NCBI GenBank assembly: GCA_002269645.1
Contig: NIVC01002456.1
Span: 1 to 64,000 of the forward strand
Length of the DNA: 64,000 nucleotides
Direction: 5' to 3'
DNA from: Macrostomum lignano
Taxonomy: Eukaryota
The stretch's first letter is position 1. Each line of letters begins with the position of its first letter. This document shows, piece by piece, positions 1-64,000 of this stretch. The notes below the pieces were generated by a model. The model was not told the DNA's origin. It made no database searches and saw only the letters and a program-made list of their open reading frames with translations. A program made the translations under genes and the position numbers.

Positions 1-61
1 GGCCTGCGGGCGGGATTGGGTCGGCATTTTGAGCATTGGTTGCTTATTGGCTTTTATCGGT

Positions 62-330
62 CCCCTCTCCCACCATCAGCGCTGATTGGCTGGCTGGAAG
101 TCTGTCCCTCCGCCCCACATCAGCGCTGATTGGCTGGCTGGAAGTCTGTCCCTCCGCCCCACCATCAGCGCTGATTGGCTGGCTGGAAGTCTGTCCCTCC
201 GCCCCACCATCAGCGCTGATTGGCTGGCTGGAAGTCTGTCCCTCCGCCCCACCATCAGCGCTGATTGGCTGGCTGGAAGTCTGTCCCTCGCCCCACCATC
301 AGCGCTGATTGGCTGGCTGGAAGTCTCTCT
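62..330. repeat. ~45-bp minisatellite (Mx intron)
   Basis: About 6 copies of ccctccgccccaccatcagcgctgattggctggctggaagtctgt. Confidence 0.95.
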
Positions 331-483
331 CTTGCTTTCTCGCACTCTTCTGACTTTCTGTCTCGTTATCGTTGTTATCGCTGATTGGCAGACAATCTGC
401 CCTCTCTTCTCGTATATTGTAACTGTAATTGTAACTCTAAACAATGCAGGCTGCACGGCCTTGTCCTAATCAATAACCTACAC

Positions 484-3400
484 CTATTCTCAGTTACGTA
501 ATCAGTGCCACTCACTGCTGTTGCCGTTGTCCTTGTAAAGATCCTCCTCAATCTTTGCAATGCGCTCCTGGAACTGGCTGTCCTGCGAGAAACACTCGCG
601 CCTCCTGAAGAAACAGCCGTCCGCTCAGATCCGCTCTGGCCAGCTCCAGCACCTTGGCGATCTCCTCGTTGCTGGTCTCCGTCACCACCTCGAAGATGTC
701 TTGGAAGTCGCCGAATACCTTCTGGGCAATGAGGTGCACCACATCTGTGACCTCGTCGGATACCTGATTGATTTGGTTTTGTGGAAACTTCATCTCAATA
801 GAGCTGCGATTGCCAAAAGAATCCGCCAACCCCATACTTTCACGTTGGTTCAAAGCCCCTTAATTCCCATGGACCGCCTACCACCCTCCCCGCCACTCTC
901 ACGGACCGGCCGATCCCATACGACCGCCACCCCACTCCTCAGCTTCCCGATAAAACCAAAATCATCCAACCTGCTCCAGAAATTGTTCCGCAGGCTGCTT
1001 CAGTTTGTTCAGAAACTCCTCCTTGTAGATTCGTTCAATTATTGGGAACACGTGATCGTAGGAGGCGAGCTCGCGACCTCTCAAATCAGTGATTAGACGG
1101 GTCACCTGCTCGGGCGGCTGCCAATAGTGCGAGATGTGGCTGCGAGTGACCCAGCCTGAGTACGTGAATATAACAGTGTTGAAAATATGAACACACTTTT
1201 TGTTACTCCAACCAGACACCCGAGTCTATCATCTAATTTCTTACCTGGCCAAGCTCTATGAATCTGCTTCCCCAACTCTGTCCAGTGCTTTCTGCACTTG
1301 GCGTACAGGTGAAACCTGGCGTTCATCTCGCCCTGTGTTGCTATGGCCACGTCTTTGTTGAAGTTGCTCAGCATCTCGAACAGGTAGCGCCGTTTCTCGT
1401 CTTTGGTCTCGGCGACCGGCTGGCCGAGACGCTGCAGCTCCTCCTGGAACTTCTTGCGCATCTCCTGCGGGGTGGCAGGGAGGCTCTCGTGTGGAGCTTT
1501 GGGGAATGGGATTTTGATTGGGCAGGTGAGCTGTGTCGGGACCACTGAACACACAATTGACAGTCACTGGCCTGGAGACTTCCTAGGCTTTACGACTCTG
1601 GGATTACAACACCCAGGTGTGCAGAAACCCTAGCTCAGCACACGAGAGTCTGGGGATCAGGACCTCAGCACACGAGAGTCTGGGGATCAGGACCTCAGCA
1701 CACGAGAGTCTTGGGATCAGGACCTCAGCACACACAAGTCTGGGGATCAGGACCTCAGCACATGAGAGTCTGGAGATCAGGACCTCAGCACACGAGGGTC
1801 TGAGGATCAGGACCTCAGCACATGAGAGTCAGGGGATCAGGACCTCAGCACACGAGAGTCTGGGGATCAGGACCTAAACACACGAGAGTCTGGAGATCAG
1901 GACCTCAGCACACGAGAGTCTGGAGATCAGGACCTCAGCACACGAGAGTCTGGGGATCAGGACCTCAGCACACGAGAGTCTTGGGATCAGGACCTCAGCA
2001 CACGAGAGTCTTGGGATCAGGACCTCAGCACACACAAGTCTGGGGATCAGGACCTCAGCACATGAGAGTCAGCGGATCAGGACCTCAGCACATGAGAGTC
2101 TGGGGATCAGGACCTCAGCACACACAAGTCTGGGGATCAGTACATCCAGAATTCTGCAGAATCCCTATTCACTCCCTCACCAGGATGTCATTCTGCAGCG
2201 TGCTGATGTTCCTCTTCACGGACTCAAACAGCTCCTCCGTCAGCTTGTCCGCCAGAGTCCGGATGCCCACGGACTGCTCAGGCAGCTGGCTGAAGTGCCG
2301 GTGAGTCTTGAAGAAAGCCGCCTCGTTGGCCACCGACTCAGCCAGGGTGACGCCGTTGTTGAGCTCCTCGGACTGCGGCACTTCACCATCACGTAGCCCT
2401 TCTTCAGCGGGATCTTCTCGTTGTTGGCGATCTTCAGCGTCTCCTGCTCCGCGCCCTTGTTCACCATGTCCGGGCACGTGAGCACCCCGATGGTGCGCTC
2501 GCCCTGCGGGTCGGCCTCCTTAGCCAGTGACAGCGCCTCGACCGTCTCGATGTCCTGGTGGCACGGCACCACCACCAGGATGAGCACCTGCGGCTGGCTG
2601 ACGTACTTGGCGATGAGCGACTTGGTGATCTGAGCGATGCCAGAACCGCCTGTGGCAGAGTACCTGAGGGTGCAGAGGGTCTCTGCGTCATCCGTCTGTC
2701 TGTCTGTCTGTCTGTCTGTCTGTGTGTCTGTCTGTATGCCTGTCTGTCCGTCTCACCTGGCGATGCCCGGCAGGTCAATCAAGGTCAGGTCGGGCACATC
2801 CGGTCCCTTGATCGCCAGGTCAATCTGCTCACTCGAGATCTCGTTGTCTCCGTGCGTCATCCGCTGCTGGGCCTCCCTCACGGCTCCGTCCACTTCCCCA
2901 GGCGAGTTGAGCTCCTTGTCCACCTTGTGCCCGTTGACGTCCTTGTAGCTGATGCGACCGTGCCACGGCGCCTCTGGGTCGGCGTTCCACTGCATGGACA
3001 GCTGCAGGGCGCAGCGGGTGACCATGCCGGTGCCGCGGGGAAATTCCACGCCCGAGATGGCCTCCAGCACCGAGGACTTGCCCACCGACTGGTCGCCCAC
3101 CACCGCCACCATGGGCAGCTTGAGGTCGCTCTGCAGGCCGTGGGAGCGCAGCTCGTCGATGCGGTTCAGCACCGGCCGGATGCGCTGGCGGAAGGCCGAG
3201 GACAGCGCCGGCAGCTCGTCGTGCTGGTCGCCTGCATCACCGTCAGGACCGACGGCGGAGCCGTTCATGTGGCTGGGAGTTGTGGGATTCGGTTCGGGAT
3301 TTCTGGGGATTTTTGAAGCTGATCTGGGGTTCTGAGTGCGGTAGGAAGATTGGAGAATGCTCTGGAGTTTTATTATTGGGACTAGTTAGGAGGATTTGGG

Positions 3401-3789
3401 TTTATTTTGGGATTTATGGTGATTTTGGGATCAACTGGGACTATTTGGGATTAGTTTGGACTATATGGGATGAGATGGGACAATTTTGGATCAATTGGGA
3501 CTGTTTGGGATTAGTTGGGACTATATAGGATATCTTGGGACTATTTGGGATTAGTTTGGACTATTTGGAATCATCTGGGACAGTTTGGGGATCAGCTGGG
3601 ACTATTTGGGATCAGTCGGGACTTTTTTGGGATCAGCTGGCTCACGAGTCCTGGAGCTCCTGGATGCCCGACGGCGACGGCAGCTGGCTGTTGAGCTGCT
3701 CCTGAAGTGCCTCCTGAACATCAGGCTGGGCACCGCCGCTCGGACTGAGCAGCTCGCTGGGCGGTCTCGATTTCTTCTTTCGCTGGCGT
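484..3789 (-). CDS. MX: Mx-like interferon-inducible-type dynamin-superfamily GTPase; 3'-partial (GED expected beyond the left window edge); two apparent frameshifts
   Basis: Exons 3789-3646, 3272-2757, 2663-2181, 1464-1245, 1155-971 and 763-~490 have GT-AG boundaries with consistent phases. Motifs: G1 GDQSVGKSS, G2 PRGTGMVTRC, G3 DLPG, G4-like TCPD, KKGYVMVKCR, stalk RGRELASY and VFSQD. One base is missing near 2370 and one extra base lies near 590. The start codon is either ATG 3268 or in an unresolved upstream exon. Confidence 0.9.
1634..2141. repeat. 30-bp minisatellite (Mx intron)
   Basis: About 17 copies of cacacgagagtctggggatcaggacctcag. Confidence 0.95.
3395..3640. repeat. Degenerate ~20-bp tandem repeat (Mx intron)
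   Basis: Recurring tttgggattagtttggacta-like units. Confidence 0.75.
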
Positions 3790-4696
3790 CTGATAAAGCA
3801 AGTGCAGTATAATTTTACAGTAAATGACTGTGCAATACCCCACAAGTCTGAGTCCCAATGTAGATCATGTTAATGCAAATTACCTTGAAGTTTCCAGACT
3901 CATATTGCACAGTAATATTATATTTTACTGTTATAATCCTACTGATATTCTATACTAACTTTAGCAGAATTTCTACAACTTTGCCGATTCACTATGCCCC
4001 GAAGACTTTTATAGTAGGCCAAGAGGAGGGGGCTCCGCAATTTCCAAGAAATTCCACGTCAGCAGGGGATCAGTTGAAATGTATAGAGGCTGAGATCAAC
4101 TGTTCTGGTAAGCAATGTACTTTTAATATAGTTAGTGTACAACTGAATCCTGCATGTACAGAGGGGAAGCTTTAACTGTCTGAAGTGGATTGTACAAGCA
4201 AAGCTTGACTAACCTTCAGCTGCCATAACTTTTCATCACGTGAAGCGATTGACTTTAAAATGGACAAAATAAATTATTGACTCATTGTCTGTGGGAATAT
4301 GAAGTCTCAAATTTGTAACTCAATCAGAATGGAGACTGTAAGCAAGTGAAGCTTGGCTGTTTTTTTGGTTTTGGGCTGCCCACTCACTCATTTCCCCAGA
4401 AGGATGCATAGGTCTCAGTGTACACGGAAACGTACAGTGTTTTGGAGTAACTTACCCTCATCTGCGGTATTCTCTGCATTGCCCCAGTGCAATGTACGCG
4501 CTACGGGTAGCTAAAGACAGGTACCCGTACAGTGCAGATAATTCATCCAATTTCCTGGAAAAAATACACAGCAAAACAAGGAAAATATTATTTAAAAAAT
4601 GAATTTTTCACTACATAGCTCTATAAATGTAAAATAAAACAGCAACAACAAAATACTTTGTCAGTTAAGCAAGTCTTCAAAGGCAAAAACCTTTTG

Positions 4697-7575
4697 TCAC
4701 AGGGCGCGGTTCAGGGCCTGGGTGCAAGCGAACGTAGGCTGCACCGCTGACAGTAGGGTTCACAAAATCCAGGATTCTGTCAATCCCGGGATTGATATTT
4801 TTCCAGTAGCATCCTTGTCGTAACATTGTTACGACAGCTAAAGGGGTAATGCTAGTCTGGTAATATAATATATATAGACTATCTAATATATATCACTGTC
4901 ATTATTGATTACTATGCAAAGCAATATGAATGTATATACATGTATTACATACTATGTACAGTAGTAGCACTAGCAGTATGCACATTGCAAAACAAATGCA
5001 CATGACTCGTGGACGTGGTCGTGGAGTCGTTGGCCCGTGGCATGAGGCACACTCACAAGGAGTCACAAGGACTCACAGTCACAACACAAGTCACAACCTG
5101 AACCTACTACCGCCTGGGCATTCACGTTGTCACTTGTCAGTCTGGAGTCTGGACTCACGACTACGAGTTCAAACTTTAAAATCAAATCTCAACTTTAAAT
5201 TATTTAAACAAGACTAAAAACTCAAGCAGCATTAAAGACCTTACAAAGTGGGCAACGGAGAATGGACATGTATGCGTGTATGTTCCATAGTTGAACTGTC
5301 ATTTTATGATAAAATACTTGCTATTATATCAGACATTATAAAAACATAGCATTAACGTTCCGGGATTGAATCCCAACCCTGTGAATCCCGGGATCCCGGG
5401 ATCCCGGAAAAAGCCCGGAATCCCGGGATTGTGACCCCTAGCTGACAGTGATCGGGGCGTCAGCCAGCAGCCAGTCGACGAAACGCCGAGTGCACGCCTG
5501 TCCTCGCCGGTAGGGCGCCTGCAGCGTCTGCAGCGGCCACCAGCTGCGGGCAGTACGACTCCTCTAGCTGGAGACGTCGACGGCGCAACGTCGACGGCGG
5601 CTCGAGCGAATCCGACAGCGTCCAGCAACAGACTGTACAGCAGCACGGTCTCGATCAACGCCTAGAACAACGCCGCCCTCTGGCGGTCGGGCGGGGCCTT
5701 GGACTGCAGGACAGCCCTCACAGAACGGAAGGCAGCCCAGGCAAGTCTGCGGCGGCGTCGCAGATCCTCCCGAACGTCAGGCATCAGACCGCCGAGGTAG
5801 ACGAACTGCTGACAGCACAGAAGCTTCGTCACCTGTCCATCAGCGCCTCGGCAGAAAATTGCAGCCTCGATGTCGTCCGGCACGCAGAGCACGACGGTCT
5901 TCTGCGTGTTGACCACCAGGCCGACACTCGCCGCAACGCTCACCAACCGGTCCAGTTGTCGCTGGGCGCCGTTGACGGTCGAGGACAGCAGGGCGAGATC
6001 GTCGTCGTAGCCAAGCACGCTGAGCCGCCTCTCCGGTTGGCGTCGACCCTCGGGTCGCTGCAGCAGGAAGCCGTCATCTTTAGAAGGGAGAGCAGTCTAC
6101 AGCACCCAGTCAAGTACCAGGACGAACAGGAAAGACGCAAGCGTATCTCATTGAAGCAGCCAAGAGGATGTCTCAAAGAAATCCGACAGGCCGTCCGGTG
6201 TTAGCACAGCATGTGCCATGATGCAGAGACATGACGGCGGAAATCAGCTGCTCTGGCAGGTTGTACGCACGAAGCACCATTGGGAGCACGGCCCTCACGA
6301 CCGAGTTGAAAGCCTTCCAGAAGTCAATTAAGAGAAATATCAGGTTTGACTGGCGGGCCCGGAGTCTTCTGAGCGAGAATCACAACGTCGTCTGTGCCGA
6401 CTGGTGCTACATTGAAACTCTCCTCTGCCGACAACGGCGTCCCCGGCGGCAGCCTCAGATCGTTAGGCAGCGGGGGCGGCACTTTGACGATGGCAGCGAA
6501 GAACTCGGGCAGCTCATTTCTGCGCTCATCTGGAGTGTCGCCAACAAGGTTGTGCGAGATGCGCCGCTTCCACCCCGTCAGAGCGTTGATGGGGGAGCAG
6601 GCCACGTGCCCTTTGGCGTCGGGTCCAGCGGCTCTGCCTTCGCTTGCCGAATCGCAGGGTCATTCAGCCAGACCGGCTGCCTACGTTGGGCCGGTTGCAT
6701 CAACGGGACTGCTTGCTCCGCCGCTGCTCTAACCGCGGCACTTATCTCTGTGTACTCGGCGCGCCCGCATCAAGCGCGCTGACGAAGGCACTAGCGAAAT
6801 GGTGACGCGTCTGGGTGTCCTTGAGCGCACGGTAATAGCGTCGCGGTGGCCGCTTCGGCGAACGGTAAAGCGGATCGCGTACACAGGTCGCAGACGAGTA
6901 GCCGACGGTCGGACCGCAGAGCCAGCGACGTGATGTTGCGGTACTTGACGGCGCGGCGGCGCTCACAATGCACCAGCACGTGATCGAGCTGTGCCTGCCT
7001 CCGCGGCACATTCCGGCCGCACGCATTCCTCTGCCACCGCTTGAAGCCCACGAAGATCGCGAGAGGTGGCTCGCGGAAGCGGGTGTTGGCCGACACCATG
7101 TCCTGCCTCTCCAGGAAGTCCTCCAGCGCTCCGGTGTTGCCGTTCTCGCGCGGTGTCACAAACAGCGACCGCTCGGACCTTACGCAAAACTGCGTTCAGG
7201 TCTCTGAGGACGGCCACTGTGTCACGCTGCGCCGGCCCACCACCTGGGCCGAGAGCTGCTCGAAGACGTCTTGAGACTCGTCAGGACGGGTGGCAGGAGG
7301 CGCGTACGCGCAGAACAGGCGAGCGTTCCGGCCGCGAAGCCGCCGTCGACCCGCGCTCCAACTCCTCCACGGCCTTGTTGGTTCGCCGGCGTGTACCAGC
7401 GGGTGCAACCGGCGCTCAGGTCCTCACAGTGAATTCCCGGGTTGGACCTCTTGTAGCGAGATGACATCGCATCTAAGGTCCAGCTGCGCCAACTGCGCCA
7501 ACATGTTGAATATCTCGACTTGATTCTTGTTTGAGAAGGTGCGCAACAAGCTTGGCCCGTGTTCCCCCTACACCA
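4697..7575 (-). mobile_element. Decayed RTE-like non-LTR retrotransposon (APE endonuclease + RT), interrupted by a MITE
   Basis: Frameshifted fragments: APE CDVISLQEV (~7450), CAYAPP, DLNA, NTRF, QLDHVL, SD(H)RLL. RT IDFWKAFNSV (~6310), DTLA-FLFVLVLDWVL, LGYDDDL (YADD-equivalent), GLVVNTQKT, FVYLG, ETVLLY, RRFVDWLLADA. The ORF ends RAL* at 4697 on the far side of the MITE. Part of the RT N-terminal region appears deleted. Confidence 0.9.
4754..5440. mobile_element. Non-autonomous hAT-type MITE (687 bp)
   Basis: Imperfect TIRs TAGGGTTCACAA(4754) and TTGTGACCCCTA(5440). Perfect 8-bp TSD GCTGACAG at 4746-4753 and 5441-5448. Subterminal AATCCCGGGATT palindromes at both ends. Confidence 0.92.
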
Positions 7576-8082
7576 GTCTCATTTTTGGCAGCTTTTTAGT
7601 AAAATTGACGCTCTATGGATTATTTGTCGCGTTTTCCAATACTACTGTAACTGCTGAGTAGTACAGCAGACATTTTTTGCCACTTAGTTTGAGATGCGCA
7701 AAATTGGAATTCTCTATTGACAATTTCAATATAGACCGGGCCGTTCTCTACGCAGTAAAACAAATAATCAATTTAGCTTGTATAGTTGTAGAATCTCTGG
7801 TGTGTCTTTCCATGTAGTAAGATTTTACTAGCCTATATGAAATCTGCGTAAGCCCAGCGCGTTGTTCCATGACTAATCTCAACACAGTACTCGCACTGTG
7901 TTCCCTAACACTCCAGCTGTGTGGTCTGTGGCTGCTGGCTGCCACTGCACACTAATTAAATAACAAAATAAGATGCCCGCATGCATTGTACCCTCGGTTC
8001 AGGGCTTCAGCAGTTACTGAAGCGTGCACTCCGAACCTCATTGGTGAATCTGCTTTTAGATAGATAAAATCTATTTAGATAG

Positions 8083-8597
<515 letters not shown>

Positions 8598-9424
8598 TGA
8601 TGGTACACTGTGTACTTTGATACCCCCGTCTCTGAGCCGATGCCAGCCGACCAGATACTGGTTCAGCATCTGCCGCACTCTTGCTAGTGCGAATGCACTC
8701 ACAGTTCCTTTTGAGCTGTAATAGAGGAATAGTGCCCCATCTTTTTCTAGTCAGCTGTCTGTCACCTTGCGCCAGTTCTAGGAAACCGTCTGTTAGTCAT
8801 TCGTCACAACAGATAAACAGATTTGGAGGCTCACGAATAGGCTCAGACTCTCAACTGAATTAGTTTGGATGGTACTAACAGCAAGAAATGATTTAAGAAT
8901 TAAAATTGTTAATCAGATCTGGTACTATAAAAGTAAAATTACAAATATTAAAATTTAGTTGGCTTGAGTGGAATTGCTGAGATGCCAGAGCTCACTGAGG
9001 AGATTTTCCCTCAATGTCGGCTATTTAATCAAAAGTACAGCCTTGACCTTTCTGTGCCACTAACCAAAATCGAATTTCAGTTTCCATCTATCTCCCATCG
9101 CTTTCTCGCTTTTCAAGCCAACCTTTCTTCAATTCAATCATTATTTCAGTTGGTCTCTCTGAGTTCTTCCACTTGCTGTAATTTCTTCCAGAGGAGGGAG
9201 GGTAGGAGGCAGGACCCAACCAATGCAAGCAAAATTTCATTTCTTACTAGCAAAGAGGTGAACTGGGATTTTCGAAAATCCAATCCATTAAGGGGTGGGG
9301 TGGGAGACGTCTTGGTCCTTTTTCTGTCACTCTCAAAAAGACATTGCGTGTGCCGAATTATATGGAACTTAGAGATAGATTATCATTACAGAGAATCTGT
9401 CAGTAGATTGTCAGCATTATAGAG

Positions 9425-10310
9425 AGACTCTGTCAGTATATTGTCAGAGAGAGACTCTGTCAGTAGATTGTCAGAGAGACTCTGTCAGTAGATTGTCGGA
9501 GAGACTCTGTCAGTAGATTGTCATCATTAGAGAGAATCTGTCAGTATATTGTCAGCATTAGAGAGACCCTGTCAGTAGTAGATTGTCAGCATTAGAGAAT
9601 CTGTCAGTAGATTGTCAGCATTAGAGAATCTGTCAGTAGATTGTCAGCATTAGAGAGACTGTCAGTAGATTGTCAGCATTAGAGAGACTCTGTCAGTAGA
9701 TTGTCAGCATTAGAGAATCTGTCAGTAGATTGTCAGCATTAGAGAGACTGTCAGTAGATTTTCAGCATTAGAGAGACTGTCAGTAGATTGTCAGCATTAT
9801 AGAGAGACTCTGTCAGTAGATTGTCAGCATTAGAGAGACCCTGTCAGTAGATTGTCAGCATTAGAGACAATCTGTCAGTAGATTGTCAGCATTAGAGAAT
9901 CTGTCAGTATATTGTCAGCATTAGAGAGACTATGTCAGTAGATTGTCAGCATTAGAGAGACTCTGTCAGTAGATTGTCAGAGAGACTATGTCAGTAGATT
10001 GTCAGCATTAGAGAGAATCTGTCAGTAGATTGTCAGCATTAGAGAATCTGTCAGTATATTGTCAGCATTAGAGAGACTATGTCAGTAGATTGTCAGTATT
10101 AGAGAGACTCTGTCAGTAGATTGTCAGAGAGACTATGTCAGTAGATTGTCAGCATTAGAGAGACTCTGTCAGTAGATTGTCGGAGAGACTCTGTCAGTAG
10201 ATTGTCAGCATTAGAGAGACTCTGTCAGTAGATTGTCGGAGAGACTCTGTCAGTAGATTGTCGGAGAGACTATGTCAGTAGATTGTCAGAGAGACTCTGT
10301 CAGTAGATTA
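9425..10310. repeat. ~30-bp minisatellite
   Basis: Units like ctctgtcagtagattgtcagcattagagaga, with length variants. Confidence 0.95.
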
Positions 10311-10614
10311 TACGGCTGGCCTATCCAGCGAGTAACTCATGAAAATGAGTGACGCACCAATCAGCCAATGAGAGGCAACCAAGCAACGATTGGCTGCCCT
10401 TGTACCCAAATAAGTTGCAGTCTCAATGTCGAGTCGCTGAATTGCTAAAACAATCTCTGTAAAACAAGTTGGCGAACAATTTTTTTATTATAAATTTCTT
10501 TTGATCGGCAAGACAGTCGCTTAAATCCTTTGGTGAGCAATAGCGTTGTTTATAATAAAGTTTTAGTTTAATAATTACAAATAGTGTAAATGCACCCTGA
10601 CATCCTGCTTCTGA

Positions 10615-10775
10615 CACCTTTACGAGTATAACACCTCTGACATCCTCATAGTAGATTTCTGACATCCTCATAGTAGATTTCTGACATCCTCATAGTAGAG
10701 TTCTGACATCCTCGTAGTAGATTTCTGACATCCTCATAGTAGAGCCCTGACATTCTAAAGCTAGAGCTCTGACAT
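10615..10775. repeat. 22-bp minisatellite
   Basis: Copies of ctgacatcctcatagtagattt. Confidence 0.85.
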
Positions 10776-11389
10776 GCTCATAAAAGCTTATTAATCGACC
10801 AAACTCACATCAAAGAAGGCAAGCAAGAAAAAACAGAATATCGCAACTGAAAAGAGTGCATTAATTTATGCAATACTAACGGCTGAGATTGAGCGGGTGC
10901 GCATTCTAGAAAAAGAGAACTGCATCCCCACATTTTGCCATTTTTAATACGAGTATCGACTAAGAAGCAAAAGATAATCGATAGGCTAGCTTAGCTTTAC
11001 CGGGCTCTACTAATAGTCAAACAGACCCACCTGCTTCTAATTCCTTTCTGCCTACGCCCACTCAAAGTTAGGTAGAAAAGGAAAGAGTAGGAGGAGCCAA
11101 GGATGAAAAAGCAGTCCAACTATACGCTATAAAAACTTCTCGAAAGCTTGTACAAAATGGCCGGGTGGAGGCCGAAGTTGCGTGACTGGGTAATGGGTGC
11201 ATGTGGTTGCGCCAGTTCGGGGAACCTTTGAATAGAGATAGAGAATAGAGAAATTACTATATACTAATTTTCGTATCGATTTGGATATCTGAATCTGCAC
11301 TATTAAGCCTTGCTGGCTTCATTACTTCTGCTTGTTGCATCGGATTCACGTCTACCTGTAGGTCGCCACATTTGTTTGTTTGATGCTCA

Positions 11390-11990
<601 letters not shown>

Positions 11991-12120
11991 TCATCAAACA
12001 GAAATCTGATAAAAGACAAGCCAAGCTCTTTCTTCCTCGGACCATCCTTCTCGCTTTAATATTCCGTTTTTGTCTCCTTTTTGAGAAGCAACCTGTGCAT
12101 GCCAGTATAAGAGTACTTGG

Positions 12121-12651
12121 ATGCAACCGTCTCCACCGATGCCCCAAAAAATCCAGCTACCCAAAATTTCCAGCCCCTCTACAGCACGCATGAGGCGACA
12201 TCGGTCGAGCCAGCTCAAGCGGCTGATCTCTGTCTGCCACTGCCACCTGCTGCTGCTGCTGCTCCGCACCCCAACAACCGCAGCAAACAAGCCCCTAGAA
12301 GCAGCAACCAGCCCGACCCAATCGCCATCGATTAAGCAGTTAAAACTCGACGCCGGTAAGACAACGCAAAACTACCAACGGGAAGATTTAGAGGACGATG
12401 CTGGTCACAAAGACTTCATCTTTGTTGTCGGGTTCCTCTGCTTAGCCAGCTTCGGCTTCGTCGCTTTGGTGGCGTTCTGCACTCGCTACGCAGCCTCGAA
12501 GTCCGACCGGCAGGCGGAACGCTACATGAGAGACGTGGCCGAGAGACGAAGAATCAGCGCCGAGGCGACCGCGGCGGCGTCCGTCAACAAGCGCGACGCT
12601 CATGCCGTCGCCCTAGTGCCAAGGATCACTGTGGACGCGAGCTCCGTCTGA
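12121..12651 (+). CDS. Orphan putative single-pass membrane protein (176 aa from ATG 12121, or ~153 aa from ATG 12190)
   Basis: Non-repetitive, GC-rich intronless ORF. Hydrophobic leader [14 protein letters not shown], a TM-like segment [22 protein letters not shown] followed by basic residues, and a C-terminal V. No homology recognised. Confidence 0.5.
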
Positions 12652-12707
12652 GCTCCATACATGTGTACTCGGTTGCACCACTGACAATAAGTTAACTGCG
12701 TCTCTTG

Positions 12708-14165
12708 CTTACATGTAATTGTCTGTATGGCATATTGTCTGTCTTACATGTAATTGTCTGTATGGCATATTGTCTGTCTTACATGTAATTGTCTGTATGG
12801 CATATTGTCTGTCTTACATGTAATTGTCTGTATGGCATATTGTCTGTCTTACATGTAATTGTCTGTATGGCATATTGTCTGTCTTACATGTAATTGTCTG
12901 TATGGCATATTGTCTGTCTTACATGTAATTGTCTGTATGGCATATTGTCTGTCTTACATGTAATTGTCTGTATGGCATATTGTCTGTCTTACATGTAATT
13001 GTCTGTATGGCATATTGTCTGTCTTACATGTAATTGTCGGTATGGCATATTGTCTGTCTTACATGTAATTGTCTGTATGGCATATTGTCTGTCTTACATG
13101 TAATTGTCTGTATGGCATATTGTCTGTCTTACATGTAATTGTCTGTATGGCATATTGTCTGTCTTACATGTAATTGTCTGTATGGCATATTGTCTGTCTT
13201 ACATGTAATTGTCTGTATGGCATATTGTCTGCCTTACATGTAATTGTCTGTATGGCATATTGTCTGTCTTACATGTAATTGTCTGTATGGCATATTGTCT
13301 GTCTTACATGTAATTGTCTGTATGGCATATTGTCTGTCTTACATGTAATTGTCTGTATGGCATATTGTCTGTCTTACATGTAATTGTCTGTATGGCATAT
13401 TGTCTGTCTTACATGTAATTGTCTGTATGGCATATTGTCTGCCTTACATGTAATTGTCTGTATGGCATATTGTCTGTCTTACATGTAATAATCTGTATGG
13501 CAATATGCTATACAGGCAGACTGTATGGCATATTGTCTGCCTTACATGTAATTGTCTGTATGGCATATTGTCTGTCTTACATGTAATTGTCTGTATGGCA
13601 TATTGTCTGTCTTACATGTAATTGTCTGTATGGCATATTGTCTGTCTTACATGTAATTGTCTGTATGGCATATTGTCTGTCTTACATGTAATTGTCTGTA
13701 TGGCATATTGTCTGTCTTACATGTAATTGTCTGTATGGCATATTGTCTGTCTTACATGTAATTGTCGGTATGGCATATTGTCTGTCTTACATGTAATTGT
13801 CTGTATGGCATATTGTCTGTCTTACATGTAATTGTCTGTATGGCATATTGTCTGTCTTACATGTAATTGTCTGTATGGCATATTGTCTGTCTTACATGTA
13901 ATTGTCTGTATGGCATATTGTCTGTCTTACATGTAATTGTCTGTATGGCATATTGTCTGTCTTACATGTAATTGTCTGTATGGCATATTGTCTGTCTTAC
14001 ATGTAATTGTCTGTATGGCATATTGTCTGTCTTACATGTAATTGTCTGTATGGCATATTGTCTGTCTTACATGTAATTGTCGGTATGGCATATTGTCTGT
14101 CTTACATGTAATTGTCTGTATGGCATATTGTCTGTCTTACATGTAATTGTCTGTATGGCATATTG
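12708..14165. repeat. 35-bp minisatellite, ~41 highly homogeneous copies
   Basis: Unit gtctgtatggcatattgtctgtcttacatgtaatt. Confidence 0.98.
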
Positions 14166-14596
14166 TCTGGCCGTCTGTCTTACGTGTAATGTCTGTACTT
14201 CATAGTGTCTGCCTCTCTGTCTGTCTGTACATGCATTTCTGCCTGCTTTATTAACGTCTGCATGATCTAGTGTCGCGGTCTGCTTGTGTCTGTACATGTA
14301 TAGTGTCTAGTGTATCATAGTGTCTGTCTGCCTACCTGTACGCGGACAGTACGTGTATCTTAGGAGCTTACCAGTAGATCATAAACAATCTAAATCGTTC
14401 AGAGTCGAATTTTATTTTTTTAAATTGCGATATACACGACTCGTATATACAGTATTAAATTACATTGGAAGCATGCAAGCAATCCAGTTTACCCAACTAA
14501 CGCGATTTCGCTACACAATAAATACAAAATTAGCCTGTATCATAGGCGTGGACTCAATTCACAGTGCGTCATGAATTGCGTTTGTCGAATTCTAGT

Positions 14597-15360
14597 TGTC
14601 TGTCTGCCTGTCTGTCCGTCCGCCTGTCCTGATGTGTCTGTCTGTCTGTCTGTCTGGCCGTCCGTCTGTCTGTCCGTTCGTCTGTCGGTCTGTCTGTCCG
14701 GCTGTCTGTCTGTCTGTCCGCCTGTCCTGCTGTGTCTGTCTGTCTGTCTGTCTGTCTGTCTGGCCGTCCGTCTGTCTGTCTGTCCGGCTGTCTGTCTGTC
14801 TGGCCGGTTGTTTGTCTGTCTGTCTATCTGTCTGTCTGTCTGTCTATCTGTCTGTCTGTCTATCTGTCTGTCTGTCCGTCCGTCTGTCTGTCCGGCTGTC
14901 TGTCTGTCTGTCCGTCCGTCTGTCGGTCTGTCTGTCCGGCTGTCTGTCTGTCTGTCCGTCTGTCGGTCTGTCTGTCCGGCTGTCTGTCTGTCTGTCCGTC
15001 TGTCGGTCTGTCTGTCCGGCTGTCTGTCTGCCTGTCTGTCTGTCTGTCCGCCTGTCCTGCTGTGTCTGTCTGTCTGTCTGTCTGTCTGGCCGTCCGTCTG
15101 TCTGTCTGTCCGGCTGTCTGTCTGTCTGGCCGGTTGTTTGTCTGTCTGTCTATCTGTCTGTCTGTCTGTCTATCTGTCTGTCTGTCTATCTGTCTGTCTG
15201 TCCGTCCGTCTGTCTGTCCGGCTGTCTGTCTGTCTGTCCGTCCGTCTGTCGGTCTGTCTGTCCGGCTGTCTGTCTGTCTGTCCGTCTGTCGGTCTGTCTG
15301 TCCGGCTGTCTGTCTGTCTGTCCGTCTGTCGGTCTGTCTGTCCGGCTGTCTGTCTGCCTG
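14597..15360. repeat. Degenerate (TCTG)n array with an internal 330-bp block duplication
   Basis: The variant marker ccgcctgtcctgc recurs at 14718 and 15048. Confidence 0.9.
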
Positions 15361-15460
15361 TCCATGTGTAACACTGAAGCTACATGAATATAGAAACTGT
15401 AAATATGATTTTAAACCGCTAGTGCAAAAATCGTTTCTGCCGAACCGAATAGCAGCAGTT

Positions 15461-15491
<31 letters not shown>

Positions 15492-15914
15492 CACGCACTA
15501 CAAACCTCTTCCTGCAATGCCTGGATGGAAATGACCCGGATTAACTTACTAGCCCCTAAATCCCTGTTTTGAGTCTCCCAACTGTGCAAAGCTAGTCCCA
15601 CTACTTCCTTTGAAGTGGCCGCTTATCTGAGTGAGCTTGGGGTCTGAACTGAACGAACACAAACAAGCCATCAGAACTGGATTTTAATTCCTAAATATAC
15701 TTCGCGTCTGCCTACATGATCTGCGGTATCTAAGGCGGTTAGTTAACATCCCATATAGTAGAGTAAAATAGCCTTTCTTTGAAAAGCGACTCCAGCTAGC
15801 TAGATAGAGTAGGTTAGCTTAGCTTGCATATATGTTATTATCATATTAGCTTCCTTAATGTGCCTTTTCAATCTCAATTCTTTTGATCCTGAAAGTGTCA
15901 ATTCAGGAGAGAGG

Positions 15915-16235
15915 AGTGGGGGAAGGAATTTTCTATTAGTGTACATTCAGGACAGAAGAGTGGGGGAAGGAATTTCTAATAGTGTACATTCAGGACCGAA
16001 GAGTGGGGAAGGAATTTCTAATAGTGTACATTCAAGACAAGAGGAGTGGGGGAAGGAATTTCTAATAGTGTACATTCAGGACCGAAGAGTGGGGAAGGAA
16101 TTTCTAATAGTGTACATTCAGGACCGAAGAGTGGGGAAGGAATTTCTAATAGTGTACATTCAGGACCGAAGAGTGGGGAAGGAATTTCTAATAGTGTACA
16201 TTCAAGACAAGAGGAGTGGGGGAAGGAATTTTCTA
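15915..16235. repeat. 42-bp minisatellite
   Basis: Unit ggggaaggaatttctaatagtgtacattcaggaccgaagagt. Confidence 0.95.
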
Positions 16236-16719
16236 CTATAGTGTACAATATAAATATGAATAAACAAATCAAATAAAAAACCATTAAGATTGAAATGGCC
16301 CTAAAAGAACTGTCAGAATTGTGTAAGTTTACAGGCGAGCAAGGCTAATAAAAATTATTATATACTCCTTTCTACACCAATCGTTCCACTTATATATTAT
16401 AATAACAAAATAAGCGCTACAACTATTGTAAGCATTGCAACATTACAAAAAACCATTTGTCGCATAAATTTTTTTGTTCTTAAACGAAATAATAAGAAAA
16501 AACAACAAGACAGTTAAACGCCGTAACAGGAGAGCAATTTGAAAGTAACAGAGTAAATTGTACAAAGCATTCTATGGCTGAAAGATGCACTACCAGAGGC
16601 AGAGTACTCGTACACAAGCAAAGAGATCATCGCGTTTATGAACATTGACAGAATAAAAGAGAATTAGCAAGTGTTATTAAAAAAGTACAGTTTTTTCATG
16701 TAGGAGATTAGATGCACAC

Positions 16720-17915
16720 AAGAGATGAGAGAGTAGATGCACACGAGAGATGAGAGAGTGGATGCACACGAGAGATGAGAGAGTAGATTCACACAAGAGA
16801 TAATAGAGTAGATGGAGACAGGAGACGAGAGTAGATGGAGATAGGAGATGACAGTAGATGGAGATAGGAGATTAGAGTAGATGGAGATAGGAGATTAGAG
16901 TAGATGGAGATACGAGACGAGAGTAGATGGAGATAGGAGATGACAGTAGATGGAGATAGGAGATGACAGTAGATGGAGATAGGAGATGACAGTAGATGGA
17001 GATAGGAGATGAGAATAGATGGAGATAGGAGATGACAGTAGATGGAGATAGGAGATGACAGTAGATGGAGATAGGAGATGAGAATAGATGGAGATAGGAG
17101 ATGACAGTAGATGGAGATAGGAGATTAGAGTAGATGGAGATAGGAGATTAGAGTAGATGGAGATACGAGACGAGAGTAGATGGAGATAGGAGATGACAGT
17201 AGATGGAGATAGGATATTAGAGTAGATGGAGATAGGAGATTAGAGTAGATGGAGATAGGAGATTAGAGTAGATGGAGATACGAGACGAGAGTAGATGGAG
17301 ATAGGAGATGACAGTAGATGGAGATAGGAGATGACAGTAGATGGAGATAGGAGATGAGAATAGATGGAGATAGGAGATGACAGTAGATGGAGATAGGAGA
17401 TGAGAATAGATGGAGATAGGAGATGACAGTAGATGGAGATAGGAGATGAGAATAGATGGAGATAGGAGATGACAGTAGATGGAGATAGGAGATGAGAATA
17501 GATGGAGATAGGAGATGACAGTAGATGGAGATAGGAGATGAGAATAGATGGAGATAGGAGATGACAGTAGATGGAGATAGGAGATTAGAGTAGATGGAGA
17601 TAGGAGATTAGAGTAGATGGAGATACGAGACGAGAGTAGATGGAGATAGGAGATGACAGTAGATGGAGATAGGAGATGACAGTAGATGGAGATAGGAGAT
17701 GAGAATAGATGGAGATAGGAGATGACAGTAGATGGAGATAGGAGATGACAGTAGATGGAGATAGGAGATGAGAATAGATGGAGATAGGAGATGACAGTAG
17801 ATGGAGATAGGAGATGAGAATAGATGGAGATAGAAGATGACAGTAGATGGAGATAGGAGATGACAGTAGATGGAGATAGGAGATGAGAATAGATGGAGAT
17901 AGATGACAGTAGATG
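16720..17915. repeat. 23-bp minisatellite
   Basis: Unit gtagatggagataggagatgaca and variants. Confidence 0.97.
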
Positions 17916-18499
17916 ATTAAGCACACATAAGCACAAATTAGGAAGCAGTTTTCAACACGCCAACGCAGGCGAGAATGTCTTGTAAATTTTATACTATGCA
18001 TCACGCAGTTTAAAGTACAAGACGCACTTTGAAAAAAAATTAGTGGCAAAACAAAGCTGTATTCAATATGGTAACAAAACTTTAAACCATGATCCGTGCC
18101 GCACTGCACAGCTTCGAACTAGCATGCATAGAAGATGTGGAAAGCAGAAACGCAACTATAAAATAGTTTGAATAATTTATTTATATACGATACGACAAAT
18201 AATTTAGCGTAAACAACCTTCTCTAAAACAAAGCATTATTGTATTATTTATAATACAACGGAAACGCAAAACCATAAAAAGCGCATGCACAAATAAAATT
18301 GAAAAATATTCTTTTATTGGGAAAAAAATTATGTACTCAAAGGGCATTCAATCCTCTCTTTAAGTATTTGAGATAAGGGACACATTAAATCATCGCTTAG
18401 GCCTTCAGGTAATACGGATGTACGCATTGAAAAACCATTAGATTATTTTATGAGATTTGGAAATGATTACAAATGAACTAGGGAGGAATTAGGAAATGA

Positions 18500-20010
18500 T
18501 TATGGAGGGATTCGGAAGGGATTAAGGAAGGATGCGGAAGGGATTAAGGAAGGATTAGGAAGGGATTAAGGAAGGATCAGGAAGGGATTAAGGAAGGATT
18601 AGAAAGGGATTAAGGAGGAATCAGGAAGGGATTAAGGAGGGATTAGAAAGGGATTGAGGAGGGATTAGAAAGGGATTAAGGAGGAATCAGGAAGGGATTA
18701 AGGAGGGATTAGAAAGGGATTAAGGAGGAATCAGGAAGGGATTAAGGAGGGATTAGAAAGGGATTGAGGAGGGATTAGAAAGGGATTAAGGAGGAATCAG
18801 GAAGGGATTAAGGAGGGATTAGAAAGGGATTAAGGAGGAATCAGGAAGGGATTAAGGAGGGATTAGAAAGGGATTAAGGAGGGATTAGGAAGGGATTAAG
18901 GAAGGATCAGGAAGGGATTAAGGAAGGATTAGAAAGGGATTAAGGAGGAATCAGGAAGGGATTAAGGAGGGATTAGAAAGGGATTGAGGAGGGATTAGAA
19001 AGGGATTAAGGAGGAATCAGGAAGGGATTAAGGAGGGATTAGAAAGGGATTAAGGAGGAATCAGGAAGGGATTAAGGAGGGATTAGAAAGGGATTGAGGA
19101 GGGATTAGAAAGGGATTAAGGAGGAATCAGGAAGGGATTAAGGAGGGATTAGAAAGGGATTAAGGAGGAATCAGGAAGGGATTAAGGAGGGATTAGAAAG
19201 GGATTAAGGAGGGATTAGGAAGGGATTAAGGAAGGATCAGGAAGGGATTAAGGAAGGATTAGAAAGGGATTAAGGAGGAATCAGGAAGGGATTAAGGAGG
19301 GATTAGAAAGGGATTGAGGAGGGATTAGAAAGGGATTAAGGAGGAATCAGGAAGGGATTAAGGAGGGATTAGAAAGGGATTAAGGAGGAATCAGGAAGGG
19401 ATTAAGGAGGGATTAGAAAGGGATTGAGGAGGGATTAGAAAGGGATTAAGGAGGAATCAGGAAGGGATTAAGGAGGGATTAGAAAGGGATTAAGGAGGAA
19501 TCAGGAAGGGATTAAGGAGGGATTAGAAAGGGATTAAGGAGGGATTAGAAAGGGATTAAGGAGGGATTAGAAAGGGATTAAGGAGGAATCAGGAAGGGAT
19601 TAAGGAGGGATTCGGAAGGGATTAAGGAGGGATAAGAATAGGATTAAGGAGGGATCAGGAAGGGATTAAGGAGGGATTAGAAAGGGATTAAGGAGGGATT
19701 AGAAAGGGATTAAGGAGGAATCAGGAAGGTATTAAGGAGGGATTCGGAAGGGATTAAGGAGGGATAAGAATAGGATTAAGGAGGGATCAGGAAGGGATTA
19801 AGGAGGGATTAGAAAGGGATTAAGGAGGAATCAGGAAGGTATTAAGGAGGGATTCGGAAGGGATTAAGGAGGGATAAGAATAGGATTAAGGAGGGATCAG
19901 GAAGGGATTAAGGAGGGATTAGAAAGGGATTAAGGAGGAATCAGGAAGGGATCAAGGAGGGATTAGAAAGGGATTAAGGAGGGATTTGGAAAGGATTAAG
20001 GAGGGATAAG
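18500..20010. repeat. Purine-rich 22-bp minisatellite with a 330-bp higher-order repeat
   Basis: Units like gggattaaggagggattagaaa. The variant gaaggatcag occurs at 18571, 18901 and 19231. Confidence 0.93.
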
Positions 20011-21099
20011 GAAGATATTCGGGAGACTACTAAAGAATTAGGAAGCGCTTAAATACTCGGTCAGCAAGAAGCAGACTACATGGATGCAAACACAGTTAAA
20101 GCAAAACTCATAACCACTAATAATTGCATTATAGCATGCAGTTCATATTAACAAACTACACAAAATCGTTTGTTTTTCAACTTTGAAAGCGGTACAGAGA
20201 TTCGACAGCTAAATTAATTACAACTTTTGGGACAAACCTTTGCAATAATTAAAACCGAAACATATTACAGTTTACAGATCAAACATACAGTTTTGGATCT
20301 TTTAGTGAAATATTATTAGTGCAATAAAACAACTATTATTACTAAGATATAAGACTAGATATTGCAGTTAAAAAGATATAAGATCAGTAAAGTAAACAGT
20401 TATTGCTCAGTAAATCAAGCTTTAATGATTTATTTATAACAAATAGTTAAGAGATAAAAGCAGAGGCGTGCATTCAGAATTCTCTTTGCCGTATGTGCCT
20501 GTATACAAATCGAAATATCTATTTTTGCCTTACTAACAGAAAAAGATTGCCATTAAAAATGAGGTTGCAAACACACAATATTGCAATTTTAATTATAAAG
20601 AGTTTTACTATAGATATAATTGAGGATCAGGTAGAAAAAAGTGACAAAGAGGTCAGGAAAAAAGACTCCTGAAAATTCGAAATAAAATATTTGAGATTAT
20701 TTGTTAATTGTTACAATTTTTAAACCTTGTAAATAAAAAATAATATTAATAAAATAATAATTTGGTCATTGCATACGGTTTACACAAGCTAATTAATCTA
20801 AGAATCTGCTGATTAAAACTGATCATTCTGTTGTCAAAGATATCCAATTCGACCAGGAAAGGTCAAACAAAAGAAAAAATCAATTAGCAATCCAATTTTC
20901 TACAGTAATTGTTAAAAGAAAACATTGTTGCCATTAGTTCGGCTTTCTAAGAATTTCTCCAAGCTTTTTTAAATATTGGCAGATTTTTTTTCTGGAAACC
21001 GTTGACGCGTTTCTTAGAAATTTTTACACCAGTTTTTTATTTTGAGCCTCTTTATAAAACCGTGTTTGTTTCTTAGAAACAGCCTTGGAAACTAACAGG

Positions 21100-21700
21100 A
21101 AAATAACCGACGTTTCCTGGAAACTATCGTAGAGGTTGTTTCTTAGAAAATTGAACCAGGTTCTATAAAACCAAGTTAACTATATCAACATTTCTTGGAA
21201 ACTAAATCGACATCTTAGAAACCATATCAACATTTCTTGGAATCCATATTGACATTTCTTAGAAACTAAATCGAAATTTCTTAAACTATATTAACATTTC
21301 TTAGAAACTATACCAAAATTTCATAGAAACCATATCGATGTTTCTTAGAAACTATATCAACATTTCTTAGAAACCATATCAAAATTTCATTGAAACCATA
21401 TCGATATATCTTAGAAACTATATCAACATTTCTTAGAAACCATATCGACATTTCTTAGAAACCATATCGAAATTTCTTAGAAACCATATCGACATTTCTT
21501 AGAAACCATATCGAAATTTCTTAGAAACCATATTAACATTTCTTAAAAACTATATAAAAATTTCATAGAAACCATATCGATATTTCTTAGAAACTATATT
21601 AACATTTCTGAGAAAATATATAAACGTTTCTTAGAAAGCAACATCGATGTATCTTAGAAAGCATATTAACGCATAACGCAAACAACACTGTTTCTTAGAA
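21100..21700. repeat. Degenerate 22-bp repeat
   Basis: tttcttagaaaccatatcgaca-like units downstream of the kinase gene. Confidence 0.8.
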
Positions 21701-21875
21701 ACTAAACTCATGTTTTAAAAACTATTTATTATCTTAGAATCGATACCGGTGTTTCTGAGAAACGTCTTATCTTAGACCTTTTCCCTAAATTTTTAAATAA
21801 AACACTTTACTAAGTTTCGAAGACAAATAGTTAATCATGCTGTTTAAATTTAAATTTATCATTCTTAGAAAATAT

Positions 21876-24800
21876 CTAAGCCACAGGGTCGGCTCTGGCG
21901 TGGCCGCAGCCAACAATCAGCAGCAGGTCGCAGCTGGCCATCGGGTCGTGCACCGGCCGACGCTCCAGCACCGGGTTGGGCCCGGCAACGCCGACAAATC
22001 GATAAACGTGATCAGGGTCATCAAAACTGTGCAACAGATCCTTATCATTGTTCGCAGTCTTAGTTGGCTCCGAGTCGAAGCAGCGAGCTTGAAAACCGTG
22101 CTTATAAAAGCAGACAACGGCTCGATCTTCTAACGATAGCGCATTCTCGATTGTGAAGCTGAGAGAGACGGCGCCGCCTAGGGATCGACCATTCGCCGGA
22201 TGGAACAGTCGCGCCTGGTTGCTATGGCAAACCAGCACGCTGGACAGGTCCAGCTGGGAAACGCAGGTGGTTTCAACCTGTGCGGAGTTGATTTAAAATT
22301 CTTAAGATAAGTTGAGCAACCCATTAGATACCTGCCTGATACCCATTAGATACCTGTCGGAGATATCAATTAGATACCTGTTTGAGATACCCATTAGATA
22401 CCTGTCGGAGATATCAATTAGATACCTGTTTGAGATACCCATTAGATACCTGTCGGAGATATCAATTAGATACCTGTTTGAGATACCCATTAGATACCTG
22501 CCTGATACCCATTACATACCTGTCGGAGATATCAATTAGATACTTGTTTGAGATACACAGTAGATACCTGTCTGAGATACCTAGCAGATACCTGTCTGAG
22601 ATACCCAGTAGATACCTGTCTGAGATACCTAGCAGATACCTGTCTGAGATACCCAGTATATACCTGTCTGAGATACCCAGTATATACCTGTCTGAGATAC
22701 CCATAAGATACCTGTCTAACATACACATAAGACAGCTGTCCGAGATACCCATCAAACACTGTGATACCCATTAAGTACTCTGTTACTGGTATTACTGTTA
22801 AACAAGCCAAGATGCCATTAGAATTTAGACACCTGTCTGAGATACCTAATAAATACAAGTCCAAGATTCCTTTTAGAATATATTTACCTGACATATCCAT
22901 TAGTTACCTAGATCTAAGATACCTCATTAGTTACCCAGATTTGAAATACCCTATTAGTTACCTAGATGTAAATACCCCGTTAGTTACCTATATCTGAAAT
23001 ACCCCATGAGTTACCTAAATCTGAAATACTCCATTAGTTACCTAGATCTGAAAATACCCCATTAGTTACCTAGATCTGCAACACCCCATTAGTTACCTAG
23101 ATCTGAAAATACCTAGATCTGAAAATACCCCATTTACCTAGATCTGCAATACCCCATTAGTTACCTAGATCTGAAAATACCCCATTAGTTACCTAGATCT
23201 GCAACACCCCATTAGTTAACTAGATCTGCAATACCCCATTAGTTACCTAGATCTGCAATACCCCATTAGTTACCTAGATCTGCAATACCCCATTAGTTAC
23301 CTAGATCTGCAATACCCCATTAGTTACCTAGATCTGCAATACCCGAATCAGAAACCCAGTTAAAGCTACTCAAACAATAATTACCTCCTCATCCAAGCCA
23401 GCTGGGTCAGTGGGCCACAGCTCAACCAGTCCATCCAGCCGATTCAAGTCCAGCAATCGAAACCGAACGCAGGCCTCATTGCGGCCCTGCAGCACACCGA
23501 CGCACACAAACGGCAGTTTATAGCCGCTGCGAACAAATAATTCGAATGTCAACAGAGGCTGAGGCAGATCCGGGCATTGCAGACATTTGTACTCTAGGAA
23601 ATTTCGCCGCCCATTGTCCCATTGTAGTAGGAGAACTGAATCTGGCATTGCGCAGGCCAGCCACCGTTCGGCTGTCTCCGGGTGCTTCCTAGCAGAGACT
23701 CGCATGCAGCCTTTGGTGCGGGGAATCTTTGCCGACGGCGGGTTGTTGGCTAGGCGCATGGCAACCCGGCCTTTCAGCTGAGGAGTTAAGGATTGGGAAT
23801 TGCTTTTGTTTGAGTCTGATTATCTTGAGACTCAGGGTGGTCACTCAAGAGACTCAGGGTGGTCACTCAGAGACTCAGGGTAGTCACTCAGAGACTCAGG
23901 GTGGTCACTAAGAGACTCAGGGTGGTCACTCAGAGACTCAGGCTGATCACTCAGACTCAGAGTGGTCACTCAGAGACTCAGGGTGGTCACTCAAGAGACT
24001 CAGGGTGGTCACTCAGAGACTCAGCCAATAGCTAGCCTTACATTGCAGTAAAGTAGAAACTTTCTATAGGAATAAAAATAGTTTTCAATATATAAATAAA
24101 ATAAATCTGAAAATAGATATTTACTGTGCTAATAGCATAAAATATCATACATTAGATAACTCACTTCCGTCTAACTCTGAACGTTCAATAATTCAGTGAA
24201 GGATTAAAGATTCAAATTTAATTGTTTTCGGAGGTACCCACAGAAGCAAGAGAGAGAGAGGGGAGGAGGGAGAGAGATATGGTATGTTGGGAAAACTCAT
24301 AAACAGCAAAGCATTCAGCGCCAATTCTTGGTCAAAGCTAATATTCGTTTAGCATAAAATTCTCCATATGGAGAGAATTATAGGCTGTTTTAAGCCTTTC
24401 CAAGAAATCGTAGTGGCTCCTTTGGAGCTTCTGTTAGTGACCCCTGAGCGACTCTCTGAGCCCCTGAGTGACTCACTGAGCCTCTGAGTGACTCACTGAG
24501 CCTCTGAGTGACTCACTGAGCCTCTGAGTGACTCACTGAGCCTCTGAGTGACTCACTGAGCCTCTGAGTGACTCACTGAGCCTCTGAGTGACTCACTGAG
24601 CCTCTGAGTGACTCACTGAGCCTCTGAGTGACTCTCTAAGCCCCTGAGCGACTCTCTGAGCCTCTGAGTGATTCCCTGAGCTTTCTGAGTCAGATCTGAG
24701 TGAATCCCATGAGTCTGAGTGACGGAGTCTCAGTGGCTGGGCGATTGGTGTTAGAGTCCCTGAGTGACTGGTGTTAAGAGTCCTGGGTGACTGGTGTCAG

Positions 24801-27800
24801 AGTCCCTGAGTGACTGGTGTTAAGAATCCCTGAGTGACTGGTGTTAGATTCCCTGAGTGACTGGTGTTAGAGTCCCTGAGTGACTGGTGTTACAGTCCCT
24901 GAGTGACTGGTGTCAGAGTTCTGAGTGACTGGTGTTACAGTCCCTGAGTGACTGGTGTTACAGTCCCTGAGTGACTGGTGTCAGAGTCCCTGAGTGACTG
25001 GTGTAACAGATCAATCAAGCCAGAAGCTCCTTACCCGAGACCTGGAATCCGCCGGGAACAATAACGACAAGTCGTGTCTGTACAGTTGCGGGTGGCGGCC
25101 AGACAGAGACACCAGCACGCCTCTATAGACAAACAACCACAGGCAGCGCTGACGAACCAGCAGCACCATAGCCGGAGCAGCTTGTAGACGCTGATTCAAG
25201 CTTAAACTATAAATACCTTCGTTAGCGCCAATCAGCAGTACAGATTCGTTCCGAGGCGACGTCCATTTTGCTACAGCGTTGATTTTTAATGGACAATCAT
25301 CGAATATTTTGCTGAGACCGCTGCCCAGTCTCAGGGGCCGGTGAGGCGGCTGAGCAGCAATCGGATCCGAGCACTGATGCTGATGTAGCAACTGATTGAC
25401 AGCCATAATTTGCGTCGGTAGCTCCTGATTAGGCTCAGATTTTGGCCGGGGTAGCAGCGGAGTTGACGGATGCTGCTGGGTTGGCGTTGATGGCGGCGTT
25501 GGCGGAGCCGGCTCGACCGCTGCGACCGGGTTCTGGAAGGCCGCACAATGAGTGAAACCGCGTATTGTTTTGAAGTACAGTAAGTACTATTAATCAAGTG
25601 TGAATGATTGATTGTCTTACAGAGTTAGTCAAAGTCGATGTGTCGCCGTTGCAACTAGCCAGAATGGTTGGTTGAGTGTCTCTACAAATGCGAAATGCGA
25701 CGTACCGGACTATACTTGAGTGTAGTCAATGGTGATACTCAATAGTGTCCAAAGTGATACTTCAGTAGTCAGAGGTTGTGCTTAACAAATGTCCGAGATG
25801 ATACTCAAAGACTGTCCGAGATGATACTCAGACTGTCCGAGATGATACTCAAACTGTCCGAGATGATACTCAGACTGTCCGATATGATACTCAGACTGTC
25901 CGAGATGATACTCCAAGATTGTCCGAGATGATACTCCAAGACTGTCCGAGATGATACTCAGACTGTCCGAGATGATACTCAGACTGTCCGAGATGATACT
26001 GAGACTGTCCGATATGATACTGAGACTGTCCGATATGATACTAAGACTGTCCGAGATGATACTAGGACTGTCCGAGATGATACTAAGACTGTCCGAGATG
26101 ATGCTCAAAGATTGTCAGAGATGCTATCTAAAGACTGTCCGATATGATACTTGAAGACTGTCCGAGAATATATTTAGACTTCCAAATGTACATGTTACTC
26201 AGAAATTATAAAATGATACTCAAAGGCTATCTAAATTAATATAATACTTAAAAGTCAAGAGAATGCGTTTTCTAAAATAAAATAATGTACAGAATTGTCT
26301 CTACAGCCAGCCAACTCACCCGCAAAACCAGGCTCGCTTGTCGTTGAATTTTCTCTGTCTCAACCTCTGGACAAGCAGTGCGCTGTTGGATGGAAGAGGC
26401 GATGGCTCACTGAATACTCACTTTTCATATCTGTCCTTTAATACTCATCTCGTCTATCGAGTCTCTAACTTCTCATCTAGCCTCACTTCTTATCTCCCCT
26501 ATCATCTCATCTAGCCTCACTTCTTATCGCCCCTATCATCTCATCTAGCCTCACTTCTTATCTCCCCTATCATCTCATCCTGCCTCACTTCTTATCTACC
26601 CTATCATCTCATCTAGCCTCACTTCTTATCTCCCCTATCATCTCATCTAGCCTCACTTCTTATCTCCCCTATCATCTCATCCTGCCTCACTTCTTATCTA
26701 CCCTATCATCTCATCTAGCCTCACTTCTTATCTCCCCTATCATCTCATCTAGCCTCACTTTTTATCTCCCCTATCATCTCATCTAACCCTACTTCGAATC
26801 TTATCTCAACTCACTTGTCATCTCATCTCATTTCCCCTCACTTCTCATCTCATCCCATTTCCCCTCACTTCTCATCTTATTTCCCCTCACTTCTCATCTT
26901 ATCTCCCCTCACTTCTCCTATCCTCACGCTCCTTTGTCTTCAATTTAATTTTCCTTCACACAATCAGCTTACCTCCTTCCTGATCTATGCCAGGTAAGCG
27001 CATGTAATATTACAGCCATAATAAGAAACGTCAAATAATAATACTCTAGCCCGACCTGTCCAATTAAATAATTATAATCCCAAGGGACAGGTGTTGTAAG
27101 ACAAAATTACTCCCATGTCAGAGGAAGACTAGGCTCTCAGCGTAATTAGATGCTAGCACACAAGAAGCATATGTTTAGACATATGCAAGTCAGATAAACA
27201 AGCTCGCAAGTCTTAGGAGAGTGTAACAAACATGACGAAACTAATTGGGCATCCGGATGAGGAACTGGTGCAGACATTGAAAACACAGGCTTGGACACAA
27301 ATCGACACGAGCATATTGTATATTTAGCCCGTTGAGTAGTAGATATGCATTAGGGCTGACTGCTCATTAACTATGGCTGGGTGGGACAGACAGAAGGGGC
27401 CCACCGCTGGAAATGAACTGCTCAGGACTGCGTGCTTGTGAACCACTTGTTATGGGATGGCTGTCTCCCACTTACTGCCTTAATGCTGTAGTATTTGTGC
27501 GTGCCGGTCAGTGAGTCAGTGGGTCAGTGAGTCAGTCAGTGAGTCAGTCAGTGAGTCAGTGGGTCAGTGAGTCAGTTAGTGAGTCAGTGAGTCAGTCAAT
27601 GAGTCAGTGAGTCAGTGAGTCAGTCAGTGAGTCAGTGGGTCAGTGAGTCAGTTAGTGAGTCAGTCAGTGAGTCAGTCAGTCAGTCAGTGAGTCAGTTAGT
27701 GAGTCAGTCAGTGAGTCAGTCAGTGAGTCAGTGAGTCAGTGAGTCAGTTAGTGAGTCAGTCAGTGAGTCAGTCAGTGAGTCAGTGAGTCAGTCAGTGGGT

Positions 27801-30800
27801 CAGTGAGTCAGTGGGTCAGTGAGTCAGTGAGTCTGTGAGTCAGTCAGTGGGTCAGTGAGTCAGTCAGTGAGTCAGTGAGTCAGTCAGTGAGTCAGTGGGT
27901 CAGTGAGTCAGTGAGTCAGTCAGTCAGTGAGTCAGTGGGTCAGTGAGTCAGTGAGTCAGTCAGTGAGTGAGTCAGTGGGTCAGTGAGTCAGTGAGTCAGT
28001 CAGTGAGTCAGTCAGTCAGTGAGTCAGTGGGTCAGTGAGTCAGTGAGTGAGTCAGTCAGTCAGTCAGTCAGTCAGTCAGTCAGTCAGTCAGTCAGTCAGT
28101 TAGTCTGTCTGTCTGTGTGTCTGTCTGCCTGTCTGTCTCTCTGTCTGTCTGTCTTAATCTGTCCTAATGTCTAAGTAACACGACATGATATGTCCACCTG
28201 TCAATCGGGATTTAATAACAAAGCAAATTCACTCACTTGCTGTCCATCAGATCCTCAGCGCTTGCTGACCGCTTTGGCGGTCCAGTCAGGGTACCCGAAG
28301 CCTCTGTTGGCGAGGATGCGGCGCTGAGGGAAAAACCAATTAATTACGCAATAACATGATTATCTATAAAAATGACAACGAGAATGTCACCCGCTCACAC
28401 GGGGTGTACAGCGGCCATTGAACCCTCTCTGCGCCTTGGGGCTGGCCCTCATAGACCTGCCAAGACATTCCAACAGCAACTCACCAAGCCTTGCAGTCGT
28501 CTTCAATGCCAACGCCGTTACCATCGGCGACCATCGCTGCGCCGACGCCACCGCCGCCACCGTTGGCAGGCCAGCCGACTCGAATCGAATCCTCAGTCGG
28601 TGTCATCGCCTCTTCAACTGCGCGAGGCGCCGCTCCGCCGCCGACAGCCCCGGCGCTAGCAGACGAAGTATCAACATCTTCAACAGGCGGCGAAGTCCGA
28701 CCAAGCAGTTCCGCGTAGACGCCGGCGCCGCCGCCTCCGCCAACGAAGCCCTGATAGCGGCGGCAATCTTCGCGGAACTGCACTAGCAGAGCTCTGGTGA
28801 GGTGCTCGCCAAGATCCTGACTGGCTAAGAACTGATGACCCAGCAGCTCCTGAGCGGTTGGCCGACTTTTCGGACTCAAACGAAGCGCAGTCTTTAGGAA
28901 CTCGTGAAAACTGGCGCTCCAGCTGGATTTCTCTTTCAGCTTAGGCGGCCGGTAGCGGCTGCTGGCCAGCAGCTGCAGCGCCTTCATCGGGTGCAGGCTG
29001 AACATCGGCGGCTCGAGTTCGGCCAGCTCGATAGCCGTAATGCCCGCCGCCCAGGTGTCGCAGCGTTCGTCATAGCCACCTTTCCGGCGCACGTCGGCAA
29101 CCTGGGATTCGGTGAAAGTCAAATTGTCACTGAGAGTCAAATTGTCACTGACAGTCAAATTGTCACTGACAGTCAAATTGTCACTGATAGTCAAAATGTC
29201 ACTGACAGTCAGTCAAAATGTCACTGACAGTCAGTCAAAATGTCACTGACAGTCAAAATTTCACTGACAGTCGGTCAAATTGTCACTGACAGTCAAATTG
29301 TCACTGACAGTCAGTCAAAATGTCACTGACAGTCAAAATTTCACTGACAGTCAAATTGTCACTGACAGTCAAGATGTCACTGAGAGTCAAATTGTCACTG
29401 ACAGTCAAAATGTCACTGAGAGTGAGTCAAAACGTCACTGACAGTCAAAATGTCACTGACAGTCAAATTGTCACTGGCAGTAAAATAGTCACTGAAAGCA
29501 AAAATTATATGCTTGAGAAACTCGGTGACTTTGTTAAAAATGAAACAGAGCCATGTAGATAATACAGGGGATTAAGAATCTATATGTCTATTTATACTAC
29601 CAACTGATAAAATACAAGTAATTAAGATTAAATAAAAGCATTGTAAATAAAATATCGAATAAAAAAAACAATTTAAATTCAATATTAGCGTATTTTGACT
29701 GACTAAAGACTATTTTAAATTAATCAGATCAGGCACTAAAAGTTCATCTCTAAACCATCCAATTAGCGATTTAAATTCTACTCAAATTGCAAGCAAATAA
29801 TTGTAGCTTCCAATTAAACTGCCTGTATTGCTAATTAATGTTAAAACCAAACAACTCTTTCGTTTTAATCTCTTTCCTAAAAAAACCTTTCTTGTGAACA
29901 GGAGTCAGGATGTTAATTTTTTTATAGAATGATTTCTAATTTGGACGGTAATTTGCCTATCGTCTACTTGAGGTACGAAGAGTTGCATTTTTAGTAGAAT
30001 GTTATTGAATAAAATATTTTATATCTTATAGAGCTCTATGAATTATTCTTTTCTCTCTTCGCATCAGAGAACCACCTTCGATCCGCCCCCATCTTAAGAA
30101 TCACCCCAGATCCGCCGCCACCCTTGAGAATCACCCCAGATCCGCTCCTATCCTTGAGAATCACTCCATATCCGCCCCATCTTTGAGAATCACCCCAGAT
30201 CCGCCCCCACCCTTGAGAATCACTCCATATACGCCCTATCTTTGAGAATCACCCCAGATCCACTCCTACCCTTGAGAATCACTCCATATCCGCCCTATCT
30301 TTGAGAATGACTCCAGATCTGCCCCCATCCTTGAGAATCACTCCATATCCGCCCCATCTTTGAGAATCACCCCAGATCCGCCCCCGCCCTTGAGAATCAC
30401 TCCATATACGCCCCATCTTTGAGAATGACTCCAGATCTGCCCCCATCCTTGAGAATCACTCCATATCCGCCCCATCTTTGAGAATCACCCCAGATCCGCC
30501 CCCGCCCTTGAGAATCACTCCATATACGCCCCATCTTTGAGAATGACTCCAGATCTGCCCCCACCCTTGAGAATTACTCCATATCCGCCCCATCTTTGAG
30601 AATCACCCCAGATCCGCCCCCACCCTTGAGAATCACTCCAGATCCGCCCCATCTTTGAGAATCACTCAATATCCGCCCCATCTTTGAGAATCACCCCAGA
30701 TCCGCCCCCACCCTTGAGAATCACTCCAGATCCGCCCCATCTTTGAGAATCACTCAATATCCGCCCCATCTTTGAGAATCACCCCAGATCCGCCCCCACC

Positions 30801-33800
30801 CTTGAGAATCACCCCAGATCCGCCCCCACCCTTGAGAATCACCCCAGATCCGCCTCCACCCTTGAGAATCACCCCAGATCTGCCCCCACCCTTGAGAATC
30901 ACCCCAGATCCGCCTCCACCCTTGAGAATCACCCCAGATCCGCCCCCACCCTTGAGAATCACTCCAGATCCGCCCCATCTTTGAGAATCACTCAATATCC
31001 GCCCCATCTTTGAGAATCACCCCAGATCCGCCCCCACCCTTGAGAATCACTCCAGATCCGCCCCATCTTTGAGAATCACTCAATATCCGCCCCATCTTTG
31101 AGAATCACCCCAGATCCGCCCCCACCCTTGAGAATCACCCCAGATCCGCCCCCACCCTTGAGAATCACCCCAGATCCGCCTCCACCCTTGAGAATCACCC
31201 CAGATCTGCCCCCACCCTTGAGAATCACCCCAGATCCGCCTCCACCCTTGAGAATCACCCCAGATCCGCCCCCACCCTTGAGAATCACCCCAGATCCGCC
31301 TCCACCCTTGAGAATCACCCCAGATCTGCCCCCACCCTTGAGAATCACCCTAGATCCGCTCCTACCCTTGAGAATCACTCCATATCCGCCCCATCTTTGA
31401 GAATCACCCCAGATCCGCCCTTACCATTGAGAATGATCCCATATCCGCCCCATCTTTGAGAATGACCCCAGATCCGCTCCCACCCCGAAGCACAAACAGA
31501 AAAGCAGCTCAAGTCCTCACCTCGGGCGCCATCCAGTAAGGTGTGCCAATAAACGACATTCTCTTGCCAATGGTTTCACTAATTTGAGCCGATATACCGA
31601 AGTCGGCCAATTTAACGCAGCCAGACTTGGTTAGTAGAATATTGGCACCCTTCACGTCTCGATGAATCTGCTGTTTAGTGTGCATATGAGCCAGGCCGCG
31701 CAATGTCTCGCGCATAACAAAGGCGATTGTAGCCTCTTCGAATGGTCGGCGAGTTGTAGCATAGATGTCTTGCAGTGATTTGCCGCCGCAGTATTCCATG
31801 GCTATCCATAGACTCGCGTGGCTGCAGGCACGACTGTCGCTGTTCGGCGATAAGAGTAGGTGATAATGTAGTAATGGCCCTTAAAAGGGCCGTTTTTCAT
31901 TTCAATAGTGAGAAGATAAGATGATGAAGCAATGGCCCTTAAAAGAGCTGTTTTATCAATTCCTAATACTAAGATCAAATGATGAAGCAATGGCCCTTAA
32001 AAGGGCCGTTTTTTTCATTTTAATTGTGGGAAGTGAGATGATGAATCAACGGCCTTTTAAAGGGCTGTTTTATCAATTCCGAAAACTAAGAAGATCAGAT
32101 GATAAAGCAATAGCCCTTAAAAGAGCCGTTTTATCAGTTCCTAATACTAAGAATATCAGATGATGAAGCAATAGCCCTTAATAAGGCCGTTTTATACTTA
32201 AAGACTACCCGTTCAAAAGTGAGTCGGTCACATTCTTTGGTGACAGTCGAAATTGCGACACTGCCCGTCATGCTTGTGACCGTCAAGTTTGAAAGTGATG
32301 TGACCGTCAACAATGGGACCTTCAAACATCACCAAGCTAGGGTCACATTGATGATCACGAGAGACTGTTTATTTGACAGTCTTACTAGTGAGTTTATTTG
32401 ACTGTCAAAATGAAGGGTCACAATGAAGGGTCACAATGAAGGGTCCCAATGAAGGGTCACAATGAAGGGTCACAATGAAGGGTCACATGTGATACATTCG
32501 TTTAAATGTCACAAAACGCAATTGAGGATTGGGGGACGCTTCTAGAATGACTCTGGGGCCGTAGAGTTGTACGAGTATCTGAGGCAAAAAGTCATGTGCG
32601 TAGTTCAAATGCACAAATTTAGGCATGCACTTGACCCATTGTTAGCATTGGTACGTACAATTATATAGATTTTATACAAGTTATACTCACGTTAGAAAGG
32701 CGCCAAAGAACTCCACAATATTAGGATGGTGGCAGTCCTTCAGCACATAGAGCTCAGTAAGGATGGTTTTCAAATCGTCTGCTGGATCAATTCTGACAGA
32801 CTTCATCGCTGCATAGGTTCCAGATGCCTTCTGTTTTGCCTAAAATGTGATTTAAAACATGATATCCATTGTGACATAATAAATTAAAGCCTTTCATTTT
32901 CCTAGAACAATATTGAATATTTTTCAATGCATTTATTTCTAAAAAATTTAACATTTCTACTTTTAGTAGAGTACTAGTAGGAGTGTATTATTTTTCTTAA
33001 TTTCAATATTCTGTCATTCTTACTGTATGTATAGTAGCTAGAAAATCCTAGGCATAATAATTTATTTATTGATCTCACAGTTATAAACTATTATTAATAT
33101 ACTAACTATTTTGTAGCAGTTTAACCTGTGGTAGCTAATACTATAAGGGTAACATTTAGTCTATGATTCCATTTAGAAATATTAAATAATACTTCAGACT
33201 TCTCTCCTCTTTTCTTCATTGTAAAAAATTGCAATCTTACTTATCATAAAATAACTTTAAGTCATAACAACCCTACTATCTAATAATACCCATACTTTCA
33301 AAGATGCTCTCTTGCGAAAAACTCTTGTATACAACAAGGACCAGGTAGTCATATGCTTTGTGCATAACATGTATCAAGGAGCCTACCAAGATTTTTATAT
33401 ATACAATATGCACCCCTATCAGTGCAACTATATCACATTGAAAGGGCCTGTCAACTTAAGCTTATAAAGTGGAGCCCGAGTAACCAATGTATGCAAATGA
33501 TGTCATTCTGCTCATAGTTATACTAGGAAGCTAGGTTTGGTAAGTGACAAAAATTGGACTTGGGATAGGAGAGAACAAGCAAGGGGATAATTAGGGACTC
33601 TACTTTATAAGCTAGAGTTGACATAAATCATCCAAAAATTTAATGATTATAAATGCATGCCAAAAAAATTGAGTGCATGCCTATTCCCAGAAACTACACC
33701 AGTGTTGATTTTTCTGCTTTTTTGGCAATACTATTTATAGCAGAAAATCAATACATTTGATTTTTTGTTGAAATACTATAATACAAGCTTTAAAAACTTA

Positions 33801-35074
33801 GAAAGCTTGAAATTTATGCTAAAAAATGAATTCTTTCTGTGTGAGTCTATAAAGTACATGCCAGGTGTATTTTCTTAGGAACGATACATGCCAGGTGTGC
33901 ATGCCTACTTTTGGCATACAGGACCAATGCATACCCAAATTTTTTGGCATATATTATATTATCTAGAATATAATAATAATACTAGTCAGCAGAATATAGT
34001 CAAGTAACTAAATTATTAATGAAATATAGTAAGGACAAGGCAAACCAAACTTGTCAATACTAGAGTTGATAAATAAGATATTGACAAATTTGGTGGGACC
34101 CTCTTATAAAGCTATAATAATATAAGATAAGGTCTATACTTTTTAGATTAATTTATATAGGCTTAGCCCACTATCAAGTCAAGAAGATGTCTAGTATATG
34201 CCAGATTTTTTAAGCAAATTTTTAGATATAAGCCAAGTATGCCAAAAATTTAAAATGTCACTTTGTCATATATCTTAAAACCTCAAAATTATGCAACCTT
34301 ACTTTTGCACCACAATAAACTATGAAAAAATTCTTTTTTTATTGCAACAATCAATGATTTTTTTGCATTGTAACATTTGAAATTTCTATATTTATAATTA
34401 TATACAATATATGAAATAAATATTGTCTTTTTTCTTCATGACAACATGTAATTACACTAAGTTTAGATACTAAAATTCTTTAAAATAGCACTATTTAGTA
34501 TTATCATATGCAATTATTTTTTGCTTTTTTGCTTGCACTCCTATCACCACATTTAAAGAAGAGTCTTAGTTCTTTATTTTACTGCTTCTTTTTTTCAAAA
34601 TATTCTACCTATTATTATAAAAACAAAATATACTTTGAACCAATTTTTTAAATAGCTTTGTATACTACTTTTTGTATACCAAATACAACTTTTTAGGATT
34701 CAAGCATGCCAAAGAAATGTGAAAGGCTAATGCATGCTAAAAATTCTAGTATATAAAACACCTTTCTGATTATGGTCTGAGGCTTAGCTAATGTTATGAT
34801 ATTAATATTCTATACTATTTTTATACTCAATAAAACTATATGAATAAATCAAAACAAATAAAGAAATAACAAAAACAATAATTTTTACAGGCCTTATACA
34901 CTATAGGCTCTTAATTACCTTATAAACATGTCCATATGTGCCACTCCCAATTTCTTTGATACTATCATAGACATCCCAAGGATCTGTTCCTTTGATGACT
35001 GATAGCAACTGTGGATGTCTTTGAAAAATCAGTTCACGTGGATAGACTTTGTGATTATGGTTGCTAACTGGCAT
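21876..35074 (-). CDS. MAP4K3: MAP4K3/MAP4K5-like (GCK-I, Drosophila happyhour-like) STE20 kinase with C-terminal CNH domain, ~908 aa
   Basis: Ten exons: 35074-34919, 32839-32691, 31821-31521, 29101-28485, 28323-28237, 26409-26320, 25654-25621, 25532-25035, 23777-23385, 22277-21876. All are GT-AG and frame-consistent (2727 nt). Motifs: [58 protein letters not shown], and CNH start [11 protein letters not shown]. The exact paralogue (MAP4K3 vs 5) is not determinable, and linker exons 5-7 are less certain. Confidence 0.92.
22320..23345. repeat. Two adjacent intronic minisatellites (~21-23 bp and ~24-26 bp)
   Basis: tagatacctgtctgagataccca-like units at 22320-22760 and cccattagttacctagatctgcaatac-like units at 22900-23345. 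Confidence 0.9.
23830..25010. repeat. Three intronic minisatellites (21, 20 and 23 bp)
   Basis: cagggtggtcactcagagact (23830-24020), ctctgagtgactcactgagc (24440-24660), ccctgagtgactggtgttacagt (24740-25010). Confidence 0.92.
25790..26165. repeat. 21-bp minisatellite
   Basis: Unit gactgtccgagatgatactca. Confidence 0.93.
26470..26930. repeat. 34-bp pyrimidine-rich minisatellite
   Basis: Unit ctcatctagcctcacttcttatctcccctatcat. Confidence 0.9.
27505..28150. repeat. (GAGTCAGT)/(CAGT)n compound microsatellite
   Basis: Direct observation. Confidence 0.95.
29115..29480. repeat. 18-bp minisatellite abutting a splice acceptor
   Basis: Unit tcaaattgtcactgacag. Confidence 0.93.
30075..31485. repeat. 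~30-bp minisatellite, G-rich on the minus strand
   Basis: Unit ccttgagaatcaccccagatccgcccccac. Confidence 0.96.
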
Positions 35075-36924
35075 TTTGATTGGTCATATTATTTTTGATT
35101 CAGTTGTATAGAAACTATCCAAATGAGAAAACTACAACTACAATTGAATTGGTTTTTGTAATCAGAACCAAATTCTGACAAAATATAAAGGCACAATTAT
35201 ATATGCCTCAACTTCAATGAGCCCTTAGCTAGTTAAACATTTTTTAGGCTTTGGAATTTAGACGAAGGCAAATGGACAGCGAGAACTATTAAATTTGGTT
35301 AGGCAAGGCCAAATAGAATATCTGGTGTTTGCTTAAGTGCTTAATGATAATAAGCCTATTTCCCAAATTAAACGTTTTAATTCAATTGAAAACGATTATT
35401 AAAAAGTAACAATATAAAACTTTTAAAAAAGCGTCTAGTGGTGTATAATGGTGCAATTCAACTATCAAAAATAGTTCATAATTCCTGCAGTCCACAGCTT
35501 TGGTATCAGTCAGCAATTGCTGTAGTTTAGTTTGTCAAATATAGAATAGCTTTATAAGAAAACTATAGTATTTAAAATTGCTACAGAATAGTGACTATTA
35601 AAACTAATTTATTTATTAGTTATGTAGGGAATCGTATTTTTTGTCATTTAATTTCCATCATTAAATACATTAAACTAAATACATACTTATGATTACTCTA
35701 TACCAGGGTAGTAATTACTACGCATCATTTGACCTACTTAAACGGTTATCGTGCGATTCACACCCATGATTCATGGGCCATGAAAGCCAATCCTCGAGGA
35801 ACAGAAAGTGGCCACTGTCCACCCCGTGTGAGCGTATGTTTGTGAGTGCCTGCTGCTTAAAGTACATTTTGGCGCACGCGTTGTGTGCTCAATTGGGTTC
35901 GATCAGCAAACGGAATGGGACGTAATTATTAAGGCATATTTCCGCAGGTTGTAGAGGTGCTGCTGAAAGAGTTGCACCAGGCTAGCTAGGGTGCCCAAAA
36001 ACCTCCTGCAGTAACTAAAGAACTTCGTCTGTTGGAGTAATTAGAAGAGCTAGAATAAGCTTTAGTTCTGGAACAATAAGTTTAATAAAGATACATACAT
36101 GTACATGTTTGTACAAACATAATGTGAATTGCATCACATCGCATATGCTGTAGATATTGTAGCTACTGTATTGTAGCCGCCTGCATGTACCGTGCTAAGA
36201 TTAAAGTATAATAACAAGAAAACAATTCAACCACGGTATATAGTTCTATACATATTTTCAGCAACCCGTCTGTGGTGAACTGAATTGCGAAATTGAAATG
36301 CTAGGTGTACGTACATGTACATGTACGCATGTGTGTACATAGTTAGTAGTTAGTAGTCTATCAAGAAATTCAACAAGATATACATTTATATTTATGCATG
36401 TGGCGAACGCGCGCAACGTGCATATCAATACCTGTTTTTAAAAATTAGAATAATTATTTAAATAATAAATACTGGTAAATATATACTTTTTGAATTTTAT
36501 TGAATATTAATTTGAATTAAAGACTCAGCTAACAAGATCAGATTATGCATTTTAGGATGACAAATGAGTCATGGCCGATACAAAATCACTAATTAATATT
36601 CGTTATAACATAATTATAATAAATCATTAATTTGATTTTAAAACCGGCATCCAAAAATATACACACTACACTTATCAGTGAAACACCCCCATTAGAAGCA
36701 ATTGAAGGAATTAAGCGCGATCTGCAGCTTAGAAAACCTCTTCTTCATTTGGCATAAATTATTTTTCAACAACCATTTCGCTTGGGAACTGGTTGCTTCT
36801 CTACAGCTGCTGGTAGTGCATGTTGTGTGAAGAATCGTGAGGATCGTCGATTCGAAATCGACGTGTGCTCATGGCAAATCGGATCTGGCTGGGTTTTTTC
36901 TGGTACATGTATAATGCGTGTAAA

Positions 36925-37845
36925 CCTCCCTTCTCTCTCCTTTGCCTCCCTTTTCTTTCTCCCTTCTCTCTCCCTTGTCTCCCCTTCTCTTTCCTTTCTC
37001 TCTCCCTGTCTCCCCTTTCTCTCTCCATTGCCTTCCCTTCTCTCTCCCTTGCCTTCCCTTTCTCTCTCCCTTCTCTCTCCCTTGCCTCCCCTTTCTCTCT
37101 CTCCCTTCTCTCTCCCTGTCTCCCCCTTCTCTCTCCCTTCTCTCTCCCTGTCTCCCCTTTCTCTCTCTCCCTTCTCTCTCCCTGTCTCCCCTTTCTCTTT
37201 CCCTGTCTCCCCTTTCTCTCTCTCCCTTCTCTCTCCCTGTCTCCCCTTTCTCTTTCCCTTCTCTCTCCCTGTCTCCCCTTTCTCTCTCCCTTCTCTCTCT
37301 CCCTGTCTCTCCCTTCTCTTTCCCTTCTCTCTCCCTGTCTCCCCTTTCTCTCTCCCTTCTCTCTCACTTGCCTCCCCTTTCTCTCTCCCTTCTCTCTCCC
37401 TGTCTCCCCTTTCTCTCTCTCCCTTCTCTCTCCCTGTCTCCCCTTTCTCTTTCCCTTCTCTCTCCCTGTCTCTCCCTTCTCTTTCCCTTCTCTCTCCCTG
37501 TCTCCCCTTTCTCTCTCCCTTCTCTCTCACTTGCCTCCCCTTTCTCTCTCCTTTCTTTCTCCTTTCTCTCTCCCTTCTCTCTCCCTGTCTCCCCTTTCTC
37601 TCTCCCTTCTCTCTCCCTGTCTCCCCTTTCTCTCTCCCTTCTCTCTCCCTGTCTCCCCTTTCCCTCTCCCTTCTCTCTCCCTTCTCTCTCACTTGCCTCC
37701 CCTTTCTCTCTCCCTTGTCTCCCCTTTCTCTCTCCCTTGTCTCCCCTTTCTCTCTCCCTTGTCTCCCCTTTCTCTCTCTCTTGCTTCCCTTTCTCTCTCT
37801 CCCTTGCCTCCCCTTTCTCTCTTCTTTCTCTCTTCTCTCTCCCTT
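36925..37845. repeat. CT-rich low-complexity array
   Basis: ctctctccctgtctcccctttct-like units. Confidence 0.95.
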
Positions 37846-38719
37846 CCGTTTCCATCTCATCATCACTTATTCCATCTTCCCATTAGTCTCCACTAATTTA
37901 CCCGATCCCTGCAATCATTTTTTACTGAACACCCTCGTATAGCCACATCTGTTCCAGAACGAGAGCTAGAAAAGTATCCACGCAACAGAAAACTTGTACT
38001 ATTGCCGGTTTTCTCATTACCTAAAAACTTAACTAGAGGACATCCAAGGTGCGCTAAGCAGAGGAGCACTTAAGAGTGAGAAGAGAGAGTCAGTCCCTCG
38101 CTCAATCGCGCCACAAGGCCAAATGCAACCTCAGTCAGGCAACCCAACCAATCTTATTGTCGACAAAAATTCACTATATATACATGCAGTGGGGATTTTG
38201 GGATTATTATTTCTCTACCTGGCGTTTCCAATTACACCACAGGCAGCCATGCTAGAGAGAGAGTGTGTGTGTGTGTGTGTTAGCCATCATCGTCTCTAAT
38301 ACTAGATGTTTCTCATTTCTCATTTCCCAGCTGGCCAGCTACTCGTTAGTTACAACCCCACACGATTGGCGATGCTCCATCTCTTTGCCCTGGGACCGCT
38401 CGTGTGGCCTGCACCCTGCTAAACTCTCAGCGCTGCTGGGCCTTAACAGTAATTAACTTGGCAATAATGAAAACTGGAGTGACGAATGAGGGACACAAGC
38501 GGCCGACTGCACCCAGGAGGCAGCCACCTGGCTCTACACAAGCTTCTGTACACCTGACTGACCTAAAATGAAAAACCAAAAATGCTAAAACACCGAAGCA
38601 CGTGGGCTTAGTTCAGCTTAGTCCTAAATGGACAGTGAGAAATGATGTAAAGTGAAATTTTTTATGACAATAAGTTACTCCACACATTTTTTCCAGACTG
38701 CACACAGCTCACGAAACAG

Positions 38720-38730
38720 GGACAGACAGG

Positions 38731-38769
<39 letters not shown>

Positions 38770-38879
38770 GCAGACAGGCAGACAGACAGGCAGACAGACA
38801 GACAGACAGACAGGCAGACAGACAGACAGACAGACAAACAAACAGACAGACAGGCAGACAGACAGACAGACAGACAGGC

Positions 38880-38928
<49 letters not shown>

Positions 38929-39003
38929 GGCAGGAAGACAGACAAACAAACAGACAGGCAGGCAGACAGACAGACAGACAGACAGACAAACAAACAGGCA
39001 GGC

Positions 39004-39040
<37 letters not shown>

Positions 39041-39215
39041 GGCAGGCAGACAGGCAGACAGGCAGACAGGCAGACAGGCAGACAGGCAGACAGGCAGACA
39101 GACAGACAGGCAGACAGACAGACAGGCAGACAGACAGACAGACAGACAGGCAGACAGACAGACAGACAGACAGACAGACAGGCAGGCAGACAGACAAACA
39201 AACAGACAGGCAGGC

Positions 39216-39310
<95 letters not shown>
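38720..39310. repeat. (CAGA)n microsatellite
   Basis: Direct observation. Confidence 0.97.
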
Positions 39311-39312
<2 letters not shown>

Positions 39313-40036
39313 TCATTTAGGGTTAGTTAGAGTGCGCACTCATGTATTGATGGAGTCACGAACGCCATCGTCAATAAGCTTCGAAATATTCCGCTTTTTT
39401 AAAAGACAAAACAGATTCTTTTGAGGCTGAAGCATGGGTTTTTTAATTCTAACGACCAACCGACCGCCAGCAAAATCAGGCAGGCAAAATGTTGTTTTTT
39501 AATAATTACTTGGAGATGGATTCTGCGGTTGATGTTAGTGTGGCACGATTCTACATGGTACTTGTAGAATTTTACTAACAGTAATAAACTACTTGCATCT
39601 AAGTGTAGGACTGATTATGGCGCGACTATAACCACTAATAAGACAGATTAAAGAGACTCTGAAAAATCACGGAAAAATCACGGAGAGTCCAATCGTTTTA
39701 ATTTTCAATAATAACTTGAATATGATATTTGTTTATTTAATGCCAAAAAGTTGTTAAAATTTTTGAATTGTTTAATTAGCGAATAAAAACAGAAAAACGA
39801 GTTGGAAATTTTTGAAAATTAAAGCCGTAACTTTTTTGTTACAATCGGTAGCTCGAGACAATATTCTTCGTTTAGTTTTGTTTAAATACGCTCGATTTGA
39901 TTCTGTGCCGGACTTCAAAAAAACGTGACGATTGTGACGTTAATAGTCTCTTCTTATTTTTATCTATCTTCGTTGGCGCCAGAAATCACGTGACACCAGA
40001 CACAGCGAGGTCACGTGACAGAGCCGCGCTCGCTCT

Positions 40037-42785
40037 TCACTTTCGCATTCCCTCGGAGCCAAGGAAGCCGCTTTCAACGATGCGGCCAAATAGAGCATAG
40101 GTCTCCCTGTAGGCGTCCTCGGGCATGTTCTCGTACACGAGGTCCAGGACGCGGCCTTCGCGGGCGAACTCCATGACGCGAACCAGGGTCTCCTTCTGCG
40201 TCTCGGTCAGGTTCATCTTTTGGGCGTAGTCGGCGACGTTGCGCTCCTCTGCGGCGTTTTAGACGGTTGGCGATTTTTAAAACAGTCTGCGAGACTTTTG
40301 ATAAGGTCCTTTCATATCTTTAGAAATGTTTATAGGGATTTTCACAACAGTTTGGGATGCCATTTACATGTTGTAAGTTTGGGATTTTCGATTCAGTTCA
40401 AGATTTTTTTTGAGATTTAGGGGGTTTGTGAGATTTAGGGGAGTTGTGAGATTTAGGGGATTTGTGAGATTTAGGGGATTTTTTTAGAGATTTTGGGGGA
40501 CTTTTTTTCGAGATTTAGAGGAATTTTTGAGATTTAAGGGATTTGTGAAATTTAAAGAATTTGTGATATTTAAGGGATTTGTGAGATTTAAGTGATTTTT
40601 TGAGATTAGTTCGGGATTTAAGAAATTTGTACAAACTTTGTGCCAGTTTGGGATTTCGAACTCACCCGTGAGCAGCTTGGCGATCTGGTCAGGTGTTCCG
40701 TTGCCAAGGATTTTTGGGATCAGCCAGTCGTGGAATCGCATGATGAAGTGCTTCAGAATGATGCTGGCTGGGCGATCCTCTGGAAGGTTTAAGAGGAAAA
40801 ATGGTTGTCATAGCAACTAACTGCATATGAGTTTTGGGCGCTGCTGCAAATCAAAGGCGACAGCCGTCCCAGCAGTCAGCAAGAAGGCCAGCAGTCAGTC
40901 ACGCCCATTCCGCCGATCCCTGAGCACACGCTCACACAGGGTGTACAGCAGCTTTGACTTTCTCAAAGCAGAGCAAAGTTTACCGATATGTAGAGTAGAA
41001 AATTCTGACTGGAGACTGAAATTCTCAACACTTCCTCCCAGTGAGCTGTGGTATCTCGCCCTGTGAGCTGTGGCATCTCACCCTGTGAGCTGTGGCATCT
41101 CACCCTGTGAGCTGTGGCATCTCACCCTGTGAGCTGTGGCATCTCACCCTGTGAGCTGTGGCATCTCACCCTGTGAGCTGTGGCATCTCACCCTGTGAGC
41201 TGTGGCATCTCACCCTGTGAGCTGTGGCATCTCACCCTGTGAGCTGTGGCATCTCACCCTGTGAGCTGTGGCATCTCACCCTGTGAGCTGTGGCATCTCA
41301 CCCTGTGAGCTGTGGAATCTCACCCTGTGAGCTGTGGCATCTCACCCTGTGAGCTGTGGCATCTCACCCTGTGAGCTGTGGCATCTCACCCTGTGAGCTG
41401 TGGCATCTCACCCTGTGAGCTGTGGCATCTCACCCTGTGAGCTGTGGCATCTCACCCTGTGAGCTGTGGCATCTCACCCTGTGAGCTGTGGCATTTCACG
41501 CTGTGAGCTGTGGCATCTCACCCTGTGAGCTGTGGCATCTCACCCTGTGAGCTGTGGCATCTCACCCTGTGAGCTGTGGCATCTCACCCTGTGAGCTGTG
41601 GCATCTCACCCTGTGAGCTGTGGCATCTCACCCTGTGAGCTGTGGCATCTCACCCTGTGAGCTGTGGCATCTCACCCTGTGAGCTGTGGCATCTCACCCT
41701 GTGAGTTGTGGCATCAATTTCCTATAACTGGAATAGCAATGGCTGTCCCTCTGCACCTTTAACTGCAATCGATACACCTTGCCGTGGAAGGACCATAAAA
41801 AAAGCAAAAAGGAATTTGAGACGCAATACGAGGCACCTATTAGAAATAAGTTCTTATTATATAAGAAATAAGAGGAGAGATAAAGGCAGAGAGGCAGAGA
41901 GGAAGGGATAGAGGCGGAGAGCAAGAGAGAGAGACAGAGAGGACACAGAGAGGCGGAGAGGAAGGGAGAGAGGCGGAGAGGAAGGGAGAGAGGCAGAGAG
42001 GAAGGGAGAGAGGCAGAGAGGAAAGGAGAGAGGCGGAGAGGAAGGGAGAGAGGCGGAGAGGAAAGGAGAGAGGCAGAGAGGAAGGGAGAGAGGCGGAGAG
42101 GAAGGGAGAGAGGCGGAGAGGAAGGGAGAGAGGCGGAGAGGAAGGGAGAGAGGCACAGAGGAAGGGAGAGAGGCACAGAGGAAGGGAGAGAGGCGGAGAG
42201 GAAGGGAGAGAGGCGGAGAGGAAGGGTGAGAGGCGGAGCGGAAGTGAGATGTAGGAAATGTGACAAAATGAATTAATTTAGTATTGACGCCTAAAATATT
42301 GAAAATGCTTTGATTCAAATTTGGGAGACAATTTGACAGGTGCCAAGCCAATAAACGCAATTTATTTTAATTCAATTACTGGGCAGACTAGTTGGAGTGC
42401 TACAGTTCATCTTGCATTCACTGCTACCCTCTGTCCCTGCCTCTCTACCTTCTGCCCTTTTTCCCATTTGAACCTTACGAGCTACCTCGTGAAAAATGGA
42501 AAAATATCATTAGAATTGAGGAGTAGCAAATTTTGAGCTTGCCAAAAACTTGTTCTACTGAAAAATCTAGCTTATTTGAGGCATGATTTAGGCTGTATTT
42601 ATTATAGAGTTTTGCAGTTAGTCTTTCAAAGCCAAAATATTAGTTCGATTGGCAATCAGTATAATTTGTTTCTAAGTTGTTTTCGCTGCATATCGGATAT
42701 TGGCTCGTATGCAACAGACAAGCAAACAGACAGACCGACAAACAGACAGACAGACAGAAAGATCGACAGACAGACACTAAGACAC

Positions 42786-42820
<35 letters not shown>

Positions 42821-42903
42821 GGCGGGCAGACAGACACACAGACAGGCAGGCAGACAGGCAGACAGACAGACAGACAGACAGGCAGACAGGCAGACAGACA
42901 GGC

Positions 42904-42958
<55 letters not shown>

Positions 42959-43011
42959 TAGGCAGACAGACAGACAGACAGACAGACAGGCAGGCAGACA
43001 GGCAGACAGGC

Positions 43012-43054
<43 letters not shown>

Positions 43055-43115
43055 TAGGCAGACAGACAGGCAGACAGACAGACAGACAGACAGGCAGACA
43101 GGCAGACAGACAGGC

Positions 43116-43178
<63 letters not shown>

Positions 43179-43231
43179 TAGGCAGACAGACAGACAGACA
43201 GACAGACAGGCAGGCAGACAGGCAGACAGGC

Positions 43232-43274
<43 letters not shown>

Positions 43275-46200
43275 TAGGCAGACAGACAGGCAGGCAGACA
43301 GACAGACAGACAGACAGGCACTCACTGGCAATGCACAGCGCCTTGTCCTCATCGTATCCGTCGATGCAGTCCTTCCGCCCGTCGCAGATGAAGGCAAACG
43401 ACAGGCACTGGCCGCTCTTGCAAGGCCAGGGGGCGCTCTTGGGACAGTCGTTGCCCACGATGGGACCTGTTTGAGTGGTTCGGGTTGGATTAACTAACTG
43501 AAGATTCTTTAGAGTTTTATGTGCTCGTAGAGATGGTGAGATAGGGATGGAGAGACAGGGATGGGGAGACAGGGATGGGGAGACAGGGATGGAGAGACAG
43601 GGATGGGGAGACAGGGATGGGGAGACAGGGATGGAGAGACAGGGATGGGGAGACAGGGATGGGGAGACAGGGATGGGGAGACAGGGATGGGGAGACAGGG
43701 ATGGGGAGACAGGGATGGGGAGACAGGGATGGGGAGACAGGGATGGGGAGACAGGGATGGGGAGACAGGGATGGGGAGACAGGGATGGGGAGACAGGGAT
43801 GGGGAGACAGGGATGGGGAGACAGGGATGGGGAGACAGGGATGGGGAGACAACAGTACAGAAATAGCCAGTAAATATTATATGCAAGAACACGCAGGGCT
43901 TGAAGAAAAGCAGCTTAAATTCTTTATTTACAAAGTAAAGAAGCGAGTAGATTGAGTAAAAATTCAAACTAATCGCAGGCTATCATCAAATGTTGTTGAT
44001 GTCTGAAGCAAGAATTGGCTACGTGGTTTTGCATAACAGCTGTTCACTGATAGATAAAGGTTGTTATAGATAGGTATTTACAGCTAAGGAAGGGCTGCAT
44101 AACAAACACTAGGTTTCCAAGACGTGATTGACACTTAATACATAGGCACAATTTTAATCTAAGCAGAAAGCTTGTACAAATACAGATTCTTCAATTTGTA
44201 TTCAAGGTGGCTGCGTCGAGAGAATAAGTTAGCAGAAAAAGCGCTCACGCGTTGAGGCGCTGTCGCCATCGGCTGAATAGATAATAGGTAATAAAACGAG
44301 ATGAAGGTGTCAATCATGCCGCTATTAAGAGTCAGGGACAGATGACGATTATACAGTCAGGGCCGATGTACACCCTGCATGAGCGAGTGCATGAGTGCTG
44401 TGCCTGCGTGCAGTATTGGCGCGCTTGTGTGTGTGCTCAGGGGCCCGTGCTATAGAATCAGGAGTTAGGAGTTAGGAGCTAGGACTCAAGAGTACTCTTG
44501 ACAAGGAGTGATTGAATTTTGTGTGCTATAGAATCAGGAGTTAGGAGTTAGGAGCTAGGACTCAAGAGTACTCTTGACAAGGAGTGATTGAATTTTGTGT
44601 GCTATAGAATCAGGAGTTAGGAGTTAGGAGCTGGGACTCAAGAGTACTCTTGACAAGGAGTGATTGAATTTTGTGTGCTATAGAATCAGGAGTTAGGAGT
44701 TAGGAGCTGGGACTCAAGAGTACTCTTGACAAGGAGTGATTGAATTTTGTGTGCTATAGAATCAGGAGTTAGGAGTTAGGAGCTGGGACTCAAGAGTACT
44801 CTTGACAAGGAGTGATTGAATTTTGTGTGCTATAGAATCAGGAGTTAGGAGTTAGGAGCTGGGACTCAAGAGTACTCTTGACAAGGAGTGATTGAATTTT
44901 GTGTGCTATAGAATCAGGAGTTAGGAGTTAGGAGCTAGGACTCAAGAGTACTCTTGACAAGGAGTGATTGAATTTTGTGTGCTATAGAATCAGGAGTTAG
45001 GAGTTAGGAGCTGGGACTCAAGAGTACTCTTGACAAGGAGTGATTGAATTTTGTGTGCTATAGAATCAGGAGTTAGGAGTTAGGAGCTGGGACTCAAGAG
45101 TACTCTTGACAAGGAGTGATTGAATTTTGTGTGCTATAGAATCAGGAGTTAGGAGTTAGGAGCTGGGACTCAAGAGTACTCTTGACAAGGAGTGATTGAA
45201 TTTTGTGTGCTATAGAATCAGGAGTTAGGAGTTAGGAGCTGGGACTCAAGAGTACTCTTGACAAGGAGTGATTGAATTTTGTGTGCTATAGAATCAGGAG
45301 TTAGGAGTTAGGAGCTGGGACTCAAGAGTACTCTTGACAAGGAGTGATTGAATTTTGTGTGCTATAGAATCAGGAGTTAGGAGTTAGGAGCTGGGACTCA
45401 AGAGTACTCTTGACAAGGAGTGATTGAATTTTGTGTGCTATAGAATCAGGAGTTAAGAGTTAGGAGCTAGGACTCAAGAGTACTCTTGACAAGGAGTGAT
45501 TGAATTTTGTGTGCTATAGAATCAGGAGTTAGGAGCTAGGAGCTGGGACTCAAGAGTACTCTTGACAAGGAGTGATTGAATTTTGTGTGCTATAGAATCA
45601 GGAGTTAGGAGCTAGGAGCTGGGACTCAAGAGTACTCTTGACAAGGAGTGATTGAATTTTGTGTGCTATAGAATCAGGAGTTAGGAGCTAGGAGCTGGGA
45701 CTCAAGAGTACTCTTGACAAGGAGTGATTGAATTTTGTGTGCTATAGAATCAGGAGTTAGGAGCTAGGAGCTAGGAGTTCTTGCAAGGAGTGCAGCCTAG
45801 GAGTGGGGGTGTGTTCAAGGAGTGTTGCGCAATCGTTTAAGGATGATAGAGAATTGTGTGCTATATCACAATCCTAACTTTACGGTCCTTAAGAATTGAA
45901 TCTCAGGAGTGAAAATGCAAATTGCTCAAAAAATATCATTTGTGAGAGCCGTCGCTGCACGCAAAGAGGTTCTCTTTGGTGCGTTTAGTATAACCATAAC
46001 TAAGAATGCGAAGATGTGGCAAGACGTGATATTGGAATGCCGTGAAAAGTTTGGCTTTGACCCAACTCCGCAAGGAAAGGGTCTATCATTGACTCCTTCC
46101 TCATCAGAATCCGATTCGCTGTTCGAAAACATTATAATCCTAGCTTGTCTAAGATTGAAAATTGGCCCTTGAACTCTTGCTTAGGAGTCAAGAGTTAGGA

Positions 46201-48166
46201 GCGAAATTTTCTCATTCTATAGGACACACGCTCCTAGAATCACTCGTAAAAGCCAACTCCTAGCTCCTAGCTCCTAGACTTCCTCTCCTAATTCTATAGC
46301 ATGCCACGGACCTTAATGAGTTCTCCTAAATTCACCCAAGAGTCTCCTAACGTCCTTAAGGAGCCTCCTAGCTCTTGAAATTTACTCTTGATTCTATAGC
46401 ACAGAAAAGCCAGCTAGGAGCTAGGAGTTAGGACACTCTTAAGGATTTAGGAGTTAAGAGTATTCTATAGCACGGGCCCCAGGAGTAAGCGGAATGGGCA
46501 GAATTGCCTCAGCGCTGAAGAATTTCGGAACGATGTCGCCGAAGGCCTCCTGCTGATATCTTTCATAGCGAATGAGAGAGAGAGAGCTGGATGCGTTACC
46601 ACTCAGCTGTAGATAATCTGTCGTTTGAGAGGCTTATAGGCCTAATAAATGTATAGCTAAATGTACGACTATATCTAAGCCTTCAGCTGAGCATGAAACA
46701 CATCATTTTACACCTGTTGTGGAGAATGTCCATGCAAAGGAAAGATTATTTAGTAGATTCTCTGCATTCCAGTTCATCGGAGCGGCAGTCGGATAAAAAG
46801 GGATTACAAGTGCTTTTCTGTCAGATAATTATAGTAACGAAAATTAATCCAGAAATTTCCAGATGCAGATACCTGACTCACCAGGAGCGACGACGGCAGA
46901 ACCTGAAAATTTTTTTTTTTTTGCAAATTTAACTCTGTGAATTCTACTGTCGGTGTGAGGGGAATTCTACTGTCGGTGCGAGGCGAATTCTACTGTCGGT
47001 GTGAGGGGAGTTCTACTGTCGGTGTGAGGGGAGTTCTACTGTCGGTGTGAGGGGAATTCTACTGTAGATATGAGGGGAGTTCTACTGTCGATATGAGGGG
47101 AGTTCTACTGTCGGGGTGAGGGGAATTATACTGTCGGTGTGAGGGGAATTCTACTGTCAGGGTGAGGGGAATTCTACTGTCGGTGTGAGGGGAATTCTAC
47201 TGTCGGTGTGAGGGGAGTTCTACTGTCGGTGTGAGGGGAATTCTACTGTCGGTGTGAGGGGAATTCTACTGTCGGTGTGAGGGGAATTCTACTGTCGATA
47301 TGAGGGGAGTTCTACTGTCGGTGTGAGGGGAATTCTACTGTCGATATGAGGGGAGTTCTACTGTCGATATGAGGGGAGTTCTACTGTCGGTGTGAGGGGA
47401 ATTCTACTGTCGGGGTGAGGGGAGTTCTACTGTCGGGGTGAGGGGAGTTCTACTGTCGGTGTGAGGGGAATTCTACTGTCGATATGAGGGGAGTTCTACT
47501 GTCGATATGAGGGGAGTTCTACTGTCGGTGTGAGGGGAATTCTACTGTCGGGGTGAGGGGAGTTCTACTGTCGGGGTGAGGGGAATTCTACTGTCGGTGT
47601 GAGGGGAATTCTACTGTCGGTATGAGGGGAATTCTACTGTCGGTATGAGAGGTATTCTACTTTACTTTATACTGTAGATATGGGAATTCGACTGTTGTAG
47701 GTATGAGGATACTGCTCAATCGAAAACGAAAACTTCAGTGTAAACAAGCACTGTACCTCCCGCCTGCGGCATACCGTAGCAACAACCGGCGTTGCCAAGC
47801 AACAAAACAGCCGGAAGCAGAGCAAACAGCGGATGATCTGCAAATGATATTGGAAACGATATTTTCAACTGGTTTTGTTTTCAATATCCCAGTCTTTACT
47901 CACAATTCACAAACACAAAATCGGATAGCATAAACGAAGATTTATATTGAGCTGCTAGGGGACTGCAATCCAAACCGAAAATCCTTCCCTGCATTGTCAT
48001 CAACTATTCGGCAACACAGGGATTAGCTGTATTGTTTGCATTGTTAATCAGTCCGGACATATTGGGCTATCGGGTTACAAGCTGAACCAAGACTCTGAGA
48101 GGAGAGGAATTGCGCCTAAAGCATCTGAGATAACTTCGAAGATAAGAAGAAGTGGTTAATACCCAT
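40037..48166 (-). CDS. Secreted LDLa-domain protein of the prohormone-4 / IDLSRF-precursor-like family, ~192 aa
   Basis: Exons 48166-48163 (ATGG), 47837-47775, 46902-46882, 44272-44249, 43466-43326, 40779-40666, 40248-40037; all phase-1 GT-AG and in frame. Protein: [192 protein letters not shown]. It shows a signal peptide, a six-Cys LDLa (CDGxxDCxDGxDE) and a C-terminal region ending ...IVESGF, recalling prohormone-4-like proteins. The last three exons are firm; the 5' micro-exons are inferred. Confidence 0.82.
41062..41712. repeat. 22-bp minisatellite, ~29 near-identical copies
   Basis: Unit ccctgtgagctgtggcatctca. Confidence 0.98.
41880..42245. repeat. 20-bp GA-rich minisatellite
   Basis: Unit gaggaagggagagaggcgga. 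Confidence 0.95.
42715..43318. repeat. (CAGA)n microsatellite directly after a splice donor
   Basis: The run starts a few nt from the GTGAGT donor at 43325. Confidence 0.97.
43540..43850. repeat. 14-bp G-rich minisatellite
   Basis: Unit acagggatggggag, about 22 copies. Confidence 0.97.
44441..46479 (+). mobile_element. Non-autonomous PIF/Harbinger-superfamily element (2039 bp) with internal satellite and Myb/SANT-like remnant
   Basis: Perfect 18-bp TIRs GGGCCCGTGCTATAGAAT (44441-44458) and its complement (46462-46479). 3-bp TSD CAG on both sides. The ORF at 45909 ([35 protein letters not shown]) resembles Harbinger Myb/SANT DNA-binding proteins. No transposase is seen. Confidence 0.85.
44447..45775. 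repeat. 76-bp tandem array (~17 copies) inside the Harbinger-type element
   Basis: The unit starts with the TIR core gtgctatagaat (44447, 44523, ...) and contains the perfect palindrome tcaagagtactcttga. Confidence 0.97.
46945..47655. repeat. 23-bp minisatellite
   Basis: Unit ggggaattctactgtcggtgtga. Confidence 0.96.
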
Positions 48167-48289
48167 TGATCTGCTGCTGCTGATGATGTTATGCTGTTGA
48201 AATTTGATATTGGCTCCCTTTTTTGTTATTCCGTGTGTTTAACAGTTTCTTTTCTAAGAAAATATTTTTGAGCATTTAGCATCTTTTGG

Positions 48290-48690
48290 GCTAGCTGTCA
48301 CTAGCTGTCATTGTCTGTCTCTAGCTGTCATTAGCTGTCACTAGCTGTCATTGTCTGTCACTAGCTGTCATTGTCTGTCACTAGCTGTCATTGGCTGTCA
48401 CTAGCTGCGATTGGCTGTCACTAGCTGCGATTGGCTGTCACTAGCTGTCATTGGCTGTCACTAGCTGTCATTGGCTGTCTCTAGCTGTCATTGGCTGTCA
48501 CTAGCTGTCATTGGCTGTCACTAGCTGTCATTGGCTGTCTCTAGCTGTCATTGGCTGTCACTAGCTGTCATTGGCTGTCACTAGCTGTCATTGGCTGTCA
48601 CTAGCTGTCATTGGCTGTCACTAGCTGTCATTGGCTGTCACTAGCTGTCATTGGCTGTCACTAGTTGTCATTGGCTGTCTCTAGCTGGCA
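48290..48690. repeat. 20-bp minisatellite
   Basis: Unit ctagctgtcattggctgtca. Confidence 0.96.
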
Positions 48691-49149
48691 ATGTCAATTT
48701 TTTTCTTCGTTTTTTCTGAGACGATGAGAAGTTCTAAGAAAATCAATGAGGTCATGACTGTAATATAGAAGTATAATTAATTGCCAATGCTCGTAAAAAT
48801 CGATTGATGCTTTTTGTGAGTTTTAAATTTTTAATGATATTTTTATAACACGATAAACCGGTTTGTCCGCAATGTGGAACTGATAGAAAACCCCTGCTTT
48901 GCATAAAGATAGCGAGAGCGAGCTAAGCCTGACCCATGACCAAATGCATATCTGTTGTATAGTTAGTGCATTCTGTACGCTCGCTAGAGATACTATATTA
49001 CCTAGATATGTCACAGAACCATTCACTAAAAATTTATTCAGCCCGAAAACCCCGGGGTTAGGGCCACAGACAGACAGACACAGACAGATGCTGCTAGTAA
49101 TAATATTTGATTACACCTGACTCAATTGGAGCAGATGTGCAACCGACAG

Positions 49150-49400
49150 CTCAGCCGCAGCTATTGCGCGGCGCATCTGAAGGGTGCATACGGCTGTTCA
49201 GTCCAGGGACTGGGGGGGGGGGGTAGTCACACACACACCCTCAATTACCCCAGCTAATGCTGGCACCCATTTTACAGCTGGGTGAACTGAAGCAATGCAG
49301 GGTTAAGTGTCTTGCTCAAAGACACGAATCGTTCCAGTCCAGTGGGATCGGGACCCAATGCTTGAGAGCAGCAGAGGCTATAGTCTATGGTCCGGGCGGC
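49150..49400 (-). mobile_element. CORE/MIR-like SINE remnant
   Basis: The plus strand reads gctgggtgaactgaagcaatgcagggttaagtgtcttgctcaaagacac...gggatcgggaccc, resembling the antisense of CORE-SINE bodies (gaggttaagtgacttgcccaaggtcac...gggattcgaaccc). Confidence 0.6.
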
Positions 49401-49439
49401 TGGAGTGGCCCATCTTAGGGGTACAGATGACAGCTAAAA

Positions 49440-49555
49440 GGTTGTAGCCTAGTGGTCAGAGAGATCGGAATCACGACTTGAAGGTCGGGGGTCCGATTCC
49501 CGATCCCCACTGGAACAATTTGTTACCTCGAGCCAGCTGATTTATAATAAAATCT
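49440..49555 (+). mobile_element. tRNA-headed SINE remnant, 3'-truncated
   Basis: A-box-like TAGCCTAGTGG and B-box-like GGTCCGATTCC, followed by cccgatccccactgga, which is shared with the neighbouring copy. Confidence 0.55.
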
Positions 49556-50117
49556 ACTTTTATTCAGAGTCCCTCTACTACTGCAGTTGTCTATCGATAT
49601 GCCTGACCACTAGCACCATAACTCAATAACTAGCTGTACGTCACCAGAATCACCCAAAAAAACTATACGCGATCTATAGTGTAATAAGATACATAGATAA
49701 CACACAGGGAAACTGCAGAGATCCGACACAGTGACTCTCCTCTTGGTTGGCATAAATAATTCAACGCTCATATAGTGAGTGTGGGAAGTGCGCCATAGCC
49801 TGAGCTGCATGTAAAGAAATAAAAAAGCAAAAGAAAAGCCAATACGTTACGCTATGCGGTACTTCAAAGGGCATTTTCTCATTAGCAAAGTTTTCCTGCG
49901 CCATTGTGGAGCTGAAACATCTGACTATTGATTATCCTGTAACAATAAAACATTATTTTTTATTGAAATCTGAATCTGAATCTAGCTAATTCGAGAGATT
50001 GGAAAAATGTTATTGACTGAAGAAACATCAATAAAATGTATAACTTCGCAGTAAAATTGTAGTCTACTTTATTTAATTGAAGTTCGAGTTTCTGGATATC
50101 ACTCCCAAAAAGTTAGG

Positions 50118-50748
50118 GGTGCCAGTGCGTCACTCTAAGGTAGGGGTGCCTGTGCGTCACTCTAAGGTAGGGGTGCCTGTGCGTCACTCTAAGGTAGGGG
50201 TGCCTGTGCGTCACTCAAGGTAGGGGTGCCAGTGCGTCACTCTAAGGCATGGGTGCCATTGCGTCACTCTAAGGTAGGGGTGCCTGTGCGTCACTCTAAG
50301 GTAGGGGTGCCTGTGCGTCACTCTAAGGTAGGGGTGCCTGTGCGTCACTCTAAGGTAGGGGTGCCTGTGCGTCACTCTAAGGTAGGGGTGCCAGTGCGTC
50401 ACTCTAAGGTAGGGGTGCCTGTGCGTCACTCTAAGGTAGGGGTGCCTGTGCGTCACTCTAAGGTAGGGGTGCCTGTGCGTCACTCTAAGGTAGGGGTGCC
50501 TGTGCGTCACTCTAAGGTAGGGGTGCCAGTGCGTCACTCTAAGGCATGGGTGCCAGTGCGTCACTCTAAGGTAGGGGTGCCTGTGCGTCACTCTAAGGTA
50601 GGGGTGCCTGTGCGTCACTCTAAGGTAGGGGTGCCTGTGCGTCACTCTAAGGTAGGGGTGCCTGTGCGTCACTCTAAGGTAGGGGTGCCTGTGCGTCACT
50701 CTAAGGTAGGGGTGCCAGTGCGTCACTCTAAGGTAGGGGTGCAGTGCG
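50118..50748. repeat. 27-bp minisatellite
   Basis: Unit gcgtcactctaaggtaggggtgcctgt. Confidence 0.97.
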
Positions 50749-51589
50749 TCACTTTATGGTTGGGGTACCAGTGCATCCAGTCAAATTAAATCCTGCAATC
50801 AAAGACAATACTTACACTTCATTTGCGCGCCAAGAATATTATCAGATTAATCGAGATCAACAAGAATTTCACTAGCAAAGCTGGTCGAGAGAGGACTCTA
50901 GCAATGATTTATAGCTTTCGTAACAGCGACAGAACCGGCACTGCGACTGGACTCAAACCGCTTCCTATTTTAATACCCCACCGAGTCGGCTTTTCCTCAT
51001 CATCATTTTCTTCCCTACTAATACTACAATAATCTCCAATGGCAACAACTGCAGCCAGCCAATCAGAGAGCGCTCAAAGGTTGGCGACAGAGTGGTGTAT
51101 GGGATGAGATCTGAGGCGCCTACTCAGCCGCAAGCATATACAATATACAACACAATACAATTCAGAGATGCCGGTTTTTTACATTTCCAGCAATAATTAA
51201 TAATTCATAAAGCTATACAGATGAGTATTAGACTTAGACCATAATCTGCGCCGATGATAGGGTGGGGCGCTATAAAAAGATAAAAGATGAGAGAGAATTA
51301 GAAATTTAGCACGAACCCCCGGAACCCCGGGGCGAAGAACAATATCATAGCGGAGTGGATCCCTGAATGCCCACCTGTATAATTATCTACTCCAAGCAAG
51401 TATAGCGAAGCTAGTGGCTGGCTGCAATATGCAACTGGCTCATCGTTTCTTTTTGGATTGCCGACTATATTCGTTCCAACTCTGTTGCCATCAAGTTTCT
51501 GTGCAGGCGAAAGGTTTCTCCTTTTTTTAAACAAAAATGCCATTTTGACGGAACTTTTCAAAAGACCATTTTTTCGAGCAACGGGCCTA

Positions 51590-53445
51590 AGATCTGGGAG
51601 GCTGGCCTAAGCAACTGACACTGTGGGAGGCTGGCCCAAGCAACTGACACTGTGGGAGGCTGGCCTAAGCAACTGACACTGTGGGAGGCTGGCCCAAGCA
51701 ACTGACACTGTGGGAGGCTGGCCTAAGCAACTGACACTGTGGGAGGCTGGCCCAGCAACTGACACTGTGGGAGGCTGGCCCAGCAACTGACACTGTGGGA
51801 GGCTGGCCCAGCAACTGACACTGTGGGAGGCTGGCCCAGCAACTGACACTGTGGGAGGCTGGCCCAGCAACTGAGGATCTGGGAGGCTGACCCAGCAACT
51901 GACACTGTGGGAGGCTGGCCCAGCAACTGACACTGTGGGAGGCTGGCCCAGCAACTGACACTGTGGGAGGCTGGCCCAAGCAACTGACACTGTGGGAGGC
52001 TGGCCCAGCAACTGACACTGTGGGAGGCTGGCCCAGCAACTGACACTGTGGGAGGCTGGCCCAAGCAACTGACACTGTGGGAGGCTGGCCTAAGCAACTG
52101 ACACTGTGGGAGGCTGGCCCAGCAACTGACACTGTGGGAGGCTGGCCCAGCAACTGACACTGTGGGAGGCTGGCCCAGCAACTGACACTGTGGGAGGCTG
52201 GCCCAGCAACTGACACTGTGGGAGGCTGGCCCAGCAACTGACACTGTGGGAGGCTGGCCCAGCAACTGACACTGTGGGAGGCTGGCCCAGCAACTGACAC
52301 TGTGGGAGGCTGGCCCAGCAACTGACACTGTGGGAGGCTGGCCCAGCAACTGAGGATCTGGGAGGCTGACCCAGCAACTGACACTGTGGGAGGCTGGCCC
52401 AGCAACTGACACTGTGGGAGGCTGGCCCAGCAACTGACACTGTGGGAGGCTGGCCCAAGCAACTGACACTGTGGGAGGCTGGCCCAGCAACTGACACTGT
52501 GGGAGGCTGGCCCAGCAACTGACACTGTGGGAGGCTGGCCCAGCAACTGAGGATCTGGGAGGCTGACCCAGCAACTGACACTCTGGGAGGCTGGCCCTGC
52601 AACTGACACTGTGGGAGGCTGGCCCTGCAACTGACACTGTGGGAGGCTGACCCAGCAACTGAGGATCTGGGAGGCTGGCCCAGCAACTGACACTGTGGGA
52701 GGCTGATCCAGCAACTGAGGATCTGGGAGGCTGGCCTAAGCAACTGACACTGTGGGAGGCTGGCCCAGCAACTGACACTGTGGGAGGCTGGCCCAGCAAC
52801 TGACACTGTGGGAGGCTGGCCCAGCAACTGACACTGTGGGAGGCTGGCCCAGCAACTGACACTGTGGGAGGCTGGCCCAGCAACTGAGGATCTGGGAGGC
52901 TGACCCAGCAACTGACACTGTGGGAGGCTGGCCCAGCAACTGACACTGTGGGAGGCTGGCCCAGCAACTGACACTGTGGGAGGCTGGCCCAAGCAACTGA
53001 CACTGTGGGAGGCTGGCCCAGCAACTGACACTGTGGGAGGCTGGCCCAGCAACTGACACTGTGGGAGGCTGGCCCAGCAACTGAGGATCTGGGAGGCTGA
53101 CCCAGCAACTGACACTCTGGGAGGCTGGCCCAGCAACTGACACTCTGGGAGGCTGGCCCAGCAACTGACACTGTGGGAGGCTGGCCCAGCAACTGAGGAT
53201 CTGGGAGGCTGACCCAGCAACTGACACTCTGGGAGGCTGGCCCAGCAACTGACACTCTGGGAGGCTGGCCCTGCAACTGACACTGTGGGAGGCTGGCCCT
53301 GCAACTGACACTGTGGGAGGCTGACCCAGCAACTGAGGATCTGGGAGGCTGGCCCAGCAACTGACACTGTGGGAGGCTGACCCAGCAACTGAGGATCTGG
53401 GAGGCTGGCTGGCCCAGCAACTGAGGATCTGGGAGGCTGATCTGG
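51590..53445. repeat. 28/29-bp minisatellite with variant blocks
   Basis: Unit gcaactgacactgtgggaggctggccca, about 65 copies. It is the source of the spurious 582/432/349-aa ORFs. Confidence 0.98.
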
Positions 53446-53999
53446 GAGTAGAGGTAAAAAATGACAGACAAAACAATTTTTAAATCTTTTTTTGAATTAT
53501 ATAAGAGAGGCTTTGGTCAGATAAACTACACGAATTGAGTTTATTACAAAAATAATAAAAACGCTTAGCAGCTACTGTAAGTAGAAATGCGCAAATATAG
53601 TGTGTGCTGCCAGAACAGAAAAATGAGCCATCGAGTGACTTAAGGGTTTAGTGAAAAGAAAGTCAAATGGATTTATTCTACTTCCAGTAGTCAAATGGAT
53701 AACCGAAATTATTTTTATTCTGCTTACAAAAGATGATGTAATAGGAAAAATGCAAAAGGAACACAGAACAACAAGAAAACACGATGAGGGTATGATTAAA
53801 TTTACAGTACGCTCGTAGCAAGTGTCTATAAAATGAAAATAGCTATCGCAATAAACACAGAGAGAAACAGACCAGAGTCATTAGTAAAGACGAGACGAAA
53901 GCATCCCAGCAACCAAAAACATTCTAGGTACCACAAAGAAGCATTTTAGTGATTAAAACTTATGACAGTTGCAACCTGATCGACCTTAGCAGATCGAAT

Positions 54000-54385
54000 G
54001 CGCTTAGCAACTAAAAAGAATCCCCCTAGCAGCTAAAGAAGAATCACCTTAGCAACTAAAGAAGAATCACCCTAGCAACTAAAAAAGAATCACACTAGCA
54101 ACTAAAGCGCGCTAGCAACTAAAAAAATCAACCCAGCAACTAAAGAAGAATCACCATAGCAACTAAATAAGAATCACTCTAGCAACTAAAGAATCACCCT
54201 AGCAACCAAGAAAGAATCACCCTTAGCAACCAAGAATCACCCTAGCAACCAGAAATACACATCCTAGCAACCAGAAATAACCACCCTAGCAACCAGAAAT
54301 ACACATCCTAGCAACCAGAAATAACCACCCTAGCAAGCAGAAATACACACCCTAGCAAGCAGAAATACACACCCTACCAACCGAA
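54000..54385. repeat. Degenerate ~22-bp repeat downstream of KDM1B
   Basis: tagcaactaaagaagaatcaccc and tagcaaccagaaatacacatcc units. Confidence 0.85.
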
Positions 54386-54441
54386 TGTAAAGAACAAAAC
54401 AGCTAGACAAGACAATGTCTAGACATAGACACCCAGAGGCC

Positions 54442-57400
54442 CTAGCAACGCTGCTCAGCCCGAAGCAGCACCCGCCTAGACCGAGCGTCCAGCCAGTCGG
54501 CCACCCGGCCAGCAGCGGCCAGCCCGCTGACGCAGGCGCCAGTCAGGCTGTGCGGAAACTCCTTCGAAGCGGCTTCGCTGGCGAAGAACAACGGGCCGGC
54601 ATCGCCGTCGCCGTCGCCGCCGCTAGAGCAGCCGACGTCGGCTGAAAGTGCGTCGGCGAATTCGGCGTCGCCAGTAGGCGACCATCGACCAGCGGCCGGG
54701 TAGGCGGCGGACCAGCTGCTCAGCGACGAATCGACGGGCGGTTCGGCAGATTCGCCGAATATTACGGCGAGTCGACGAGTGGCCTCTCTGGTGGCGTAGC
54801 CGAGCGGATCAGCCTGAGCTGCCAGATGTTCAACAGCCTTGCCGCAGAAGATCGCCAACAGCGGAAAGGCCGACGACGTTGATGGCGAATTGTCGCCATC
54901 GACCGGGGACGGATCGACGAACAGGTGGCAGATGCCGCGACTTGTCGACGACTCCGGCAGAGCGGCAAAACATCGACTCGGCAGCCAGAATCGACGTCGG
55001 AATCGAAGCCTCAGCGTCGACAAACGGCAGCAGCCGTGAGCGTCGGCCGCTCGCAGTTTAGAACTGGGCAGCGGCGGCTCGAACTCCGGACCGTCATTAT
55101 CGTCACCGGTCAGAAGACCCGACGGCGCTAGCGGCAGCGTCAACAGACAGCAGGCGGCGCGGATCCGACGCCCGTCGGTTAGCGACACTTCGACACCGGT
55201 GTCTGGCGAAGTCGAGGAGGCCGCCGGACGTCGACAGATCCGGGCGACGGCGGAACCGCGCAGCAGCGGAACCGTCCGCGAGCCGGCAGCCAGCCAGTCG
55301 GCCAGGTCGGCCAGAGTGTCGACTCCGACAATCGCTGAATTGTCGCTTAGTTGCGGCAGAATTTTGTCGCGCTCGAACGGCAACGTCGAGGCGGCGGATA
55401 CTAGATCGAGTGGGGCGCCTAATCTGTACTCTAAACTGGCCAGGTAGAAATTTAACAATCTGGCGCCTTGCTCCGAACTGGCGGTCATCTCGTCTAACAG
55501 ACTCTGCTCGTCGATTTGCGTCGAAACTGATACGTCATCACTTTCGATTGGTGCCGACACAAATCCGGTTGGATTCGAGCTATTTTTGGTAAAATTGGAT
55601 TTCTTTCCAGTGGGATTTGATTTACTTCCGGTAGAATTGGGTTCACTTCCGGTAGGATTTGCTTCACTTCCGGTAGGATTGGCTTCACTTCCGGTAGGAT
55701 GGGCTTCACTTCCGGTAGGATTGGCTTCACTTACGGTAGGATTGGCTTCACTTCCGGTAGGATTGGCTTCACTTCCGGTAGGATTGGCTTCACTTCCGGT
55801 AGGATTGGCTTCACTTCCGGTAGGATTGGGTTCATTCCCGGCAGGAATAGATTTACTTCCGGTTGCATCATAATTTGCAGCATCGGATTCGACAAAGAAG
55901 CTAACAGCTTCACTTCCGGTTGTCCGAGCCTTTCGCCTAGCTGACGCGTAGACTCGCTTAGCGGACGCCGCGGCGAGTGCCTCAGTAACGACGTCGACAG
56001 CTTGACAGACCACGTCGGACTCCGCCGCGATCCGACCGCCGTCGGGCCAGTCGAACAGGTCCACGTTCAGCAACGGATTATCCTCCAGACTACGAACACC
56101 GCTGTGGCCGATGCCCCGCTGCAGCGCCATTAGACACAGCGGGTTATTCGACACGCTATCAACGACAGCAATGTCGGGTAGACGAAGTCGCCGACGACTA
56201 TTTCCTTTGTCGTTATCCCTTTCGTTGTTGTTGGTCGATTCAATCAGAACGACGCGCCGGCCAAAGCTGACCAGCTGCCGAGCCGCCACCAGTCCCGCAA
56301 TGTCGTCGCCGACAATAACGACATCAGTGACACTACCGTCGTCGCAATCGCCGTCGTCGCCGTCAGCAGCATCGGAAGCGACAGGTCGGATGCCGAAATT
56401 AATAAGGCCCTGACGTTCTAATCGACGAATAATAGCCGGCAAAATGGCCGAACAGATTCGAATCCTGGCCAGGCCTCTACATAGGATTAACGATTCAGAG
56501 CGTCGACTGCCAGCAATAGTTGGCCAATCGGCTGGTGTCCGAGACGATGATTGAGCCAGCGTCGAGTGCCAGATGGCCCAGGCGGCTAGCAGAGTATTGC
56601 GCACTGCCAGGTACAGCTGCGGCTGGTTGCGCAGCTCCAACTGGCCAGCTGGGTAGGCGGCGGCCAGTTCGTCGGGATCGACCTGGTCGGGCCGGACCGA
56701 CAAAGCCGAGCAACTCGAAGAAGCGGCCGAGGACTGGCCGAAAGAGAACAGGCCGCTGGCGAACGGGTGGAGCTGGGACGGCGAGTCTAAAGGGCGGCGG
56801 GGAGGGGAAGAAGCGATCTGGTTGTGGACTGAACTCGGACACCGCTGATGAGGTTTAGAGTCTGGGCCTCCTCATCCACTTCCTCTATCTTCCAGCCTCC
56901 CTTAAATCTCCCATCCCTACATCTACCTCCCATCCCTACATCTACCTCACCATCCCTACATCTACCTCACCTTCCCTACATCAACCTCACCATCCCTACA
57001 TCTACCTCACCATCCCTACATCTATCTCACCATCCCTACAACTACCTCACCATCCCTACATCTACCTCCCCATTCCTAAATCTACCTCTATTCCTAAATC
57101 CGCCTCCCGATCCCTACATCCGCCTCCCGATCCCTACATCCGCCTCTCAATCCCTACATCCGCCTCCCGATCCCTACATCCGCCTCTCGATCCCTACATC
57201 CGCCTCCCGATCCCTACATCCGCCTCCCGATCCCTACATCCGCCTCCCGATCCCTACATCCGCCTCTCGATCCCTACATCCGCCTCCCGATCCCTACATC
57301 CGCCTCTCGATCCCTACATCTGCCTCCCGAAGTAGGAGGGCTGTTGGAAAACGCCTTCGGCGACACCGTCCCACCACTGGCGCTGTGAAGCAATGTTGCC

Positions 57401-58253
57401 CATTCCGCTGACTACTGAGCACATACAAACTCGCCAATACTGTATGCAAGCACGCACTCATGCACACGCTCACAGAGTGTGCAGCGGCCCTGACAAGCTC
57501 CAAAATGAATTTGGCCAGGAATCGAACCAGGGGACGCATTTTACCGCTAAGCCCTACCAATCAGCTGATCACCGGGCAGAGGCGCCAGACCAACGCTTAA
57601 AGGCCTGCAGCCGTTCAACTTGGAGTCGAACAGCAGCAGCCTTCTACAGCAGTTGTCCTGCAGCAGCACAGGAGCAGCCAGGCTGGACAGGAAATCAGGA
57701 TCCGACGCGGCCCAAGCCACGCCCGGGTGTTCGGGTTCGTCGCAATTACTGCATCGAAACTCTAACAAACGCCTTGGCAACAAGTTATAATAGTTATCGC
57801 TATTACAATCCGAGCCAGTGTCCAATTGTCTCCACCGGCCGCAGTCTCGACAAGAGGCCCAGTAGGGCAGTGCGGCGTTAGCCAGCAGTTCCCTGGGGCT
57901 GGGCTGGCGGCACTCCGCACGCAACCAGGCCGATCTGAGCTGAGCAACCCAACTAGGTGCCCATTCGTTGGATAACCGGCCTCGATAGCACAGCTCAAAA
58001 CAGGCGTTGCAATAGTGCTCCCACCTGCTCAGGTGGTACCAACGCGACGTTTTAGAATTAGATTCTGTTGCTATAGCGACGCAACGAGACGATAGGCGGG
58101 CGAAACAGACCGGTTGAGACTCGCCGCAACCAGATTTTGTGCAGCCTTCGAGAGCACCGCGGCTGCCGACGAAGTCAGAGCTATCGGGTTCGCGTTTGCG
58201 TTTCAGAAGACAGATATTTGGTCTGTGTTTCTTAGAAACAGTGGGCTGCGATC
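54442..58253 (-). CDS. KDM1B: KDM1B/LSD2 homologue (C4H2C2 zinc finger, zf-CW, SWIRM, amine-oxidase-like domain), 5'-incomplete model, predicted catalytically impaired
   Basis: Exon 58253-57573 encodes CTKSGC..PVCFA..RC..SRWYHLS..EHYCNACF and LPYWASCRDCGRWRQL..CDEPE, the LSD2-specific zinc fingers. Exon 56786-54442 encodes LSVRPD..YLAVRNTLLAAW..RGLARIRIC..GLINFG (SWIRM) and the oxidase domain. The phase-1 intron has a strong pyrimidine tract. The first exon has no in-frame ATG, so the start exon is unresolved. Confidence 0.9.
55590..55830 (-). repeat. In-frame 21-bp coding repeat (NPTGSEA)n within KDM1B
   Basis: About 11 units of ggattggcttcacttccggta (plus-strand reading), frame preserved. 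Confidence 0.95.
56890..57330. repeat. 18-bp intronic minisatellite
   Basis: catccctacatctacctc and gatccctacatccgcctc units. Confidence 0.93.
57345..57560 (-). mobile_element. tRNA-derived SINE (most complete copy of a family with ~5 copies in the window)
   Basis: Head TGGTAGGGCTTAGCGGTAA...GGTTCGATTCC (A/B-box-like). Body gtcagggccgctgcacactctgtgagcg...gtgctcag..agcggaatggg is shared with 44350-44440+46480-46555, ~40880-40950, ~35810-35925 and ~28385-28420. Confidence 0.7.
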
Positions 58254-58374
58254 CTAGATAAGAGATGAGCAGCCGGTCTGGGTGAGATTAGAAAATGAGC
58301 AGCCCGTCTGGATGAGATGAGACAGTGCAGGTGAGAATGTGAGCAGGAAATCTAGGTTAGATTAGAAGCGAGCA

Positions 58375-58745
58375 GCCAGTCTATGTGCGAATAGATGTGA
58401 GCAGGAAATCTAGGTGAGACTAGATGTGAACAGGAAATTTAGGTGAGACTAGATGTGAGCAGGAAATCTAGGTGAGAATAGATGTGAGCAGGAAATCTAG
58501 GTGAGAATAGATGTGAGCAGAAAATCTAGGTGAGAATAGACGTGAGCGGGAAATCTAGCTGAGAATAGACGTGAGCGGGAAATCTAGGTGAGAATAGACG
58601 TGAGCGGGAAATCTAGGTGAGAATAGACGTGAGCGGGAAATCTAGGTGAGAATAGACGTGAGCGGGAAATCTAGGTGAGAATAGACGTGAGCGGGAAATC
58701 TAGGTGAGAATAGACGTGAGCGGGAAATCTAGGTGAGAGTAGATG
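58375..58745. repeat. 29-bp minisatellite upstream of the first identified KDM1B exon
   Basis: Unit agacgtgagcgggaaatctaggtgagaat. Confidence 0.93.
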
Positions 58746-59609
58746 TGCACGAGCAGGGAGTCTACGCTCATAGATACGAATGTGAGTTCGCGATCATTCA
58801 AAAAGGACAGAGTGAGTATAGATAGCTAGATTTTATAAGACTTCACAGCTTGATGTGAATTAGGTTTTACGAATTTTAAATCTGCAAGTGCCTACACGGA
58901 CATAGGAGACAAGATTTGAAAAATCTGAGTTTTCGTTCGCAAGAGTTGTATGTACGGCCAAGTTGCCCTAAGATTTCTAGATAAATATATATGAATATTA
59001 TAAATATTTTTGAACATTTTCAGACGATAATAAAATTTTTGTTTTCTATAAATATAAATAAAAAAAGATATTGCTAATAATTTGTTAAATTCGATTTTGA
59101 TAACGCTAACCAAAAAGTTGTTGTTTCGAGGGCTAAAAGCGTATTTTATATTTATTCAATATTTCAATAGCAACAGCTGGATAAAGGAAACAAAATAATT
59201 AACAATGGAAAGAATAAACCGGTAATGCTTGGAAAACTAATAAACAGATGTATTAAATCGACGGCCTCTTTAACCTGCTTAAGACGGGACAGAAACTAAT
59301 GCGCTAATTAATTATTAAAAGAGTAAGTGTAGATAAATATTTTTGCCTTAAAAATCTATCTGCAATGGCGCAACACTAGCGAGAAAAATTATGGAATTCA
59401 TACGAAACACGGCCTAAGCGAGTGCACAAATTTGTGGCTATTTATCTCTAGATGCGGTGTAACTACTACTGCAAGTACGGTATTATGGCTTTCTAATAGA
59501 AATTGGTCGAACGAAGCTATGTTATAAGAACGACACCTATTAATAGTATTAACTACTTAATTGAATAGTGCAATTCAAGTCCGCAATGGATGCTTCGCAA
59601 AAGCATTTC

Positions 59610-61501
<1,892 letters not shown>

Positions 61502-63348
61502 TTAAGCGATTTAGGAATTTATAATAATAATAACAGATTAGATACTTGAGCTCCGGTTGGAGAGAAGAACTTGCGCATGCATTGTAAAAAAAATAATAAA
61601 TTATCTATTATTACGACCATAGCTGGTAAAAAACTTACAAACTTTAACTTAAAATCGGTCCCTATATTGAGGAAAAAACAAGTATTAAGAACAAGAGGAC
61701 CACAATTAAAAGAAATTTGAGGCGATTTTGTTTTATTAAAAATAGGCGAGTGACACAGTGGAATGAAAATAAAATTTTGAGCTCAAATTGTCAAATAAAA
61801 TTAATGTTCCAACTGATTTCATTTTCTACTCTAAAATCTAGATTTAAAAGAAAATACCACACATACTAAAATAACTAGATGGGCCACTCAGGCTCGTATA
61901 CTTAGTAAAACGGCTTTCTACTTTCAATTCAGTAGCGCAAAGAATACGTAAGCTATTTTATTAAGTTAAGGTTGTTAAAATTACTTTGATAAGTTTAGAA
62001 ACCCCAAGCTAGCAGGCGTAAACAACTTGCTATAATTGGTTCAGCAATAATGTACATTGGCCAGTCCACTAAAATGTACATGGCTGCTTCAGGCTGGAAT
62101 TCTGAGAAAGGCAATAAAAATTGGGGCAGGGCGAGGGGGGTAGTGTGGAAAAGCGCGGTTTGAGGGTTTAAGTTGGGGTAAGAGCCTAATAAATGAGCCT
62201 TGGATTTAAAAATACATTAAAATGCTTCTGTTTTACTTACTACTGAACTGAAAGTAGCTTGCACGCAAATGTGCCGAGTGGCCTATCAAGCCTATCAAAA
62301 TTTCTAGTATCTGTGCCTACAACTAAAATAACAAGCTGGGTTAGCCACAAGCAAAATGACGAAATAAGCGTACTACTGTTACTGGCTAAAAAGCGGTGGA
62401 AAAACGCGTACAGACAACAATAAGCTAAAAAGGCATGATGAATATGCAATTTTATAATAATATCACAGGTTGTAAAGAAAATAAGATAGCAAAAAATCTG
62501 TTTTTAAGAGGCGAGACACGCGTGACAACACTTAGAGGAGCGAAAATCATCAAGATGAATGTTGCAAACAATCAATTAACAAAAAAAATTGTGTGTAAAG
62601 CAAGCAAGCAATTTAATAAAAGAGCAAAAGCAACAAAAGAGAGCACACTACTTGACAAAAGGCACAATACTTATAGCTATGTAGCAGATGTACAAAACAA
62701 ACAATATATGTATATAATTGTTGAGCAACAAATTCCGAACAGTTTTAATCTACATTTTGTTACAAAACCTTGATCCAAATCTAGCAAAAAACAATCAGAG
62801 ACAGTTAAGTACATGGAGTACAGGAACAACAAAAACGCTAGAAGAGAAAATCTAAGCGTATTAGATAGATTAGCAATACAGTTTAGGCCTATTGCCTACT
62901 TGCCTATTGCCTATACAGTTGCGACACATTCAAGGGGGTCATGACCTCCCCCGAGGAAATTAAGGGGGTCATGACCCCTCTCGAATGAAACTGAAAATAA
63001 ATTTCGTTCACCATTTCGTAATTACGAATATATTGCTTAATAAAATTCTCTCAAACTCGGAGCTTGAACTCGCTAGTGGATCCAAAAGAGGGGGGGGCGG
63101 GGGTCAACGGGGTCGACTGACCCCTCCCGGGAAAAAGCCATGATTCTTTCATTGCCAGCTAGCATGCACACTGATTTTCACTTTGGCATCCTGAATTTGG
63201 CGCTGCTCAGGGAAAGGGGAAGGGTGTTTCCGGTGACCTAAATTACTGGTAAAAGTACAAAGTTGACATTTTATCAAAAATATCCGTTTAAAACTTTCAA
63301 GGTCATTGACAAAGACGAATAGTTAAAACATGAAAAATTCATCACTAA

Positions 63349-63395
63349 TTAATTTATCCATTTACGCCTACCACCCGTGTACAGAAGTTGAGTTG

Positions 63396-63426
<31 letters not shown>

Positions 63427-64000
63427 CTGGCGCTGACTCTGCTGTTGAGCTGAGGCTGTCAAACTGTAGGCGCCTCGCCTAGTTGTAGCCGCCGAGGCCG
63501 AATCAACGGAGGCGCCGGTGGCGACTGCTGCTGGCGCTAAAACTCTACCTGGTGCGGCAAAATTTCTCCGAATATGATAGCCGCCCGGGCGCTTGCCTGA
63601 CAATGGCGGCCTAGGCTTGTACAAGCCGCCGTCGCCGTCGCCGCTAACACCGCCGGTTTCCATAGCAACTGGAGCGGATTGTTGACGCCTAGCCTCGGCT
63701 AGGAGAGCGGCCGCCGAAGCCGCGGCAGAGTTCTAAACAAGGTCAAGGTAAGGACAAGGATTGTCATTAATTAACAATGACTCGTAAGCCACAGAAATTA
63801 ACAAAGACCAAATTAAGACAAAGAAAGCAATTTCAAATTCTAATAGAAGTAAACAATTATGAATGTAATAAAGGAGAAAAATAAAACGCATGCATGCATG
63901 CGATCTAAACAAGCTGTAATAATGTAGTTTACTTTCTGCATATGGCGACTCCATAGTCGTTCGGATTCGTCAGTGAAAAACTTATTATTATCATTATTAT
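63349..64000 (-). CDS. 3' portion of an unidentified gene (last two exons) with a polyQ tract
   Basis: An open frame from the window end to donor 63933 (..KFFTDESERLWSRHMQK) joins in phase 0 to acceptor 63732 (NSAAASAAALLAEARRQQ..QQQQ..KWIN*). GC-rich; no recognised domain. Confidence 0.45.

What the first reader, a model, noticed from the sequence alone, without database searches (positions are those of the whole stretch)
54442..58253. LSD2/KDM1B homologue that looks like a pseudo-demethylase
Seen: the LSD2 reader modules (C4H2C2 zinc finger, zf-CW, SWIRM) are well conserved and the 781-codon exon is fully open, but the oxidase chemistry is degraded at several independent sites. The Rossmann GxGxxG reads GDDIAG (56293-56310). 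The downstream GGR motif is replaced by NNNERDNDKGNSRRR. The residue aligning with catalytic Lys661 (LSD1 GNLNKVVL; LSD2 GIIEKIAL) is Thr (CCRLSTLRLRF, 55015-55017). The FAGE motif reads FASE and the GSYS aromatic-cage segment is not recognisable. Established: these motifs bind FAD and support catalysis in LSD1/LSD2. Inference: this is a selected, catalytically dead chromatin reader or scaffold rather than a pseudogene.
Basis: partly seen in the sequence, partly recalled or inferred. Interest (0 to 1): 0.78.

Follow-up and report, generated by a model that had tools for sequence, protein, structure and literature searches.

The report
Flatworm LSD2 without its catalytic chemistry
This Macrostomum lignano gene is the flatworm version of the histone demethylase LSD2/KDM1B: it keeps the zinc fingers, SWIRM domain and overall fold but has lost the FAD-binding loop and the catalytic lysine, the same losses occur in flukes and tapeworms, and the gene is under purifying selection, so flatworms probably use LSD2 as a non-enzymatic chromatin protein.

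Summary
The window is Macrostomum lignano contig NIVC01002456.1. The minus-strand gene (exons 58251-57558 and 56786-54442) is BOX15_Mlig012995g1, a clear LSD2/KDM1B orthologue. Its best PDB sequence and fold matches are human LSD2, and it sits inside the LSD2 clade in 200/200 NJ bootstraps. The zinc-finger ligands, zf-CW and SWIRM are about as conserved as in a snail LSD2. The amine-oxidase domain is not: GxGxxG reads GDDIAG, GGR is gone, and the catalytic Lys is Thr.

All three M. lignano copies share these states; FASE is private to this copy. It is not a pseudogene: dN/dS between paralogues is 0.27 (p = 1e-8) and all indels are in frame.

The main addition is phylogenetic. Trematode, cestode and monogenean "KDM1B" proteins form one clade with it. 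They share the loss of the Lys (Thr in most, Ala or Ser in two cestodes), mostly Asp at the second P-loop Gly, and new conserved motifs. Inactivation therefore appears ancestral to rhabditophoran flatworms, and M. lignano is the least decayed form.

The schistosome papers I read list these proteins as putative demethylases. Loss of activity is inferred, not assayed. Whether M. lignano has a second, intact LSD2 could not be tested.

The parts
57558..58251 (-). Exon A: N-terminal basic stretch, C4H2C2 zinc finger, zf-CW and start of the linker. An AG sits at 58255-58254, so the exon could start at 58253. The 5' end and start codon are unresolved.
   Evidence: Open frame. Junction identical to NCBI model PAA57689.1. 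dN/dS 0.11 against the paralogue.
58000..58143 (-). C4H2C2 zinc finger (CTKSGC...C...C ... YH..EH.C..C). All eight ligand positions are present.
   Evidence: Alignment to canonical LSD2. 56% identity to a vertebrate LSD2. Ligand identities (human C53/C58/C65/C73/H84/H90/C92/C95) are from my own knowledge.
57730..57861 (-). CW-type zinc finger (LPYWASCRDCGRWRQL ... FRCSNCDEPE). Four Cys are present.
   Evidence: Pfam zf-CW 18.1 bits, below the 27.5 cut-off. Alignment.
56787..57557 (-). Intron (GT...AG) containing a 20-bp x 21 minisatellite at 56908-57330.
   Evidence: Intron length is 771 nt here and 959 nt in paralogue g2.
54442..56786 (-). Exon B: linker, SWIRM and a degenerate amine-oxidase-like domain. 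The stop codon is at 54442-54444.
   Evidence: AF2 model pTM 0.74, best fold match human LSD2.
56386..56706 (-). SWIRM domain (ALSVRPDQ ... LYLAVRN ... GLINFG), with a 14-residue insertion.
   Evidence: Aligned to the SWIRM of 4gu0. Helical in the AF2 model. 43% identity to vertebrate LSD2. Pfam 12.8 bits, sub-threshold.
56293..56310 (-). Degenerate dinucleotide-binding loop GDDIAG (canonical GxGxxG); the second Gly is Asp.
   Evidence: Identical codons in all three copies. The beta-alpha-beta around it is still predicted at pLDDT 86-91.
56188..56232 (-). NNNERDNDKGNSRRR, replacing the (R/K)DRxGGR FAD-pyrophosphate motif. The Glu at the end of beta-2 (LIE) is kept.
   Evidence: pLDDT below 50 in the model.
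55605..55863 (-). In-frame 21-nt coding minisatellite (PTGSEAN x about 12). It lies within a 110-residue low-complexity insert (55543-55872), in the loop where LSD1 carries its Tower.
   Evidence: Copy number differs between paralogues by 21 and 42 nt.
55015..55017 (-). Thr codon (ACG) at the position of the catalytic Lys (LSD1 and LSD2 K661).
   Evidence: It lies in a predicted beta-strand, LSTLRLRF.
54913..54939 (-). RGICHLFVD, a flatworm-specific motif (RG[IF]CHxFxD) that is invariant from Macrostomum to trematodes. Canonical LSD2 has RGLFxxFYD here.
   Evidence: (invariant columns R809 C812 H813 F815 D817 of P0001).
54670..54690 (-). GRWSPTG, the remnant of the G(S/A)YS aromatic-cage loop, with Tyr replaced by Trp.
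54568..54588 (-). FFASEAA, the C-terminal FAD motif FAGE with a copy-specific Gly-to-Ser change. It is followed by PHSLTGA (canonical PxTVxGA).

Best explanation
The gene is the M. lignano orthologue of LSD2/KDM1B and has become a pseudoenzyme.

**What is retained.** The protein keeps the LSD2 architecture: C4H2C2 zinc finger, zf-CW, SWIRM and a two-lobed amine-oxidase fold.

**What is lost.** It can most likely no longer bind FAD, because an Asp occupies the second Gly of the Rossmann P-loop and the GGR pyrophosphate motif is gone. It also lacks the Lys that supports flavin chemistry. I therefore expect that it does not oxidatively demethylate H3K4.

**How it probably works (inferred).** It is kept by purifying selection because the non-catalytic functions of LSD2 persist. 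These would be binding of chromatin and partner proteins through the zinc fingers, SWIRM and the remodelled former substrate/cofactor face. In effect it acts as a scaffold, reader or recruiter.

**Timing.** The inactivation is old. It was probably already present in the common ancestor of Macrostomorpha and Neodermata. M. lignano preserves the least decayed AO domain.

**Shown here:** homology, motif states, fold prediction, selection and phylogenetic distribution. **Inferred:** loss of FAD binding and activity, and the scaffold/reader role.
For: **Orthology**
- Human LSD2 is the best PDB sequence hit (6.5e-27).
- It is also the best fold hit for an AF2 model with pTM 0.74 (E 2.7e-27, TM 0.57-0.60).
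- In the NJ tree the LSD2 clade (flatworm proteins included) and the Macrostomum + Neodermata clade within it are each recovered in 200/200 bootstraps.

**Motif losses**
- GDDIAG, loss of GGR, Lys to Thr and GA...NNP to DIAVV...NNP.
- The codons are identical in three genomic copies, so this is not a sequencing error.
- The Pfam Amino_oxidase score falls in steps: 271 bits in a vertebrate, 209 in Argonauta and Tropilaelaps, 85 in M. lignano (C-terminal half only; NAD_binding_8 sub-threshold) and 16 or less in Neodermata.

**Selection**
- dN/dS is 0.27 (CI 0.17-0.42, p = 1.4e-8), and below 0.4 in every domain.
- All indels are in frame.
- The GenBank annotation of this assembly was built from a genome-guided RNA-seq transcriptome (PMC5730564).

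**Domain-specific relaxation**
- The reader modules are as conserved as in a mollusc LSD2. AO identity is roughly halved.

**Shared derived states across flatworms**
- The Lys position is Thr in M. lignano, all seven trematodes, two of four cestodes and the monogenean. It is Ala or Ser in the other two cestodes.
- The second P-loop Gly is Asp in M. lignano and in 9 of 11 neodermatans, counted back without gaps from the RQ[LIV] helix anchor.
- New invariant motifs are shared: RLxT, RG[IF]CHxFxD and YLASxEYxLxxPL.

**Precedent**
- Catalysis-independent scaffolding by LSD1, and by S. pombe Lsd1/2, is documented (PMC9803847; PMC7226997).
Against: - No biochemical test was possible. FAD binding by a non-canonical loop cannot be excluded from sequence alone.
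- M. lignano still has the beta-2 Glu, FAGE (in two of three copies), the TGA helix motif and an aromatic residue at the cage Tyr position. A confident Rossmann beta-alpha-beta is still predicted.
- LSD1 K661A is reported to keep about 20% activity on nucleosomes, so Lys to Thr alone is not proof of inactivity.
- dN/dS rests on only 81 substitutions between intragenomic paralogues of a hidden polyploid.
- The start codon is unresolved: there is no in-frame ATG in the first 450 codons.
- The NJ clade could be inflated by long-branch attraction, and alignment of neodermatan AO regions is uncertain away from the anchored motifs.
- The scaffold/reader role is not tested by anything here.
Confidence: 0.75

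Rival explanations
1. The protein is still a working, if unusual, flavin amine oxidase. FAD would be held mainly by the retained C-terminal motifs and the beta-2 Glu, and another residue would substitute for the Lys.
For: The LIE Glu, FFAGE in two of three copies, PHSLTGA and GRWS are retained, and the Rossmann beta-alpha-beta is predicted with confidence. LSD1 K661A is reported to keep about 20% nucleosome activity. The AO domain is still under purifying selection (dN/dS 0.35-0.37).
Against: Two acidic residues sit in the loop that must approach the FAD pyrophosphate, and the second Gly is replaced. GGR and the GA of GAxxxxGxxNNP are lost. The segment CCRLSTLRLRFRRRFW contains no Lys. In neodermatan orthologues the whole FAD lobe is unrecognisable (Pfam 16 bits or less), yet the gene is kept, so retention does not require catalysis. 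One copy tolerates FAGE to FASE.
Confidence: 0.12
2. It is a decaying pseudogene, or an unconstrained duplicate, that merely happens to remain open.
For: The catalytic motifs are degraded. An expanding minisatellite lies inside the coding region. No in-frame ATG is present. All three NCBI models are 5'-partial.
Against: The frame is open for 1012 codons in three copies. dN/dS is 0.27, significantly below 1. All indels are multiples of three. The annotation is transcript-based. The zinc ligands are intact. Orthologues are conserved across the Macrostomorpha-Neodermata split, with invariant new motifs. The missing ATG has an ordinary possible explanation in SL trans-splicing, because the M. lignano SL ends in ATG.
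Confidence: 0.03
3. The degenerate copy is a flatworm-specific paralogue that coexists with an intact, catalytically active LSD2. This would be sub-functionalisation rather than loss of the enzyme from the lineage.
For: M. lignano is a hidden polyploid with many duplicated genes. I could not search its proteome by taxon. S. mansoni is reported to have two LSD2-like genes.
Against: In S. mansoni, BLASTp with human KDM1B recovered only Smp_160810 and Smp_162940, at E = 1e-6 and 1e-8. A canonical LSD2 would score far better (PMC6288008). Among the hits of the exhaustive HMMER search that could be named, none was a flatworm canonical LSD2. The three M. lignano copies are syntenic (GAPDH upstream, an LDL-receptor-like gene downstream) and all are degenerate.
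Confidence: 0.1

Closest known systems
Human LSD2/KDM1B/AOF1 (PDB 4GU0, 4FWE, 4HSU and others)
   Same: The domain order is the same: C4H2C2 zinc finger, zf-CW, linker, SWIRM, then an AO domain without a Tower coiled coil. It is the best sequence and fold match. All zinc ligands are present, and the window protein falls in the same clade of the tree.
   Different: GxGxxG reads GDDIAG, GGR is lost, K661 is Thr and the cage Tyr is Trp. There is a 110-residue low-complexity insert at the Tower position and a 14-residue insert in SWIRM. AO identity is only 28-37%.
Neodermatan 'lysine-specific histone demethylase 1B' proteins. These include the S. mansoni putative SmLSD2s Smp_162940 and Smp_160810 of the literature, whose sequences I did not examine. 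The sequences examined here are other Schistosoma orthologues, including S. mansoni Smp_169550 (P0020), plus Clonorchis, Fasciola, Paragonimus, Hymenolepis, Spirometra and Protopolystoma proteins.
   Same: They form one clade with the window protein (200/200). The catalytic Lys is lost in all of them (Thr in most). Asp occupies the second P-loop Gly in 9 of 11. They share the new motifs RLxT, RG[IF]CHxFxD and YLASxEYxLxxPL. The zinc fingers and SWIRM are kept.
   Different: The neodermatan AO domain has decayed much further. There is no Pfam Amino_oxidase hit above cut-off, and FAGE, TGA and the third P-loop Gly are lost, with large insertions. The papers I read list these proteins as putative demethylases or drug targets and do not remark on the missing catalytic residues.
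Catalysis-independent (scaffolding) function of LSD1/KDM1A, for example the K661A mutant, and of S. pombe Lsd1/Lsd2
   Same: This is an AO-family chromatin protein that acts without demethylation, through partner and substrate binding (PMC9803847; PMC7226997).
   Different: Those are active enzymes carrying engineered mutations, or enzymes with dual roles. Here the loss is natural, affects several sites, is fixed, and extends across all the flatworm classes sampled.
JARID2, the catalytically inactive JmjC-family member used as a PRC2 cofactor (from my own knowledge, not tested here)
   Same: It is a conceptual precedent: a histone-demethylase fold kept as a non-enzymatic chromatin regulator.
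   Different: It belongs to an unrelated fold and cofactor class (Fe/2-oxoglutarate JmjC), and it coexists with active paralogues.
LSD2 of Argonauta hians (P0042) and Tropilaelaps mercedesae (P0058)
   Same: The catalytic Lys is replaced (Thr and Gln respectively). Argonauta also lacks GGR.
   Different: GxGxxG and FAGE are intact in both (Tropilaelaps reads FLAGE), and the AO domain scores about 209 bits. They lie outside the flatworm clade, so these are independent events.

Membership tests
LSD2/KDM1B orthologue group (membership by descent and architecture) | N-terminal C4H2C2 zinc finger with eight ligands | tested here: met
   C-x4-C-x6-C-x7-C ... H-x5-H-x-C-x2-C aligns column for column with canonical LSD2. 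56% identity to a vertebrate LSD2. Ligand numbering is from my own knowledge.
LSD2/KDM1B orthologue group (membership by descent and architecture) | CW-type zinc finger following the first finger | tested here: met
   LPYWxxCxxCxxWRQL ... C..C, with four Cys, aligned to canonical LSD2. Pfam zf-CW scores only 18.1 bits against a 27.5 cut-off.
LSD2/KDM1B orthologue group (membership by descent and architecture) | SWIRM domain between the CW finger and the oxidase domain | tested here: met
   Aligned to the SWIRM of 4gu0 by phmmer. Helical bundle in the AF2 model at pLDDT 80-90. 43% identity to the vertebrate protein. Pfam is sub-threshold at 12.8 bits.
LSD2/KDM1B orthologue group (membership by descent and architecture) | Amine-oxidase fold without the LSD1 Tower coiled coil | tested here: met
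   Pfam Amino_oxidase 85.3 bits against a 19.8 cut-off. Best fold matches are LSD2 chains at TM 0.57-0.60 and rmsd about 6 A, against about 17-19 A for LSD1. The Tower loop holds a disordered PTGSEAN repeat instead.
LSD2/KDM1B orthologue group (membership by descent and architecture) | Phylogenetic placement within LSD2 rather than LSD1/LDL | tested here: met
   NJ tree on 645 columns. LSD2 including the flatworm clade is monophyletic in 200/200 bootstraps. No ML tree was possible.
FAD-dependent amine-oxidase histone demethylases (functional class) | GxGxxG dinucleotide-binding loop | tested here: not met
   GDDIAG in all three copies. The loop is GxGxxG in 21 of 23 reference LSD-family sequences; the other two read GAGISS and GSGMSG.
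FAD-dependent amine-oxidase histone demethylases (functional class) | Beta-2 acidic residue followed by the (R/K)DRxGGR motif | tested here: not met
   The Glu is kept (VVLIE). GGR is replaced by NNNERDNDKGNSRRR.
FAD-dependent amine-oxidase histone demethylases (functional class) | Catalytic Lys (K661 of LSD1 and LSD2) near flavin N5 | tested here: not met
   Thr (ACG, 55015-55017). There is no Lys in the aligned segment CCRLSTLRLRFRRRFW.
FAD-dependent amine-oxidase histone demethylases (functional class) | C-terminal FAD motif FAGE...TVxGA and the aromatic-cage Tyr | tested here: inconclusive
   The window copy reads FASE and the paralogues read FAGE. PHSLTGA is retained and Tyr is replaced by Trp.
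FAD-dependent amine-oxidase histone demethylases (functional class) | Bound FAD and H3K4me1/2 demethylase activity | not testable with these tools
   Needs recombinant protein, flavin spectroscopy and demethylation assays.
Pseudoenzyme maintained by selection | Intact ORF with dN/dS significantly below 1 and conservation across deep splits | tested here: met
   dN/dS 0.27, p = 1.4e-8. In-frame indels. Orthologues in Trematoda, Cestoda and Monogenea.
Pseudoenzyme maintained by selection | Expression of the locus | tested here: inconclusive
   The evidence is indirect. The GenBank models of Mlig_3_7 derive from an RNA-seq/StringTie transcriptome (PMC5730564), and my splice junction matches that model. 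No reads were examined.

The most novel reading that the evidence does not exclude
The ancestor of rhabditophoran flatworms converted its only LSD2 into a pseudoenzyme. The former cofactor and substrate face was not just left to decay. It was rebuilt into a new, strongly conserved surface (RLxT strand, RG[F/I]CHxFxD, (E/A)R.D..LP and YLASxEYxLxxPL) that binds a different ligand or partner. On this reading, flukes, tapeworms and Macrostomum rely on LSD1 alone for flavin-dependent histone demethylation, and the 'SmLSD2' drug targets are not enzymes at all.
Probability: 0.35. Interest if true: 0.75.

Novelty: new variant of a known kind. Interest (0 to 1): 0.62.

Why it matters
**Evolution of chromatin enzymes.** LSD2/KDM1B is treated as a conserved metazoan H3K4me1/2 demethylase. 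A clade spanning several flatworm classes keeps the protein while discarding its cofactor site. That would be a natural, long-running separation-of-function experiment, and it argues that the non-catalytic role of LSD2 (zinc fingers, SWIRM, nucleosome or partner binding) is sufficient for retention.

**Drug discovery.** Schistosome and other helminth epigenetic target lists count two 'SmLSD2' proteins as demethylases and give them druggability scores (PMC6288008, PMC7077139). If they lack an FAD pocket, tranylcypromine-type inhibitors cannot act on them. LSD1 would then be the only flavin demethylase target.

**A tractable model.** M. lignano supports transgenesis (PMC5730564) and carries the least-decayed version. 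That makes it a good system for finding out what a dead LSD2 does.

**Generality.** Independent Lys losses in a cephalopod and a mite suggest that LSD2 is repeatedly prone to this transition.

Tried and rejected
1. **Pseudogene.** Rejected on dN/dS, in-frame indels, three intact copies and conservation across flatworm classes.
2. **Sequencing or assembly error at the motifs.** Rejected. The codons are identical in three separate contigs.
3. **Link to loss of DNA methylation.** I considered that LSD2 inactivation tracked loss of DNMT1/3 in flatworms. PMC11292947 states that M. lignano retains DNMT1 and DNMT3 and has low 5mC. The two events are therefore not coupled in this species, and I dropped the idea.
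4. **Third homologous-protein search.** I used a trimmed flatworm alignment (A1). It returned only 3 hits and did not even recover the trematodes, so it was uninformative. The exhaustive HMMER search replaced it.
5. **First AF2 run.** With 13 sequences it gave pLDDT 49.7 and pTM 0.47, too poor to use. A 36-sequence alignment gave pTM 0.74.
This is out of frame: ATG|GATCGC... stops after 16 codons. Two other AG sites are in frame (see Noticed in passing).
7. **Organism of the intact Logan LSD2s P0002 and P0024.** I could not identify it. P0024 is intronless on a 15-kb contig of SRR10746997.
8. **Planarian, polyclad or catenulid orthologues.** None of the hits that could be named was from these groups. 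Five flatworm-type fragments from Logan carry no name. The inactivation cannot yet be placed below Rhabditophora.
9. **Literature.** In the held library I found no paper stating that flatworm LSD2 proteins lack catalytic residues. Absence from this library is not proof that nobody has noted it.

Full report
**What the window is.** A homology search with the spliced protein found a 92%-identical protein from Macrostomum lignano. Cluster look-up and contig retrieval showed three copies in assembly GCA_002269645.1 (Mlig_3_7). These are BOX15_Mlig012995g1 (PAA57689.1), Mlig019979g1 and Mlig019979g2. The first is identical to my translation, and its contig NIVC01002456.1 (64,663 bp) is the window. 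In all three loci a GAPDH gene lies directly upstream and an LDL-receptor-like gene lies downstream.

**Gene model.**
- On the minus strand an open segment runs from 58287 to 57550, and a second, 809-codon open segment from 56871 to 54445.
- A donor G|GTAGGG at 57558/57557 joins an acceptor cccttTAG|AC at 56787/56786 in phase 1. The junction reads ...GDQLI-D-SPSQLHPF....
- The NCBI models have exactly this junction. According to Wudarski et al. 2017 (PMC5730564) they come from a genome-guided RNA-seq transcriptome.
- The intron carries a 20-bp minisatellite.
- The 5' end is unresolved. All three NCBI models are 5'-partial, and the reading frame has no ATG in its first 450 codons.

**Checking the observation.**
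- phmmer against PDB puts human LSD2 first (6.5e-27). It aligns VVIVGDDIAGLVAARQL with VIIIGAGPAGLAAARQL, ESTNNNERDNDKGNSRRR with EAKDRIGGRVWDD, and CCRLSTLRLRF with GAGIIEKIALQF.
- In a 36-sequence alignment the P-loop is GxGxxG in 21 of 23 reference LSD2/LSD1/LDL sequences (the other two read GAGISS and GSGMSG), GGR is present in 20 of 23, and the Lys in 21 of 23.
- All eight C4H2C2 ligands and four CW cysteines are present.
- Two details need correction. FASE is a private GGC-to-AGC change of this copy, while the other two copies read FAGE. The GSYS loop is recognisable as GRWS, with Trp for the cage Tyr.

**Is decay specific to the catalytic domain?** Yes.
- Against a vertebrate LSD2, M. 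lignano scores 56% (zf), 40% (CW) and 43% (SWIRM). That is essentially the same as the snail Biomphalaria (60/48/40%).
- In the three AO segments it drops to 37/28/28% against 56/50/46%.
- Pfam tells the same story as a gradient. Amino_oxidase scores 271 bits in a vertebrate and 209 bits in Argonauta and Tropilaelaps. It scores 85 bits in M. lignano, matching only profile positions 190-442, with the Rossmann models sub-threshold. In trematodes and cestodes it scores 16 bits or less.

**Fold.**
- With a 36-sequence alignment AF2 gave pTM 0.74 and mean pLDDT 69.6 for exon B.
- The best PDB matches are all human LSD2 chains (E about 3e-27, TM 0.57-0.60, rmsd about 6 A), followed by LSD1.
- The Rossmann beta1-loop-alphaA-beta2 (VTDVVIV-GDD-IAGLVAARQLVS...VVLI) is still predicted at pLDDT 86-91.
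- Several of the low-confidence stretches map onto former contact loops: the GGR replacement (188-200), the loop aligned to the substrate-binding WDxxxxF segment (469-481), and the GRWS loop (694-705).
- The 110-residue PTGSEAN insert is also low-confidence.
- This fits a retained scaffold with remodelled or floppy former active-site loops.

**Selection.**
- I codon-aligned the three copies. The window copy and g1 differ at 6 sites.
- The window copy and g2 differ by 52 synonymous and 45 non-synonymous changes. Three indels (21, 42 and 6 nt) are all in frame.
- Nei-Gojobori dN/dS is 0.29 overall and 0.27 without the repeat (bootstrap CI 0.17-0.42). A binomial test against neutrality gives p = 1.4e-8.
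- By region it is 0.11 (zinc-finger exon), 0.24 (linker + SWIRM), 0.35 (AO N-terminal lobe) and 0.37 (AO C-terminal part).
- The AO domain is thus more relaxed than the reader modules but clearly still constrained. This is a small sample of substitutions between paralogues in a hidden polyploid, so the regional values are rough.

**The wider picture.**
- A search seeded with a Dicrocoelium hit recovered 'lysine-specific histone demethylase 1B' or hypothetical proteins of Clonorchis, Opisthorchis, Paragonimus, Fasciola, Schistosoma and Heterobilharzia. None carries a precomputed Pfam domain.
- An exhaustive HMMER search with a Macrostomum + trematode profile added further proteins. Cluster look-up named them as Calicophoron, the cestodes Spirometra, Mesocestoides, Hymenolepis and Hydatigera, and the monogenean Protopolystoma.
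- In an NJ tree (645 columns) Macrostomum + Neodermata is monophyletic in 200/200 bootstraps and lies inside the LSD2 clade, which is itself recovered in 200/200. The internal branching mirrors the species tree.
- The grouping does not rest only on long branches, because there are discrete shared derived characters:
  1. The Lys position, anchored nine residues upstream of the conserved [FW]W, is Thr in M. lignano, all trematodes, Spirometra, Hymenolepis and Protopolystoma. It is Ala in Mesocestoides and Ser in Hydatigera.
  2. Counted back without gaps from the RQ[LIV] helix anchor, the second Gly of GxGxxG is Asp in M. lignano and in 9 of 11 neodermatans.
  3. New motifs are invariant from Macrostomum to trematodes: RLxTxxL, RG[IF]CHxFxD (canonical RGLFxxFYD) and YLASxEYxLxxPL.
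- The most economical reading is that the enzyme was already inactivated in the common ancestor of Macrostomorpha and Neodermata, which is a basal split within Rhabditophora (phylogeny from my own knowledge). The AO domain then decayed much further in Neodermata.

**Is there an intact LSD2 alongside?**
- For S. mansoni, Padalino et al. 2018 (PMC6288008) report that BLASTp with human KDM1B recovers only Smp_160810 and Smp_162940, at E = 1e-6 and 1e-8. There is therefore no canonical LSD2 in that genome.
- For M. lignano I could not run a taxon-restricted search. None of the canonical hits that I could name was a flatworm protein. This remains the main open check.

**Mechanism.**
- Established knowledge of Rossmann-type FAD sites says that the second Gly of GxGxxG allows the pyrophosphate to approach the helix N-terminus, and that the GGR arginine contacts it. 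Asp-Asp in that loop together with loss of GGR should abolish FAD binding.
- The Lys is needed for flavin chemistry. However, LSD1 K661A is reported to keep about 20% activity on nucleosomes (PMC9803847), so I do not lean on that residue alone.
- I therefore consider the protein a pseudo-demethylase (about 0.75).
- What it does instead is inferred. The best-conserved parts are the zinc fingers and SWIRM. In addition, the block around the former active site is invariant across flatworms rather than random. Both point to chromatin or partner binding, not mere structural ballast.
- Catalysis-independent roles of LSD1 and of fission-yeast Lsd1/2 are documented precedents.
- A link to loss of DNA methylation was considered and dropped, because M. 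lignano is reported to retain DNMT1/3 (PMC11292947).

**Novelty.**
- The family and its domains are well known, and pseudoenzymes among chromatin modifiers are known in principle.
- What I did not find in the papers searched is any statement that flatworm LSD2 proteins lack the FAD and catalytic residues. The schistosome papers I read list them as putative histone demethylases and rate their druggability.
- I file this as a new variant of a known kind, with moderate to good interest.

**Limits.**
- No biochemistry and no read-level expression data were available.
- The tree is NJ only, and dN/dS comes from one paralogue pair.
- Alignment of the neodermatan AO region is reliable only around the anchored motifs.
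- The start codon is unknown.

Noticed in passing
window 58190-58260 (- strand): The LSD2-like reading frame has no in-frame ATG in its first 450 codons, and all three NCBI models are 5'-partial. The M. lignano spliced leader ends in ...TTGCATG (PMC8629364). Two AG sites, tgtttctaAG|AAACAC (exon would start at 58230) and cgcAG|CCCACT (58245), are in frame, so trans-splicing there would donate the AUG. GAPDH ends only about 1.35 kb upstream on the same strand, so an operon-like arrangement is possible.
   Followed up: partly
window 55543-55872 (- strand): A 21-nt coding minisatellite (PTGSEAN heptads, about 12 copies) sits in the AO-domain loop where LSD1 carries its Tower. Copy number differs between the paralogues by 21 and 42 nt, always in frame. 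AF2 predicts the region as disordered.
   Followed up: partly
window 1-54400 and 56908-57330, 58339-58747: The window is packed with 4-bp microsatellites and minisatellite arrays with units of 11-76 bp, mostly 20-45 bp. The window-wide scan alone (score 400 or more) returned about 30 distinct arrays in 1-51 kb. Examples are 28 bp x 65 at 51595-53439 and 44 bp x 35 at 18482-20014, the latter with GC skew about 0.7. The long ORFs at 51.6-53.5 kb, and most others in the window, are translation artefacts of these repeats. Arrays also flank the gene on both sides and fill its intron.
   Followed up: partly
window 59610-61498 (- strand): A three-exon GAPDH gene (Gp_dh_N and Gp_dh_C domains) lies directly upstream of the LSD2-like gene. 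The same order (GAPDH, LSD2-like, LDL-receptor-like gene) is found at all three M. lignano loci.
   Followed up: partly
P0042 (Argonauta hians GAB1611014.1) and P0058 (Tropilaelaps mercedesae OQR75056.1): These are otherwise canonical LSD2 proteins, with intact GxGxxG and an Amino_oxidase score of about 209 bits. The catalytic Lys is replaced by Thr (and GGR by ETQ) in the cephalopod and by Gln in the mite. Both lie outside the flatworm clade, so LSD2 may have lost this residue repeatedly. A Gordionus (nematomorph) protein, P0050, keeps the zinc fingers and SWIRM but shows no recognisable oxidase motifs.
   Followed up: partly
L003 (NIVC01002008.1) 11409-13753 versus protein P0007: The genomic exon B of copy Mlig019979g1 aligns gap-free to the window's exon B (2345 nt, 6 mismatches). 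The deposited protein is 20 residues shorter within the PTGSEAN repeat. The annotation, or the transcript it was built from, has collapsed repeat units.
   Followed up: no
L004/L005 (Logan SRR10746997 and SRR10746996), 8001-11156: An intact, intronless 1051-aa LSD2 (P0024) with a long N-terminal extension lies on a compact 15-kb contig next to a NudC-like gene. The source organism is unknown. It was the best canonical hit to the flatworm profile in the word-indexed search.
   Followed up: no
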